Of a DNA stretch of 64,000 nucleotides, positions 1-64,000 are shown piece after piece (position 1 is the stretch's first letter; the number at the start of each line of letters is the position of its first letter). The translations under genes were made by a program, and so were the position numbers. This DNA comes from a virus: IMG/VR virus record IMGVR_UViG_3300013426_000002, positions 1 to 64,000 of that record; one strand, given 5' to 3'. The notes under the pieces are model-generated. The model was not told the origin of the DNA. It did not search any database and was given only the letters and a program-made list of their open reading frames with translations.

Positions 1-562
1 CCCCGCCATTACGTACAAATTCATCTAACTTAGCCACATCTTCGTTAGCATACTGAGGAACTGATTGTTCTTTAATAACTTCTTTAAAATAGTTAACCAA
101 TTCTTCTACAGTTTTTGGTTTTTCTTCTTTTTCATCATCATCAAATTCCCATTCCAATTCTTCTGCGATGGCATCAAATAATGCTGTAACTTTAGAAGAT
201 TCTTCTTCATCAACATCTTCATCACCATTATCATCAACATCATCTGTATCATCAGTGTCGTCGTCTTCAACTTTTTTAGACTTTTTATTTTTTGTTTTGT
301 CTTCATCAGTATCATCAACATCATCTACATCTTCATTGATGTCAATATCATCTTCTTCAGATTCCTGCTTCTTATTCTTGGAACCAGGAGTGGCAGGTCT
401 AGCTTTTGCTGATTGTTTTTTTAATTCTTCTAATTCTTCGTCAGATAATGTATCTTCATTATCTGGAGTAGGAGTAATTGTCGTAGTATTAGAATGATCT
501 TCTACGAACATGTTAGATATTGCTTCAAATCCAAATAGTGTATCGTTACTATTGTTATCCAT
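1..562 (-). CDS. Acidic D/E-rich protein, N-terminal part; the gene runs off the left edge of the window
   Basis: My own minus-strand translation from the ATG at 562-560 reads MDNNSNDTLFGFEAISNMFVEDHSNTTTITPTPDNEDTLSDEELEELKKQSAKARPATPGSKNKKQESEEDDIDINEDVDDVDD...EELEWEFDDDEKEEKPKTVEELVNYFKEVIKEQSVPQYANEDVAKLDEFVRNGG. It stays open to position 1. It is missing from the ORF track because no stop lies in the window. Track ORFs 106..324(-) and 168..497(+) are other-frame shadows of it. Confidence 0.7.
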   Translation of the reverse strand, partial: MDNNSNDTLFGFEAISNMFVEDHSNTTTITPTPDNEDTLSDEELEELKKQSAKARPATPGSKNKKQESEEDDIDINEDVDDVDDTDEDKTKNKKSKKVEDDDTDDTDDVDDNGDEDVDEEESSKVTALFDAIAEELEWEFDDDEKEEKPKTVEELVNYFKEVIKEQSVPQYANEDVAKLDEFVRNGG

Positions 563-570
563 AATTATAA

Positions 571-2931
571 TTAATTAGATTGTTTATTGTTTTTCTGTTT
601 GTCAAATTTGTACCCAATTGTAGGTATTAGTAAGGGGTTGATAAATTCCATTGGTGTCAAATTATTCATTCTGTCCACAAATCTAGATTTATTTCTATAC
701 ATATTGTATTGCATCTTATTTGCTTTATTGACAACTCCTGTGTTTCTAGGATCAAATAAAAAGTCTTCAATAATGTTTTGATCGACGCTCGAACCCCAAT
801 TTTGTATCTTACCTTCGTTTATTAAAGCTCTTTTTAAATGTAGCATGTGAGATTTTGATTCACTAGGATCTAGAAAATAAGCTTGCATATTTGGACTAAT
901 TTCAATGCCTTTACTTCGTAATTCTCCTGGACCCATAACATTACCTTCATCTAGCAAATAATTCAAATAGCGATTGTCTGCATCCGCTGCCAATTGATCT
1001 GCCAAGTGACCTAATTCATGATTAGCTGTACCAGGTAAATATTGCAACGGATCAATTGTAATAGCATAGTCATCTACATCTGGAGCAAAATCTTGCAACG
1101 GGCGTATTCTGCTGATTTTTGCATTTTTATTATCTGGTAACTCTTCATATTTGATATATTTACCACGATTAGTCATATCCCTTGCTGCTATTCTTTTATA
1201 CGCATCAATGTAGTCTGTGCCATATGCGGCATCAACTTTTTTCATTATTTCGTAAGTTTTGTCATCAGGGAATACAGCATCTTCTATGGTTTTACTAATT
1301 TCGTTCTCATATTTCTTGATATTTCTATCCCGTCTTATTACTTCAGAAAATTCGGAATCATAATCACTTTCTTCTTTTGCCTTCTTGCTTTTTGCTGTCT
1401 TGCTAGCCTTTCCAGTTAAGGCAGGAGATTCGTCAAACACACTACTACGAAGTTCAATAGGAGTATTTAATACATTTATTACTCTAGACTTTAATTTCTT
1501 TAAACCTTTTCCAACACCCCAGGGAACGAAATTCATCAATGTACTTATTACAGCATTACCGTAATTACCTTTTTCTAATTCTTCTGTAGTGGCAATTGCG
1601 TCCTTTACATAACCGGCAGGAGTAAGATAAGCCTCTGGTTGAACTAATTCTGCTTTACCCGATATTTGTTGTTGTCTCTTGTAATACTCTGGAGTACCTG
1701 GAGTACGTCCTAGTTCCTTTGGAAGAGATATTTTCTTCCCACCATCTTGGTATGCTGGATATTTACCTAAAAATTCATATTTGTCTAAAGTTTGCAACAA
1801 ATTAACAAAATCCTGTTGTTTTTCAGGAGCAATGTCAAAACGTTCAATCATATCACGCAAAGCTGAACTTGATGTGGATATCAATTTCTTGTCCTTTAAC
1901 ATTAGTCGCATTCGCTCAGCCAACACTTCGTCTGGGCTATATGTCCAATTTCCTGGTTCCCCCGATAAAATGTTTTTAAACTCTTTTCCAAAGAATTTGC
2001 TTTCGTCCGGTACCCAATATCCAGAAATAGGATCAAACTCTGCGAAAGATTTATTTGGAATTAAACTCTGTATTTCATGTTGAAATTCATGAGCTGAAGT
2101 TTCAGTAAGCTCTGATATTGGTACTCTATATTTGATATGTCTACCTCTTTCACTTTTTAATATGGTGTTGTAATCAGTTGGATGATTGTTTCGATAAATA
2201 CTACCAACATTATGTCCCCCAATAGAGTTGTCTGGTGCAACCTTATCATAGTTTCTACCTGCTATTTTTGCATTGAAATTTCCATTCTCTATTCGTTCTT
2301 GCGCAAAACTTATCCTTTGTTGATTGCTAAATTGGTTTTTAACATTGTTGATATTTCGTTCAGAAACAATGTTTGCATTTTTTACAGCTTCGGCAGTTTC
2401 ATTTATATTGGAATATGCTTTTTCTAGATATTTTCTTTTTGCTGAAAACCTAGGGTCTAGCATTTCCTTCAAAGAAGTTCCAGTTTTTGCTGAATCGAGA
2501 ATATCTGTTACATCCTGGAGTAATTCTTTTGTGTATTTAACACCTTTATTGATAGGTTTCGACATTGCATTAAATACTAATCCAGCTTCTTCTAATCCGC
2601 TTGGTAGTGGTACAGTAGCTAAAACGAATTGAGTCCTTGGATCATTAACAAATTGATTAATACCAGCAGTAGTACCTTGTTTCACAGTCTGCCAGTTTTT
2701 GGCAGTGGTATAACCTTGTGAACGAGCTATATCACCAAATTTATTTTGTGGGTATATAGTTACTTCTGGTAAACTATAACTTGGAGTATTTGAAGTATTT
2801 TTGCCATCTTCATACTCAGGTATACTATCAAATTGTTCCCTAATATCAAAATAGCTAGCATTTGGGTTTTCAGCTCTAACCGTATCATATATTTGTTTAC
2901 GCTCTTTTAATGTTAGTTCTGACCATTTCAT
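571..2931 (-). CDS. 786-aa morphogenesis-module protein with two zincin-type HExxH motifs (putative metallopeptidase-like virion protein)
   Basis: Long ORF whose start overlaps the upstream gene's stop at 2928-2931 (ATGA). It carries the motifs HEFQHEIQS and NHELGHLADQ. It lies downstream of the portal in the same operon. Confidence 0.6.
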   Translation of the reverse strand: MKWSELTLKERKQIYDTVRAENPNASYFDIREQFDSIPEYEDGKNTSNTPSYSLPEVTIYPQNKFGDIARSQGYTTAKNWQTVKQGTTAGINQFVNDPRTQFVLATVPLPSGLEEAGLVFNAMSKPINKGVKYTKELLQDVTDILDSAKTGTSLKEMLDPRFSAKRKYLEKAYSNINETAEAVKNANIVSERNINNVKNQFSNQQRISFAQERIENGNFNAKIAGRNYDKVAPDNSIGGHNVGSIYRNNHPTDYNTILKSERGRHIKYRVPISELTETSAHEFQHEIQSLIPNKSFAEFDPISGYWVPDESKFFGKEFKNILSGEPGNWTYSPDEVLAERMRLMLKDKKLISTSSSALRDMIERFDIAPEKQQDFVNLLQTLDKYEFLGKYPAYQDGGKKISLPKELGRTPGTPEYYKRQQQISGKAELVQPEAYLTPAGYVKDAIATTEELEKGNYGNAVISTLMNFVPWGVGKGLKKLKSRVINVLNTPIELRSSVFDESPALTGKASKTAKSKKAKEESDYDSEFSEVIRRDRNIKKYENEISKTIEDAVFPDDKTYEIMKKVDAAYGTDYIDAYKRIAARDMTNRGKYIKYEELPDNKNAKISRIRPLQDFAPDVDDYAITIDPLQYLPGTANHELGHLADQLAADADNRYLNYLLDEGNVMGPGELRSKGIEISPNMQAYFLDPSESKSHMLHLKRALINEGKIQNWGSSVDQNIIEDFLFDPRNTGVVNKANKMQYNMYRNKSRFVDRMNNLTPMEFINPLLIPTIGYKFDKQKNNKQSN

Positions 2932-3299
2932 TTTTCAATACCCATTAATTTATTAGCCCACATCTCTGTAAAGAAGTGGTAATAATTTTTATTCTTACAC
3001 AACACAGGGTGAACCCATGCGTGCAACAAACTTGGTAAACCTATTACAAGCAGATACAAAGGACCTAAGATTTCAGATTGTTTTGTGTGGCCCAATTCAT
3101 GATTGAGATGACTAATATTATTGAGTATAATATACTGACCAAGAGTAATACCCCCAGACATCTTAATACTAAGCTTACATCTAATATCTTCCCCACAAGT
3201 TTCTTTAGTACAGATTTCATAACCTTTATAGTACTTATATAAGGCAAGCCCCAATAAGTTTTGGGGTAATTGCCATATATACTTTAGAATCTTTTTCAT
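2928..3299 (-). CDS. Small 123-aa protein with an HExxH motif (HELGH) and hydrophobic segments
   Basis: The ORF is tightly packed between the portal and the 786-aa gene. It contains the motif LNHELGHTKQSE followed by the hydrophobic stretch ILGPLYLLVIGLPSLL. Confidence 0.6.
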   Translation of the reverse strand: MKKILKYIWQLPQNLLGLALYKYYKGYEICTKETCGEDIRCKLSIKMSGGITLGQYIILNNISHLNHELGHTKQSEILGPLYLLVIGLPSLLHAWVHPVLCKNKNYYHFFTEMWANKLMGIEK

Positions 3300-3301
3300 A
3301 T

Positions 3302-6300
3302 CTATTTCTTTTTAGATCTAGCTGCTTCTGCATTAGTTTTGTTCTTCAGAGCTGTACGTGCTTTCAATTTCTCTCTTTCCATTGCCGCTTTATCTTTTTG
3401 TGCTTGTAACTTCTTAGCTTCTTCAAGTTTACGTTTTTCTAATGCAATCTTTTCTCTTTCTATAGATGCTTTTAACTTCTCAGCTTTTTCAGCTTGTTCG
3501 ATCTTTCTGTTTTCAATCTGCTTTTTATTTTCGGCTTCACGAGCTTTATTTGCTTGTTCAATTTGTTTAGCCATTATATCAGAATGTAGACGCTGCTCTT
3601 CTATGGCTTGATTACCAATTTCAATTGGATCAGGTATACCATTGCCATCTTGGTCCATGTTCTCAGAACCCCTATAAGCATTCAATTGAGCAACTGTAAT
3701 CTTAGTAGCATTATCTTGATCAATCTTATACTTTTCAAGATCCATTTCAGCTTCTTTGAGCATAAGTTCTTGTTCTTTAATATCGTTTTGCATTTGAACA
3801 AGTTGTTGTTGCTGTTGAGCTTCTTGTTCTTGTAAGGCTTGCTGCTGCTGAATTCTATTATTTTCAATATCTCTAAGTTTTGATTTAATCATACTTAAAT
3901 TGTCCAAAGTAATGATCTCGGCGATATCTAACAATGAAGCACCGTTTTGCATAGCCGGTTGAATAAGACTGTGCAATTGTTCAATTGCTTGGTTATCCTT
4001 AGTACTATCAGATACAAAAATATCAAAGTCTTCGTAACAGAAATTATCATCTATTTGTAAGAATACTCTTGTAACATCATCTTGCATATAATGCAAATAC
4101 TTTTTAGTATCTTTCCAAGCGTATTTTGACGTGTCCAACAACATAGATAAAACTCTTTTCTTTACCTGATTGTGTAACCAGTACCAAGGCTCAGTAATAT
4201 GTGCTGATTGTACTACAGATCTTTCAACATTTCCAACCAGTTCATTGCTGGAAATAGCACCTTGTCTTTGAGGACTTACACCAGACAATTCAGATACCAT
4301 TTGTTCTATCTTATCCAACAACCCTATATAGGTATTGATAGTATTTGCCATACTTGCATCAATAGAAGCCCATTGATTGTACGGTGATGGTTTACCACCT
4401 TCTCTACCAGGAATACAGTTGTGAACTATTGTAAAATCGCCAAGTAAAAATTCGTGTGATTTGTTGTTTACGGCAATGCCATAATAATCACTAACACCTT
4501 CGTAAGTTATTGTGAAATGTGTATAATTTTTATTTACACAACGTCTATTTTTAAAGGTATATTGCTTTCTTGATACTAAACACGGTATTTCAAAATCCCC
4601 ATCAAAAATTCTTACTCTGTACATAGGTTGAGTTATCGTGTAATGCTTGTTCCTATGAATTTTTACTAATTTAGATTCTATTTTTTTAATAGATAATCTA
4701 AATCCTAAGCTTCTTGCAATAAACACAAACTTATCTACAATATTTTTATTATTTTCACATTGAGTAAATTCTATAAATCCTTTATGATTTCCTCTATCTA
4801 ATGAAATAGAACCGTCTGTATCTATTAAACCAGCTAATAATTTTAATCTATTTTCTTTATTTGTATAAATATATTCATCTGGTATATCTTTACTATTATA
4901 AATACCTAAAGATTTTAATTGTTCTATTAACGGATTTTTATTATTTTTACCATTTACATCATTGTGTGTAGAACTTAAGTAATAAGTATTAGATTTGCTA
5001 TTTCTATTAAATCTACATTTTACTTTTAGATCATGTGAATCAGCATATTCATATAAGTAGTTAACTATTTCTGAATCCATTGATTCAAATTCTGGTTGTC
5101 CAGTAGTTCCATCACCTAACCATAAACCAAGGATGTACGGATCTAAAACTGGTTCAGAATTCCATGAATCAATATTACTAGCTCTTTCTAAAAAGCATCT
5201 TTGACTATAGTAAGGATTTTGTTTAAATTTTAAAATCAGATCTTTTGCTTTATCTAATCTTACTTCTTCTTTACCATTGTTTGTTCGATAAATGTATCTC
5301 ACTAAGTGATCTGCAGTAACTATTTGTTCATCAGAACCTATAGAGGGTGTAATTCTATACATTTCTGAGTTACCCCTAAACAAGTTTGTAATTACTGTAG
5401 GTTCTCCAGTAGGAGACATAACTTTATCGTATAATTGTAAATTTTCAATATTCCTTAATTTACCATCTGCCATCAATACTTTGGTACCTTTAGCGAAACA
5501 CCATCCTTCTTCATATGGATTCACGAATACTACACCCAGTGCATTCATGTAATGCATCCATTTATCAACATCAATACCCATACTCTTAGGTATCTGAGTA
5601 ATGTCAATAACAGGAAGTTTACCTTTATCTCTTGCTATAGCTAATTCTAAACGATACCACAATATAATATACATATATTGCAACGGTTTCATGATAGCCA
5701 CAAGAGACTTAGCTTTACTATTGGTATTACTATAGGCTACTCCGGTGTAGGGTAATTTACCTGAATTCAATGTAGAACTATTCTCAAATTGATATTCTAC
5801 AGGTTGCATTCCAAAGTAAAGCGCATCCTCATCACCTTCGTCTGCTGTTCTATAACCCTCCCAAGTTTCGGTAATCCATTTCCATTCAACAGATATTTCA
5901 TCACCTGTTTCTTTATAAGTTTCGTCTACTTCAATTTCTTCTACTGTTTCTGTTTCAGGATCTACAATAGTTACAAAACCTATTTTCTTAAATGACTTCC
6001 AACATACATGATACAGTATTACATCATCCAACACTCTATCTTCTAAATAACCATTAATTGAATTGTATCTATTTAAAGTTATATGATTAAAGTCATCAAC
6101 AGGACTTTTGTCAGGGCCATAACCTGAAGTGGGTTTTTGACCTACCAATTCTAATAAATGATTTAATTGTTTTTCATCTAATTTATCATAATAGTCATCA
6201 TACAGACTAGCTACTGATGTGCGTATTCTTCTTACGCACCAAGATGCTTCATCTACAAATTCAATACCTTCTTCTGCAGGATATTTAAAGTCCATAGTAT

Positions 6301-6970
6301 TAACTCTCTCTGCAAATGGATCACCATTTCTAATACCTACATAATAGAATTCTAATCCACCGCACAAAGCATCTTTAAATCCTTTTTCAAATTCGTGTGG
6401 TAAATTTAATTTTTTCCATAAGAAGTTCAAAGAATTGTATGCTGTTATTTCAGCAGTATCTTTGTAACTTTTGGTTAAGTATTCTTGTATTTTTTCTGGT
6501 GTCTGTATTTCGCCTGTTTGTAGAGCTTGCTGAAATCTTTGTTGTTCCTCTGGACCTAATTGTGCCATCATAGCAGCTTGTGCATATTCAAGTAGCATTT
6601 GTTTAGCTTTTTCTTGGATATCTCCAGCAGCAGCATCACTAGTTCTGCATACATTATAATTAAATGGTCTCTTTGTTTCTTCACCCAACAGCAAATCAAT
6701 CTTAGGTCTAATGATATTGTAATCCTGTGCCATTGCTGGAAAACCATCATCCTGATTGAAAGGATTTGTTACATATTTAAGATCCTTCTCATTATAAATG
6801 CTATTATATAAATCATAATAACTCTGCAATTCTTCTTCATCGGGAATAGAATTAGCAGAAGCAAAACCAGATATACCTATAAAATAGTCCACACAATCTC
6901 TACGCCACTCTTCTGTTTTTTTGGACATAGGTAGCTTTTGTACAGGCATGTTTGATATATTTCTTTCCAT
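3302..6970 (-). CDS. Portal protein precursor interrupted by an in-frame intein; exteins are 5501..6970 and 3302..4417, about 861 aa after splicing
   Basis: It lies immediately downstream of TerL, with the TerL stop at 6973. The ORF is 1222 aa and has a long K/E/Q-rich coiled-coil C-terminal tail. The portal call rests on position and size. An intein is embedded in it (next feature). Confidence 0.7.
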   Translation of the reverse strand: MERNISNMPVQKLPMSKKTEEWRRDCVDYFIGISGFASANSIPDEEELQSYYDLYNSIYNEKDLKYVTNPFNQDDGFPAMAQDYNIIRPKIDLLLGEETKRPFNYNVCRTSDAAAGDIQEKAKQMLLEYAQAAMMAQLGPEEQQRFQQALQTGEIQTPEKIQEYLTKSYKDTAEITAYNSLNFLWKKLNLPHEFEKGFKDALCGGLEFYYVGIRNGDPFAERVNTMDFKYPAEEGIEFVDEASWCVRRIRTSVASLYDDYYDKLDEKQLNHLLELVGQKPTSGYGPDKSPVDDFNHITLNRYNSINGYLEDRVLDDVILYHVCWKSFKKIGFVTIVDPETETVEEIEVDETYKETGDEISVEWKWITETWEGYRTADEGDEDALYFGMQPVEYQFENSSTLNSGKLPYTGVAYSNTNSKAKSLVAIMKPLQYMYIILWYRLELAIARDKGKLPVIDITQIPKSMGIDVDKWMHYMNALGVVFVNPYEEGWCFAKGTKVLMADGKLRNIENLQLYDKVMSPTGEPTVITNLFRGNSEMYRITPSIGSDEQIVTADHLVRYIYRTNNGKEEVRLDKAKDLILKFKQNPYYSQRCFLERASNIDSWNSEPVLDPYILGLWLGDGTTGQPEFESMDSEIVNYLYEYADSHDLKVKCRFNRNSKSNTYYLSSTHNDVNGKNNKNPLIEQLKSLGIYNSKDIPDEYIYTNKENRLKLLAGLIDTDGSISLDRGNHKGFIEFTQCENNKNIVDKFVFIARSLGFRLSIKKIESKLVKIHRNKHYTITQPMYRVRIFDGDFEIPCLVSRKQYTFKNRRCVNKNYTHFTITYEGVSDYYGIAVNNKSHEFLLGDFTIVHNCIPGREGGKPSPYNQWASIDASMANTINTYIGLLDKIEQMVSELSGVSPQRQGAISSNELVGNVERSVVQSAHITEPWYWLHNQVKKRVLSMLLDTSKYAWKDTKKYLHYMQDDVTRVFLQIDDNFCYEDFDIFVSDSTKDNQAIEQLHSLIQPAMQNGASLLDIAEIITLDNLSMIKSKLRDIENNRIQQQQALQEQEAQQQQQLVQMQNDIKEQELMLKEAEMDLEKYKIDQDNATKITVAQLNAYRGSENMDQDGNGIPDPIEIGNQAIEEQRLHSDIMAKQIEQANKAREAENKKQIENRKIEQAEKAEKLKASIEREKIALEKRKLEEAKKLQAQKDKAAMEREKLKARTALKNKTNAEAARSKKK
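4418..5500 (-). mobile_element. Intein (361 aa) with a LAGLIDADG homing endonuclease domain, inside the portal gene
   Basis: The N-terminal splice junction is EEGW|CFAKGTKVLMADG, with the Cys codon at 5500-5498. A TxxH block is present (VTADHLV). Two LAGLIDADG motifs are present (LGLWLGDGTTG and LLAGLIDTDGSIS). The C-terminal junction is FTIVHN|CIPGREGG, with Asn at 4420-4418 and the +1 Cys at 4417-4415. The length of 1083 nt is in frame. Confidence 0.85.
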
Positions 6971-6972
6971 AT

Positions 6973-9045
6973 TTAGTTAGTAAACATATAAGTGGTTGTA
7001 CTAAAACTGTTATTTATCTGTGGCTCGTAAGTATTATTATAATTTTTAAACAAAGGAGCATTAAACAATCTGATCTGCTTCTCCTTTTCGGTTTTTTGTT
7101 TTACCTGGTAATTATACAATTGTTCTTTGTATATCATAATCTGTAGTAATGCCATTACTCGGTCGACATTTATCTTTTCATTATATTTGATTAATTCCTC
7201 AAGCAACGGTTCAGACATAATAGTGTTTAATCTCAAAGTATCATTACCGAGATCTTCTTCAAGCCATTCTTTTATTCTATCAATACCCCAAGCTTTAATT
7301 TCTTTCGTCATGTGGCATCCTTTTCCTCTATTTACTTTAGATGAATTGGTAATATCTCGTATAATATCTGGTTGATCAGCTAATAAATAATTACAATGCT
7401 TATTGTTAAAATATGTAAAAATACCAGTATTCTGATTTTCTACCATAGCTTTAGCATTATAATATTTAAGTAATTTGCGAACATTCTCATAGAACTCTTC
7501 AGCTGTTTTAGGTCTCCCGGTATATTCTGCTACTATAACATCTTGATAGGATTCAAAGTCTTGAAATCGTTTGTAGATCAAACAACAACCTAAAGAGTTA
7601 GTACCAGATTGATCTTGATCGTACGGGTCAATACCAGCTACATATAAACCAAAAGGTGCATCTTTTACAGGATGCTCCCATATTACTACAGCCCCTGTAG
7701 GATCTGCTGTTTTAGATAAAGGGAATTCTTTTATATCATTCTTGTTCTTTGATATATTCCATACTATTTCCCCTTTTACCTCAGTAAGATATCCTACTTG
7801 TTTAGCATTGGCTAATTTTTTATTAGTTCTTATCTTAGCTAATTGCTTCTGTAATTCCTTCTTAGGGAATATATTACCAGACAATTCAGTAAAAGCTTCA
7901 GCTGGGGTTTCTGCATGTTCTGCAGTATATCTATCTACTTGTTGAGAACTTTTAGCACTTTTTAATTCTTCTTCTCTAAGATTTAATATGAATTCTCTAG
8001 CTTTTTCATGTAATGTATTGCCATCTTCATCCATATACAATCTCTTACCATTCTCATCACGTATATCTAGATTAGTATGCTGCGGTACAAAGAATCCACA
8101 TGGTTTACCACCTTGTGCTCCTTCATCCCATATATTATCGAATTCAATACAATTGAATGCTTTAGGATCATAAAACGCATTTCTTAAACCTGCTACATTA
8201 TCACCTTCATCACCACCTGTACCAAACATAATCATTAAGCCGAATGCCACACCATCTTGCTCTACAGAAGGTCTAGCAATTTGCCACGCTGCTTCTAATT
8301 GGTTATTAGACCCGGCTTCTTCCCATAAGATTAATTTACCAGCTTTACCACGTACTGAATCAGGATTATCTTTAATAGATACACCCATTATCTCAGACTT
8401 GTATCCTATTTCTACTTTATTACCATAATCATCAGTAACGAGCATAGAAGCTCTACGTCTCATGGCTGTATTTGATACTTGTCTCTTTTTACCCCAGGCA
8501 GTATTACTGTCAATAAAATCCATGTAATCCCAAGCCTTGGTAAGAATACCATCTTCTGTTAAATACTGCTTATTAGCAGCATATACATATGATTTTGAAT
8601 TAGGTATTAGAAAGAAGTTTCTACATAGCATAGCACCACCTTTGTAACTGAAGCCTTTACGTCTAGCTTTTGCTACGCATAAGTGTTTACCTTGATTCTC
8701 AGCTTCTTCTATAGACAAGAAATAGTAATAGTCGTAATCATAAAAATCAGGAAAAGCTGTTTCACGAGTTTTCTTTACCACATCCCGTCCTTTTGCATCT
8801 TTTGTAATCTTATAGACAATTCTTTGAATAGGACAATAATTAAGATAGAAATAGTTATAACCTGTAATGTAATCACCATCCTCCGCAGTAAACCCGTTAA
8901 TACATCTATCCATTTCGGTCTCCCAAAATGAAAAGTATTCTGAAGTTCCTTTAGGGTATAAACAGTAAGAGCCGGTCTCCATAAACTGGATGGCCGGCTG
9001 TCTAAATTTATTTGAATTTATTATCTTCTTACTGAAATCAACCAT
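6973..9045 (-). CDS. terL: Terminase large subunit
   Basis: Starts MVDFSKKIINSNKFRQPAIQFMETGSY at the ATG at 9045. It has a deviant Walker A (KARRKGFSYKGG), a Walker B-like LILWEEAG and a nuclease-domain pattern (VAGIDPYDQD). The track's longer form (start 9261) overlaps a separate small ORF and was trimmed. Confidence 0.8.
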   Translation of the reverse strand: MVDFSKKIINSNKFRQPAIQFMETGSYCLYPKGTSEYFSFWETEMDRCINGFTAEDGDYITGYNYFYLNYCPIQRIVYKITKDAKGRDVVKKTRETAFPDFYDYDYYYFLSIEEAENQGKHLCVAKARRKGFSYKGGAMLCRNFFLIPNSKSYVYAANKQYLTEDGILTKAWDYMDFIDSNTAWGKKRQVSNTAMRRRASMLVTDDYGNKVEIGYKSEIMGVSIKDNPDSVRGKAGKLILWEEAGSNNQLEAAWQIARPSVEQDGVAFGLMIMFGTGGDEGDNVAGLRNAFYDPKAFNCIEFDNIWDEGAQGGKPCGFFVPQHTNLDIRDENGKRLYMDEDGNTLHEKAREFILNLREEELKSAKSSQQVDRYTAEHAETPAEAFTELSGNIFPKKELQKQLAKIRTNKKLANAKQVGYLTEVKGEIVWNISKNKNDIKEFPLSKTADPTGAVVIWEHPVKDAPFGLYVAGIDPYDQDQSGTNSLGCCLIYKRFQDFESYQDVIVAEYTGRPKTAEEFYENVRKLLKYYNAKAMVENQNTGIFTYFNNKHCNYLLADQPDIIRDITNSSKVNRGKGCHMTKEIKAWGIDRIKEWLEEDLGNDTLRLNTIMSEPLLEELIKYNEKINVDRVMALLQIMIYKEQLYNYQVKQKTEKEKQIRLFNAPLFKNYNNTYEPQINNSFSTTTYMFTN

Positions 9046-9046
9046 G

Positions 9047-9238
9047 TTACTTCTTCTTAAACCAATTCTTAATCTTTTGCCAGGTTGAAATTTTAATGGG
9101 TGTTTTTTCTGGAATTGGCATACTACCTTTACAAGGTGTATCCAAATATTCCTGATGTTTCTTGTATGCTTCTGTAAAATCCAGAGTAATAGTACCATTA
9201 ACCTTGGCGGTTTTATTAGATGTCTTAATCTTAGCCAT
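9047..9238 (-). CDS. Small basic 63-aa protein upstream of terL
   Basis: ORF MAKIKTSNKTAKVNGTITLDFTEAYKKHQEYL.... Its stop TAA at 9049-9047 lies one base from the terL ATG. Confidence 0.55.
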   Translation of the reverse strand: MAKIKTSNKTAKVNGTITLDFTEAYKKHQEYLDTPCKGSMPIPEKTPIKISTWQKIKNWFKKK

Positions 9239-9307
9239 ATCTTTATAATTTTATGCAGCAACGCTGCTTAGTTTTTAATGTTTTAAATGGTGTTTATATT
9301 GTTACAA

Positions 9308-9838
9308 CTACTTGGCAAGCTCGAACGGATTCAGCTCTCCACCACCTCTTACTTTTGAATTTGTTAATTCTTCTGCTCTCACAGAAGCTTCGAGTAAATC
9401 TAGAGACTTTATGGTATTACCTAATGAACCCATACCTGCTAATATATCTTTTACCTTCTTTTCATCAAGTTCATCAGCTAAGGATTCACTATAGTATCTA
9501 GATATACTTTCTAATTTCTTTCTAGCATTTTGCAGTAGTTGTAGTGTTAAGGTGTTTGCAAATGCTATATAAGCTTGTTCAGCTTCAATTACTTCTTTGG
9601 GAAGTTTTATATTTTTATCTCCAAATAATTCTTGTTTTAATCTTGGCTCTATCTTATCACTGTCCATACTCTGGACATAAGGACTATCATATTTGTTTTT
9701 AAGAACTATGTATGAGATATATTTAGTAGCCATTTCTTTATCTGCCTTATCGGCATCCCATACCTTTTTAAAAGCTGGGATACCTAAAGCATCATTGTGT
9801 ATAATGACTTTACCTGCAAGTATATCAAATAATTTCAT
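9308..9838 (-). CDS. Hypothetical 176-aa protein; candidate small terminase by position only
   Basis: The ORF starts with a TAATG overlap on the upstream gene and sits just upstream of the terL cluster. I recognise no motif. Confidence 0.6.
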   Translation of the reverse strand: MKLFDILAGKVIIHNDALGIPAFKKVWDADKADKEMATKYISYIVLKNKYDSPYVQSMDSDKIEPRLKQELFGDKNIKLPKEVIEAEQAYIAFANTLTLQLLQNARKKLESISRYYSESLADELDEKKVKDILAGMGSLGNTIKSLDLLEASVRAEELTNSKVRGGGELNPFELAK

Positions 9839-10176
9839 TAGTTTTCAACTTTTGGACAACAACCGTTGCACTCCTTCTCATTTCTGTTGGCTTCTCTTAT
9901 TGTCTTCAATTCCATCATTCTTGCTATTGTAGCAGCACAAGGTATAATAAAAATTTCAGGTGCTTTGCCATCTCCTACAGAATATCCTTTAAATAATACA
10001 CTGGGTTCAGTAACCTCGTATTTTTCACCATTGTAATATAATTCACCAGCTTCTGGTAAAATGAAATAATAATCAATTATTCCATATCTATCAAAAGTAT
10101 CTTGAACGTTTGCAAGAGAACCATCCTTGCTGCATATCAAATTACCATATTTTAGATTGTAAACCATATTAATCAA
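9838..10176 (-). CDS. Hypothetical 112-aa protein
   Basis: The ORF is coupled to the downstream gene by a 1-nt overlap. Confidence 0.6.
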   Translation of the reverse strand: MINMVYNLKYGNLICSKDGSLANVQDTFDRYGIIDYYFILPEAGELYYNGEKYEVTEPSVLFKGYSVGDGKAPEIFIIPCAATIARMMELKTIREANRNEKECNGCCPKVEN

Positions 10177-10265
10177 ATTTTAAGTATCTTTGTTTATAAT
10201 GTTTATTTAAAGCATCAATAGCTTCTTGTTTTGTGTATGTCATATTAACATACTCGGGGTTACGA

Positions 10266-10772
10266 CTATACTGATTGATTATCTCCTTCAGTTGTTCCGC
10301 TATCTCGTCCTGATTCCTGTGTCTCATTTTCTGTTATATTATCTGATGAACCAAAACCATTTTCACCTCTGTCACCTTCAACTAATTCTTCAGAAAGAAT
10401 AGGTTCAATGGTAGGATAAGGTAAGATAACTAACTGAGCAATTTTCTCACCAGGTTGATAGATAGTAGGTAGTGCATCTGTAGTAAGCTTAAACTTACAC
10501 ATGATTTCACCTCGATATCCAGCATCAACTATGCCTACACAATTACACAATGATAAAGATCTTTGAGATACAGATGATCTCATAAAAATAAAACCTGCGT
10601 ATCCTTCAGGAATTTCAACTGCTAAATCAGTATGATATACCAATACCATCTTACCACTTTTATCAAATTCCTGAGTAAATCTAGTACCTACTAGGTCTAA
10701 TCCTGCATCATTAGGATTAGCATAAGTAGGTAACACTGCTTCTTGGGCTAATTTTTTAAATTTTACTTTCAT
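10266..10772 (-). CDS. dut: dUTP diphosphatase (trimeric dUTPase)
   Basis: It carries the canonical dUTPase motifs: DAGLDL, MRSSVS, GIVDAGYRGEI and GDRGENGFGSSD. Confidence 0.9.
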   Translation of the reverse strand: MKVKFKKLAQEAVLPTYANPNDAGLDLVGTRFTQEFDKSGKMVLVYHTDLAVEIPEGYAGFIFMRSSVSQRSLSLCNCVGIVDAGYRGEIMCKFKLTTDALPTIYQPGEKIAQLVILPYPTIEPILSEELVEGDRGENGFGSSDNITENETQESGRDSGTTEGDNQSV

Positions 10773-11389
10773 ACTTTTTCCTTTTCAAATTCTTTCCACA
10801 TACGCTTAAGTAGAGAGGCTTGTTGTTCAGATATAGTCTCAATATAACAACTACCGTCAATAAATTGTTCAACTAAATAAAAAAGGTTTTTATTTTTGTT
10901 ATCTTTGCGTATAGTTAATTTATCATACTTAGCAAACAGTGAAGTATTTTCTAATATTGAAGTTTTTTCAAAACTATTGGTAATTTCTTTACCACCTCCA
11001 CCTTTTATCCGAATATGATTTGTATTGAAATCATCAATAGATTGTTCTTCTCCTATTTCATCATATATTTCTTCTGGAAGTTCTTCAAAAGAACCAGAAT
11101 CTTTATTTTTATTTTTACTTATCCAAAGTAAGGCTATTGCATTCCATGCAACTTGTGCTAAATGTCTACATCCTGTTTCCTCATCAAAGTCATCATGTTC
11201 AGCAGCATATAAATGTCTTAATAAAGCCCCTTTATAACGTTCATAACCATTATCAAGATTCTGCCATTTATTTTCACCATACTTCTTAGCACCCTCTGTA
11301 TACACTCTGGCAATGTCTTCAAGACAGTCTAAAGGCATTAATTCCCACCTTGTCTTGTCGTCTTTTCTATCATTTTTCTTTCCTTCCAT
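10769..11389 (-). CDS. dATP/dGTP diphosphohydrolase-like (MazG-related N-terminal domain) protein
   Basis: The N-terminus is DKTRWELMPLDCLEDIARVYTEGAKKYGENKWQN...ALLRHLYAAE...LAQVAWNAIALL. This matches the pattern I know for phage dGTP/dATP pyrophosphohydrolase N-terminal domains. The gene has a 4-nt overlap with dut. Confidence 0.55.
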   Translation of the reverse strand: MEGKKNDRKDDKTRWELMPLDCLEDIARVYTEGAKKYGENKWQNLDNGYERYKGALLRHLYAAEHDDFDEETGCRHLAQVAWNAIALLWISKNKNKDSGSFEELPEEIYDEIGEEQSIDDFNTNHIRIKGGGGKEITNSFEKTSILENTSLFAKYDKLTIRKDNKNKNLFYLVEQFIDGSCYIETISEQQASLLKRMWKEFEKEKV

Positions 11390-11394
11390 AGATT

Positions 11395-11592
11395 TTAATT
11401 ATCTGCATGTTTCTTTTTAGGTTTTATCTTAAAAAGATAACTAAACATTATTGGTTTAAGATCGTCATTATTACCAATCTTTTCGTTTGCAAGTTTAAAT
11501 GGATGATTGCATATCACTTCTATTACTTGATAAGGAATATTGTATTTGTTAGCTAATTGAGTATATATACTAATTCTTTTTTGAGAAATCAT
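11395..11592 (-). CDS. Hypothetical 65-aa protein
   Basis: ORF packed into the minus-strand operon. Confidence 0.5.
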   Translation of the reverse strand: MISQKRISIYTQLANKYNIPYQVIEVICNHPFKLANEKIGNNDDLKPIMFSYLFKIKPKKKHADN

Positions 11593-11959
11593 ATGCTATT
11601 TTATAGTTTTCATTCCAAAGTAGGTCGTCAAGGTCGCTATTAATTTCAATAGAATTAGGTCTAACTGTATTGGTAAATATCTTTAAAGAATCTGTCCAAC
11701 AATCAGCATCAAAAACAATTAAAGAATTTAGTAATTTCACTTCTTCTTTTGTATAGTCCTTTCTTGGTTCTAAAATTACTAACCCGTCATAATCATTATT
11801 ACCCCTAGTAATAGGGAAACATAATGTCATATAATCTGTAATGTAATGGAACTTATTGTATGATAGATCTGTATGAAATAACTTACTAAACATTTTAGTT
11901 ATTTTTGAATATTCTTTCCAAAGTAAGATACTACCAGGCTTAATTTTCAGAGTTTCCAT
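11570..11959 (-). CDS. Hypothetical 129-aa protein
   Basis: ORF that overlaps both neighbouring genes. Confidence 0.6.
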   Translation of the reverse strand: METLKIKPGSILLWKEYSKITKMFSKLFHTDLSYNKFHYITDYMTLCFPITRGNNDYDGLVILEPRKDYTKEEVKLLNSLIVFDADCWTDSLKIFTNTVRPNSIEINSDLDDLLWNENYKIAYDFSKKN

Positions 11960-12323
11960 ATTTTATTTTCAATATTATAGTCAACTGAACCCTATCCCCA
12001 ATAACAACCGGTATTAAAGCTTTGTTTACGTACAGTTCGTCTTCTGCAGGTCCTGCTTTTAATATCCCCTTTTCTTTAAAAGACTTAATGTATCTACTCA
12101 GGTTATCCTTAGTAATGCCTAGATTTTCTATAATCCATTTTCTATTTTGTCTATTAGCTACATTTTTATTTGTGTTTGGTTCTTTTTCATATTCAATATC
12201 CATTCTAATCAATGTAGCCATTAGCTCTAATTCTCTATCGGTTAACCTGAGTATGCCATTAAGTGTATGTAAAAATTCTGTTATAAGTTCATCCTTGTTG
12301 ACTTGCTTAACAAGTTTATTCAT
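11940..12323 (-). CDS. Putative winged-helix DNA-binding protein
   Basis: The segment NRKWIIENLGITKDNLSRYIKSFKEKGILK resembles an HTH/wHTH recognition segment. Confidence 0.45.
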   Translation of the reverse strand: MNKLVKQVNKDELITEFLHTLNGILRLTDRELELMATLIRMDIEYEKEPNTNKNVANRQNRKWIIENLGITKDNLSRYIKSFKEKGILKAGPAEDELYVNKALIPVVIGDRVQLTIILKIKYGNSEN

Positions 12324-12723
12324 TTATAATGGATTCAAATTTATTTAGAACTTTCATCAGATTAAAATAAACAGTATCGTGTTCTACTTTTTGACATGTG
12401 GGCATTTTACCAGCTTTATATTTTTCAGCAACTACTTTGTTACGCTGATTGTACTTGTTCTGTAATCTCTTAATTTCTACATAAAGTCTCTTCAACTTGG
12501 AATTGAAAACTTCTTCTTTATTATTGTCGACAGGAGATAAAAGACCTGCTTTTACATAATTATCAATAACATTGGCAGAAATTGCCATACTTTTTGCAGT
12601 ATAAACTTCTTTTGTTGTTTTTTCAGAATTCATAACGAAATTTTCACTTTTTTCATTATAAGAAAAAACGTCATCTACATCTGCACAGCCAAAAGGCTTA
12701 ATAACTTTATACTCTGTAATCAT
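12316..12723 (-). CDS. Hypothetical 135-aa protein
   Basis: ORF overlapping the downstream gene by 8 nt. Confidence 0.6.
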   Translation of the reverse strand: MITEYKVIKPFGCADVDDVFSYNEKSENFVMNSEKTTKEVYTAKSMAISANVIDNYVKAGLLSPVDNNKEEVFNSKLKRLYVEIKRLQNKYNQRNKVVAEKYKAGKMPTCQKVEHDTVYFNLMKVLNKFESIINE

Positions 12724-12790
12724 ATTGTTTATCTTAAATTTATAACCCTATAACGTAATAGTTGTGTTTTTGTTGCAACTTTTTATAAAT

Positions 12791-12819
12791 AAAAAGGGGT
12801 TAAGTAAAACCTAACCCCT
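12791..12819 (-). terminator. Intrinsic terminator downstream of 12871..13248
   Basis: AGGGGTTA(A)G ... CTAACCCCT forms the hairpin. On the minus strand it is followed by TTTTTATTTAT. Confidence 0.6.
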
Positions 12820-12870
12820 AGTGACACCACATACAACCACGAATTAATTAAAAGACTAACGCTTTAGTCT

Positions 12871-13248
12871 TTATTTTTTGATAAAAGCCACTACATTATA
12901 TGGATTTACTAATTGAGAATCTTTAAATAGATCAAAGTCTATTGTAGATTTTCTAGAGTAGGCTACTATATCTCCTACTTCAGGATGATTATCAGGATCT
13001 ACCCATTGATAGTTAGCTGGAATTGCCAATACTATACCTTTTTTAAAGGTTGTAGGTACTTTTTCTGTAACTGTTTCACTATCTGTAATCTGGTAGCCAT
13101 TTTCATCTTTTTCTCCAGTATTAACTGGCTTGGTTATTTCCTTTTCAATATATTCTTCTGGTAATGGTTTTACCAAGATATCTTTAATAAATTGAAATTC
13201 CAACTTAGACAGTACTGTATTTATCAATTCTTTATCTTCTGTATTCAT
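12871..13248 (-). CDS. Hypothetical 125-aa protein (weak GroES/gp31-like co-chaperonin pattern)
   Basis: The pattern is ILVKPLP...KKGIVLAIP...VGDIVAYS. This is a pattern resemblance only. Confidence 0.5.
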   Translation of the reverse strand: MNTEDKELINTVLSKLEFQFIKDILVKPLPEEYIEKEITKPVNTGEKDENGYQITDSETVTEKVPTTFKKGIVLAIPANYQWVDPDNHPEVGDIVAYSRKSTIDFDLFKDSQLVNPYNVVAFIKK

Positions 13249-13311
13249 GAATAATTCATTTAGTTTGTTACTAACAACAAACGCTTCAACTTTTAAAATG
13301 TTCTAAAAATA

Positions 13312-13533
13312 TTAGATTTTGTATTTTAATATATTACCACCTGTACAGCATATGTCTAAAGCTGTTTGTGGACAATGTTTCCTATCTTCAAACACACATC
13401 CATCACAACTACCACTAGGTTGGGGGTGAATAATATATTCAATATCATCAATTGTTGTAAAGCCTTTTAATATAGCTTCTCTAGCCTCTGGTTCTCCCAT
13501 TTCCAATTTAATCATAGTTAAATTCTCCATCAC
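13312..13533 (-). CDS. Hypothetical 73-aa Cys-rich protein
   Basis: The ORF contains CDGCVFEDRKHCPQTALDICC. Confidence 0.55.
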   Translation of the reverse strand: MMENLTMIKLEMGEPEAREAILKGFTTIDDIEYIIHPQPSGSCDGCVFEDRKHCPQTALDICCTGGNILKYKI

Positions 13534-13663
13534 AAGGATCTATCTCAAACTCTTCATCATTGCAATAGTTATAATCTATATCATCCATATTGTATATTAT
13601 TAGATTAAGTATTCTAGAGTAAGAGTAGATAGTTTGTAATTTATTACCTTTACTCTAGATTTA

Positions 13664-13696
13664 ACTATCTATTACTATCTATTACTATCTATTACT
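13664..13696. repeat. Tandem 10-bp repeat, unit ATTACTATCT, about 3.3 copies
   Basis: The sequence reads ACTATCT ATTACTATCT ATTACTATCT ATTACT directly. It lies in the 244-nt intergenic gap. An inverted repeat CTAGAGTAA / TTACTCTAG flanks it on the left. Confidence 0.85.
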
Positions 13697-13777
13697 TAGT
13701 AACAGATAACGTTTGATACATCAATTTTGTTCCATTTTTAGTAAAATAAAAATAATTTTAACATTATTTATGATTAT

Positions 13778-14074
13778 TTAACTTTCTATTTTATAATTCA
13801 AAAGTGTTAATAAATCATAAAATTTGTTAATATTATCAAAATACAGTGTATAACAAATCTTAAAATATGTTAAATTTTCAAAATAATTGTTTAAAGATAT
13901 TGCAGAGACATCAATACATTTGTCACCATTTACTTTGGTATGTTCATTCATAACAAAGCTTAATACTTCAAAATCACTATAATGATAATACCATAATTTA
14001 CTGGATTCATTGTAAGTAAATCCTTTCTCTAATAATTCTTTTTTAATTGTTTCTATCATATTTATTACTTGCAT
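13778..14074 (-). CDS. Hypothetical 98-aa protein
   Basis: It is one of the first ORFs of the minus-strand block. Confidence 0.6.
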   Translation of the reverse strand: MQVINMIETIKKELLEKGFTYNESSKLWYYHYSDFEVLSFVMNEHTKVNGDKCIDVSAISLNNYFENLTYFKICYTLYFDNINKFYDLLTLLNYKIES

Positions 14075-14089
14075 GTTTGTAAATTAATT

Positions 14090-14233
14090 TCACCCATTCT
14101 TTTTTCTTTGCTTACCTCTGAGTCTACAAGGGTGTTTAATCTTACATAATGTCTTTAATGCTTCTTCAAAATCCTTTACTGTGGTATCTCTCCAAACCAC
14201 TGTATTGTCACATGATATTCGCTCGTTTTTCAT
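14090..14233 (-). CDS. Possible 47-aa basic ORF (below the track cutoff)
   Basis: My own translation gives MKNERISCDNTVVWRDTTVKDFEEALKTLCKIKHPCRLRGKQRKKNG followed by a stop. Confidence 0.3.
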   Translation of the reverse strand: MKNERISCDNTVVWRDTTVKDFEEALKTLCKIKHPCRLRGKQRKKNG

Positions 14234-14280
14234 AATATTTAAATATTTATTACTTAAACGTGTATGTGAGGATATAGTTC

Positions 14281-14420
14281 AAAAAATATTTTATAAAAAT
14301 TTTTGGCAGGTATAAACTTAAGATCACGAATAAAATTTTCTAAAAAATAAAAAATATAGCGTGATGGTGAGAACGTGAATAAAATTATAAAAAAATTTTA
14401 TAAAATATTTGGGAGAGTGT
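14281..14420. promoter_or_regulatory. AT-rich divergent control region with duplicated boxes
   Basis: Two paired direct repeats are present. One pair is CACGAATAAAATT / CGTGAATAAAATT. The other is ATTTTATAAAAATTTTTGG / ATTTTATAAAATATTTGGG. The region lies at the switch point between the minus and plus transcription blocks. Confidence 0.5.
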
Positions 14421-14540
14421 GAACCAGTACTAAATCAAGCCCCCTCTCCTAACAAGTAGGGGAAAGTCCCCCTTCAATAAGTTATAGAGTTACTGTATTT
14501 TAACAACCTCGCGATGCTACAAGGTTAATCGTATAAAGAA

Positions 14541-15125
14541 ATGGCTTCTATCAAAGAACAATCAGCAGCTAAGTATCAGCTTGTTACAGCTGAAGTGAAA
14601 GAGTCTAAGGACGGCAATACGAAGTACGTGGTTGCAGAGTTTACAAGAACAGGTCTTGATGAACTCATGGCTCAACAGGAGAACGGGATTCGGTTACAGA
14701 TATTACCGAAATACGGCATCTCAGAGGATGCTGCTAATACTTACCTACAGAAGTGGGTAGATAAGGCAAAGGCAGGTGACTATGAAACCTACATTGGTAC
14801 ATACACTGTAGGTGATTATGAACCATTCTTGCGTAAAAACGCAGACGGTGTTTACAACACCAAAAAGAAAGATGGCAAGAACGTTAAAATCCAGTACACA
14901 GATGTAACAATATACTGGTTCTGTGATGAAGATGGTAATCCCGTAAAGGGTAACAACTACATCATACGTCGTGCTGACAACTTGTTCCAGAACAGTACAC
15001 GTATTATTACTGTTGCTGAGTATAAGAAACAACAGGCAGCTGCTAAAGTAGCTAAAGAAGCCGCTAAAGCGGCAACTGATTCCCTTGTAGCGGATGCAGA
15101 TGCTGGCGATGAAGACTTGTTATAA
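14541..15125 (+). CDS. 194-aa protein with an acidic C-terminal tail; candidate ssDNA-binding protein
   Basis: It is the first gene of the plus block. G+C and codon usage are markedly higher than in the neighbours. The C-terminus is ADADAGDEDLL, as in SSB acidic tips. A terminator follows. Confidence 0.35.
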   Translation: MASIKEQSAAKYQLVTAEVKESKDGNTKYVVAEFTRTGLDELMAQQENGIRLQILPKYGISEDAANTYLQKWVDKAKAGDYETYIGTYTVGDYEPFLRKNADGVYNTKKKDGKNVKIQYTDVTIYWFCDEDGNPVKGNNYIIRRADNLFQNSTRIITVAEYKKQQAAAKVAKEAAKAATDSLVADADAGDEDLL

Positions 15126-15127
15126 AT

Positions 15128-15167
15128 GTGGTGAGGAAGTGTGCTAAGGAAGCACTACTTCCCCACC
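15128..15167 (+). terminator. Hairpin terminator after 14541..15125
   Basis: GTGGTGAGGAAGTGTGCT / AAGCACTACTTCCCCACC form an imperfect long stem, followed by CCTTTT. Confidence 0.55.
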
Positions 15168-15449
15168 CCTTTTAACCACTTTTAACACTTTCACCCATAA
15201 GCTATTTATATAATATATAGCGTAACTTAACATATAAAACCCATATCATGTCAAGAAAAGATGATGAAGTAGGATGTTTATTACAAATAATAATTGTATT
15301 AATATTTGTAATAATGTATATTATTGCACATATTCACTTTGGTGAATTAATGGATGTATTCTGATCTTAAATAAGCGATCGTGCAAATTCGCTACCAATA
15401 GTGCATGAAGTAATGCACGACAGTTATTAACTCTAAATTTATAAACAAT

Positions 15450-15647
15450 ATGAATAAAATAATTGGATGCTTCATGTACATTGTGCTCACAGTTTACGTA
15501 TTAATAACAATAAGTATATTGTATAATATGGCAACTGGTCCACACTCTGAATACTTTCCAACAGCTTTATCTAGTTGTTTAGCTTTTAATGCTATTTGCT
15601 ATATTATAGCAAAATGGTTATTTAATCGCTTTAATAAAAAGTTTTAG
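15450..15647 (+). CDS. Small membrane protein (65 aa, two hydrophobic helices)
   Basis: The ORF is hydrophobic: IIGCFMYIVLTVYVLITISILY and LSSCLAFNAICYIIAKWLF. Confidence 0.55.
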   Translation: MNKIIGCFMYIVLTVYVLITISILYNMATGPHSEYFPTALSSCLAFNAICYIIAKWLFNRFNKKF

Positions 15648-16294
15648 TATTCAACTTCCTGGGTATGAAGTAAAACTGCCTTTTTGAACTTTTTTCATTG
15701 TGTAAAAGATAAAAAACTTAATAACTTTCCAAGTCATTGAGGACACCAGTTTCTTATAGAATACGCATCTAAGGGTAAATATACTCGGTGCGATATAAGT
15801 TTTAGGTGTAAAATGCAATACATTTGAGAAGCATAAAGTAGACACGGTTCATAAGTTAGCTACTTGATGAATACGCCTATATTTATAAGGCTATTATTAT
15901 ACAGAAAGGTTATCACGCATAGTTTATTAGAATTTTTAGCTGTCTTTAAATACTTCCCCACAGTCAATTTTCTATATTGACTCATCATTGTGAAATGATT
16001 ATTCCTCGTAAGTAATGGTTAGTAAATATGCGTTGATACGCCAAGGTACAAGTTAAGAGACTTGTATATTGAACACCATTACTCTCACCTCTCCAAAGTA
16101 ATGACAACCTCATCGTAGTTACTCATCTACTTTTACAGTTTTGCCATTTTATATATAGAGTAACGGGTTTTGGAGTCTAGTATTGTAAGTCCAGTGGAAC
16201 ACTAATATACTAAACAATATTATAACACATATTATAATATTGTAGATTGAAACGTATATAGCATACTGGCATAGAAGCTAATAGTCATTATTCT

Positions 16295-16645
16295 TTGATA
16301 TTAAATTCACAATATATGGTTAGATTAATATTAGAGAACAAAAAAGAAACCAATTGGTTTCAACAGTTTTGGTTGTTAAAGAAACAACTAAAGCTTACAT
16401 TACGAGAATGTATTAAATTATTTATTTCTTTAAAAAGGAATAAATCAATATTAATACAATCGGCAAAAGACGAGAAATTTCTCAATGATTTTCTTGATGT
16501 AACCTATTTCATATTAAAAAATGAATTTGATGCTAATATAACAGATGTACCTTATGGGTTAACATCTATTGTAGATGCAAATCATTTTAACTGTTATGTT
16601 ATAGATTATATTCGAGGATATCGCATTTACATTTCTCGTATGTAA
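16295..16645 (+). CDS. Hypothetical protein
   Basis: ORF track entry. The track start is TTG, so the real start may be the ATG at 16316 (MVRLILENKK). Confidence 0.55.
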   Translation: MILNSQYMVRLILENKKETNWFQQFWLLKKQLKLTLRECIKLFISLKRNKSILIQSAKDEKFLNDFLDVTYFILKNEFDANITDVPYGLTSIVDANHFNCYVIDYIRGYRIYISRM

Positions 16646-16728
16646 AAAGAAAGGGTTAGTACTGCAAATAAATCTTGTTTCTGCTTCTACTAACCCTTTA
16701 ACTTTGAATCAATCAAATAAATAATAAT

Positions 16729-16977
16729 ATGAGAGCATACCCACAAAGTCTACTATATCAATTAGTAGGGCAAATGATTACCATACTTAGTACCAATCAG
16801 ACGGGAAAAGTTGGTAAAGTTGAAACAACGCATGATAGTAAATGCGTAATAGTTTCATTACATGTTAATGAATGGTCCCCTTTATCTTATAAACCAATGA
16901 CTAAAGTTTGTAAGATAAAACTTAGTTTAACTACTCTGTTAAAAGATGTTAAATTACATAGTCTAAGTAAGAAATAA
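16729..16977 (+). CDS. Hypothetical 82-aa protein
   Basis: ORF in the plus-strand block. Confidence 0.55.
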   Translation: MRAYPQSLLYQLVGQMITILSTNQTGKVGKVETTHDSKCVIVSLHVNEWSPLSYKPMTKVCKIKLSLTTLLKDVKLHSLSKK

Positions 16978-17165
16978 AATAGAACTTGTTGAAATGTAAA
17001 TTTTCTAAAGACCCTATTCTCGGATAACTCGGGATGAGGACTACGAGAATGTTTAACCAGAGTTAATGGTGTATAATAGCGGCTTGGCGGCGTCAGCGAA
17101 CATGTATCATTACTCTGGTTATTATATTTTAAGAAGAATTTTAAACTCATTTAAATCAATTAAAT

Positions 17166-17624
17166 ATGAACATTAACGATAATCGTGAGATTGAATTATC
17201 TCTATTTTTCCTTGAAAAAGATGCTAACAAGCAACCTTATTCACCAATACAACAAGCTAAGTTAGTAAAAGATCTTACTAATAAATCTCTTAGAGAATCA
17301 AAAGACATTGTAGATTCTGGAAGAGCTACAATAACTATCTCTGAGCAAGATTTCAAAAAAATAACAGAAGATTTAAAAGCAGTAGGAATATTCTATAGGG
17401 TTTCTTGCATAACAGAAGGACCAGAAATTGAAAAAGACCCTACACAAGAAATAAATTTTATTGTTTCTAAAGGGATTTTAAATAAAAAGAAAGACAAAAC
17501 TGTAGAATGTTATTTATTATCTAAAGAAGAATATAATAAACTATTTGCAGTTAAAGCAACTCTTATAGATATCATTGGAACATTAAAATCTTTAGTAGAC
17601 CGTTGTCAGTCTATAAAAGATTAA
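17166..17624 (+). CDS. Hypothetical 152-aa protein
   Basis: ORF in the plus-strand block. Confidence 0.65.
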   Translation: MNINDNREIELSLFFLEKDANKQPYSPIQQAKLVKDLTNKSLRESKDIVDSGRATITISEQDFKKITEDLKAVGIFYRVSCITEGPEIEKDPTQEINFIVSKGILNKKKDKTVECYLLSKEEYNKLFAVKATLIDIIGTLKSLVDRCQSIKD

Positions 17625-17658
17625 TATTTATTTCATTAATTATTAAAACATTATCAAA

Positions 17659-18162
17659 ATGGAAAATGAAAACAAATCTAATGTCTTTAAAGGTACGATG
17701 ATTACAATCATGGTATTATTATTGGCATGTGTAGGATTAAACACCTACAAGTATGTAACAGGAAATGATATTCCTAACATTACTACACAGTCTTCAGCAA
17801 GTGAAGAAATCTCTACTATGGAAGCAATTCCAACAGTAGAAGAAGCCATGATAGAATGGCAAGATCTCAAAGAACACGAAAGGTGTTACGAGATTTATAT
17901 GAATTTCCCACCGGAAATTATGCAAGCATTATACGAAAAACTCGGCACTCAAGAGAATATACGAAAGTATGTTTATGAGTATGAAAGAAATCGAGAGTAT
18001 TATGTATCCCTACAAATTGTTAACCAGCTGAACAAAACCGGATTAGAAGATCCTGGAATAGATGGTAATAGAATAAAAAAAGCCAAAGTCCAGGTAGAAC
18101 TTGAAAAACTAACACCTAGCAACGCACCAATTAAGGCTGAACCAGCGGACAGTGTTCAGTAA
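17659..18162 (+). CDS. Hypothetical 167-aa protein with an N-terminal transmembrane helix
   Basis: It contains the helix MITIMVLLLACVGLNTY. The start context ACATTATCAAAATG is shared with 25020 and 20724. Confidence 0.65.
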   Translation: MENENKSNVFKGTMITIMVLLLACVGLNTYKYVTGNDIPNITTQSSASEEISTMEAIPTVEEAMIEWQDLKEHERCYEIYMNFPPEIMQALYEKLGTQENIRKYVYEYERNREYYVSLQIVNQLNKTGLEDPGIDGNRIKKAKVQVELEKLTPSNAPIKAEPADSVQ

Positions 18163-18275
18163 TAGTGTTTAATTTTTAAGTTATCTTCATCTATTATTAT
18201 TAAGTTCAGTAAGATTGCATTGGTATGTGAATATAGATGCAATCGTCTTCAGCAGATGACAAACCTTTATAAACT

Positions 18276-18743
18276 ATGAGATATATAAATAATTATAATT
18301 ATAATACTCTTATTATAATAGATAGTAAAAATAATGAAACAGTAGGAAAAGTATTATTAGATATTGAAGATATACCAAAAATACAAAAATATCATTGGAG
18401 ATTAAATGAAAAAGGCTATGTAATAGCATCAATAAAAGGACATAAAACTATAAGAATACACAATTTAATATTAGAAAGAGATACAAGTAATCAAAAAATT
18501 ACTTGTGACCATATAAATAGAAATAAACTGGATAATAGAAAAGAAAATTTGAGAATAATATCACATTTAGAAAACAACTTAAATACGGATAGAATAGAAA
18601 AAGGAAAAGGATATTGTTTTAGAAAAGATAGAAATAGATGGATGGCTTATATTAAAAAAGATAATAAAATGAAAACTATAGGATATTTTAATACTGAAGA
18701 AGAAGCAAAACAAGCAAGAAGTCTTTACTGTGAGAATCAGTGA
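18276..18743 (+). CDS. Free-standing HNH homing endonuclease with an AP2-like DNA-binding domain
   Basis: The HNH core is CDHINRNKLDNRKENLRIISHLENN. The C-terminal segment RWMAYIKKDNKMKTIGYFNTEEEAKQAR is AP2-type. ORF-free DNA flanks the gene on both sides. Confidence 0.8.
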   Translation: MRYINNYNYNTLIIIDSKNNETVGKVLLDIEDIPKIQKYHWRLNEKGYVIASIKGHKTIRIHNLILERDTSNQKITCDHINRNKLDNRKENLRIISHLENNLNTDRIEKGKGYCFRKDRNRWMAYIKKDNKMKTIGYFNTEEEAKQARSLYCENQ

Positions 18744-18996
18744 TAAACTTGTGGGGCTCATGTCTTATCAAAAGGGTGGCCAACTTTTAGATAGCATTAG
18801 TGCGGACGTTAAAATCAAGTAGATGATAAGAATTGTACTGACAATACAATTCTGCTGTATCTTAAAATAAGTATTGATAGTCAAATTTTCCTAAACCAAT
18901 CCTCGTTATTAGGTAAAATTTCTTTTTGTTTATATGTTGCTACAACAACATTATTAATTAGATCCATTATGGTTGTAGACATAATGGCGTCATCAA

Positions 18997-19464
18997 ATGT
19001 CAAATTTAAAAACAATCCAAAAAATGAAAGGAATTGTAGTTATTGTGATGCCTGAAAGCTCACAACATGTTGAGGTAAAAATACCATCTGGTATTACTCC
19101 TACACAGTTTGATGCGATAATGAATCGTATTAAACACGATTTTTTCACAACAATAAAGCCACAGGCTGATACTGATTCATTAGTTGTTACAACTTATGAT
19201 GAAAATGAAGCAAACGCATTATTGTCAAATGCCTCATCTGTAAATGCTGCAAAAGCATTAATAGATGCAGTAGGTAATCCTCATGATTCCGATTGGAGTG
19301 GAAGATTCTTTACACTCTATGGTAACGGAGATCCAAAAGTAGCACAAACAATTTTGTTTTTAAAACAGAATATGGATGTATCTGCACAAAATTATCTTAA
19401 ATCTAATGGTTTAGGATGGTTATGTGATTTTCTGGGTCTTGGTGTAACCAAATTTGGATTCTAA
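18997..19464 (+). CDS. Hypothetical 155-aa protein
   Basis: ORF in the plus-strand block. Confidence 0.65.
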   Translation: MSNLKTIQKMKGIVVIVMPESSQHVEVKIPSGITPTQFDAIMNRIKHDFFTTIKPQADTDSLVVTTYDENEANALLSNASSVNAAKALIDAVGNPHDSDWSGRFFTLYGNGDPKVAQTILFLKQNMDVSAQNYLKSNGLGWLCDFLGLGVTKFGF

Positions 19465-19763
19465 TGGGAAAGACATTTAAAGACATGAAAGCATCCAAAT
19501 CTTTACGAGAAAAAGATTCTCATAAGAAGCGGATGCTTCCTTACAAGAGAGAAAATAAAAAATATGATGAAACTCGCCAGTAACATCAATTATTTTATTA
19601 TATGGTGGTTATCCCCAAGAAAGTGTAGAAGTCCAGAGTCCTAAGACAATCAAAGCCATATGAAGATATATGGTACGTCAACAAAGTAATTGGGATGTTG
19701 TCGAAATAAGTTAAATGAATAAGACAAACACTTTCTTCTAATTGAATTTAAAAACAATTAAAT

Positions 19764-19985
19764 ATGAAAAGTAAACGAAAAATATCTATGTGGTTATATA
19801 TGCCACAAAGTAATAAAGTACAATTTGATCCTACTAAAAGTACTTTAACTCAAACAATTGTAGAATGTACCTTTAATAAGGTAATTTCTGGTAAGTATTC
19901 ATCAAATGTAGAATATACTTATACTCATCCGAGACTTAATAAAAAGCTTAAGGGTGTAGTATCTAAAGCTTTTTGGGAGGCATAA
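19764..19985 (+). CDS. Hypothetical 73-aa protein
   Basis: ORF closely coupled to the next gene. Confidence 0.55.
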   Translation: MKSKRKISMWLYMPQSNKVQFDPTKSTLTQTIVECTFNKVISGKYSSNVEYTYTHPRLNKKLKGVVSKAFWEA

Positions 19986-19986
19986 T

Positions 19987-20232
19987 ATGTTAAGAGAGAT
20001 TATAGAATATATAGTATTACTACTATGGATCTTTGGTTTTATTATGCTATACGCATTTGGTGATATTCCTGCGATACTATATATCGTAATCTCTTTTATA
20101 ATTATGTGCCGTATTCATATACGGAGTTTAAAAAAACTATTTTTATTAATAATTAAATCAATTAATTACGCGAACGAAAAACAAAATTACACAAGAAAGA
20201 CTTCGTGTAACAGCCGCGCAGAAGCAAGATGA
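19987..20232 (+). CDS. Small membrane protein (81 aa)
   Basis: It contains two hydrophobic helices. Confidence 0.55.
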   Translation: MLREIIEYIVLLLWIFGFIMLYAFGDIPAILYIVISFIIMCRIHIRSLKKLFLLIIKSINYANEKQNYTRKTSCNSRAEAR

Positions 20233-20277
20233 TAATGATTATTAGAGAATTAGTATAACTTTTTTAATTAATAATAA

Positions 20278-20688
20278 ATGATAGACGAAAAAGAAATTAT
20301 GGACTATCTCTACAAACAAAGGGATCCTCCAGAAAAAGACAAAGCATTTCGAGAAGACAAAATATTTCAAGAAAGAAAACAGAAAATTAAGAGAAAAATA
20401 CGAGAAGAATTAAGCAAAAATCAAGTATTATCTCAATTTCTACAAGAGCATAAAAGTGAAGGCAAATTCGTAAAAGCATATACTGACAAGTTATTAAAAT
20501 ATACTTGGTATTCTGATAAAGATATATGCAATGTAATTAAAACTGAAATAAATCATAGTTTCAGTCCAATAGACTCTGCATTTATTTGGAGAAATACTCC
20601 TCAGGGACACGAATATTGGAAAGAGCTTTCACATGAAGTAGACGATAAACTTTCTGTTGAAAGAAGAAAGAAGAGAAAATCATTTTAA
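20278..20688 (+). CDS. Hypothetical 136-aa basic protein
   Basis: ORF in the plus-strand block. Confidence 0.65.
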   Translation: MIDEKEIMDYLYKQRDPPEKDKAFREDKIFQERKQKIKRKIREELSKNQVLSQFLQEHKSEGKFVKAYTDKLLKYTWYSDKDICNVIKTEINHSFSPIDSAFIWRNTPQGHEYWKELSHEVDDKLSVERRKKRKSF

Positions 20689-20723
20689 ACTTTATTTATT
20701 AACAACTTAAAATTATCAAAATT

Positions 20724-21122
20724 ATGAGCGAAATTAAAGAAGAAATCCGTAACGGTAGAATCATCAACAAAGAAATCGTAACTGCAGCAGCTGAAGAATT
20801 GGCAAAAAAGCGTAACGCAAAAATCACGAAAGAAATGATGCGTATTGCCGTAGATTCTGAGTTTGAACGCAAGAGTGCGTTATTAGACTTGCAGAAGAAT
20901 CGTGACCGTGAAGAACCAATCAAAACGTGTCTGAAAGCAAAGGAAGCTAATGAAAACGCAGTAAAAGAAGGAAAGATGACGCCGGAAGAATTTCGTAGTG
21001 CCAATGGTAAAGCCGATGACGAAAAAGAAAAAGCTTTACGTCAGGTTGAAAATGAGTACTACACCCTGCGCGATCAATTGCGCAAGCAGTGTTATGACGT
21101 TCTGAACGATTGGGACGATTAA
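20724..21122 (+). CDS. Hypothetical 132-aa charged helical protein
   Basis: The ORF has higher-G+C codon usage than its neighbours. A perfect 10-bp hairpin follows it (ATTAGTGTCT...AGACACTAAT, about 21172-21206). The antisense ORF 20699..21004 is rejected. Confidence 0.7.
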   Translation: MSEIKEEIRNGRIINKEIVTAAAEELAKKRNAKITKEMMRIAVDSEFERKSALLDLQKNRDREEPIKTCLKAKEANENAVKEGKMTPEEFRSANGKADDEKEKALRQVENEYYTLRDQLRKQCYDVLNDWDD

Positions 21123-21139
21123 TAACAACTCCAAACCTG

Positions 21140-21451
21140 TGCCGATAAGTACTGTAAAGCTTATCAATTAATATTAGTGTCTTTACATTTATAGAGACAC
21201 TAATACTAGTTAGTGCCGTAAGTTATTTAAACCGAACGTGTAAGTAGGTAACAAGTTGAATTGACAACTTCCCTCAAGTGCTATATGCCGTAGGGTGGAA
21301 AAACAACGTGCCACTGATCATGTGCCGAAGATCATTACTATTGTTTTAGCTATTGTACTTTATGTCCTGCATAAAAACAATAGGCTCTATTCATAGAGTT
21401 TTATAGTAATGGTTATCAAAACACATATAGAAATTGTGCTTTATGCCGAAG
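21140..21451 (+). repeat. Five dispersed copies of an RTGCCG(W)nAAG/TAG box in an ORF-free region
   Basis: The copies are GTGCCGATAAG (21140), GTGCCGTAAG (21214), ATGCCGTAGGG (21285), GTGCCGAAG (21322) and ATGCCGAAG (21443). Confidence 0.6.
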
Positions 21452-21739
21452 TTTTATTTTTAATATATAGTATAAATGTTAAGTAAACCGTATAAATACG
21501 GTCTTCAAAATATTTATACAAACTTCAATTTCTATCAGTCTATCAAAGGCACAGAATCCTAAGTAATATAATGCTTTATGCTTAAATACTATTTTTAGAA
21601 AACAGAAATGCGTAAAATGTTCATATTCTGATGGTAAGCGTCTTTAGACAGTAGAACCGAAATAGAATCCGACAACTTACGGTCGCTCTATAAAGAAGAT
21701 TTAGTATTACTTAGGATAAACTCTTAAAAATTTACAATT

Positions 21740-21871
21740 ATGGATTGGACAAGAGAAGACTTAGAAAATAAGCCAAAAGAAGAACTTATAGACATTATTA
21801 TGAATATTCAGAAAGATCTGAAAGATATTCTATATCTGTATAATGATACAGATGATGACTATGATAAATAG
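21740..21871 (+). CDS. Possible 43-aa acidic ORF
   Basis: MDWTREDLENKPKEELIDIIMNIQKDLKDILYLYNDTDDDYDK. A 10-bp hairpin with a GAGA loop follows at 21874-21897. Confidence 0.4.
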   Translation: MDWTREDLENKPKEELIDIIMNIQKDLKDILYLYNDTDDDYDK

Positions 21872-21970
21872 AGAGTAAGGAGAGAGATCTCCTTACTTTC
21901 ACTATCTCCATGATTTTTAACATTATTCACAATATAAGAACTGTATTGTGTCTTATTAGGCTTATTAATC

Positions 21971-22006
21971 ATTGTTAGGACGAGGGTTCGACTCCCTCCA
22001 GCTCCA
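21971..22006 (+). ncRNA. ssrA: tmRNA acceptor piece (3' half of the tRNA-like domain) of a permuted ssrA gene; its 5' boundary is undetermined and could reach about 21874
   Basis: The sequence is ATTGTTA-GGAC-GAGGG-TTCGACT-CCCTC-CAGCTCC-A. That gives a T arm plus a 3' acceptor strand complementary to GGGGCTG at 22092, with a G3:U70 pair. ATTGTTA pairs with TAGCAAT at 22111 as a P2-like helix. Confidence 0.75.
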
Positions 22007-22091
22007 CGTGAATGGTACTTGCTCGATGTGTAGTTGTACCCGGTTATGTAATATCGTAAGCATCGTTTTATCCATAACGTATAATGGATAT

Positions 22092-22225
22092 GGGGCTGCA
22101 TGGATTTGACTAGCAATAGAAAGATAAGATAGGTTCAACATTCTATTAAATGGCAACTATTCGTTTGTCACTGATTACTCTTGCGTAGCGTAAGATTATG
22201 ATGCGTGCTAAATACGAAAGTTAGG
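22092..22225 (+). ncRNA. ssrA: tmRNA coding piece: 5' acceptor strand, GGAUUUGAC box and tag reading frame; the 3' boundary is approximate
   Basis: GGGGCTGCATGGATTTGAC closely matches the universal tmRNA 5' end (GGGGCUG...GGAUUCGAC). Two candidate tag frames are present. From the GCA at 22153 the tag is ATIRLSLITLA then stop. From the GGC at 22152 it is GNYSFVTDYSCVA then stop. Confidence 0.7.
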
Positions 22226-22227
22226 GA

Positions 22228-22298
22228 TACTCCTTAGTTTAATCGGTTAGAACCACGAATTTTACCGTGAAATATGAGTTCGAGTCTCATAGGAGTAA
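22228..22298 (+). tRNA. tRNA-like gene with a non-canonical anticodon arm; anticodon not assignable by eye
   Basis: The acceptor stem is TACTCCT/AGGAGTA. The D arm is GTTT-AATCGGTTA-GAAC. The T arm is ATGAG-TTCGAGT-CTCAT. The anticodon arm is only CACG/CGTG (4 bp) around AATTTTAC (8 nt). Total length is 71 nt. Confidence 0.6.
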
Positions 22299-22318
22299 CA
22301 AATTTAAAATTAATTATT

Positions 22319-22426
22319 ATGTCTTGTTATAATTCTTATAATGATGAAGAAGATCCTCGTAAAGCGTGGACAACAGTATTAATTATAATACTTTTATTAA
22401 TTGCAATTATATGTTTAACTTCTTAA
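22319..22426 (+). CDS. Possible 35-aa single-pass membrane peptide
   Basis: MSCYNSYNDEEDPRKAWTTVLIIILLLIAIICLTS. Confidence 0.35.
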   Translation: MSCYNSYNDEEDPRKAWTTVLIIILLLIAIICLTS

Positions 22427-22437
22427 AAGTAACTTAG

Positions 22438-22815
22438 ATGAAAAAAGTAACTTTAAGTCAATTACATGGTAATTTAAAAACGTTCAGCAGAGAATTTATA
22501 GGAGCTGGAAGTAGAAATTGTGTAGTTGGTTTGTATCGAAAACTTATTGAATTGGGAGCAATTCCATCTAGTAAGGAAAAAGATAGCAATCTTATTAACT
22601 CTAGACAAAAGGTTGTTATTCTGTGTGTAAATGATGGAATTCGAGGCAAATTTGCTCGTATTTCATTACATGAAAGAGCATGGTGGGATTATTGGCATAA
22701 TAAAGCCCATAAACACTGTAAACCTGCTTATATTACTTATAATGTACCAAAACAAATGGATATTGTAATAAGTAATTTGAATATCAAAGAATTAGAAACT
22801 TTATTCCCAGAGTAA
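22438..22815 (+). CDS. Hypothetical 125-aa protein
   Basis: ORF in the plus-strand block. Confidence 0.65.
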   Translation: MKKVTLSQLHGNLKTFSREFIGAGSRNCVVGLYRKLIELGAIPSSKEKDSNLINSRQKVVILCVNDGIRGKFARISLHERAWWDYWHNKAHKHCKPAYITYNVPKQMDIVISNLNIKELETLFPE

Positions 22816-22816
22816 T

Positions 22817-23011
22817 ATGGAACTATCTTATTGGATTTATTTTAAACCAGGTGAGAAAGATAAACTTAAAAAGATTATTGATGAAAATCCTAATCCTTTA
22901 ATGGCTAATATAGCTATTCAAGAAGAATTTGGTGTATCACTCACTGAGGCTGAGAAAATTATTGAAGTGTATAACAATAAAATTAATAAAACATGTCATC
23001 AAGAATCATAA
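22817..23011 (+). CDS. Hypothetical 64-aa protein
   Basis: ORF lying 1 nt after the previous stop. Confidence 0.55.
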   Translation: MELSYWIYFKPGEKDKLKKIIDENPNPLMANIAIQEEFGVSLTEAEKIIEVYNNKINKTCHQES

Positions 23012-23427
23012 CACTTAATAAACCAGGATTATATGTTGCAGAACATAATGCTACTGGTGAACAACTCTTAGTAAGTATTGGAGGTGAGTTACCAATGTTA
23101 CGTGTAGTCAATGTTATTAGTCTATCTAATTTCACTAGTGGTTTATATGCAAATGAAGCAGATAAACGAAAACTACAAAATCAAATGGAAGCCCATCCGA
23201 ATGAATATACTTACACTTCTATTCAGGTTAAATTAGTAAAACAACCTGAAGAAATAAAAAGAGATATTCTTGATTTATCTAAGTATTCAACATTAGTTGA
23301 AAACAAAGATAAACTATTAGAAATGGATGATAATATGGCAGTTATTACAATTTGTAAAGATGAAGCACTTGATGTAACTACTGCTACTGAAATTTGGAAA
23401 CAATTCAAATTATCATTACGACCGTGA
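22993..23427 (+). CDS. Hypothetical 144-aa protein
   Basis: ORF overlapping its neighbours. Confidence 0.65.
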   Translation: MSSRIITLNKPGLYVAEHNATGEQLLVSIGGELPMLRVVNVISLSNFTSGLYANEADKRKLQNQMEAHPNEYTYTSIQVKLVKQPEEIKRDILDLSKYSTLVENKDKLLEMDDNMAVITICKDEALDVTTATEIWKQFKLSLRP

Positions 23428-23930
23428 ATGCAGATGAAATAAAAAAATATATTTATGATAGATCTGCAAAACTATCACAGCATTTTATTGACTTCATTAA
23501 ACATGAAGATGTTCCTGATTATTTATTACCATTATTTGATGAAAATTGTGGTTATAGATGTGATTGGAACATAATAGGTGGAGAAGAAGCAAAAGAGTAC
23601 TTTAAACCTTACTATAAACCAATAAATGACAAATTCACTCTTGATTTAAAACAAAGGAAAGAAGTACAAACTTGGTTATTTAGAACCAGTACTAAGCTTT
23701 TTCTACCTGAATTAATGGTAGGAAGACCTATCATAACCGATAGAGTACAACTGCGAATAACAGTTTCTTTAATCGACAAATTAAACATTCCAAGACAATA
23801 TAAAGACTATTTATTTGATAATACTATATATTGTTATTGGACTCGCAAACGAGCTTATGAAAATTTCTTTTGGCAAGAAATTGTACAGCTTCCGTTTGCA
23901 CCAGATTATCGATTGAATATAACAATATAA
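23394..23930 (+). CDS. Hypothetical 178-aa protein; the start is uncertain and could be a later ATG
   Basis: ORF in the plus-strand block. Confidence 0.6.
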   Translation: METIQIIITTVNADEIKKYIYDRSAKLSQHFIDFIKHEDVPDYLLPLFDENCGYRCDWNIIGGEEAKEYFKPYYKPINDKFTLDLKQRKEVQTWLFRTSTKLFLPELMVGRPIITDRVQLRITVSLIDKLNIPRQYKDYLFDNTIYCYWTRKRAYENFFWQEIVQLPFAPDYRLNITI

Positions 23931-23989
23931 TCAATTGATAATAGGGTAAGAGAGATTAGTTTCTCTCTTACTCACTAACCCGTAAGCCT

Positions 23990-24556
23990 ATGAAAGAAGA
24001 AGAGAAAATTCTAATTGAAAAGGCGAAGCACGGTGATGAGAAAGCCTTTACACAATTATATGATAATTATTATCGTCTAATACGATACATCATATTTGAT
24101 GCAATAAAAGATGAAGAAGCAACAGCTGATTTATTATCTGTTACTTTTACTAAGGCTTTTAAACGACTCGATTATTTTGTTGAAACTATTTCTTTTGAAG
24201 CATGGTTAAAAACTATCGCAATAAATACAGTCATCGACTATATTAGAAAGAATAAGAATCAACAAGATAACATCTCTATAGATAATGAGGACAATGCAAT
24301 TCAAATATCTAGTGATAATGATCCCGAAACTGATTTAATTAAATCAGAGTCAATAGATATTCTTAGAATTGCATTAACTCGACTTAGAGCTAAATATAGG
24401 AACCTTCTAGAACTCAGATATTTTAGTCATCTAAGTTATGAGGAGTTAAGTGCTAAGCTTAATATACCAGTCGGAACTGTAAAGTCTGACCTAAATAAAG
24501 CAAAGCATAGACTCAGATATTATTTTCAAAAAATTTCAAAAACTAACAAAACATGA
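23990..24556 (+). CDS. ECF-type sigma-70 family RNA polymerase sigma factor
   Basis: The region 2 pattern is FTQLYDNYYRLIRYIIFDAIKDEEATADLLSVTFTKAFKRLDYF...FEAWLKTIAINTVIDYIRKNK. The region 4 HTH is YRNLLELRYFSHLSYEELSAKLNIPVGTVKSDLNKAKHRL. Confidence 0.8.
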   Translation: MKEEEKILIEKAKHGDEKAFTQLYDNYYRLIRYIIFDAIKDEEATADLLSVTFTKAFKRLDYFVETISFEAWLKTIAINTVIDYIRKNKNQQDNISIDNEDNAIQISSDNDPETDLIKSESIDILRIALTRLRAKYRNLLELRYFSHLSYEELSAKLNIPVGTVKSDLNKAKHRLRYYFQKISKTNKT

Positions 24557-24930
24557 CAACATTCATTGTATCTATGCTAGTAATTGTCTGTATTGTTGCA
24601 ATTGCACGATATTATGGCAGTTCGTCAATGGCAAGTAATTTATTGCTTACTTTGGCATTTTCTGTTGTTGTGGGTCTTGGTATTCAATTTGCTACTAAGG
24701 GTAATTCCAGTAAAAAAGAAAATACTAAGATTGAAAACTCTATTGCAGTTAGTAATCCTGTGTCCACACAGTCAATTTGTACAATGTTGGAACCTGTACA
24801 AATACGCCATTCTGGGGCTGTGAGTCAGATGCAGGATTACAAAACTGTAATAAAGGAGTTTCCACAATTAAGTTCTAAAAAGCTTGCGTATATTGATCGT
24901 ATAGCTCCTCCTTTCCCAGATTCATCCTAG
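24553..24930 (+). CDS. Two-helix membrane protein translationally coupled to the sigma gene; candidate anti-sigma or partner by position only
   Basis: It has an ATGA start/stop overlap with the sigma gene. The transmembrane segments are FIVSMLVIVCIVAIARYY and LLLTLAFSVVVGLGIQFA. Confidence 0.4.
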   Translation: MTTFIVSMLVIVCIVAIARYYGSSSMASNLLLTLAFSVVVGLGIQFATKGNSSKKENTKIENSIAVSNPVSTQSICTMLEPVQIRHSGAVSQMQDYKTVIKEFPQLSSKKLAYIDRIAPPFPDSS

Positions 24931-25019
24931 ATGAATATAGAGGGATCACATTATTAGTTAAAACAAGAAACAAATTATTAATTTATTAATATTCGAAAAG
25001 GCGAATTAACATTATCAAA

Positions 25020-26417
25020 ATGGGAAATAATAAAAACAAAGGTCAAAAGATTGACGATAAAACAAAGAAAACTACTGCCGCTACTGCGGCTGCACCGGTT
25101 GCACAGACCAAGAAAGAACAGCCGAAGACTGGATTGAAGGAAGATAAAACTCCTAAACCCGCTGCTCCTATTCCTCCTAAAAAAGAAGAGAAAAAGGAGA
25201 CAAAGAAACCTGTTACTGATGCTACTGGTACAGTAGAGAATGTAGCAGCAGAAGAAGTAAAGAAACCTGTAACATCTCCATTAGAATCACCTAAAATTGA
25301 TTCTCTGGTAGCATTAATGGGACCCAATGATCTCATGGATGCAAATCATGCTGCAGTATTTCTGTCAACACTTGAACGTCGTACCGCACGTATGGATCGT
25401 AGCAAACCTATCACAATTCAAATGGAATCCATGTTGGATTACAATATGATGTGGTATGCTGTACGTTTGTCCGTACAATCATTTGCGCAGAAACGTGAAT
25501 GCAATATGCTTACGCCGAATGATGAACTCATTGTTCAGCAGGCTATTGATACAGCTGCATCCATGGGTGTTGCTCTTGAGGCTCATCCTACAGATGATCC
25601 TACTCAGATGCGTCTTGAGTTTAAAGAGATTTCTCCTGAAACGAAAGCAGCAGCTGAAGCGGAGAACACAGCTCAAGGTTTGACCTCAACAGCTAAACCA
25701 CCTAAACACGTGGTTCTTACCGAGGAACAGATGAATCCTTTGAACTGGAAGAATGATGATGAAGCAAAAGCTGCCATCAATCAGGACCTTCAGATATCCG
25801 GAGAAACTCCATCTAATAAATTCTTGCGTATCTTGGGTAAAATTAAGACGTATCGTGAGAACGTTACGGAAGACCCTGTACAAAAAGGAATCTGGAGTAA
25901 TGCAAATTTGGGAACCCTTGCAAAAGAGTATTTCAATATTATCGGTAAGAAAGGCATTGTTGTACTCTCTGGACTCATGTCTTCTACTACAACTTCATTG
26001 AAGTTAGGTCAAACTATGATCTTTGCACATTCTCTGTTACGGAAGAATATGAAAGGTCTGAGTGACCAGGATGTAGTAGATCTGATTAAATCATTTATTG
26101 AAGTAATGCATACAGATCCTGCTCAGCCTATTGAACAAGATCCTTGTGTAGTAAAGGGTATTTTGGCTCCAACACGCGATACATTTGTACGTATTGCATT
26201 ACAGAAGCCGGCAGAAGATGAACTTATTGATTGGTTCAAGAAGATTATGGGACCGTTCTATGACATCTATAAAGATGAAGTAGGTTCTAAATCTGATGAA
26301 GATTTTGCTCTGAAAGCAGCTAACAAGATGATCGAAATACGTAACTTGTATGTAGATAAAGATGCTGCATATCCACTCTTTACAAAAGAGGATTTCAAAG
26401 CTGTAGTAGGTGCTTAA
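25020..26417 (+). CDS. 465-aa protein with a K/P/T/A-rich basic N-terminal tail of about 95 aa and a globular C-terminal domain; function unknown
   Basis: The ORF has strong codon bias and higher G+C. The N-terminus is KKTTAATAAAPVAQTKKEQPKTGLKEDKTPKPAAPIPPKKEEKKETKKPV. Several alternative-frame and antisense ORFs inside it are rejected. Confidence 0.8.
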   Translation: MGNNKNKGQKIDDKTKKTTAATAAAPVAQTKKEQPKTGLKEDKTPKPAAPIPPKKEEKKETKKPVTDATGTVENVAAEEVKKPVTSPLESPKIDSLVALMGPNDLMDANHAAVFLSTLERRTARMDRSKPITIQMESMLDYNMMWYAVRLSVQSFAQKRECNMLTPNDELIVQQAIDTAASMGVALEAHPTDDPTQMRLEFKEISPETKAAAEAENTAQGLTSTAKPPKHVVLTEEQMNPLNWKNDDEAKAAINQDLQISGETPSNKFLRILGKIKTYRENVTEDPVQKGIWSNANLGTLAKEYFNIIGKKGIVVLSGLMSSTTTSLKLGQTMIFAHSLLRKNMKGLSDQDVVDLIKSFIEVMHTDPAQPIEQDPCVVKGILAPTRDTFVRIALQKPAEDELIDWFKKIMGPFYDIYKDEVGSKSDEDFALKAANKMIEIRNLYVDKDAAYPLFTKEDFKAVVGA

Positions 26418-26814
26418 CCTATTATATCAAATGAAAGGTAAATTTGCTTATTTAGCAGTGTTCGTTGTAGGAATTATTATGTCCTATAACACTAACATTT
26501 TCAAACCAGAAAGTGTTACGGCAACTGAAATTGTAAAACCAATTCAGTTATCACCAATACCAGGTAGTTTTAAACTTAACCTGGACTTAGAGACAGGTAA
26601 AAGTATCGTGAAAAGTAATATACCCGTTACAAGTACTGATATTACTGTCAATCACCCCACGAAAATCGTGGAAAAGGTAGTATATAAACAATCTAAACCC
26701 AAAGTAATATATGAAACAAAAACTGAGGTACAAATGAGGCCGGTAATGTTCACTCTACCAACTCCCCGCTCTCACAAATTTGTACCTGAGTATCCTAAAA
26801 GAGTAGAGAAATGA
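26410..26814 (+). CDS. 134-aa protein with an N-terminal transmembrane anchor
   Basis: It contains FAYLAVFVVGIIMSY and overlaps the upstream gene by 8 nt. Confidence 0.65.
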   Translation: MLNLLYQMKGKFAYLAVFVVGIIMSYNTNIFKPESVTATEIVKPIQLSPIPGSFKLNLDLETGKSIVKSNIPVTSTDITVNHPTKIVEKVVYKQSKPKVIYETKTEVQMRPVMFTLPTPRSHKFVPEYPKRVEK

Positions 26815-26909
26815 AACAAAAAATAACTAAAATTAATGTAATATCATTAATTGGTATTATATTATTCTATTTATTTTGTTTATTTTTTGCTTATTGTATT
26901 AGTGATTAA
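26811..26909 (+). CDS. Possible 32-aa membrane peptide
   Basis: It has an ATGA overlap with the previous stop. The sequence is MKQKITKINVISLIGIILFYLFCLFFAYCISD. Confidence 0.4.
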   Translation: MKQKITKINVISLIGIILFYLFCLFFAYCISD

Positions 26910-29281
26910 CTATGTGCTTACCGTAGAATGGCACCGGGATAAATAAGTTCTCTCCCGTAGTAAGAAAAAGAATAAATCGTAAATCGTCAACAGAAAGGCA
27001 TTTAATGTATCAGTTTGGCGTCGTGGTATTGTTAGCTATACACGTTAAAAGCAATAAAATAGCGTATATAAGTTTATTAAATAGTCGACGATTTAATATA
27101 TTTATATAGACAAGTAATACAGGATATGAGAATATGATAATAGTTAACGCTATGATTCAAAAGGTAATATGATAGCTTACTATGGATTTATTACTTTATC
27201 CATGAAAAATTAGTAAGAAAATGGGATAGCGTGCAAAGCCCATAAAATCTTGAGAACCGTTTGGTGAAGATTTAAAAGACGCGATCTAGGTCAGCAGACA
27301 CGAAGACAAACTAAGCAAAGGTATCGGCATCCTAAAGTAAATATAGTTATGAGATATATTTATGAGTGTATTGAAGTCTACACAAAGGAGAAACCTATGT
27401 CCGTGGGTACGATCATGTACGAAATCAAGAAGGGACTAAACACGAGTTGCCCCTTAGTTAATATCCAAAGGTTAACTAAGTTTTGACTCCTGACTAACGT
27501 TCTTGGGTGTGTCCAAAGCATCCATTCTGAAGCTACTGTTGGAAGACGTAGATAAGATAAAAATGCTACTGTAGTGTTCTCTACAAGGTACCAAATGGTT
27601 TAAATTGGAACGTATGTTTAAATACATATAAAAGTAGATATGAAGGCAGAGAGATTAATCGAGGGTGCTATTAGGTGCTACATGAAAAAGTAAAGCAGTA
27701 CAATTCTGCAATCTTTTATTCGTGGAAATAAAGGATAACAGTCTGTGTTATTACTTTAGAGTATATGGCTGAGAGGCTATGATCCATACAATGAACTTTA
27801 AATTCATAAATATAATAAGAATTCGAGACTTTTATTATATTTGAGTATGATAGATTATCCGGATTAGGTGCCAAACCTATACTTAATAGAACGATTAATA
27901 CGAATGTGTCAGTGTTTGCTTCAAGTTATGACACAATAATATATGGAAAGAAGCAGGTTGTAAAAGTGTCCTATAACACTACTACAGAATAACGACATCC
28001 TTTAGCAAGATGGTTACTTCGCAAGAAGTGAGAGGGATCTCAATAATTTACGTTATCGAAAAGTTAAATACGCCGGTAGAAACACCGTTATCCGAGAAGA
28101 AGGGTAGAAGTTCAATCAGATCTCAGTTAAAGCTTTCCGAGAGATAAAAAGCGAAAGTGGGACTAATGATTAATTGTCAATGGGTTAAATTCAATTTGGG
28201 GACACGCCCCAATCAACTATTTCCTGACAGCAATGTATCACTGACCCGAGAGTTAACGTCACTCTTAAACAAAAGCGTGGATAACATGTTTAACTAAAGT
28301 AGTGGCTACGCCCACGAATAATAAATCCAGGGGAGTCCCCGCTAGGGATAATAGATTCTGCTGTTGTATAGTAGTATATGTTTCCTGACTGCGTCCTTGG
28401 CAAGCCAACCGTTATTGCTAATAAAACTAATAGAGTATGTTGCGCAACAATATATGTTCATTAGAAAGCGTTTCATGAATCTTCATAGACTGGATACCTG
28501 TCATGCGGAAAGAGTAGTGAAAAGTAGGTGAAAGTCCTCAATATTCGTGCTTGTAAAACAACCTATGGGCAGTATACTGCATAGAATTTAAAAACCGTTG
28601 CTGCATTTGTAGGGCAGAACTATTTAAGTAACGTTAGAAAACGACCGTATCTGTGACGGATTCGATAAAGTGGTAAATATTAACTTCTAGGAAATCATAA
28701 GCTACATGATGAGCCAATTCACGTGTGCAACTATCTTGCAAATAGTTACTTGTATTTGTGATTACTTGAGATTAACCCTGAGACGCCAGGAAATACTAAG
28801 TTAATATGATGAGCAATAGTTCCTTTCTTTTAAGCGTAAAAGAATTGTAAAATCTAAAGTAATGGTATTAGATGTGTATACAAATGTCTTGGATCTCATT
28901 AGTCCTAAGAACAAGCTGTACAAGATCAAAAATATGATAAGCTGTAGTTTACACAGACACTCGTGTAAGTAATATTAATTCTGGTATCCGAACTACATTT
29001 GTAGAAGCAAGGAAAGCAGAAAGGAAGAGGAAGTATCTACCTTGATTTTGATGTAAATAAAATCATTAATATGAAGACTATGCGTTTAAAGCAAAAAAAA
29101 AGATTACACTTTGTAAAGGATTGTACTTGAATGTACATAGACGATTAGCCATATCCTCTATATAATAAAATCTATACAAAGAGAGCAAAACTCGTTTAAT
29201 TTAAACTCATAAATATGTAAATCAATTGTTTAATCTCTCCGTAGGTGGAATCAACCACGGAATCAAAAAAGGAATTTTAAA
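26910..29281 (+). other. 2.37-kb ORF-free, G+C-elevated region; candidate large structured ncRNA(s); strand assumed from flanking genes
   Basis: The track has no ORF of 60 aa or more in any of six frames. TAA, TAG and TGA are interleaved in every frame I translated. Sampled lines are 38-48% G+C against about 12-27% in adjacent coding lines. There are many GC-rich hairpins and GNRA-like loops (see findings). Confidence 0.45.
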
Positions 29282-29821
29282 ATGGATAAATCAGTTATTT
29301 TAGCATCACAGTGTGGTGCAACACTTGGCAAATATATTCTCATTATTGAGAAAAATTCAGTAGATCCGAATTATTCACGGAAAGTACAGAATAATGAACT
29401 ACGGACTAGTCAGCAGATTAATCTTTATTCAATTAAACCCGTTAAGGTTAAAGTTGCACGGGAAGTAGAAAGTGCAGAAGGTACAAAATTCGTAGAATAT
29501 AATGATGATCCGAAGTTACGGCTTCAGATTTCTGGAATCAACGATATTGCAGATATTATCCCGAAGCCCAACGCGGAAAGTGTAAAGAATGCTATCACTC
29601 GGTTTGAAGCAACCGGTGAAAGTACAATCTTTATTGATTATCCACAGTTGACAAAAGAGGTTGTTGCCTTGAACATGGAATCACGGGGAAAACTTACAGC
29701 ATTTGTCAACGAACAGATGCGGTTTATCAAGACATTTGAAACCGCAAACGAGACTGAAATTGCTGCTTGTAAAACAGCAATGGCTGCTGAGGGCATTGAA
29801 ATTAATGGTTATTTCGGATAA
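29282..29821 (+). CDS. Hypothetical 179-aa protein
   Basis: ORF with higher-G+C codon usage. Confidence 0.75.
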   Translation: MDKSVILASQCGATLGKYILIIEKNSVDPNYSRKVQNNELRTSQQINLYSIKPVKVKVAREVESAEGTKFVEYNDDPKLRLQISGINDIADIIPKPNAESVKNAITRFEATGESTIFIDYPQLTKEVVALNMESRGKLTAFVNEQMRFIKTFETANETEIAACKTAMAAEGIEINGYFG

Positions 29822-29827
29822 TAAATC

Positions 29828-30319
29828 ATGAGTGCGCCTCTAACGAAAGAAGCGTTCCTTGATCTTCAACACATGTTTGCCGATAAGGATTTTATATCTT
29901 TGTTATTTATGGATGAGAAAGAAATAGCTAGATATATACATGTTGAAAAAGATGGTAGTGTGACGTTAGGCAGAACAAAATACAAACTTATCAATAGACT
30001 CTTTAAGGATGAGAAAGTATTGAGTACTAATGATATTTGTTTACGGCTTATTAAGGTTATTACTGGAAAAGGTGGAACGCGAAATAATGAAGCTTTTGAT
30101 TGTCTTGTAAAAGACTTTACTAAAGCTTTGGATAAAGGAGATTACTCCTATGCTATTACTCGGATATTTATTGGATATCGTCTAGGATATCTAAACGATG
30201 TTGCAGCAATGCACTCTTCTTCGGAAAAAGGTGAGGTAAGACTTCCGGATAAGCGAGTATTGGTACAAGATGGTTTTGGAGATTTCTATGCAATTAAAAT
30301 AGGTAAATATCCTAGTTAA
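29828..30319 (+). CDS. Hypothetical 163-aa protein
   Basis: ORF lying 6 nt after the previous stop. Confidence 0.7.
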   Translation: MSAPLTKEAFLDLQHMFADKDFISLLFMDEKEIARYIHVEKDGSVTLGRTKYKLINRLFKDEKVLSTNDICLRLIKVITGKGGTRNNEAFDCLVKDFTKALDKGDYSYAITRIFIGYRLGYLNDVAAMHSSSEKGEVRLPDKRVLVQDGFGDFYAIKIGKYPS

Positions 30320-30422
30320 TTAAAGTTGACTATTCTAAAGTAATAAAAAGTATTAGAATGTAAAATAGCAGATGTAACGCAACAATACAAGAAAATATAA
30401 TTATTACTTTTCAAGATATATC

Positions 30423-30455
30423 AAAGGGATTGCAGATGTAAGTCAATCCCTTTTT
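30423..30455 (+). terminator. Intrinsic terminator
   Basis: AAAGGGATTG-CAGATGTAAGT-CAATCCCTTT forms a perfect 10-bp stem, followed by TTTTTC. Confidence 0.75.
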
Positions 30456-30618
30456 CTATATCTTATAAGGCTGTGATGATGTATTCAAGAATACTAAGTG
30501 ATGGAAAGCTTCAAGAATAAGACGAAGATGTCATATCGAGATGAACACAGTCACTAGTACAGGTAGTTGATCATATTTGAGTATACTTTTATGTTTAATC
30601 AATTAAAATCAAAAGTAT

Positions 30619-31122
30619 ATGAACAAAATTAAATCAACTGAAATTATTGAAAATCGTAAGAAGTATGACAAAGAGATTAAGAAAATGTGGAATATTATTC
30701 GCACTGAAAATCTTATTGATAAAAATGCCACACGTAATTACGATATGAAAGCATTATTAGACGCAATTACAGAAATGTCTAATAATCGAATTCAGACCAA
30801 GCTGGATTCTATTGCTATTAATCTAGGTTTTAAGAATCGTAAAGACTTTCCTAAAGAAAGTATTTATCCTATTATCTATACTCTATCTGAAAAGAATGAG
30901 TATCTGGTTCAGTTAGGATCTATTCCGACTATTAATCCTAGTTTAAAAGCTAAACTTGGTAAAAAGAAATTGTTTAAAACTGAAGAAATCACTGCAGATT
31001 ATATTAATAAAATAAAGAATAAATTGCAGTTAGAGATCAACGCTTTGAAAAAGAAGCTTGAAGATTTCAACAGTAATGCTGAAATAGATATATCTTCTGC
31101 ATATATGTATTTAGCAGCATAA
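30619..31122 (+). CDS. Hypothetical 167-aa protein
   Basis: ORF in the plus-strand block. Confidence 0.7.
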   Translation: MNKIKSTEIIENRKKYDKEIKKMWNIIRTENLIDKNATRNYDMKALLDAITEMSNNRIQTKLDSIAINLGFKNRKDFPKESIYPIIYTLSEKNEYLVQLGSIPTINPSLKAKLGKKKLFKTEEITADYINKIKNKLQLEINALKKKLEDFNSNAEIDISSAYMYLAA

Positions 31123-31130
31123 GGTAAAAC

Positions 31131-31256
31131 TGGTCTCTGTAAGTTATTTTAAAGTAGTTCAAGTATCTCTATTTTTTTAATTGTGATATATTCTAATAGC
31201 ATAAAATAAAATTAAAATAACGAGTGGCAAGTGGGGTTCGAATCCCCAGAGACCAA
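31131..31256 (+). ncRNA. tRNA-like element: perfect 7-bp acceptor stem and consensus T arm enclosing an AT-rich core of about 94 nt that is not a tRNA core
   Basis: TGGTCTC (31131-37) pairs with GAGACCA (31249-55). The T arm is TGGGG-TTCGAAT-CCCCA (31232-48). The discriminator is A. No recognisable D or anticodon arm is present. Confidence 0.5.
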
Positions 31257-31299
31257 CAAGTCTCGAAATATTAATATTAACATTTTAAAAAGTAAAGTC

Positions 31300-32643
31300 A
31301 TGAAAAAAGATATCAAATCTCAAACAATTGACAATTCTATCAAAAAGTACCCGGTAGAAAGCAAAACATGGAAGTCTGATGTATATCAAGCTTTAAAATT
31401 AGGTTATAAAGTAGAAGCTTTAAACGAAGAACAATCTGATTATATTAAGAAGATTGAAACAAAATTAGCAGAAAAAGCTGCAAAAGCTAAAGTAAAAGAA
31501 GAGATGAAACAAACTCTTCTAAAAAAGATGTCAGATGCAATGAAATCTAAAAAAGCAGAAATTCTATCTGTAGCTAATGATCTTGCTGATAGAATTATTC
31601 TTCGCGCTATTGAAAAAGAAGAGCAGAAGAAAAAATTCGATGAAGCCGACAAGAAAATTAAGGATAAGGTCAAGAAAGACAAAATGGCAATAGCCGAAAA
31701 GAAACATGAACGTAAAGCAGAATTACGTAACAAAACTATTCCTAGTCCTGAAGCCATAGCTAACGCTAAGAAACAACAAGACTTTCTTGCAAAAGCTCAT
31801 GCCGTTAAACGTGAAGAGATTGAAGCTCATCTTGATAAGAAAGAAGAATTTATGGATCAATCTATAGAAGAATGGAGTAAGAAACATGAAGAACGTATTA
31901 AACACAACACGGAACTTGTTCTTAAACGATTGCATCATAAAGAGGTTAAGCTCAAACGTACTACAAAGGCTGAGAGAATTGAAGCAATTAAAGCTAAAAA
32001 AGAAGCTGGTAAAGCAGCTTTCAATGCTGAAATGAAACGTCAGGCTTCAGAAATTGCAGCAGACCGTCAGGGTTATGCTAATCGCGTAGAGAAACGTAAA
32101 CGCGCTGAGATAGAACGTCTTGCAATGATCGCAGAGCGTAGAAAATCACGTAAAGATAAGATTTTTGCAGAACATCTTAAACAACAAAAGATTCAACAAT
32201 TGAATCTTAAACGTTTTATAGAATCTGAAAAAATTCGTCTAGCACGAAAAGAAGAAAAACGTGTTAAGTATCTTACTAAGGGTGGAATAAAAGTTCCCAA
32301 AGTAAAGACTAATGTTGCTTTAGATAAAACTAGAGCAGAAGAATATATTAAAGCTGCTGAAACAAAAATGAAGGATGAAAAAATACGATATTTGATACGT
32401 ATTGCATCAATAGCTTCATCAGAAATTATAAGTGATTCTGTTTGTGCATTTATTTGTAAACCAGAAGAACTTAGTAAACGTATGAAAGAAGCTCACAATA
32501 AACATATGAAAGAAGAACCCGATACTTATGTAGGTATTTACGCTTACTCCGGTATTGGAAAAGATCAAGAGTGTGTAAGTGAGATGCTAAACGATAAATT
32601 TAAAGATCGTAGTAGAGTTAATCCTGAAAGCAAAGCAGCATAA
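31300..32643 (+). CDS. 447-aa K/E/A-rich coiled-coil protein with a small C-terminal domain
   Basis: The start is moved to the ATG at 31300 (MKKDIKSQTIDNS). The track's GTG start at 31231 lies inside the tRNA-like element. Confidence 0.75.
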   Translation: MKKDIKSQTIDNSIKKYPVESKTWKSDVYQALKLGYKVEALNEEQSDYIKKIETKLAEKAAKAKVKEEMKQTLLKKMSDAMKSKKAEILSVANDLADRIILRAIEKEEQKKKFDEADKKIKDKVKKDKMAIAEKKHERKAELRNKTIPSPEAIANAKKQQDFLAKAHAVKREEIEAHLDKKEEFMDQSIEEWSKKHEERIKHNTELVLKRLHHKEVKLKRTTKAERIEAIKAKKEAGKAAFNAEMKRQASEIAADRQGYANRVEKRKRAEIERLAMIAERRKSRKDKIFAEHLKQQKIQQLNLKRFIESEKIRLARKEEKRVKYLTKGGIKVPKVKTNVALDKTRAEEYIKAAETKMKDEKIRYLIRIASIASSEIISDSVCAFICKPEELSKRMKEAHNKHMKEEPDTYVGIYAYSGIGKDQECVSEMLNDKFKDRSRVNPESKAA

Positions 32644-32679
32644 TATAGCACAGGGGTGCGTCTGTCTAACGCACAATAT

Positions 32680-32751
32680 CGCAGGATGGCGCAAAGGTAG
32701 CGCGTTGGTTTCACGAGCCAAAGGTTGATAGTTCGAATCTATCTCCTGCAA
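32680..32751 (+). tRNA. tRNA, anticodon CAC (Val) by manual cloverleaf
   Basis: The acceptor stem is CGCAGGA/TCCTGCA, with a C1xA72 mismatch. U8 is present. The D arm is GCGC-AAAGGTA-GCGC. The anticodon arm is TTGGT-TTCACGA-GCCAA. The variable loop is AGGTT. The T arm is GATAG-TTCGAAT-CTATC. Confidence 0.75.
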
Positions 32752-32767
32752 CTAATTAACCATAGCT

Positions 32768-34684
32768 ATGAAGATTAAAGATAAGACTTGTATAGTCTTT
32801 GATATTGAAGTTTTAAAGAATATATTTACTTGTACTTGTAAAAATACTGAAACAAAACAAATTACAGTATTTGAAATATCTCCAAGAAGAGTAGATATAC
32901 AAGAATTAGTTACATTCTTTTATGAAGATTTTTATTTTGTAGGTTATAATAATATACATTATGATAATCCGATTCTAAACTATATTATAATGTTATATAA
33001 TAAACATTATTTTAATAGTTATAGTACTAGAGAATTAACAGAATCAATATTTAGAATGAGTCAATTGATAATTGATAAAAATTCTGATTTTGATTTATGG
33101 AAAGAGTATAAGTATGCTAGAAACTTCTTATCAATAGATTTATTAACAATGTTATATTCTAAAGCTTTACGAGTATCTTTAAAAGAGATGCAAGTAACAA
33201 TGCAATATAAGAATGTAGAAGAGTTTGTAGTAGATTGGCATCAAGATCTTCCTGAAAAGGATATGGATAGATTAATTTCATATAATATAAATGATGTAGA
33301 ATCTACTGAAGAATTGCTATATCGCTGTAAAGATTTATTAGAATTACGTATAGAAACTGAAAAAGACTTTGGATTGCCTTGTTTAAGTTTAGATCGAGTA
33401 AATCTTGGGGACAAATTACTTCAATTAAAAGTAATGGAAAAAACAGGATTAAATAAAAAGCAATTGGAGAATATGAAATCTCCAGCTGATTATGTTGATC
33501 TTGAAAAAGTAATATTTCCTTGGATAAAATTTGAATCTCCAATATTACAAAAAAAGTTAACTGATATGAAAAATCAGCATCATGTTTCACCAGGTAGAAA
33601 AGGATATATAAATACTTTCATATTTGGTGAAATGGAAGTAACTATTGGAGTAGGTGGTATTCATGGTGATAATGGTACTTGTATTATTAAACCAAATGAA
33701 GATGAATTATTATTAGATAGTGACGTTAATTCACTATACCCATCACTTATGAGAATGTATCATCTTTACCCACCCAAGCTAAAGGACGTATTAGGACAAA
33801 TATTCCCACAAATTATTGATGATCGTTTAGAATTTAAGAGAACTGGTCAAAAGAATAAAAATGAAACATACAAATATATGTTAAACGGTGTATCAGGTAA
33901 AATGCAAGATGAAACATCTTGGTTATATTCTCCATTTACTGTTATGCAAGTAAGAATTAATGGTCAATTGCTGCTTTTAATGCTTGCTGAGAGGCTTTTA
34001 AAGTTAGGATGTAAGTTATATCAGATTAATACTGATGGTATCTTATATAAGCTTAAAAAGGCAAAATATAAAGAATTACAGCAGATTTTAAAAGAATGGG
34101 AAGAGCTTACTATGCTTACCCTAGAAACTGAAGAATTTACTCAGTTTTATCAATTGGCAATTAATGACTATTTTGGAGTAGAACCAAACAATAAGATAAA
34201 AAAGAAAGGATTTTTTTTAACTGATGTTGAATTAGGTAAAGGTTTAACCCCTAAAATTATACCTGAAGCAATTATTAACTATTTTGTAAATAATGTCCCG
34301 GTAGAAACTACTATTAAATCATGTAGAGATATACGTAAATTTTTACAAGCTGAAAAAACTGGAAAACAATGGACAGTTGAATATAATGATCAAATTCAAC
34401 AAAGAACCAACCGTTTTTACGTTAGTAAAAGTGGATTTTATTTATGGAAATGGAAATTAGATGATACTGGTAAAAAGTCTTATCAGATTATGTTAAAAGA
34501 TTATGGAGTTAAATTACATAATAGATTTTATTCTGATGAAGATTTACAATGGAAATATTCCCAAGGAGAAACATTCCAAAGTATATATGATATAAATTAT
34601 CAGTATTACATAAATCAATGTATAAAAATAATTGAAAAACTAAAACCAAAACAGCTAAATCTGTTTAATTTTGACGAATATTAA
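32768..34684 (+). CDS. Family B DNA polymerase
   Basis: Exo I is FDIE. Exo II is YNNIHYDNPIL. Exo III is YNINDVESTEEL. Pol motif A is DSDVNSLYPSLM. Motif B is KYMLNGVSGKM. Motif C is YQINTDGILY. Confidence 0.85.
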   Translation: MKIKDKTCIVFDIEVLKNIFTCTCKNTETKQITVFEISPRRVDIQELVTFFYEDFYFVGYNNIHYDNPILNYIIMLYNKHYFNSYSTRELTESIFRMSQLIIDKNSDFDLWKEYKYARNFLSIDLLTMLYSKALRVSLKEMQVTMQYKNVEEFVVDWHQDLPEKDMDRLISYNINDVESTEELLYRCKDLLELRIETEKDFGLPCLSLDRVNLGDKLLQLKVMEKTGLNKKQLENMKSPADYVDLEKVIFPWIKFESPILQKKLTDMKNQHHVSPGRKGYINTFIFGEMEVTIGVGGIHGDNGTCIIKPNEDELLLDSDVNSLYPSLMRMYHLYPPKLKDVLGQIFPQIIDDRLEFKRTGQKNKNETYKYMLNGVSGKMQDETSWLYSPFTVMQVRINGQLLLLMLAERLLKLGCKLYQINTDGILYKLKKAKYKELQQILKEWEELTMLTLETEEFTQFYQLAINDYFGVEPNNKIKKKGFFLTDVELGKGLTPKIIPEAIINYFVNNVPVETTIKSCRDIRKFLQAEKTGKQWTVEYNDQIQQRTNRFYVSKSGFYLWKWKLDDTGKKSYQIMLKDYGVKLHNRFYSDEDLQWKYSQGETFQSIYDINYQYYINQCIKIIEKLKPKQLNLFNFDEY

Positions 34685-34729
34685 CAAAGAATATCATACT
34701 CTAGAACAGACGAATTAAAATAATTCATT

Positions 34730-35290
34730 ATGCTACTAGAAATAGATACAAGTCTATTGAAAAAGATAGACAATCTTTCATTAAGTCAGCTAGTATTTTT
34801 AAATCTTGTATTAGACAACAATCAAAAATCTATCAAAGAGGTCAAAGACATCGTTAGCCAGGTCAGCAACAATGATATACAAGATTTAATCGACAGAGGT
34901 TTTCTTATCAAAGAAGAAAAAGCTAAAAAAGTTTCATATAAAGAGACTGAACTATTAGTAAATATTATTACTGATAATGTAGATTTATTCGAAGAATTTA
35001 AAAAGCATTATCCCATAGTAGTAACAAGACCTGATGGTACTAAAGGCTTTTTACAAGGTAATTCAAAGAAATGTAAAACTCTATATAACAAAATCATTAA
35101 AAATGATATTATTTTACACAATCATATTGTTAAGTGCTTAGAAAAAGAAGTATCTGACAAACTTATGAATGGTAAAATAGGTTATATGAAGACTATGTGG
35201 AAATGGCTTACCAACTCTGAGTGGGAAATCTATGAAGAACAAATTAATGAACCAATAAACAATAATATCTATGGAACAGAACTTATCTAG
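34730..35290 (+). CDS. Hypothetical 186-aa protein upstream of the helicase (possible helicase loader by position)
   Basis: The ORF overlaps the start of helicase exon 1. Confidence 0.6.
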   Translation: MLLEIDTSLLKKIDNLSLSQLVFLNLVLDNNQKSIKEVKDIVSQVSNNDIQDLIDRGFLIKEEKAKKVSYKETELLVNIITDNVDLFEEFKKHYPIVVTRPDGTKGFLQGNSKKCKTLYNKIIKNDIILHNHIVKCLEKEVSDKLMNGKIGYMKTMWKWLTNSEWEIYEEQINEPINNNIYGTELI

Positions 35291-35468
35291 TCCATTACCA
35301 TTTAAACATATATCTGTAGCTGCTGATGAAGCAGTGGCTTATATAAAACAGCGTAAGAATCATGAAATTGAACCACTTAAAAGTAGATGGAACAAGTTTA
35401 ATTTTATGTGCTGTGGTGGTATTGAACCCGGATGTGTTTATACTATAGTAGGTGCCTCTGGCACTGGT
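35271..35468 (+). CDS. DnaB-family replicative helicase, exon 1 (66 codons, ends ...IVGASGTG)
   Basis: The Walker A is truncated after GASGTG. The last exon base is T. The in-frame stop 12 nt later lies in the intron. Confidence 0.8.
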
Positions 35469-36448
35469 AGTTGTAATTAAATTTACAATTCTTAAAACTA
35501 ATTTCTTTAAAGTCAGTTTCTATTATATTAATAAATATATTAGAAATGAAAAAAGAACGAACAATATTTGATTTTACTATATTTGATCAAATAGATTCTG
35601 AAGAAAAAGCATACTGGTTGGGATTTATTTATGCAGATGGTAATATTTCTTCTCATAAAGAAGGAGTTAAGAAAAGATATAATTTTGAATTGTCTTTATC
35701 TACTAAAGATATTAATCATTTGTATAAATTTCAAAAGTTTTTAAAATCCAATAAAGAACCAAAAATATCAATTGCTGGAAACTTATATAAATATGAACGT
35801 TGTAGAATAATTTTATCAAATAAACATTTATGGAACATTTTAAATAATTATGGTTGTGTTCCTAAAAAATCATTAACATTAAAATTCCCAAATGAAACTA
35901 TTTTTAAAGATAAAGCTTTAATTAAAGATTTCATTAGAGGTTATTTTGATGGAGATGGTTGTATTAGTTATTGTGATAATAAACACGAACATATGACAAT
36001 CTCTATATTAGGTACTAAAGAATTTTTAGAAACACTTCAGAATTATCTACCATTAGAAAAAGAAAATAAAATTCATAAACATAAAAATGTATATTTATTA
36101 AGTTTTCAAAGAAGTAGAGGCAAATATATATTAAATTATTTATATAGTAATTCAACAATTTTTCTAGAAAGAAAAGAAATTAGATATAAAGAATACTGCC
36201 GTCTATATTAGGAATAATATAGAATATTATCGGGCAAATACGGGGGAAGTCTGAAACGATAATCCCGTGGTAAATAAATTAGATTACGAAAGGCTAACTA
36301 TCACCGTACAGCGTAGAAGATGAATAAATATAATTCTTCCAAGAGTGTCCGATATCCCAACTGAAACAAGTGGATAAAAAGGTACGCGGAGCTATAGAGA
36401 ATAAAATCTATAGAAATTGAGATAAAAAGCTCAATGATAACAAAACTG
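35469..36448 (+). mobile_element. Group I intron (980 nt) carrying a LAGLIDADG endonuclease ORF, inserted in the helicase P-loop
   Basis: The exon junction restores GASGTG|KSSFVNTLE (GxxGxGKS). The 5' splice site follows U and the intron ends in G (..AAAACTG|AAATCA). A G+C-rich structured tail of about 237 nt follows the ORF (e.g. ACGGGGGAAGTCTGAAACGATAATCCCGTGG and GGCTAACTATCACCG). It is reminiscent of phage IA introns. Confidence 0.8.
35546..36211 (+). CDS. LAGLIDADG homing endonuclease (intron-encoded)
   Basis: It has two LAGLIDADG motifs: YWLGFIYADGNIS and FIRGYFDGDGCIS. Confidence 0.85.
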   Translation: MKKERTIFDFTIFDQIDSEEKAYWLGFIYADGNISSHKEGVKKRYNFELSLSTKDINHLYKFQKFLKSNKEPKISIAGNLYKYERCRIILSNKHLWNILNNYGCVPKKSLTLKFPNETIFKDKALIKDFIRGYFDGDGCISYCDNKHEHMTISILGTKEFLETLQNYLPLEKENKIHKHKNVYLLSFQRSRGKYILNYLYSNSTIFLERKEIRYKEYCRLY

Positions 36449-37207
36449 AAATCATCATTTGTAAATACGCTTGAAACTGACTTAATTGAACTTAATCCTG
36501 ATAAGGAATTAGTTGTATTATCATTTTCTTTCGAAATGCTCTCTAGTAGACAAGTAGGAAGAAAATTATCTAATAAGTTGCGTCACACAACTTCAGAACT
36601 GTATAGTGCATTAGAAGATGTTACTGATAAATTACTTAAGGATATTGAAAAAGAAGTAGAAGTAATTAAACAATATCCTATCTACTATGTAGATGAATCA
36701 GCTACAGTAAGCAAGATAGAAGATACTATAACATATTTTCAAAATACGATTGCAAAAGATAAATGGCTTATTATATTTCTAGATCATACATTATTGGTCG
36801 AAGGAAATGATACTAATGATGAGCGTAAAATTATAGCTGCATTAGAAAGAGTATTTATTAGAGCTAAGAAAGTCGGTAAAACAAGTATAATTCAACTTTC
36901 TCAGATGAATCGTAATATTGAAATGCCTGAAAGGATTATAAATCCGTCAAGTCATTATCCTATGAGAAGTGACTTGTCATCCTCAGATTCTGTATTTCAA
37001 GGCAGTGACGTTATAGCAGTTTTATCAAGACCTGAAACATTGGGTATTACTGCATACGGGCCGTCACGATTACCTGTACAAAATAAAGTATATCTACACT
37101 TTCTAAAAGTTAGAGAAGGCAAATTAGCCATACTTGAATATGAGAACGACCTGCAATATAACAACTTAATTGAGGTAGATAGATCTGAGAATAAACCACA
37201 ATATTAA
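36449..37207 (+). CDS. DnaB-family replicative helicase, exon 2
   Basis: KSSFVNTLE... completes the Walker A. SFEMLSSRQVGRKL is present. Walker B is LIIFLDHTLL. The DnaB C-terminal signature is IIQLSQMNRNIEMPER...PMRSDLSSSDSVFQGSDVIAVLSRPE. Confidence 0.8.
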   Translation, partial: KSSFVNTLETDLIELNPDKELVVLSFSFEMLSSRQVGRKLSNKLRHTTSELYSALEDVTDKLLKDIEKEVEVIKQYPIYYVDESATVSKIEDTITYFQNTIAKDKWLIIFLDHTLLVEGNDTNDERKIIAALERVFIRAKKVGKTSIIQLSQMNRNIEMPERIINPSSHYPMRSDLSSSDSVFQGSDVIAVLSRPETLGITAYGPSRLPVQNKVYLHFLKVREGKLAILEYENDLQYNNLIEVDRSENKPQY

Positions 37208-37225
37208 TTTAAATTTTTGGCTAAC

Positions 37226-37741
37226 ATGACTACGACATTTTTGAATAAAAAGGGTAACAATAATAACTTTAACTTTAACGCTTACGATTTCTTGAATCCG
37301 TATTACGAGAAAATCAGTAAGAAAAAAGATGATAATTATATTGACAATCTTCTTACTAAAGCCTTTAAGAACCTAGTCCCTTGGGCAAAGAAAGAAGATA
37401 AGAAAGACAATATTTATATCATTTTCGGTGATGAACCGACGAAGAAATATACGTTTAAAAAACCGGATTATACTATTACAAGTATTTCTCCGGCTATTTT
37501 GAATCTGGAATGGAATAAGGCTGCTACACATTTGTTAGAATGTGCATATTATGCTAGTAATCCTACTTATGATTTTCTCATTGGTGATACTCCAATTAAA
37601 ATTCATGGTAATTATATTCAGGTAGGTTCTGAAATTATTCCAACGTTTACTCATTCTAATTTCTTTACTACAATGAAGAAAGAGGATCAGATTAATATTT
37701 ATAATATTGCAGTAGAAATTAATGCCATTTTTGCTGCGTAA
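37226..37741 (+). CDS. Hypothetical 171-aa protein
   Basis: The ORF start was moved from the track's TTG (37217) to the ATG at 37226. Confidence 0.65.
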   Translation: MTTTFLNKKGNNNNFNFNAYDFLNPYYEKISKKKDDNYIDNLLTKAFKNLVPWAKKEDKKDNIYIIFGDEPTKKYTFKKPDYTITSISPAILNLEWNKAATHLLECAYYASNPTYDFLIGDTPIKIHGNYIQVGSEIIPTFTHSNFFTTMKKEDQINIYNIAVEINAIFAA

Positions 37742-37833
37742 TTATTAACAAAAACTTTTCAGATTCTTTCAAATTCTATCAAATTCTTTCGTAACTTATC
37801 AAACTACATCTGAAAAGGTAAAAACATCTTAAT

Positions 37834-38577
37834 ATGATATCATTACCTACAGAAAAAGTAAAAGCAAAAGTAAATAATCCTAGATTTTTGATTATTTACG
37901 GTCGACCTAAAACTGGTAAAACTAGTTGTGCAGCGGCTCTAGAAAATAATTTAATTGTTGACCTAGAGGGTGGCTCTGAATTCTTAGATGCGTTAGCAGT
38001 ACAAGCAAGAACTGTTAATGATTTAGCTGAAATTGCAAACGCAATTAGAGAAAAAATTAAAGAAACAGGTAAAAAGCCATATAAATATATTACTATAGAT
38101 AATGCTACACGATTAGAAGAAATATGTCTATCTTATGCAGGTACTCTCTATAAAGCTCAACCTCAGGGAAAATCTTGGCAAGGTACTGATGTTAGACTGC
38201 TTCCACAAGGAGCAGGATATCAATATATTAGACTCGCTGTAAGAAAAGTTATTGATATGTTTAAAGAACTTACCGATAACTTAATTCTTATTGGTCATAC
38301 TAAGGATAAGATGATTAATAAGAATGGTGAGGATATGACAGAAATGTCATTAGATCTTGTAGGTAAACTAGGAGATATTGTATGTGGTGAAGCTGATGCA
38401 GTAGGTTTTATGTATCGAAAAGGTAATGAAACAATTATCAATTTCGATAGTAAAGACGAAACTACTAAAGGAGCAAGAGCACCTCACTTACGTGAGCAAA
38501 AAATAGTAATTGCAGAAAGCAACGAAAACAATGAATTAATATTTCATTGGGACAGAATTTATTTACCAGAAATTTAA
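37834..38577 (+). CDS. RecA-superfamily ATPase (AAA_24 / Sak4-like pattern)
   Basis: Walker A is LIIYGRPKTGKTS. Walker B-like is YKYITIDNATRLEE. The size and its context in a replication and recombination module fit the call. Confidence 0.55.
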   Translation: MISLPTEKVKAKVNNPRFLIIYGRPKTGKTSCAAALENNLIVDLEGGSEFLDALAVQARTVNDLAEIANAIREKIKETGKKPYKYITIDNATRLEEICLSYAGTLYKAQPQGKSWQGTDVRLLPQGAGYQYIRLAVRKVIDMFKELTDNLILIGHTKDKMINKNGEDMTEMSLDLVGKLGDIVCGEADAVGFMYRKGNETIINFDSKDETTKGARAPHLREQKIVIAESNENNELIFHWDRIYLPEI

Positions 38578-38600
38578 GTTAACCAAAAATTAAAAAAGAT

Positions 38601-39209
38601 ATGTATAGTTCCGAAAGAGCCAAAACCATTGTAAAAAAAGACGTAGCACACTTATCAGCAGGTATTGAAGATAATGTATTGTTAACTGCAGTAAGATTTG
38701 ATAAATCTGCTAATGGTAACATGTTTATTGAATTCAAGTTTGAAAAAGAAGGTAAAACATTAACTCATACTGAATGGGAACCAACTAAAAGAGATGACGA
38801 AACAGAAGAAAGCTTTCAGAATAAATGTGATAATCAGTTTTCAAGAATCGAACAAATCATGAAATGTTATTATCCTAATCCTGAAGATCGTCAATTTGTT
38901 GGAGAAAACTTTACCCAATTTGCTCAGTGGGTTACAAATATGCTAAATAAAGCAGATTTAAATACTTTGCTGAGAGTTAAGATTGTATACAACAATGGAG
39001 GTTATACTACATTACCTAAGTATGCAAAATATACGTTTATTGAACCAATGTCTTTGGTTAACGAAAATAAGTCTGTTATTGTAAAATTGGGTATCGACCA
39101 ATTCGAGAAACCAATTGTAGCAGATTTAGAAAAAGCTAATCCTAATCCTTTCAATGTTGAAAGCACTATGGATTCTAATAATGCCGATCCTAACGGATTG
39201 CCATTTTAA
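38601..39209 (+). CDS. Hypothetical 202-aa protein (possible ssDNA-binding partner of the ATPase, by position only)
   Basis: ORF in the replication module. Confidence 0.65.
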   Translation: MYSSERAKTIVKKDVAHLSAGIEDNVLLTAVRFDKSANGNMFIEFKFEKEGKTLTHTEWEPTKRDDETEESFQNKCDNQFSRIEQIMKCYYPNPEDRQFVGENFTQFAQWVTNMLNKADLNTLLRVKIVYNNGGYTTLPKYAKYTFIEPMSLVNENKSVIVKLGIDQFEKPIVADLEKANPNPFNVESTMDSNNADPNGLPF

Positions 39210-39343
39210 AATATAATTCTATTTGCGCAATAGAACGAAGACTTCTCACGCTTAGCATATTGACAATTAAGTTAATGATAGCGTACCAGGAGAACCAGAT
39301 CGTATGCTGGCACTGACCACACAGGGGGTAATATAAAGGTGGA

Positions 39344-39438
39344 GAAGAGTAAGCACATAAGCAGATGTGTGAATGGACCTAATACAAATGCTAACTAGCA
39401 TGTATTTAAATGGGGTGGTTCGAGTCCACCACTCTTCA
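39344..39438 (+). ncRNA. tRNA-like element (95 nt): perfect acceptor stem and T arm with an atypical core
   Basis: GAAGAGT (39344-50) pairs with ACTCTTC (39431-37). The T arm is GGTGG-TTCGAGT-CCACC. Internal hairpins are CACAT-AAGCAG-ATGTG and ATAC(AA)ATGC-TAACTA-GCATGTAT. No canonical 7-nt anticodon loop is present. Confidence 0.5.
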
Positions 39439-39458
39439 CTTATTTAAATTCGTATCAT

Positions 39459-40457
39459 ATGTATGACTCTACAAAAATAAAACAACAAAATGATCCAATT
39501 ACTTTGGATTATATTTTATCAAAAGTCACAGAGTATGATATTTATGCTCGATATATTGGACAATTCAAGATTGGTTTTATATACAATAGTCCATTTAGAG
39601 AAGATAAAAATCCTTCATTTGGAATATTCAGAAGTAGAAAATCAGGTAAATTACTATTTAAAGATCATGGAAATGGTGATTGTGGGGATGTTATTAAATT
39701 TGTAGAGCTTTATACAGGTTTGACAAATTATAATGACATATTAAATAGAATTATAACCGATATGTCTATTACTAATAATACCAAACTAAAAAGTACAAAA
39801 ATATATGAGTCTAAAGATACTGTAATAGGTGTTGTTAGACAAGATTGGACAGATATTGATAAACAATATTGGTCACAGTTTGGTATTACTAAGGAAACAT
39901 TAACCAAATTTAACGTATCTAGTATAAAATATTACTTATGTGATGGTGTTGTTAAAGGTATATATAAAGATAATAATCCTATGTATGCTTATAAAGTATA
40001 TGATCATTTCAAAATTTATAGACCATTAGCAGATAAATATACTAAGTGGCGTAATAATCTAACTCCTTATGATATTCAAGGGTATGAACAATTACCTAAA
40101 AAAGGTGATTTATTGATTATTACTAAATCATTGAAAGATGTTATGTGTTTATATGAAATGGGATATGCTGCAATATCACCATCATCAGAAAGTACTTTTA
40201 TACCAGATAAAGTATTAAAGCAACTTAAATGTAGATTTAAAAATATAATTGTTATCTACGATCGAGACAAAGCAGGATGTAAAAATTTACGTAAAATTAC
40301 AACAACTTATAGACTAAAACCGTTATTAATCCGTAAAAATTTTAAAGCAAAAGATATTTCTGATGCTATCAAACTTAATAGTTTTGAAACTATAAAAAAT
40401 TGGATTAATAATGAGTTCAGGAAACAAAGAAATTTGGAAAAAGATAGAAGATTATGA
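39459..40457 (+). CDS. DNA primase (TOPRIM-type)
   Basis: The N-terminal motif is NSPFREDKNPSFGIF. The TOPRIM-like pattern is LLIITKSLKDVMCLYEMGYAAISPSSES...IIVIYDRDKAGCK. The last 15 or so codons run into the HNH gene in another frame. Confidence 0.8.
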   Translation: MYDSTKIKQQNDPITLDYILSKVTEYDIYARYIGQFKIGFIYNSPFREDKNPSFGIFRSRKSGKLLFKDHGNGDCGDVIKFVELYTGLTNYNDILNRIITDMSITNNTKLKSTKIYESKDTVIGVVRQDWTDIDKQYWSQFGITKETLTKFNVSSIKYYLCDGVVKGIYKDNNPMYAYKVYDHFKIYRPLADKYTKWRNNLTPYDIQGYEQLPKKGDLLIITKSLKDVMCLYEMGYAAISPSSESTFIPDKVLKQLKCRFKNIIVIYDRDKAGCKNLRKITTTYRLKPLLIRKNFKAKDISDAIKLNSFETIKNWINNEFRKQRNLEKDRRL

Positions 40458-40899
40458 CTATATAGTTAGTAATTTCGGAAGGATTAAAAATTTAAAGAAT
40501 AACAACTTTTTAAAACCACAAGATAATCGAAATGGTTATTTAAAAGTATGTTTATCCAAACATGGAAAGGTTAAACAATTTTTGATGCATAGATTAGTAG
40601 CAGAATTGTTTATAGATAATCCAAACAATTTACCACAAGTTAATCATAAAGATGAAAATAAGAAAAATAATAATTTTTCTAATCTAGAATGGTGCACTAA
40701 AAAGTATAACATGAATTATGGTAAATTAAAAAACTTTCATAAAAAAGAAATTGCAAAATATGAAAATGGATACTTTAAATGTAAGTATAATTCTTTGAAA
40801 GAAGCTGCAGAAATAAATAATTTATCTAAAAGTTCTATTAGTCGTTGTTGCAAAGGACTACAAAAAACATATGTTGGATTTACGTGGAAATATATTTAA
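40411..40899 (+). CDS. HNH homing endonuclease (NUMOD4-like N-terminus plus HNH_3-type core), free-standing
   Basis: The sequence reads EIWKKIEDYDYIVSNFGRIKNLK...NGYLKVCLSKHGKVKQFLMHRLVAELF...VNHKDENKKNNNFSNLEWCT. Confidence 0.8.
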   Translation: MSSGNKEIWKKIEDYDYIVSNFGRIKNLKNNNFLKPQDNRNGYLKVCLSKHGKVKQFLMHRLVAELFIDNPNNLPQVNHKDENKKNNNFSNLEWCTKKYNMNYGKLKNFHKKEIAKYENGYFKCKYNSLKEAAEINNLSKSSISRCCKGLQKTYVGFTWKYI

Positions 40900-40905
40900 A
40901 AATGG

Positions 40906-40983
40906 AAAGCTAAAGATATATCCGATGCCATAAAATTAAACGGATTTGAAGTTATTAAAAATTGGTTAAAAGAAACAATATGA
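40906..40983 (+). pseudogene. Orphan duplicate of the primase 3' end (KAKDISDAIKLNGFEVIKNWLKETI then stop)
   Basis: Eighteen of 20 aa are identical to primase residues encoded at 40344-40403. Nucleotide identity is only 47 of 60, and most changes are synonymous. The duplicate keeps an ATGA overlap with the next gene's ATG at 40980. Confidence 0.75.
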
Positions 40984-41558
40984 TATGGTTTACTTCAGAT
41001 CTACATTTCTTTCATGATCGTATTTTAGAATTCCATCCAAAACGTAAAGAGTTGTTTGGAAATACTGTTGAAAAAGCTAAAGAAGCTATGATACAATTAT
41101 GGAATTCCAGAGTAAATAAGAAAGATACAGTATATATTCTTGGTGATTTAGCATTTGGTGAAGTAGAAGATAAAAGAAAACTATTTCAAAGACTAAATGG
41201 TAATAAAGTATTAATACTTGGCAATCATGATAAAATACCAGATCATTTAAAATGCTATTTTAATCATATTACTCAAATCAAGAATATTAAGTTTAAGAAA
41301 TCTGTATATAATTTCTTATACAAAGATCTAAATGTTATTATGTGTCATTTTCCAATGTTAAGTTGGGAACATAAAGATAAAGGATCGATTATGTTACACG
41401 GTCATTGTCACGGAAAAGTAGATAAAATAAATACAGATTCTAAAGAATTAAGAGTGGATGTAGGTATAGATGCAAGTCTAGCTAACTATGACTTAATATC
41501 TTTAGAGAAACTTTCTAAATATTTAGAAAAACATGACAATAACAACAACACCATTTGA
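40980..41558 (+). CDS. Calcineurin-like metallophosphoesterase
   Basis: MIWFTSDLHFFHD, ILGDLAF, LGNHD and LHGHCHG are present. The track's TTG start at 40962 is replaced by the ATG at 40980. Confidence 0.8.
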   Translation: MIWFTSDLHFFHDRILEFHPKRKELFGNTVEKAKEAMIQLWNSRVNKKDTVYILGDLAFGEVEDKRKLFQRLNGNKVLILGNHDKIPDHLKCYFNHITQIKNIKFKKSVYNFLYKDLNVIMCHFPMLSWEHKDKGSIMLHGHCHGKVDKINTDSKELRVDVGIDASLANYDLISLEKLSKYLEKHDNNNNTI

Positions 41559-41635
41559 ATTGGCACTTATTGTATTTATTTCCAATATTAGTGCTGTGTT
41601 AATCTGTGAAGGAATTGAAGCTATAGTAGAAGCAT

Positions 41636-42043
41636 ATGAAAACTACAAAAAGAAGAAAAAAGACTTCACAAAATAAAAAGGTTAAAAATGCTACACCTAA
41701 TATATATGATGGAATACAATTCAAATCACAATTAGAAACATATGTTTATAAACAATTAAAGGCTCATAATCTTAAAGCAGAATATGAGCCTATTAAATTT
41801 GAATTATTACCATCATTTACATTTTGTGGCAAGAAAATTCGTGCTATGACTTATACTCCAGATTTTGTTGGAGATAATTTTATCATTGAAGCAAAAGGTA
41901 GACCTAATGATGTGTTTCCGTACAAATGGAAATGGTTTATGTGGTCTTTACTAAACAAAGGTTTAGCTGAGAAGTATAAGTTATTTATAGTACATAATCA
42001 TAAAGAAACTGATGAATGTATTAGACGAATTCAAGAATTATAA
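41636..42043 (+). CDS. PD-(D/E)xK-fold nuclease (DUF1064-like pattern; possible junction or structure-specific endonuclease)
   Basis: The core pattern YTPDFVGDNFIIEAKGRPN is present. Confidence 0.5.
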   Translation: MKTTKRRKKTSQNKKVKNATPNIYDGIQFKSQLETYVYKQLKAHNLKAEYEPIKFELLPSFTFCGKKIRAMTYTPDFVGDNFIIEAKGRPNDVFPYKWKWFMWSLLNKGLAEKYKLFIVHNHKETDECIRRIQEL

Positions 42044-42165
42044 AAGAGAATTCATACAAAAAGTAGAAGAAATAAAATTTATCTCTACCAACACTTTCTT
42101 TAATGATGAATTTAATAAATATTTATTTATTAAAGACAAAACCAAAAAATCTAAGAAAATAGGAT

Positions 42166-42852
42166 ATGAAAATAACTGCAATTAGTGATTTACATGGCAA
42201 TCTTATTGATATAGAACCATGTGATACATTATTAATTTGTGGAGATATCTCACCATTAGAAATTCAAAGAGACTATATACAAATGACTAAATGGGCCTTT
42301 AATGAATTTCAAAAGTGGATTATGAATCTACCTTGTGATAGAGTAATACTTACTCCAGGTAATCATGATTTCTGGTTTGAAAAAATGATTACTCAACCTC
42401 AAACATATTTGTTTGATAAATTAACTATTTTAATTAACGGAGAAGTAAATATTTATTCAGGCGCAGATGACAAATACTACAAAATATATGGTACACCTTA
42501 TTGTAAAGAATTTGGTAATTGGGCTTACATGCCTGGAAATACAAAGCTACCCGATCTTTATAAAAAAATACCAGAAAATGTAGACATTCTGATTTGTCAT
42601 GATTCTCCTCTAGTAGGATACGTGGGGAACATTATGGAGCAAAAGAGTGAAGATTATCCTTACGGAGTGCCAGCAGGTAATAATTATTTATTTAATGAAA
42701 TCGCGAAAAAAGATCCAAAGTATGTATTATCAGGGCACATTCATTCCGGAGACCATTCTTTACAGAAATATTTAAATACAAAATATGCTAATGTAAGTAT
42801 ATTAGATGAATCTTATTCGATTAAATACAAACCACTAACATTTGAATTATGA
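42166..42852 (+). CDS. Second metallophosphoesterase
   Basis: AISDLHG, CGDISP, PGNHD, ICHDSP and SGHIHSGDH are present. Confidence 0.75.
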   Translation: MKITAISDLHGNLIDIEPCDTLLICGDISPLEIQRDYIQMTKWAFNEFQKWIMNLPCDRVILTPGNHDFWFEKMITQPQTYLFDKLTILINGEVNIYSGADDKYYKIYGTPYCKEFGNWAYMPGNTKLPDLYKKIPENVDILICHDSPLVGYVGNIMEQKSEDYPYGVPAGNNYLFNEIAKKDPKYVLSGHIHSGDHSLQKYLNTKYANVSILDESYSIKYKPLTFEL

Positions 42853-43013
42853 AAAATTACGAAAAGATTAACGTTAAATTGGATGAACAGAATATGGTAG
42901 AAGAATTTAACCAAGTAGAATTAGATATTATGTTGTCTTGTGATGAATATAATGATATGATGACTTATGCTAGTACAAATGCATATGAAAATTTAATTTT
43001 ACTTGAAGAATAA
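42849..43013 (+). CDS. Possible 54-aa acidic ORF (below the track cutoff)
   Basis: It has an ATGA overlap with the previous stop and a TAATG overlap with the next start. The sequence begins MKNYEKINVKLDEQNMVEEFNQVELDIMLSCDEYNDMM.... Confidence 0.5.
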   Translation: MKNYEKINVKLDEQNMVEEFNQVELDIMLSCDEYNDMMTYASTNAYENLILLEE

Positions 43014-44008
43014 TGGATATAACTATACCATATTATGAAGACCTTACTCGTATAAGCAATTCTAATATCGGTTGGTTCCTAAAAAAAGGACCAAGATATC
43101 TTAAAGAAATGCTTGATGGAAAAGAAGGATTAAAAGCTAGTTTTCTGGATAAAGGTACTATGATCCATGAATATATTCTTCAACCAGAAGAATTCTGGAA
43201 AGACTATATTATATTAGATTTTGCAGTACCTAAAGTAAAACAACAAAAAAATTTACTTGAATTCTATTCTGCTGCAAGACTCGTTGATCCTCTTGCATCT
43301 GAAGATCACATATTACTTATGAGTTATGAAGCAGCTTATGATAATAATAAATCTGAAGAAAAGAAAATTCAAGAGGCAAAAGAATTAGTAGAATTATATC
43401 AAAATTATATAGAATACTTTAGAAATAAAGATTCTAAAAAAGTAATATCATTTGCAGACCTTAATATGCTAAAAGCAATTAAGAAGAATATGGAAGATCA
43501 TAAGAAAGCAAATGAATTATTATTTAACTATCCAGAAACATTTGAAGTTCATAATGAATTTCATATCAACTGGGAATATCCTAACGCTTCTTCGTTGGGA
43601 GATCTACCATGTAAGTCATTATTAGATAGAATAATGATAGATCATACAAATAAAAAAATAATATTAGTGGATATAAAGACGACAGCTGATGTTTATAATT
43701 TTAAACATTCTATAGAAGAATTTGATTATTGTCGTCAACTAGCTTACTATTGGTTGGCTATCCATTGGTATTTTAAAAACGAACTAAAACTTAATATTGA
43801 AGAATATGAATACGAAACTTATATTGTTGCAGTACAATCTCATGATGGGTATGAAGTTAGAGTCTTTAAATTCAATCCTGAAACAATTGAGGAAAGGCTT
43901 GTAACTATAGACTATGCCATAAAACGAATCGCATGGCATAAAAACAATGATCTATGGGATCATATGAAAGAATACTATGATGAAGATGGTGCTGAAATGA
44001 TATGTTGA
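43013..44008 (+). CDS. RecB-family PD-(D/E)xK exonuclease
   Basis: GTMIHEYIL, IILVDIKTTADV and CRQLAYYW are present. Confidence 0.6.
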   Translation: MDITIPYYEDLTRISNSNIGWFLKKGPRYLKEMLDGKEGLKASFLDKGTMIHEYILQPEEFWKDYIILDFAVPKVKQQKNLLEFYSAARLVDPLASEDHILLMSYEAAYDNNKSEEKKIQEAKELVELYQNYIEYFRNKDSKKVISFADLNMLKAIKKNMEDHKKANELLFNYPETFEVHNEFHINWEYPNASSLGDLPCKSLLDRIMIDHTNKKIILVDIKTTADVYNFKHSIEEFDYCRQLAYYWLAIHWYFKNELKLNIEEYEYETYIVAVQSHDGYEVRVFKFNPETIEERLVTIDYAIKRIAWHKNNDLWDHMKEYYDEDGAEMIC

Positions 44009-44475
44009 TAGATAAATATACTAAGCATAGTATATTTTCACTTCCACAAATTTTTGGTGATATTTTAAGCAAACGTGACTTGGATGATAGTGAATTTGTT
44101 AACATGTATATGAACGATGTTAATAATCCACTTCTTTCAAGTCACGTTTTTTTAGTATTTCATAATATAAAACCTTATTTGTTAAATGCTTTAAAGCAGC
44201 ATCATTTATTTCACTGTAGTTATACTATAACTATGAGTAAGATTAAATATACAGTTTTAGCTTTTAATAGAGCTTACTGTATACACGTTATAACTAGAAA
44301 GATTGAATATGGATTATATAAATCACTTGGTTATGAAACAAAAATCAAGATATTGAATTTTTGGAATGCTGGAGTAAATGGTAAATTACACAGGTATCTA
44401 TTTGATGAAAATGCTAAAACAATAAAACCATTAAGTGAAAATATTACATTACAAGACACAATAAAGCCCCAATAG
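44002..44475 (+). CDS. Hypothetical 157-aa protein, the last gene of the plus block
   Basis: ORF in the plus-strand block. Confidence 0.6.
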   Translation: MLIDKYTKHSIFSLPQIFGDILSKRDLDDSEFVNMYMNDVNNPLLSSHVFLVFHNIKPYLLNALKQHHLFHCSYTITMSKIKYTVLAFNRAYCIHVITRKIEYGLYKSLGYETKIKILNFWNAGVNGKLHRYLFDENAKTIKPLSENITLQDTIKPQ

Positions 44476-44497
44476 TATAATACTAAAGGGGCTTTAT
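44461..44497. terminator. Bidirectional terminator hairpin between convergent blocks
   Basis: ATAAAGCCCC ... GGGGCTTTAT forms a perfect 10-bp stem. The loop contains a palindrome. A/T runs lie on both sides. Confidence 0.75.
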
Positions 44498-44527
44498 TAT
44501 TGCCTTTAAAATTTTTAGGGCTATATA

Positions 44528-47500
44528 CTAAAAGATTGAAATCAAGTTATCATAATATTCTAACTTAGATCTTGGATCTCTTGCTTCATATATACTTCTT
44601 AGAGGAGTTGACTTAATTAAGGATCGTTGGAATCGGTTTAAACCACGATATGGTCCTCTATTTATTTCTTGAAATGGATCTTGCAACGCTACAGTAGTTA
44701 AGTCTCCCCAATACTGTAACGTAGACCAAGCTGCTGTAGGACTATTAAGCATATTAAATACTTCAATAGGTAACACATTACCACGAGTTTCCAAAGAGGC
44801 TCTTAAAGTAAGATATGCTGCTTCTTGTTTCCACCAATTATCCCTGTCATCATCTGCCATAGCACGTATTATGGAAGAAATCAACCAGAAACCCAAAGTA
44901 GAAAATAAAAATTCATATGTGACTCTCTTTAGGCAACCCTTTTCGTAATCATCTAATTCATCATAATGATCTTTATACAATTCTTTTAATTGATCAATCT
45001 TGCTTTTGTCAAAATAGTGTCTTTTTACATATTCATAAGCCGCAGGAATTTGCGCTTCATTCCACAATCCTGTAGAATAGTTGAATTGTCTCTTAGTTAA
45101 GAATTTTGTTTGCAGATTAACCAAAATAAAATTACGGTATATTAATAATAACTGACCAATCAAATTGGAATGTAATTTTGATTTATCCAAATCTGATAAC
45201 TGTGTGTCAATTCTAGTAGCAATTTGTTTAGTAGTGTTTTTTATTCTATTAGAAAGGTTTTCATCAACCACATTAGCATACTCTGGTTTTACTACTAATT
45301 GATTGTTTTTAACTTCAAAAGCATCAAAAAATGTGATATTTAATGCATTCCAAGCAGCTTTACCTTTTTTCTTATCTTTAAATCGTCTTAGAAATTGATT
45401 TTTATTTAAAAATTTACCAGTTTCAGGATCATATTTATTGAAATATGCAACAGATAGTGCTAGTTTACCCTTAGTGATTATATCACCTATTTCGTGACCA
45501 AAATACCAATAATGTTGATTTAGAGCTCGCAGTAAACGAGATTGGTTTAATTTACTAAATGTTTGTTCGTTGTCTCTAACTACACCCAAGTATTCAAGAT
45601 AACACAATACCTTGTTTTTATTATTGGCTTTACCTATGTTTTTAATCGCATCTGCGTATGCTGGTAGTAAAGTCTTCGTTGCTTTGGCAAGTTCTTCATT
45701 TCCAAAGTAAATGCCAGAAATTGCTTCCAACCTGTTTTGAATTTTATTAGTAATTAAACCTGTCAAGATAACGTTTAAGTTCTGTGATATACCTTGAATT
45801 CTGGTATATGCTGCTAAGTTACTAACCAATTTATCTATGCTTACTCTTGCATGCTTACCTTTTGGTAACGGTATATTAACTTCTTTAGCATCTTTTTCCA
45901 TACCGTAGACAAAACGATTCATCAAATCCTTCATTTTGTCATAAGTTTTACTTTCTACTCCAGATATTCTGCCACCCTTTCTATCTTTAAAATCCATTCT
46001 ACCAACAAAGTCCAAAGCTAACTCTAATTCAGGAGCAACTTCACTCATCTTTTCGTAGTTTACAGCCATTTTATAATAATGAATAATAGAACCTACTATA
46101 TCGTTAGTTATGGCATCAGGATTGTCTAACATTTTGATATACCTTGTGGGTATTAATTTCACCAAAGAACCATCAGATCTTTTAGCATTTTCTAACATAT
46201 ATCTGTCATCATCATCTTTTACTGTATAAAGATCATGTGCAGCATACGCTATACCACTTAAGAAGTTATCTTTACTACGTATTTGAGTCCACGCACCACC
46301 TTCAATTTGAGGTAATTTATATTTATTAGCATATCTCAAAAAACCTATCTTAGAATTGGATAAGTCCATTACATCTGTTAAAGCATCGTATAATGCTTTT
46401 AATTTAGGATCACTAACAATTTTGTTATAAGCAGCAGTGTTATCGAAGTACTTGATATTTGGTATTATTGTCTCACCACGATCTTCATATTTAGTAAATC
46501 TAGGATCATAAAATGGGGATTCTCTATCAATTTCTGCCCACGATTTATTTGGTATTCTTTCTACGTATTTTGATTTAAATTCATCCTTTGGAACTAGCTT
46601 ACGCCAAAAAGAAGCAGGTACGATGTCACCCCGAGAAGTATATCTTGCATTTACAGAGAACCACGCGTTAAATGCAGCTTCACCCTGTTTCTCCATATGT
46701 TCGTATTCTTCGTAGAATTTAGGGTTAATATTCCATTTAGCTATTTCCATTACTCTAGATTTTTTTTGTTTATCTCTATTTGCAATAGCTTCATCGGATA
46801 TCATTACATCATAAGTGTTTATCATAGATTTAACGTTTTCAGGCATAGCGTCTACGTTAAATGTACCATCTTCTCTTGCATATAATTTTAAAAGATTTTT
46901 TCTAGCATTCTCATACAATACTTGATTGTCAGATTTAATTGGATTTGAAGATAACATTTTAACGTCTTCCCAAAAATCTTCTTTTATTCTTTCAACAGAA
47001 TTTCTTTGTTCCCATTTTTCAAACAGCTCTGGAGAAAGATTCTTTTTAGCAGCTTCTCTGGCTTTGTTGTATTTCTCCATATTTGGTTTATAATTCAACT
47101 TAGCTCTAAGTTTTTTATTATATTGCTGCATTTCCTTGGCTATCTCCAAATCTAAACCTGCTTTTGTAGTGCCATCTGCATAAAAAGGATTTGCCAAATT
47201 ACGTCTACCATTTTCTAATTCTTGCAATTTGCCATAATCTTCATCGGATAATAATTCTCTATGTGGGTTACCATCTTTGTCCCTAGTTTTGTTAAGAAGT
47301 AGATTGATTTCCATATTAATTGTATCTCTTCTTGTTCTAGCTTCTTCACTAAGACTGTTGGTCAATTCGTAATATTCTGGTACAAATCTACGGATACTGT
47401 ATTTAGAATGCCATTTGTTATTCTCGGTATTCCAAATTTTTAATTGCTCTTTATTTAATAGAGCAGGTACTTCTGATAAGTCTTTATCTCCAAATCCTAA

Positions 47501-50362
47501 TTTATCCGCTAATTCTCTTTGAAATTTAAAAAGCTTTTGATAATGTTCACCGTAATTTAAATCTCTGGTCATAAATCCTGTTTTGTGACCATCTTTTGTT
47601 TTCTCATGGAAATAAGCCAGTTTAGATTTATCTACCTGATCTAACAATGATAATAACTCTTTACCTTTGATTCTTTCTTCATCTGCTACAGCATTCTTAA
47701 CAGCGATTATTTTGTTCATCATAATTCTAACTAATTCACTATTAGAATACTGTGTACTACCAACCCATTGATCCCACAAGTTAATATCTAAATCGCCTTC
47801 TTCCAGAATGTTTTTCAATTGATCTACAGTATATGAACCAGCTTTAGTAGCTTCTTTAATAAAGTTATCTTTAGCAATTATATCAACTACATTATTGAAA
47901 TTTCTAACAAGTTCTGCATAATTGCCCATGATTCTTTTTAATGCTACTTTTGTATCATTAATCAATTGTTCATTATTGAAATAATCAAAAGTAGTATCAT
48001 CATCTAGCATATTCTGCAAATTAGTAGCAATGTTGTTATAGAATCCAATATAACCTTTTTTAATCAGATCCAATTCAGCATTAGAGATTTCATGATCATT
48101 ACCGTATTTAGCAGCTTCTTTTACTTTGGATAATATTCTTAAAGTTTCATATAATGCAGAATTGATATCTTGATCCATGTAATCTATGAATTCTAAAGTA
48201 GCTTTATCATTTTCTAATTGATTTAATCTAAATTCTAAAGCTCTCAGTTCATCTAGTTTATTCGGATCTGTATATTTAGAATATTGGATGTCCTTCATTC
48301 TACGATGAATAGAAGACATTAATTTGTCATACGTATCATTCACAGCTTTTGGAGTTTCAACAACTTTTTGGTTGTGTATTTCTTTGCCAAAGAAATAAGA
48401 ATTATCCAACGTACGACCAGATAAAAATGCTTTTGTGATTTCGTTTAAAGTGTCTTGTTTTTCATTAAATAATCCTTTTATCCAATTAAAAAATCTATTA
48501 TACCATTTTAATGCTTTAACAGAATTCTCACCTATTGCTTGTACTAAAGCTTCTTCGCTACCAAATTGTTTTATACCTCTTTGTACAATAGGCGCATTTC
48601 TAAACCAAGCAATGTAATGATGAGCATATTCGTGAGGTAAGGTGTCTTGATTTTCTAATGCAGCATTTAATAATACTCTACCAGCCATATATCCTTCTAC
48701 TTGGGCTTGTCCCCTAAGATTAGGGTTTGTTAATGCATCTATTTCAATGTTTGGATATATCTCTCGCAGTAATAAAGCTAATTCTTTATTTCTACCAGTA
48801 GCGTTTTGAGTAGCAGCTTCTTGATTATAAATATTATTATCCTGAGTAGAGAATGTACCTCGATTATCTATTGATTTAACTTGGCTTGATCTTCTAACTA
48901 CTATTTCTCTAGCTTGTTCATTAGCTTCATAATTATGTTTTACTATAATACCATCTCTAAATACCCAATCATCGCGTCTGGTTTGTGGTATTGTATCTTC
49001 TTCTCTGAGGTTTAAGTATGTAGCATATAAAGAATTACCTTCAGAAGCATACCTTTGTGCTAATTCTTGATTAGGAGTAAAATAAAAGCCAAAATCAAAT
49101 TGCCCTCTTCTCTGATAGTTTTCATCAAAAGTGTCGAAAGTGGCAGAACTTCCATGATACACTACTAAAGGCTCTCCATTTTCATCTACTACTTTGGATA
49201 CACTAGTTTTAGCTTTATTTAAACTTTTCCAATTTTTAAAATCTTCAACATCTTGTTTTGTACCTAACAAATGAACATTTTCTTTCGGATTAAATACCAC
49301 AATAACATCTGATTCAAATTCATTATTTGCTTCATTAGATATAATTGCATCATTTTTATTTTGCTTGGCTTTAGTAAATAATCCTCGTTGTTCTTCATAA
49401 TAAGTATTCTGATTTTTCTCTACAATTGGATTTTGTACATTGAGGACTGCTGGATACATCCCTTTTTTTACTTGTCTAGATTTCCAAGCATTTTGAAATT
49501 CAGATTTCTTTCTATTTACCCAATCATTAAAGGTCTCTTTACCATATCTTATATCAAAGACTTCTTCAAAAAACTCTTTATCTGTTTTATCTTGATATCC
49601 GTATCTAGCTTTTCTTTCTGATAAATACTTTCCGTTAGAACCACCTTTGTCTCTATTAAATATACCTCTTTTATTTGGAGAATATTGCCTAATATTTGGA
49701 CCTATTATCTCATTTTTCCAGTCATTAGACTCCATTCTACCATTACCAAGAGCCTCTTTTAATTCCCACCAGAGTTTGACCCAGTTATTATACCCTTCAG
49801 TATCAGGAATGTTTCTGTTTACACCAGAAATATATTGCAATGATGCCCAAGGCTGTTTGTTAAAATACATTTCTGCACCAGTTTCTGGAGCGCCAGATCC
49901 TTTACCTTTTTTGGAATTAGCAACACCTTGAGATAGATCTGAATCTGTACCATGCCAATATATGGAGTCAATTAAAGAATTTGGATATATAGAATTTATA
50001 TATTGTGTATATTCTTCTTTACTACCTACTTTAGATAACTCTGGGTTTATATCATACAAATAATCAACTGCGTCTTTGCTATTAATATCTGTTGATGTGT
50101 TACCAACCCAATCTCCAAACCAATTTCTAAAGCTTTCAGAGTAAGTTCTAGCTTTAGCTTGAATAGCAGCTACTCTATTACCATTATAATGCTCTAAAAG
50201 GTCTGAAAATAGCTTAGATGGCTCCCCATTGGGAGCCTTATCTAAACCATAGCCATTGTTTTCTGAAAGAACATAATATGCAGCATTCTCACTACCTAAT
50301 ATTTCTGTATACTCTTTAAGTAAAGCTGCAACTTCTGGATTTTTAATATTTAAACACTGCAT
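44528..50362 (-). CDS. Giant 1944-aa multidomain (polyvalent-type) virion or cargo protein
   Basis: A single ORF starting 2 nt after the upstream stop. Repeated modules are IYWHGTDSDL and VVYHGSSATFDTFD...FGFYFTPNQELAQRYA. An HExxH motif (LPHEYAHHYIAWF) is present. The remainder is long and helical. Confidence 0.7.
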   Translation of the reverse strand: MQCLNIKNPEVAALLKEYTEILGSENAAYYVLSENNGYGLDKAPNGEPSKLFSDLLEHYNGNRVAAIQAKARTYSESFRNWFGDWVGNTSTDINSKDAVDYLYDINPELSKVGSKEEYTQYINSIYPNSLIDSIYWHGTDSDLSQGVANSKKGKGSGAPETGAEMYFNKQPWASLQYISGVNRNIPDTEGYNNWVKLWWELKEALGNGRMESNDWKNEIIGPNIRQYSPNKRGIFNRDKGGSNGKYLSERKARYGYQDKTDKEFFEEVFDIRYGKETFNDWVNRKKSEFQNAWKSRQVKKGMYPAVLNVQNPIVEKNQNTYYEEQRGLFTKAKQNKNDAIISNEANNEFESDVIVVFNPKENVHLLGTKQDVEDFKNWKSLNKAKTSVSKVVDENGEPLVVYHGSSATFDTFDENYQRRGQFDFGFYFTPNQELAQRYASEGNSLYATYLNLREEDTIPQTRRDDWVFRDGIIVKHNYEANEQAREIVVRRSSQVKSIDNRGTFSTQDNNIYNQEAATQNATGRNKELALLLREIYPNIEIDALTNPNLRGQAQVEGYMAGRVLLNAALENQDTLPHEYAHHYIAWFRNAPIVQRGIKQFGSEEALVQAIGENSVKALKWYNRFFNWIKGLFNEKQDTLNEITKAFLSGRTLDNSYFFGKEIHNQKVVETPKAVNDTYDKLMSSIHRRMKDIQYSKYTDPNKLDELRALEFRLNQLENDKATLEFIDYMDQDINSALYETLRILSKVKEAAKYGNDHEISNAELDLIKKGYIGFYNNIATNLQNMLDDDTTFDYFNNEQLINDTKVALKRIMGNYAELVRNFNNVVDIIAKDNFIKEATKAGSYTVDQLKNILEEGDLDINLWDQWVGSTQYSNSELVRIMMNKIIAVKNAVADEERIKGKELLSLLDQVDKSKLAYFHEKTKDGHKTGFMTRDLNYGEHYQKLFKFQRELADKLGFGDKDLSEVPALLNKEQLKIWNTENNKWHSKYSIRRFVPEYYELTNSLSEEARTRRDTINMEINLLLNKTRDKDGNPHRELLSDEDYGKLQELENGRRNLANPFYADGTTKAGLDLEIAKEMQQYNKKLRAKLNYKPNMEKYNKAREAAKKNLSPELFEKWEQRNSVERIKEDFWEDVKMLSSNPIKSDNQVLYENARKNLLKLYAREDGTFNVDAMPENVKSMINTYDVMISDEAIANRDKQKKSRVMEIAKWNINPKFYEEYEHMEKQGEAAFNAWFSVNARYTSRGDIVPASFWRKLVPKDEFKSKYVERIPNKSWAEIDRESPFYDPRFTKYEDRGETIIPNIKYFDNTAAYNKIVSDPKLKALYDALTDVMDLSNSKIGFLRYANKYKLPQIEGGAWTQIRSKDNFLSGIAYAAHDLYTVKDDDDRYMLENAKRSDGSLVKLIPTRYIKMLDNPDAITNDIVGSIIHYYKMAVNYEKMSEVAPELELALDFVGRMDFKDRKGGRISGVESKTYDKMKDLMNRFVYGMEKDAKEVNIPLPKGKHARVSIDKLVSNLAAYTRIQGISQNLNVILTGLITNKIQNRLEAISGIYFGNEELAKATKTLLPAYADAIKNIGKANNKNKVLCYLEYLGVVRDNEQTFSKLNQSRLLRALNQHYWYFGHEIGDIITKGKLALSVAYFNKYDPETGKFLNKNQFLRRFKDKKKGKAAWNALNITFFDAFEVKNNQLVVKPEYANVVDENLSNRIKNTTKQIATRIDTQLSDLDKSKLHSNLIGQLLLIYRNFILVNLQTKFLTKRQFNYSTGLWNEAQIPAAYEYVKRHYFDKSKIDQLKELYKDHYDELDDYEKGCLKRVTYEFLFSTLGFWLISSIIRAMADDDRDNWWKQEAAYLTLRASLETRGNVLPIEVFNMLNSPTAAWSTLQYWGDLTTVALQDPFQEINRGPYRGLNRFQRSLIKSTPLRSIYEARDPRSKLEYYDNLISIF

Positions 50363-50364
50363 AA

Positions 50365-53300
50365 TTATTCACATTCTTTTTTACGTTGTTTACCCATTTT
50401 GTCTAATTCTTCAGTAGCAGAATCATTAGCTGCTTGTTTCAAATCAGCTTCCGTAGCTGATACAAATTCTTCATCTATATCATAGTTTTCCACTACTTGC
50501 TGCTTTGCTTTTTCTAGAGTTTGAACCATTACATAATTCTTTGCTCTAGATACTGCTACGTACTTCAATTCTTGTCTTACTTCTTGACCATTTTTATCAT
50601 TAAACCCAAAAGTATTTATACTACTGTCGTTAATTAAAACTTTACTATAAGTACCACCTTGAGATTTATGAATTGTGTGAGCATATCCGTAATCAAACGA
50701 TTTTCTAAGCTTTAATCTACCGTTAGCGTCTTTAACATCTCGCATAGTGTGAATCCTATTTTGTATATTATTGATTTTTTCAATAACAGCTTTAGCTGCA
50801 GTCGGATTTCCCTCAGCTAACAATTGCTTACGCATACTCCACAAGGTCTGTATATATTCTTGAACTTTTATGATATTTTCATCTGTTTCAAAATTAGATA
50901 CTACATCAATAGTAAACGAAGAAGCAGAAGTATCTATTGCGTCTTTGAGAGTAACTTTATATCCTTCCATACTTATACTTTCTTTTCTGTCAGGATATGT
51001 TAAATCAATTTGAATAGTAGTAGGTTTAACACTTTGCACTACGTAGTCTCCACTATTCATTAATTTATACTTCTTTCTTAGAGAATCGTATTCTCTATTA
51101 GAATAACCCATTACAAGTTCTCCTTCATACAGTTGCGCTGGTCTCCTACCATACAGGATTTGTCTTATCGCAGAGTTATAAGCTTCTACAGAAGAGTTTG
51201 TCGCAGCCAATACTCTAAAATATAGAGGGTCTTGTGAATCTTTCATTTCTTTTAATGAAGTTCTAACAAATTCTCTAATTCTATTTTTATCCGCTGTGTA
51301 TTCAACACCCTGTCCGTTAGAAGCAATATCAGTTTTATAACTAAAATCCTCACCGTTTCTCACTCTAGTAGATTCTTTCAATATAGGATTATCCCCAGTT
51401 CTTTCTACTTTGGTTAATTGTAATTGTGCACCATTGTTTCTAAATACCTTGGATATATTATTTGCTTTTACTGGTCTTAATTGACCTTTATCTCCCATAA
51501 ATATGATCTGAGCTCCTTTCGCTGCAATTTGCTCAAGTAAGAAATCATATAAACTGTCTTGAATCATTGAGACTTCGTCAACGATAACTATTGAATTAGA
51601 TTCTATTTTAACATCGCCAACCTGTTCAAATTTTAACTTGTGCAAATCAAACACATCTTCAGTAATGTTAAAATCCGGGCGCAATCCTAATAAACTTTGA
51701 AGCGTAACAACTTTTGCATTCGGTGTCTTTTGTCTAGTTACAGCATTTGCTCTATGGGTAGGAGCTGAGAAAATAATATCTGCATTTATTCTACGCTTCA
51801 AATATTCATTAAATATACCCATAATAGTAGTTTTACCTGTACCAGCATAACCAGATAAAGTAATAGATGTATCATCTCCATTAACAAATGCTTCTAACTC
51901 TTTCAAAGCAGATTTCTGTTGATCATTCAATTCAAAATCTAATTTAACTTCTAAACCATCATCAAAAGTATATACATATTTATCTTGTATTTGCTTAGTT
52001 TCTTCAACAGCTTGTTTTACTTCTTCTACTTTGGGTAAAGCCTCTGTTAAACCTACTTGATTAGCATATTGTTGAAGTTCAGTGAATTGAGTAGGAGTTT
52101 CTGAAGATTGTTCATCATGAGACCAAGTTTCGGCAAGATTGGTTTCTTTTGCTTCAGTCGGTACTTGCCTTTTTGAACTATATTCAAAATTATCAAGATA
52201 CTGCTGATATGCTTCTTGTGATGCAGCTTCACCGTTCTTTGACTGATAAGTTTTAGACCATTCTTTATAAGCTAAAGGTTCAGTATTCTGCAAATCAACA
52301 TTTTCAGTAGCTACAGTCTGTAAAGCATTTTCATTGAATTCTCCAGCTTGATTAAACATCTTAGTCTGTAAACTAGCTTTGACAGGAGTTAAATCTTGTA
52401 CATAAGTTATAGCTCTAGACGGGGTAAAATCTATACCAGTAGGTACTACATTGTTATAGCCTACAGAAGATTTCTTAAAACCAAACTCAACAAGTACATT
52501 ACCCTTATAACTTAAACCTTTCTTATTAATCAATTGATATACTGGTACTTTATTTTCATCTACACCAATATATTTATATAAGAAAGTAGTTCTAGGATCG
52601 TTGTTTTTGTCTAATTTAACTTTCTTATAAAGATAATGTATAGGATCACCTGCTTCATTATAACCTACAATACCTCTAAATTTACTAGATTCATCATAGA
52701 TTATAGAAGGTATTTCAACTTGTTCTCCTTTCTTATTAGTTACAAATAATCCACTACCATCATGAGCAACAGGTCTATATACTGCTCTACCTTCTTCTTC
52801 AATAGTTTCATAGCTAGAATCCAATTTATAGTATTCAATAGCAGGAACTACATGATCATTCCACCACAGATTTCTGATTACTTCTTGTAAATCTATCTGA
52901 GATATAACATTTTCTGGATGTTTTTCTAATTCTCTAATATAGTCAAAATATCCTATTTCTTCTCTTATAGAGTTAGGAACGTATCTAAATATATTATTCT
53001 TACCAAAAGCATCTCCAGACGTATAGAAAGAATATATTGCAAGATCTTTAGCAAATTCTCTTACTTCTTTATAATCACTTTCATAAAGTTCTTCCCAAGC
53101 ACGAATGATCTCATTTTCCAAATTATTATCACCACTTTTATTAGGTTTGTATGCAATGAAATCAGGTCCTTGTAATTCTGCAGCATCTTCTTTTGGTCTA
53201 CTAAAGATATTGTTAATCAACACATTCGAAAAACTACCATCACTCCCAAGTAATGAAGGATATTTGCCTTGTAATATATCAGATTTAAGTCTATCCAATC

Positions 53301-54753
53301 TTCTAGAAATACTGTTGTTACCAAATAGCATACCACGGAATCCCATTTGATTATCTTTAACATACTGATTAAAGAATTTAGTCTTGTAAGATACTTCCAT
53401 TGCTCTAGTGATGTTGTTAATATATGTATCATCACTTACAGCATAACCTTTGGTATAGTATTCAATTAATGATCGTAAGGTTTCAAATTCCGGAGTAAGT
53501 CTAATCATGACATTCTGGAATGCGTTTCTAGGAAATACTAAACCATCAATCATTTTCTTACCTAAGAACGTATTAGTAAACACTTTCAAAGGATTGTTAA
53601 AAACAGATTGTTCAGTCATATACTGTTTCCATTTATCCAAGAATGCGCTTTGTAAACCAAAGTTATTACCAAATCTTTTAGTATCAATCTGAGATAAGTT
53701 AGTTAATTCTGACAAACTCTTAGAAAATGGAGTTAATTCTTCATAAGCCTTAAGAATTAATAATTGATTATAATACCAATCAAATGTTTCGGTTTTCTGT
53801 AATTGTTTTCTAAGATGTGGTACAGTAAACATTTCTTTTCTTTGATTAGTACCTACACCTTTATCCTTAAGATAATTCAGAAGATTCTCTTTCTTACCAC
53901 CGGATAATTCTTTTGCTTTTTTATAATAATCATTCCAAACCTTGGTAAATGCTAATCTTTCAGGATTTTTACCAGCAGGTATTTCAACGCCATAAAAACC
54001 AGAATATTTATCATATTCAGTTGCATAGTCTTTCAATATCTGTTGAGGTAAGAAATAAAATGTACTTTCACCTTTACCACTTCTAATTAAGAAGTTAGTC
54101 ATGTTAAAAGTTAATTTACGTACATTCAAACGAATAATATACGGATCTTTAGCTACGTCTACGTGAGCATTAATCAAAGCTGATAACCAGTCTAATACAT
54201 TGATTTTATTAGCATCTTCACTCTGAATATGATGCAAATCACGTATACCGTAATCGTTCAATACTTTATTTGGTTTGAAATTCAACTTAACTAATTGAGT
54301 TAATACTTGATGAGCATTAGCTAATGCAAACGGACCAATACCAAACTTACCACCATTCAACTCAGCTTTAGTTCTACTCTGGAATGCCGGAGTAGAGAAA
54401 TACAATTGAGATTTACTAGTTCTCTTACCTTGACCCGTTAATTTATCAACATCCTTAAGAATTTTGTCTTTCAGATAATCTGTTACAGTATCAAGAGGCT
54501 GTCTAGCTTCTGCAAAGTTCATAGGATTGCTGATTACTGACAAATACATATCAAGAAGCATATTTTCGTTTGCTTCTCTACTATTTGCTTCAAAATCAGT
54601 TTTACCATTATATCTCTCATAAGCTTTTCTTACTACAGTTTCATCATCTAAACCAGTAGCTTTCAGTCTCCGAACATACTGATCTTTTGTTTCAAACTTG
54701 ATTCTATTACCATTATTATCGTAGTTATATCTTGCTATAAATAATTTATCAAT
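50365..54753 (-). CDS. Giant RNAP-type protein, exon 2 (1462 codons); begins IDKLFIARYNY and ends in an SF1 (RecD/Pif1-like) helicase domain
   Basis: The frame is open 64 codons upstream of the track's Met at 54561. Walker A is SGYAGTGKTT (about 51830-51850). Walker B is IVIVDEVSMI. HTIHKSQGGTY and YVAVSRAKNYV are also present. Confidence 0.75.
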   Translation of the reverse strand: MDKLFIARYNYDNNGNRIKFETKDQYVRRLKATGLDDETVVRKAYERYNGKTDFEANSREANENMLLDMYLSVISNPMNFAEARQPLDTVTDYLKDKILKDVDKLTGQGKRTSKSQLYFSTPAFQSRTKAELNGGKFGIGPFALANAHQVLTQLVKLNFKPNKVLNDYGIRDLHHIQSEDANKINVLDWLSALINAHVDVAKDPYIIRLNVRKLTFNMTNFLIRSGKGESTFYFLPQQILKDYATEYDKYSGFYGVEIPAGKNPERLAFTKVWNDYYKKAKELSGGKKENLLNYLKDKGVGTNQRKEMFTVPHLRKQLQKTETFDWYYNQLLILKAYEELTPFSKSLSELTNLSQIDTKRFGNNFGLQSAFLDKWKQYMTEQSVFNNPLKVFTNTFLGKKMIDGLVFPRNAFQNVMIRLTPEFETLRSLIEYYTKGYAVSDDTYINNITRAMEVSYKTKFFNQYVKDNQMGFRGMLFGNNSISRRLDRLKSDILQGKYPSLLGSDGSFSNVLINNIFSRPKEDAAELQGPDFIAYKPNKSGDNNLENEIIRAWEELYESDYKEVREFAKDLAIYSFYTSGDAFGKNNIFRYVPNSIREEIGYFDYIRELEKHPENVISQIDLQEVIRNLWWNDHVVPAIEYYKLDSSYETIEEEGRAVYRPVAHDGSGLFVTNKKGEQVEIPSIIYDESSKFRGIVGYNEAGDPIHYLYKKVKLDKNNDPRTTFLYKYIGVDENKVPVYQLINKKGLSYKGNVLVEFGFKKSSVGYNNVVPTGIDFTPSRAITYVQDLTPVKASLQTKMFNQAGEFNENALQTVATENVDLQNTEPLAYKEWSKTYQSKNGEAASQEAYQQYLDNFEYSSKRQVPTEAKETNLAETWSHDEQSSETPTQFTELQQYANQVGLTEALPKVEEVKQAVEETKQIQDKYVYTFDDGLEVKLDFELNDQQKSALKELEAFVNGDDTSITLSGYAGTGKTTIMGIFNEYLKRRINADIIFSAPTHRANAVTRQKTPNAKVVTLQSLLGLRPDFNITEDVFDLHKLKFEQVGDVKIESNSIVIVDEVSMIQDSLYDFLLEQIAAKGAQIIFMGDKGQLRPVKANNISKVFRNNGAQLQLTKVERTGDNPILKESTRVRNGEDFSYKTDIASNGQGVEYTADKNRIREFVRTSLKEMKDSQDPLYFRVLAATNSSVEAYNSAIRQILYGRRPAQLYEGELVMGYSNREYDSLRKKYKLMNSGDYVVQSVKPTTIQIDLTYPDRKESISMEGYKVTLKDAIDTSASSFTIDVVSNFETDENIIKVQEYIQTLWSMRKQLLAEGNPTAAKAVIEKINNIQNRIHTMRDVKDANGRLKLRKSFDYGYAHTIHKSQGGTYSKVLINDSSINTFGFNDKNGQEVRQELKYVAVSRAKNYVMVQTLEKAKQQVVENYDIDEEFVSATEADLKQAANDSATEELDKMGKQRKKECE

Positions 54754-55658
54754 CGCTACTACCTTATGATTTCCATAAGGGCTAGACTATATCTTCACTT
54801 TGATAGTGCTTCCCATTTCACCTTTCGGCTACACAGCGTGTGTGCGCTGACTCAAATCATATTGAATTTTATGAAGCATTGAAGGAATTTGTTCAACATA
54901 TGGTTTTACGATGTCTATAAACTTTATTCCTTCTTTTGTTCCACAGCATAAAGAATAACTGTTTTCTTTTTTACCTTCGTGAAACATGTAAAAATCAATA
55001 TTCCAAACTTCTTTAAAGTAATCTATTATTGTTTGTAATTCCTCTTTTGGCATACAGGTTGCAATTTTTATATAGAAACCGTGAACTTTACCATTTGTTT
55101 TTCTATAATTTATATGTCCATCATCCATATACCAGATTGCAATTCCTTTAGCATCTAGTCTGTTTAATAGTTTTCTATTTCCCAATTTTTTATTAGGTTT
55201 ATAAAAAACTCTTCGCAAGACTTTTATAAAAGGTATAATATTTAATTGAGTGTAATAAACTTTTTTACCTGTATTATAACCTTTAACACTGATGTATTCT
55301 TTTAAACCATTGTTTCGTAAACCAGCGTCTTTAAGTTGTTTTATTTTCCACTCAAGATAATCACGTTGTTCTTCACAATGACTTAATTTAAATACATTGT
55401 TATTGCTTATTGTTCCATCACCAAGTAAAAGAGCTATCAATAAATTTCTAGATTCTTTAGTTATTTTTGTTTTCATACTTGCTATCCATTTAGGAAGCTT
55501 CCATTGAGTATTAGTCGTTGAACCTTCCGATTAGTTATATAGATAACGATCGGCTTGGCTGCTGGTTGCCCAATCCCTTGGATTTTTACTACACTTAGTA
55601 CCTTAGGCTCTAAGGGGTTTCCAGCAATTAAAGAAGTTTTGTTTCGACTATTGTGTTA
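54754..55658 (-). mobile_element. Group I intron (905 nt) with a LAGLIDADG ORF, splitting the RNAP metal-binding motif
   Basis: Exon 1 ends ...LTGSDFD (GAT, last base U). Exon 2 starts IDKL. The joined sequence is SDFDIDK, comparable to bacterial beta-prime NADFDGD. The intron ends ...GGTAGTAGCG. G+C-rich structured segments flank the ORF (GGGCAACCAGCAGCCAAGCCGATCG and GCCGAAAGGTGAAATGGGAAGC). Confidence 0.8.
54829..55476 (-). CDS. LAGLIDADG homing endonuclease (intron-encoded)
   Basis: The motifs LLIALLLGDGTIS and IAIWYMDDGHINY are present. Confidence 0.85.
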   Translation of the reverse strand: MKTKITKESRNLLIALLLGDGTISNNNVFKLSHCEEQRDYLEWKIKQLKDAGLRNNGLKEYISVKGYNTGKKVYYTQLNIIPFIKVLRRVFYKPNKKLGNRKLLNRLDAKGIAIWYMDDGHINYRKTNGKVHGFYIKIATCMPKEELQTIIDYFKEVWNIDFYMFHEGKKENSYSLCCGTKEGIKFIDIVKPYVEQIPSMLHKIQYDLSQRTHAV

Positions 55659-58600
55659 ATCGAAGTCTGACCCAGTAAGGGCTGTAAATTCATCAGGAAG
55701 AGTAATAGTATCACCAATCTGTTCAGGATAAACGTCTACCACTTTTAAAGCTGCTGTAGAAGCCTGACCTTGCGCAGGGATACGATAACCCATTGCTATT
55801 GCCTTTGTATCTGGACCAATTATATCGTGGTTTATTAACCATTCTTTAGCTTGACTGAAAGTCATTTTATCATAACCAGGTATAATGTGCTTCAACAAGT
55901 TAATTGATATAACACAATCCATACTACCATCGTCATTGACAAAATTAAGCTTTCTTACATTGTTAACATCAGACGTTACAGCCAGTCTGTTATACAAGAT
56001 GGAAGACATCTGAATAAACATACCACCTGGTAAATTAGTATCTACTATGGCTTTGTTCAACATTGATATAAGACCGCTTTCAATCCAAGAGTTATCAGAC
56101 AAACCTGAAATAGGAGCATTAGTATTGCCATCTTCTACAGTAAGACCATTCAAAACATTATCATTCATGTTTGAATTTTCTGCTTTTCTCTTAAGAATAT
56201 TAGCAAATTTAACAATGCTGGCTTGTGGATTATTAGCATCAATACCAAAGTCTTTTTCTATACTCTTTCTACCAAATTCGGTAATGGCATTATGAGCTCC
56301 GTTGAAGTTGTCAATAACCTCTTGTCCAGAATAAGGTACTCCATCAGGAGTAGTATATGTCCAAGCTGTTCTAATGTTACCCATAGCTGCTTTCTGAGCC
56401 TGAGATACAAACATTTGTCTATCTGCATGGTGTGGATCAGTTACTAGCTGACGTCTAAAATTAACTAAAGACTGTTTGTGAGTAGGCATATTCATCAAAC
56501 CCTCGATATCTACCTTAGTATTTGATTTATCTGTGTATATCTTAGATTTAACTTCTTCAACTCTTTGGCCAACCTTAACTGCAGATTCAAATGCAAGCAT
56601 GTGAATGTTTCTAGCTTGCATTACTTTCAACACTTCTCCCATGTCCCCTGTAGAGAATATTCTATGAACCGGGAACATTGCCATCTTGTCGAATACAGGT
56701 ATATCTCTTTTTGCATTTATATCATAATGATCACCGAAGTACATTAATTTTAAAGGTTTTAATGTAACGGCTAGTGCTTCATTATAAGTATCTGCATCAG
56801 CTTCATAATCTGTTTCAGGGTTATTCAATATATCAAAAGCTTTAGCTACTTCAGGAGTCCAACCATCAATTCTTCTCACTAATTCTTTATAGAATTCAGG
56901 AGAAATAAGTACAGTAGCGTCCGTTTGGTTTACTTTGGTATAACCACCGAATTTACTATCAACTACAAGATTAGCAGCATCTTCAACATCTTGAGGTAAT
57001 GCTTCACCACTTTCATAAGCAGCAAGAGCTTCTTTTTGGGTCATGTTGTGCATTTCCTGCAATAATCTCACTGCCGCTGATTTCTTCGCAAATTCATTAA
57101 TTTTACTAAGCTGTCTACTAGGTATTACATTATCTGATAATGTACCCACATTAACTTCAGTCAAATTTGATAACTCATTACCTTCACCGTAGTCTATTCT
57201 AGGCGTAACACCGGTTGATAATACTTCACGAAGACGTTTGATTTTGTCTACAGGATCTTTATAATATGCAGGATCTTTGACAAATAATTTTTCAAATTCT
57301 ATTACTGAAGATACAGTATTAGCAAAATAATTTGCCATCAATTCTGTAGCAGCTAATTCCTTGCTGTATTTTGATACTTCTTGACGCTTCTTATAATGAT
57401 TTTCCGCATCATCTAATGCTTTTTGAGGAAGTGCTAAACTCTTTACACTAGCAAAATCTTTGCCATTCCAATCAATAATACCTATTTCCTTTGCATAATC
57501 TAATTCATCTTTAAAAGCATCTGTTAGATAGTTATTCATTAACAAAGCTTTATCAGAGTTACTCATCTTTGCCCAAGAAGCCTTTATTTGGTTTACTACG
57601 GATAATGCTAAATCACTACCACCAATGTCTTCAGCGAGTTTAAGAGCTTCATTGAAGTTAGAAAAGTCATCTACAAATTCAATGCCACCTAAGGTTGGTT
57701 GTTCTTTAAGCTTAAAGAATCCATTGAAATATCTAAATCTATAACCATTTCTATTGCCTGTATCGTAGTTCTTTACTTTTTGTGCTTTAGTTAGGTTGCC
57801 TTCATTCTTATAGTTGAATTCAATAGTATCTAATTCAGTTTCAAAGTAATTAATAAATCTAGTTAATACTTTGGCATTAAATTTAACTTGATTGTTAGTG
57901 GTATCTAAAGGCTGATTGAAATTGTTGATAGCTGTGCCATATAAAGTATTATATGTTTGAGAGTCACCCATAGTAGGTAAAATAATTCTACCTTTTTGAG
58001 TAAGTGTCATTTTAGCAATATAATCTTCTAATGGCGAGATTTCTGTGTATTTACGTCCTTTATCACCACTACCTTGTTCTTTAAAATAAACCAAAGTTTC
58101 AACACCTATTTTTCCAGATACTGTAGGATTATTATAAAGATTTGTAAGCAAATAAGAACCCTTAAAATAATTAGGGTTAGCATTATTACCGGTGTTATAT
58201 AACACCTTAGTAAAGGCTTCTACTGTTGCTGGGTCATTATCAAGATTCTGAACCATATCTGTTAAATAATTATGATCAGATATGGGATATAACAGTTTAC
58301 CGTCCGTAGATAATACTGATAATTCATCAGAATTGGGGTGTGTCATACCATAAGTTTCGGACAATCTACCTAAGAATTTAGAATCATCGTAATATCGACT
58401 AATGTGTTTGTTATACGTGCCTGGTACATTACCGGATGGTTCAATTTTTAATACATCCTTTAATTTATTACCAAATAAAAACGATAAACCAGCATTACTA
58501 CCGTCATTAAACAAATTTGTTAACTGTTCTGCAGGATTTGGATCATAATATTCTTTAATTAAAAATGAATTTAATGTATCCATATCTATAGATACTCCCG

Positions 58601-61600
58601 CTCTATTTAAGAGTGATAATATATTATCCTTTATTTTGATAACGTTAGCTTCTACATATTCTTTGTATGTTTGACCGTTCTTAAGTTTGGCGTTCGGTTT
58701 GTTTTTATAGCTTTTGAGTAAATTATTAATTTTGTGGTAATCATCCAGCAATAACTCTATATTAGTTTTATTATCGGTGGTTTTTAATGAATAACTATCA
58801 CCATCAAAGTTTATCAACTCAGTCATCCTAAGTAAACCATAATTCCACCCTTCTATAATGTTTTTGGAAATCTTATTTGCGTTCTCATCTTTTACATACA
58901 AATTAGTTTGGTCATTATCATTGTTTTCAATTTTTTCAGACAAGATACCAATAAGTTTGTGTTTGGCTTTTCTAAAAGTATTCCTGAATTGAGTTTGTAA
59001 ATTTTCTCTAGCTATTACTTGGGTTTCTGTTTCCCCAGGAACTGGTTTTGAAATCTTGTATAATTCTCTATATAAAGTATCAAAAAGAGGTAATGATTTT
59101 GCACATTTTGCACATTTATTCATCATACCTTCAAAGGTGTTCTCTGAGTGTAATTCGTTGATTATTGTATTCCATGAAGAATCGAAATCAACCATGAGCG
59201 GTAATCCGGTAACAGGGCTTAATACAGTTCTGGTTTTCTGTACCTTTACAATTGTGCCATCTTCTTTCTTAACTTCTGCCTCATAGAATTCTCTTTTAGG
59301 CATGGAAGCAATGAAGATTTTAATAGATGCCAAAGCATTATCTTTTACTGAGGTTTCTAATGATTCACGAATGTATGTAGCCATCTGATCGCCTACAGCA
59401 GAACCTTCGGCTTTTTCGTCTATTTCTTGGTCAATATTTTCCTGTTTGTCTACAGCTCTGATTTGATATTCATTTAGTTTCCTAATAATTGCTGGAAGAA
59501 ATACATTATCAAAAGTTTCATAGATTTCTTTTCTAGCTTCTCCTTGTTCTTTGGTAATCTTTCCATTCTCTACAAGCTTGTCTGTTAAAGAAGGTTCTAG
59601 AGCATTTTTTAACAAACTATAATTCAAGCCTGTTAAATCATCTCGCATCTTTACGTTATTCAAAGTAAATAAAGAAGCAACCAATGAATTAACACTTTCT
59701 TTGAATTGTGTATTTGTAATGTTTTTAAAATCGTGACCACCTAATTTAAATGGGGCTCCTGCACCTTTGTATTCATTTAAAAACTCCTGTACAGCTGCAG
59801 AATTTTGTTTAGATCTATTGTAGTATCCTGTATTAATTCTATCAAAAATATTATCAATAGTAGCGTCTGTTCTCCAAACCCATTTACTAATGAAGTTTTT
59901 AATTGCTTTCCAAGCTCTTTTTATGATATTTAAATCAGGTTCAACTTTGTTTAACATGTATTGTCTAAAATCTTCCGCAAGAGACTCTTCAACATCTTTA
60001 TCTGTACCAATTAAACCAGTTCTATTTCTATAAGCTTCATATATTTTATGACGTTCTTTAGGTGAAATAGTTAATAATGATATTCTATGATATGCTTCAT
60101 GATATAAAGTACCTGTTTCTGCACCTTTCCAGAGTAAAGTAGAATCTTGTTTAACAAGTCCCATTGCATACACATTGTTACCTAATGATATAGCATCGTC
60201 TACTATAGTGAGAGAATCACTTTGGAAACCCAATTTCTTTTTAAACCATTCTATTTCTTCATTAGAAACTTCTTTGGTTACTTTACCAGTAAGACGTCGC
60301 ATGGGAATATCAATGTCGTCATCCTCTATAGCAAATGGATCAATTGTCCCGTTTTTAGTGATTTCGTTGATTCTTTTTGCTTCTTCTGATAATTCTGTTG
60401 GTTCTACTGCAGCAACACTGGTAGGTACATTTGCTATATTTTCAACTTTGTTTTGAGTTTTTTCAACAGCTTTAGGACTCTCTACTTTTTTAGATATAGT
60501 TTGTATATCATCAGCATAAGCAAAAGAGTCTTTAAACAATTGATCTTGTAAGTCACTTTTGATTAAATTACTGTCAACAAACAAACCCATTGTATATAAT
60601 GGGTGATGTTCATTGTTACCTAAAAAATCATCTTTATAAAAGGTTACTCCTGGTATAATGTCTTCTTGCAAATACGAACTACTTTTTGCAAATGCTTCTT
60701 TTAAAGAGGGTAAAGCATTACCTACAGGACTAAAGAAATTTTCTCTATTGGCTCTCCAGTGAAATCCCATCAAATCGTTGACAAGGTCCACTTTATCTTG
60801 AGAAGACATATTCCCGATATGGTAAGATTTTTCTCCTACTACAAGATCCCCTTTATCATTTACATAAAGTTGCTTCTTTTTCATCCAATTAAAAGTAGGA
60901 ATATCAGACGTAACTTTAGTATTATCTCCAAAGCGAACCATGAAGTTTATTAATTCGCCAGCAACAATTTCTGTGTCTTTATAATAAGATTCAGGAGAGG
61001 CTCCGTAATTCAAAAGCAAATCTGCAAGAAACTCGGCTTGTTTTCTGTCAAATCTTTGTAAATTAACTTGTACTGGTATCTCTGAATTATTGAGTGTGCT
61101 AGATTTTGGAGGATAAATGAACAACTGACCACTACCCCCAGTACCATTTAATATTTCACCACCCGCACCAAGAATTAAGCTATCAGAAATAATACCATTA
61201 CTGATACCAAAGGTTACATTTTCTGGAGTAATATCATATTTATTACTAGGAAATTTGAATCCTTTTACTTCTTGCACAGGTCTAAATACCGCTCGCTGAC
61301 CATTTCTATTTATATTGTATTTACCACGAGTCCTACTGATTGTGCTCGGTACAATAACCTCATTGTTGGTCTTGTTTTCAATAGCAGTAATGATTGCATT
61401 TCTAAAAGATTTTAAATCATTTATAGAAACTTCATTAGCCTGTTCAATTGTATTTAATTCTTCTGCTGTAGCTCTATCACGAATACCTGCAATATCCGCA
61501 TCAAATTTAGTTCTAGCTCCTTTAGGGGTCTTAAGTGCTAAAGCGTACTTACCGGTAGGATGTTCTACACTCAATATAATAGAAGTATTATCATATGTAG

Positions 61601-64000
61601 TTTTATCACCCTTTTTATATGGTTTACTACCTTTTTCAGTGTAAGATTCATTAATAATGAACTCACAGAAACTATCTGCAAAGAACTTGGGATCTTTGAT
61701 TCTTTCTGCTAATTCTTTACCAGATTTATAACCAGGTAACATAGGAGTTGTGGAATCTGGTGAAAAGAACAATGTGTGTGATACTGTATCTTTAGCCAAT
61801 TCTTCTATTTCTAAAGAATCTTCATATTCTCTAGACTCAGAATCCATATCTGTTTTGCTATCATGTTTCTGTTCGGTAGCTAATTTCTTTTTAGCTTGTT
61901 CAACTTTTTGCTCTACTGTAATATCTGGAGTAATAGTATCTGCTGTTTGTGAAACTTTTTTGTCTTCATCTGTTGCAGCAGCTAAAGGATCTGCATCTTC
62001 ATTAGCAACCTTTTTTAAATCTTGAGGTGTAGCAAAAGCAAATTCTTCATCCTCTTCTTCCACATCTTCTACTACAGGTTCTTTCTGTTTGCTCTCTTCT
62101 GCAATTTTGTTACGTTCTGCTTCAAATTCTGCAGCTAGGTCTTCTAAACTTTTTGTAGGGAATTCCTCATCACGTTTAGTAGCTGGTTCTGTTTTTTCTT
62201 CAGGTGTTGTTTCAGGAGCAGGAAGCGGTGATGGTGCAGGTATTTCTGTGTTTACTTTGGATTTTGCTCTAGAATCCATTATAGGAGATTGCGGTTTTTC
62301 AGCTTCTTTTTCCTGTACTTCTGGAGCAATTTTGCTTGTGGCTACAGTTTCATTATTATCTGTGCCATTATTAGCTACTTCTTTTTCTGTAGAAGCAATA
62401 TCCTGTTCAACAATCTGCCTAGCGTTATCTTCCGCAATTCTACTAGACTCGTCTGAATTATTTAGATAATTTTCAATTCTCTTTTTGATATTGTTTAGTA
62501 CCTTTTTCTTTGATTTATCTGTAGCCTTGTCAAAACTAGTAAGTTTACCGTTTTCCAAAACATTACCGAAAATCTCATTCATTTTGTGTTCTGATACTAA
62601 AGCATCATGTTGAGCTAACATCAAATTTGCATAGCTATCCACACCAGTTTGCATGATGTGAGGAGCAGCTACAAAATCTGTACTGAACTTTGTATTAGCA
62701 GCTACTTGAGCCAACTGGCTATCAATGTTTTTAATGGCATTTGGTATAGTCTTTAAAATAGATTTGGCTACAGAATTATCACTATCAGTAATACCAAATT
62801 TAGTTTTGCCAGCTTCTACTGGAGCTTCAATTGCATTCTTCAACTCCTGTAAAGCTTCTTTCTGTACATTTAACTTAGTTAAAGTAATGGCTGCCAATTT
62901 TTCTTCAGGAGTGTAATTACTTAATAAAGCATCTTCAGAAAGATCTGCATACAATTTATTGTCAGCATCTTGAGCTGTTTTTGCATTATTAACAGCTTCT
63001 TGTAAATCTAATTGTGCTACATGTTGCAAACCAATTAAGGTGTTATATTCCGTAGTTCCCGCAGAATAACCTAATTGCTTACCAATATTCTTTGTAGTTT
63101 TTGATTTAGCTAAATTAAATACATTGTTTGCCGTTTGAATTTCAGCATTTATGTCATCCTCAGTAATACCGTCAGGCATGTGATATTTAAAGTTTTCTAA
63201 TACTTCAATCACACTGTCTTTATAATTGAGCATAGAGTTTGATGCTTTGTCCGCATATGTGACAGCTTTGTTCATAGCGTCTTTTTTAGCTATGTTGTCT
63301 GCAACCATATCCCTAACAAACGTATTGGCAATAAAATCTTTACGCATGTCAATACCTGCGTGATACGCTGTGGTAGGACCACCCATATACATACCCAATG
63401 CAAATCCACCTTTCACGTCATTCCAGAATTGAGGATCATTTGCCAATTCTGATTCAGTGTCTATTCCTGATAGAATTTTTGCGGTACGATAATTAGCATC
63501 AGCTAACCCAAGTAACGATGAAAAAATGCCAGAAGAATCTTTATCATACTGATTGTGAATGTAATCATAATCAAATATGTCCTGATTACCTTCTTCAAAA
63601 GCTTCCCCAGTAGCAGCAAAACCCATACGAGCAAGAGCTTTAGCCCCTTTACTTAACATATTCATTTTGGGACTATTGTAAGCCAATCTGGCATTAAATC
63701 CTGTGTATGCGTCAACTAGTTTATTATATTTCTTAGTAGCGGTATCCGACAATTTGGCTAATGGTTTTAATGCTTTACTTATGGGTTTGGTTATAATCTT
63801 ACCCATAGCTTTACCCAATGGAGCAAACATCAAAGCAGATTGTGCAACATCCATTGCGGACAAAGCCATGTTATTATTATAAACATTTTCTAGACCATTA
63901 TTTGCTGAAGCTTTTAAAGAATTCAAAACTTCATCGGATATTTTGATTTCACCAGATAAAGTTCTGTCTATAATTTCATCGTCTGAAATTTTTGTAACAT
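55659..64000 (-). CDS. Giant RNAP-type protein, exon 1 (at least 2756 codons; the frame stays open to the right edge of the window)
   Basis: The ORF is continuous. It contains an HExxH (LYHEAYHRISLL) and an acidic, proline-rich linker. It ends in GSDFD directly before the intron. The 24 codons upstream of the Met at 63926 are also open. Confidence 0.75.

Follow-up and report, generated by a model that had tools for sequence, protein, structure and literature searches.

What does a crAss-like phage encode in a gap of nearly 2.5 kb that is devoid of substantial open reading frames (ORFs)? The 64-kb stretch of DNA analyzed here (hereafter, the window) belongs to a human-gut crAss-like phage of the family Suoliviridae (delta-group); crAss-like phages dominate the viral community of the human gut. 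The hosts predicted for Suoliviridae phages are Prevotella/Segatella or Bacteroides. For Bohxovirus, the predicted host is Prevotella jejuni (PMC12697116). Between positions 26815 and 29281, 2,467 nt contain no ORF of 60 or more amino acids (aa) in any of the six frames, the longest one (28364-28531) reaching 55 aa. This is the single ORF-free stretch longer than 740 nt in the window, the second largest spanning 736 nt. The initial annotation of the window, whose claim on ORF size is hereby borne out, interpreted the region as a large structured non-coding RNA (ncRNA) of no known family, an interpretation that conservation, covariation, and Rfam searches support. The left edge of the gap is occupied by a small ORF.

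26811..26909, + strand: small hydrophobic ORF of 32 aa (MKQKITKINVISLIGIILFYLFCLFFAYCISD), the left boundary, outside the RNA

This ORF overlaps the stop codon of a 134-aa gene, and its protein sequence is conserved in relatives of the Cohcovirus type, so that the intergenic part proper is 26910-29281, and the start at 26910 that was chosen initially is a sensible one.

All neighboring genes are on the + strand. The locus lies within the replication module, with the DNA polymerase gene downstream, among early/middle genes that include those for an ECF-type sigma factor, a tmRNA, and tRNAs; the sigma factor gene, identified through Pfam/PHROGs, is the third gene upstream of the gap, and the other small RNAs in the vicinity are Hatchet, the tmRNA (21951-22193), and the tRNAs. 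The downstream gene starts at 29282 and encodes an acidic protein of 179 aa (pI 5.4); three small flanking proteins (125, 134, and 32 aa) contain N-terminal or single transmembrane helices. Apart from the sigma factor, the neighboring proteins produced no matches in Pfam or PHROGs and no sequence matches in PDB. AlphaFold models of the 179-aa protein (pLDDT 78.8) and the upstream 465-aa protein (pLDDT 70.5) yielded no Foldseek matches in PDB below E=0.4, and no recognizable RNA-binding fold was found in the former. The neighbors thus give no RNA-related clue, which counts against the interpretation of the locus as a large RNA.

A cryptic or decayed coding region, be it recoded, frameshifted, split by an intron, or composed of a cluster of micro-ORFs, might be suspected because stop-codon reassignment and introns are known in Suoliviridae (PMC7886860), and because RefSeq annotators have called short ORFs within the homologous regions. 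Against this stands the composition of the gap, where TAA, TAG, and TGA are each present in all six frames (9-45 copies per stop per frame) and reassignment of one stop opens stretches of at most 146 codons, so that, as claimed at the outset, no gene can be rescued in this manner. In a comparison with cr1_1, an 88%-identical relative (NC_055873) whose counterpart of the locus lies at 42.1-44.6 kb, the substitutions in the gap fall into the three codon phases as 63/52/66 (p=0.41), that is, without periodicity or third-position bias, whereas the four flanking genes show periodicity with p from 1e-3 to 2e-24; most of the ~30 indels in the gap have lengths other than multiples of three. The aligned identity to cr1_1 is 92.1% for the gap and 88-94% for the flanking genes. 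Within-group pairs of Oafivirinae and Uncouvirinae are saturated with substitutions, beyond use for periodicity. The homologous gaps of the relatives likewise stay ORF-free, bar an 88-aa ORF in 3 or 4 Culoivirus-type loci, and do not translate into a conserved protein; the annotated small ORFs are not kept across lineages, and one of them underlies a covariance model match. A group I or group II intron was considered and rejected: Rfam produced no intron match in the window or five homologues, the genes on either side are intact and each conserved in its own right, and the internal ORFs do not exceed 55 aa. The gap is not protein-coding, a coding reading having been rejected with alternative genetic codes and with codon periodicity alike, and we attach next to no probability to a hidden gene. 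The G+C content of the gap (33.8%) is close to that of the window (31.5%), and its local values (27-41%) overlap those of the neighboring genes (up to 45%), so the G+C-elevated island of the initial annotation does not hold up.

All five subfamilies of Suoliviridae have a gap of 1.85-2.5 kb at one and the same syntenic position. Across 39 loci, in which the flanking proteins diverge down to 31% identity, the same two genes bound the gap, and its length is 2.3-2.5 kb in nearly all cases, the exceptions being the 3 or 4 Culoivirus-type loci with the internal 88-aa ORF and one locus (L037) in which the range covered had no ORF upstream. Bearivirinae, Loutivirinae, Uncouvirinae, and Oafivirinae share this synteny, their gaps measuring 1.85-2.2 kb, and nhmmer searches of these other subfamilies produced collinear + strand matches (E 7e-21 to 6e-11). 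Outside Boorivirinae, clear sequence detection with nhmmer is limited to the 5' half, which we count against the interpretation as one large RNA. A covariance model of the 5' domain (CM R1) scores 209 bits in the window, gives exactly one full-length match per genome in L188-L193, which cover all five subfamilies, and scores 96, 64, and 64 bits on three genomes left out of its building; judging by these searches, the genomes of all five subfamilies carry a single copy each of the 5' domain. Whole hairpins are inserted or deleted by lineage, at fixed sites.

The gap is conserved as well as, or better than, the flanking genes: in sister genera, where the upstream 465-aa protein is 35% and 26% identical, the RNA blocks are 70-75% identical. 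Exact matches (26-28 nt) to a near-invariant block at 27847-27874 are carried by 66 viral and 83 metagenome stretches, and a 26-nt pattern from this block produced zero matches in one genome each of 185,579 bacterial and archaeal species, which qualifies it as a family-specific conserved marker. As judged from these alignments, purifying selection on the locus is no weaker than on its neighbors, and, by its distribution, the locus is a conserved hallmark of the crAss-like family Suoliviridae.

The evidence for an RNA fold comes from 44 non-redundant homologues, for which the RNAalifold consensus comprises 61 helices and 311 pairs, 138 of the latter with compensatory change (42-51 in slid controls); 92.7% of the alignment cells at the consensus pairs are paired, as against 38-43% in slid controls. 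An unbiased helix scan of the + strand detected 26 helices in which three or more pairs are compensated, compared to 1-3 after column shuffling. Strong covariation is found in every domain, from ~27015 to 29000, and conserved unpaired motifs lie alongside the covarying helices. Conservation and covariation, the lack of which would have spoken against an RNA, are instead both strong; the alignments show about 60 predicted helices to be maintained through compensatory substitutions. The locus thus combines a length above ~500 nt and the lack of coding capacity with many covarying helices and conserved unpaired nucleotides, the features of large ornate structured ncRNAs, taken as a descriptive class. 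The single-sequence folding energy is unremarkable relative to shuffles (z from -2.8 to +0.9 per 300-nt tile). The elements of the locus, in 5' to 3' order, are the following.

26915..29145, + strand: candidate large structured ncRNA locus, ~2.2 kb, with ends inferred from conservation and covariation
26935..26966, + strand: 5'-most conserved hairpin, CGGGA/UCCCG (26935-39/26953-57), 2/5 pairs covary
27023..27063, + strand: upstream element of the 5' domain, helix GCUAU/AUAGC (27035-39/27059-63), 4/5 pairs covary
27105..27310, + strand: 5' domain, present in all five Suoliviridae subfamilies
27124-27/27167-70, 27140-43/27150-53, 27176-82/27211-17, + strand: helices in the first half of the 5' domain
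27221-24/27240-43, 27246-51/27267-72, 27290-92/27297-99, + strand: helices in the second half of the 5' domain
27399..27437, + strand: internal copy of a duplicated motif, GUCCGUGG-GUAC-GAUCAU-GUAC-GAAAUCAAGAAGGGAC, stem 27407-10/27417-20, 4/4 pairs covary
27504..27524, + strand: hairpin UGGGUGU/GCAUCCA with a conserved GUCCAAA loop, 6/7 pairs covary
27767..28128, + strand: middle domain, closed by GGCUGAGA (27767-74) and UCUCAGUU (28121-28)
27847-27874, + strand: near-invariant 28-nt block in the middle domain
27865-79, + strand: hairpin UAGGU-GCCAA-ACCUA in the middle domain (27865-69/27875-79), 3 pairs covary
28125..28560, + strand: 3' core domain (alignment A3)
28132-39/28150-58, 28182-87/28242-47, 28196-99/28206-09, 28327-32/28395-400, + strand: first helices of the 3' core
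28401-05/28549-53, 28427-42/28448-64, 28481-90/28500-09, + strand: remaining helices of the 3' core
28526-38, + strand: conserved AGGUG(A/G)AAGUCCU in the 3' core
28620..29000, + strand: 3' hairpin series (28628-45, 28646-64, 28709-22, 28777-90, 28891-905, 28954-83)
29123..29145, + strand: last supported hairpin, GUAC-UUGAAU-GUAC, 3/4 pairs covary
29239..29275, + strand: terminal copy of the duplicated motif, CCGUAG-GUGG-AAUCAA-CCAC-GGAAUCAAAAAAGGAAU, unique in the window

The 5'-most hairpin, the stem of which varies in the alignment (CGGGG/CCCCG, CAGGU/ACCUG, CGGGU/ACCCG), is directly followed by a conserved box, C(C/U)GUA(G/A)UAAGA. Compensatory variants are visible in the upstream element as well; its helix 27035-39/27059-63 interleaves with GUGGUA..UACAC and UAUUG..CAAUA complementarities, a possible pseudoknot by eye. 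In the 5' domain (alignment A6), 28 of the 37 pairs have both-sided changes, and the covariation score of 0.484 (slid controls, 0.112 or less) was reached in 0 of 500 shuffles. Helix 27246-51/27267-72 of this domain encloses a near-invariant GAGAACCG..UGG (27252-27264), with GAGAACCA in one homologue. The alignment at hairpin 27504..27524 contains 20 G-U cells and 0 A-C cells. Of the 8 bp in the long-range helix that closes the middle domain, 2 are compensatory and 4 are of the wobble type. The 3' core (A3, 42 sequences) includes 52 pairs, 26 of them with both-sided changes, and 99.0% of the cells are paired (35-41% in slid controls); its covariation score is 0.403, with slid controls at or below 0.083 and, again, 0 of 500 shuffles reaching the observed value. 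Within the 3' hairpin series, where 94.2% of the cells are paired and 22 of 34 pairs covary (7-12 in slid controls), hairpin 28891-905 has a conserved CUCAUUAG loop region. Hairpin 29123..29145, with GCAA..UUGC and GUCA..UGAC variants in the alignment, is followed by a conserved (A/G)UAG(A/G)CGAU and probably marks where the structured part ends on its 3' side. A K-turn reading of the GAGAACC..GG element was dropped because the GA of the 3' strand is not conserved in the alignment.

The individual helices proposed in the initial annotation fared unevenly. The TTGGGG/CCCCAA hairpin at 28196-28212 is real (4/4 pairs covary), and the CCGTAG boxes are present at the positions assigned to them. For GGGG-AGT-CCCC at 28330-28340, the conserved pairing is, instead, CCAGGG (28327-32) with CCUUGG (28395-400), where 5/6 pairs covary, and GCGAAAG at 28151, read as a GNRA loop, belongs instead to an invariant helix, GCUUUC (28132-37)/GAAAGU, as its 3' strand. 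The supposed repeated submodules, TCCTGACW and ATATGATRAGC, are no more common than in window-wide shuffles. Three of the four copies of TCCTGACW in the window are inside the gap, two of these within conserved blocks.

As for the coding strand of the RNA, the fold score is -307 on the + strand and -270 on the minus strand. Our own tally of local compensated helices (span below 200 nt) gives ~176 G-U cells against 54 A-C cells; over all listed helices, the counts are 410 and 298, respectively, on which the strand evidence is moderate. Invariant G-U pairs are present. The wobble-pair asymmetry, together with the gene context, points to the + strand. Long-range 4-bp helices from the covariation scan were discarded as noise, because they are about equally frequent in shuffles and A-C cells are as numerous in them as G-U cells. 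No well-supported helix joining the 5' and 3' ends was found, and the longest credible pairings span ~150-360 nt, so that a single-molecule architecture is putative.

A search of the literature produced no description of the RNA of this locus. A large catalogue of viral structured-RNA candidates, with motifs averaging 67 nt, does not mention crAss phages (PMC10690425); single hairpins of the locus could stand in the tables of that work. The Rfam scan proposed in the initial annotation matches no family: at gathering score, Rfam 15 has no match in the gap, and at E up to 10, only two chance-level C/D snoRNA matches (E ~8) appear in 26700-29400. The homologous gaps of five divergent relatives have no Rfam matches either. 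The models of GOLLD, ROOL, OLE, HEARO, raiA, and other large RNAs in Rfam 15 are unmatched by the locus, and the covariance models of RNase P RNA, ribosomal RNA, and tmRNA are unmatched in the gap and the five homologues.

Comparison with known large RNAs reveals likenesses in kind. GOLLD (~800 nt) and ROOL (~600 nt) are often encoded by phages or prophages near tRNAs. Like these, the locus appears to specify a large structured ncRNA in which many helices covary and unpaired nucleotides are conserved, and it is carried by a phage with tRNA and tmRNA genes in the same region; unlike these, it is matched by neither covariance model, is ~3-4 times longer, going by the lengths just given, and resides in Suoliviridae phages of Bacteroidota rather than in Lactobacillales or rumen taxa. 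By cryo-EM, GOLLD and ROOL form RNA-only homo-oligomeric cages (PMC12286853). The OLE RNA ribonucleoprotein (RNP) also contains a large structured RNA; the present locus differs in being encoded by a phage, not a bacterium, in lacking an Rfam match, and in the absence of detectable OapA, OapB, or OapC homologues among the neighboring proteins. The OLE RNP is anchored in the membrane via OapA, and the small proteins with transmembrane helices (125, 134, and 32 aa) beside the locus could, purely by this analogy, hint at a membrane-tethered RNP. With ribosomal RNAs, RNase P RNA, and group II introns, the locus shares the kilobase size class, conserved cores, and lineage-specific hairpin insertions, and AGGUGAAAGUCCU (28526-38) is, as we take it, reminiscent of the CR-I sequence of RNase P. 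It differs from them in the lack of covariance model matches at E up to 10 and, from group II introns in particular, in the absence of flanking exons and an intron-encoded protein, with no catalytic-core signatures identified.

The motif present at both 27399..27437 and 29239..29275, a hairpin with a tail, potentially links the RNA with the 179-aa gene. The internal copy is closed by 27399-404/27431-36, with stem variants GCAC/GUGC and AGGA/UCCU, and the motif stem covaries between its two copies and between lineages. The terminal copy ends 6 nt before the start codon at 29282 and holds the Shine-Dalgarno-like AAGGA of the 179-aa gene; it is 97% identical in cr6_1, a member of another subfamily, and is found in the Culoivirus, Cohcovirus, and Afonbuvirus lineages but missing from the leader in several others. 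At the sequence level and in some lineages only, this arrangement, one motif within a structural RNA (27399-27437) and over a ribosome-binding site (29239-29275), resembles the autoregulation of ribosomal-protein operons by mimicry of an rRNA site. It differs in that the binding protein is only hypothetical, the 179-aa product having no recognizable RNA-binding fold, and in that the leader copy is absent from several lineages. Conceivably, a shared binding factor could couple expression of the 179-aa gene to the RNA through the two copies.

Taken together, these observations make it likely that the gap encodes a large, multi-domain structured ncRNA on the + strand, at ~26.92-29.15 kb (~2.2 kb). 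It would be made during infection as one long transcript, sharing its strand with the early/middle genes around it. No conserved Bacteroidota promoter (TAnnTTTG) was found before or inside the locus, and counts of sigma-70-like promoter sites and intrinsic terminators in it are at chance level; an ECF-type promoter (AAC-N16-CGT) that would incorporate the CCGTAG boxes was rejected because the spacing does not fit. The RNA may act through its three-dimensional architecture, as an RNP or an RNA-only scaffold or machine, rather than by base-pairing with targets, which would parallel the large ornate phage RNAs GOLLD and ROOL. Tentatively, and with slightly less than even confidence, we propose that a single ~2.2-kb transcript belongs to a hitherto unknown class of ornate RNA and acts as an RNA machine, or an RNP or RNA-only assembly, needed in the infection of Bacteroidota, possibly with a partner protein regulated via a mimic of its binding site. 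If this is the case, it would be, to our knowledge, the largest structured ncRNA in a phage or bacterium, ribosomal RNAs aside.

Alternatively, the region might be an array of separate structured RNAs, such as four to six RNAs with lengths of 150-500 nt, or of processed pieces. Such an array would fit the modular organization, with domains closed locally and supported helices spanning no more than ~360 nt, the unequal breadth of the domains (the 5' one universal, the 3' part only partly detectable outside Boorivirinae), the gain and loss of whole hairpins by lineage, and the presence of Hatchet, tmRNA, and tRNAs nearby. Against it, the total length is kept at 1.85-2.5 kb across the family with strictly collinear conserved blocks, and neither promoter- or terminator-like signals above chance nor appreciable unstructured, unconserved spacers separate the domains between 27015 and 29000; we regard an array as unlikely. 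Substantially less probable is a very long structured 5' leader that would regulate in cis, at elongation or translation, the operon starting with the 179-aa gene. The locus does directly adjoin the downstream genes on their own strand, no + strand terminator was detected in between, and the ribosome-binding site is overlapped by a hairpin motif with a twin inside the RNA; but in several lineages the last conserved helix is separated from the gene by a hairpin, a U-run, and an AT-rich spacer, there are lineages that retain the whole RNA yet lack the terminal motif, and the RNA is conserved far better than the gene that it supposedly regulates. Cis-regulatory leaders as large and complex as this are not known to us.

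In phages, large regions without coding capacity are often replication origins, and this, along with the location within the replication module, ahead of the DNA polymerase gene, and the fact that DNA cruciforms, too, are preserved by compensatory changes, would be compatible with a DNA-level element (an origin, a packaging site, or a terminal repeat) whose hairpins form in DNA. The position of the gap in the gene order is, nevertheless, fixed in all relatives examined, which is the basis on which we judged it; there are no iterons and only trivial tandem or direct repeats, and the G+C content is not below that of the surroundings, so the initial caveat that the region might map as a terminal repeat or packaging region did not materialize. 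Moreover, ~60 helices with conserved loops and a strand asymmetry of G-U over A-C cells are unexpected for duplex DNA, and we consider such an element highly improbable.

Under the preferred reading of a large structured RNA, several 'hypothetical proteins' annotated in RefSeq within the locus are probably spurious, and genome annotation would be corrected accordingly. If made as one transcript, the RNA would be a several-fold larger addition to the short list of GOLLD, ROOL, and OLE, and it would be an attractive target for cryo-EM, with new RNA folds, ribozymes, or RNA-protein machines to be found. The maintenance of a kilobase-size RNA across the family, with better conservation than the neighboring proteins, suggests an important, so far unrecognized RNA-based function in crAss-like phages.

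The ORF-free stretch at 26910-29281 is a real structured-RNA locus, large, family-wide, supported by covariation, and without known relatives; the central claim of the initial annotation, a large structured non-coding RNA (ncRNA) outside the known families, stands considerably strengthened. Among GenBank phages, a BLASTN search with this gap produced full-length matches at 88% identity in the crAss-like phages cr1_1 and cr55_1 (Suoliviridae, Boorivirinae, Culoivirus) and partial matches at 70-75% in cr50_1 (Cohcovirus) and cr10_1 (Canhaevirus); the window also has the giant ORFs on the minus strand that are usual in crAss-like phages.

The gap is non-coding. Between the gene for a 134-aa protein (end at 26814) and the gene for a 179-aa protein (start at 29282), there is, as originally noted, no ORF of at least 60 aa; the longest one is 55 aa, and no other ORF-free stretch in the window exceeds 740 nt. 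The claim that reassignment of a single stop codon rescues no gene is borne out as well: each stop codon occurs in 9-45 copies per frame, in all frames of both strands, and any one of them, when reassigned, leaves at most 146 open codons. The start set at 26910 is apt because the first 95 nt of the gap belong to an ORF conserved as a protein:

26811-26909, + strand, hydrophobic 32-aa micro-ORF overlapping the stop codon of the upstream gene

In relatives of the Cohcovirus type, this ORF is conserved as protein (…LAFVGLIIFFIMCLFFAWCIT*); it lacks annotation in cr1_1, and no feature is listed under the match in the cr1_1 records. The "G+C island" is weak, with 33.8% in the gap versus 31.5% in the window and local values that overlap those of neighbouring genes. 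Compared with cr1_1, substitutions in four flanking genes fall on the three codon positions as 28/19/118, 8/3/19, 10/6/50, and 6/0/24, a strong third-position bias (p from 1e-3 to 2e-24); in the gap, the counts by phase are 63/52/66 (p=0.41), along with about 30 indels, mostly of 1-2 nt. The aligned identity of the gap is nevertheless at the level of the genes (92.1% and 88-94%, respectively), and such identity, reached without synonymous sites to absorb change, implies that the nucleotide sequence as such is under purifying selection.

A search with the downstream protein gathered 35 loci from IMG/VR, with flanking-protein identity down to 31-35%. L037 has no upstream ORF in range; at nearly all the others, the flanking genes are 2.3-2.5 kb apart, with no intervening ORF of at least 80 aa, apart from a chance 88-aa ORF in three or four Culoivirus-type loci. 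In all, 66 viral and 83 metagenome stretches carry a near-invariant block of 26-28 nt (27847-27874); most of these stretches stem from human-gut assemblies, and many belong to contigs about 100 kb long. The block had 0 matches in 185,579 species-representative bacterial or archaeal genomes. Other subfamilies were reached with a conserved phage-encoded anchor, located three genes upstream of the locus in each of the five subfamilies of Suoliviridae:

23990-24556, + strand, ECF-type sigma factor (Pfam Sigma70_r2, Sigma70_r4, Sigma70_ECF)

The gene order is identical in all six genomes examined in this way (Bearivirinae cr6_1, Loutivirinae cr109_1, Uncouvirinae cr118_1 and cr114_1, Oafivirinae cr7_1 and cr273_1), and an annotation gap (1.85-2.2 kb) recurs at the corresponding position; in some of the genomes, its sole interruptions are "hypothetical proteins" that are short or on the minus strand. 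A profile HMM built from the alignment of Boorivirinae produced collinear + strand matches in four of these six loci (E from 7e-21 to 6e-11). Two lineage-specific features were observed at the left end of the locus. The window carries about 47 nt that no relative has (26968-27014, after the first hairpin and before the 5' domain), an insertion that includes a tandem duplication of TAAATCG. In L034, whose RNA body is of the Canhaevirus type, the 5' flank (~2524-2640, with the small ORF and the first hairpin) matches that of the L042 lineage exactly, which suggests recombination at the left border.

For the analysis of covariation, an alignment was made of the 44 sequences, from about ten lineages, that remained after the homologues were clustered at 98.8% identity. 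In a structure-blind scan, stacked and antiparallel runs of canonically paired columns yielded 26 helices with at least three compensated pairs on the + strand, 14 on the minus strand, and 1-3 in column shuffles. The RNAalifold consensus (span up to 700) comprises 61 helices and 311 pairs, of which 138 show change on both sides. When every 3' partner was displaced by 1-2 columns, the share of paired cells was 38-43% instead of 92.7%, with 42-51 covarying pairs (138 before displacement) and 162-236 covarying cells (1,396 before); the drop is seen in every segment from 27015 to 29000. Dedicated tools, applied separately to two domains, gave concordant results (slid values in parentheses):

28125-28560, + strand, 3' core (alignment A3, 42 sequences): 52 pairs, 26 with both-sided change (5-9); cells paired 99.0% (35-41%); covariation score 0.403 (at most 0.083), reached by 0/500 shuffles
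27105-27310, + strand, 5' domain in four subfamilies (alignment A6, 13 sequences): 37 pairs, 28 with both-sided change (10-16); cells paired 84.7% (35-47%); covariation score 0.484 (at most 0.112), reached by 0/500 shuffles

For the 5' domain, none of the 500 shuffles attained the observed value on any of five measures, two of which are, by the tool's own calibration, rarely exceeded by unstructured related sequences. The covariance model built from A6 gave exactly one full-length + strand match per genome, at 27105-27310 in the window and in all six other-subfamily loci, including loci outside the model-building set (cr114_1, 96 bits; cr118_1 and cr7_1, 64 bits each; E about 1e-12 or better). 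RefSeq lists "hypothetical proteins" in the homologous non-coding regions, namely, cr10_1 gp22 (L003 5043-5228) and cr114_1 gp096 (L191 10840-11001) and, on the minus strand, cr109_1 gp34 (L189 6510-6947) and cr7_1 gp52 (L192 11361-11843); these ORFs are probably spurious. The gp096 ORF sits beneath the covariance-model match at L191 10771-10979, and gp34 and gp52, annotated as 145 and 160 aa, are at odds with our scan of those gaps, in which the longest standard-code ORFs were shorter (67 and 62 aa).

The locus also contains conserved unpaired blocks (e.g., GAGAACCG..UGG, GUCCAAA, GCCAA, UAACAUGU, CUGA(C/A)UGCG, AAAGCGU, AGAGUA, AGGUG(A/G)AAGUCCU, and CAUUAG) and shows lineage-specific gain or loss of whole hairpins at fixed sites, as is also observed in RNAs that need a three-dimensional fold, rRNA and RNase P among them. 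Some of the helices originally proposed hold, such as the one at 28196-28212, but others do not: a longer-range pairing that covaries takes the place of GGGG/CCCC at 28330, and the GCGAAAG "GNRA loop" is in fact one strand of a helix; the "repeated submodules" occur at chance frequency across the window.

The RNA is likely encoded on the + strand, as are all genes around the locus. When the alignment was folded independently for each strand, the scores were -307 (+) and -270 (minus). In our tally of Watson-Crick-compensated helices, the local ones (span under 200 nt) contain about 176 G-U cells against 54 A-C cells (410 against 298 across all listed helices, with noisy long-range 4-bp candidates included). 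Several G-U pairs never vary, or exchange with A-U or G-C by a change on just one side. The extent of the structure is marked by the following elements:

26935-26957, + strand, first covarying hairpin, followed by the conserved box C(C/U)GUA(G/A)UAAGA
27767-74 with 28121-28, credible longer-range pairing of 8 bp that closes the middle domain
28327-32 with 28395-400, credible longer-range pairing
28401-05 with 28549-53, credible longer-range pairing
29123-29136, + strand, last covarying hairpin, followed by (A/G)UAG(A/G)CGAU

Positions ~29146-29238 form a poorly conserved AT-rich spacer with a weak hairpin and U-run in some lineages; neither the covariation scan nor the consensus fold supports a helix between the 5' and 3' ends of the locus. 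A hairpin-plus-tail motif, UCCGU(A/G)G-[4 bp]-(A/G)AUCA(A/U)-[4 bp]-G(A/G)AAUCAA...AGGA, is present in two copies:

27399-27437, + strand, internal copy, inside the RNA
29239-29275, + strand, leader copy, over the ribosome-binding site of the 179-aa protein gene

The leader copy includes the AAGGA of this gene and stops 6 nt short of its start codon; it is 97% identical in cr6_1, from another subfamily (Bearivirinae), and is missing from the L022, L025, and L034 lineages. The stems vary by copy and lineage yet stay complementary (GUAC/GUAC, GCAC/GUGC, AGGA/UCCU, GUGG/CCAC). The arrangement would be consistent with a common binding factor and with autoregulation through mimicry.

In the Rfam 15 scan that had been proposed (4,227 models), the locus matched no family at gathering scores, and the only matches in 26700-29400 at E up to 10 were two chance-level C/D snoRNA hits (E ~8); the gaps of five divergent homologues had no match either. 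Therefore, GOLLD, ROOL, OLE, HEARO, raiA, group I or II introns, RNase P RNA, and rRNA are ruled out. The candidate RNA is, like GOLLD and ROOL, large, ornate, phage-borne, and obscure in function, and it too lies in a part of the genome where tRNA and tmRNA genes abound, but it is several times longer and confined to a different virus group. Full-text literature searches retrieved no description of it: a 2023 Crassvirales review lacks the words non-coding, ncRNA, intergenic, and tmRNA (PMC10136315), and a catalogue of >10,000 viral structured-RNA candidates (mean motif 67 nt) does not mention crAss phages (PMC10690425), although individual hairpins of the locus could be in its tables.

Elsewhere, the window encodes these RNA genes and two tRNAs:

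18721-18820, + strand, Hatchet ribozyme (Rfam RF02678; 77.5 bits versus a gathering score of 51)
21951-22193 (Rfam) or 21917-22284 (ARAGORN), + strand, permuted tmRNA with tag peptide GNYSFVTDYSCVA*

The ribozyme overlaps the 3' end of a 155-aa ORF (18276-18743). One tRNA (22228-22298) is directly continuous with the tmRNA (region 21917-22299, + strand); its anticodon is unreadable by ARAGORN, and its cr1_1 homologue is annotated as tRNA-Lys. Upstream of the tmRNA lies the second-largest ORF-free stretch (21123-21858, 736 nt), which may contain further RNA elements; within it, CCGTAGGGTGGAA at 21288 is similar to the beginning of the hairpin motif at 29239.

The genes around the locus give no functional clue: the flanking proteins have no relatives in Pfam, PHROG, or PDB, and their AlphaFold models match nothing. 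One neighbour is distinctive:

25020-26417, + strand, 465-aa protein with an all-alpha body and a disordered N-terminal region

This N-terminal region, of about 90 aa, is rich in Lys, Pro, Thr, and Ala; the protein evolves fast (35% and 26% identity in sister genera), and searches of Pfam, PHROGs, PDB sequences, and Foldseek gave no match for it. Three neighbours contain transmembrane helices. These features would be consistent with an RNP that binds nucleic acid or is tethered to a membrane, although they fall short of showing one. Searches for promoters and terminators recognised no conserved one at the locus. The RNA might be read through from upstream genes and then processed; alternatively, a phage-specific promoter could be used, either by the phage's own RNA polymerase or by that of the host together with the phage-encoded ECF sigma factor, a candidate driver of transcription for this block.

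Taken jointly, a structured functional ncRNA locus and a single transcript whose function would depend on its fold appear probable, and the structured RNA by itself slightly more so. That this is one RNA of ~2 kb or more, of a new ornate class, working as an RNA machine or as an RNP or RNA-only assembly, is a tentative proposal that we would put just short of an even chance, and any specific mechanism is far more doubtful. The best-supported reading is that of a trans-acting, architectural or catalytic RNA that would be made in the early/middle phase.
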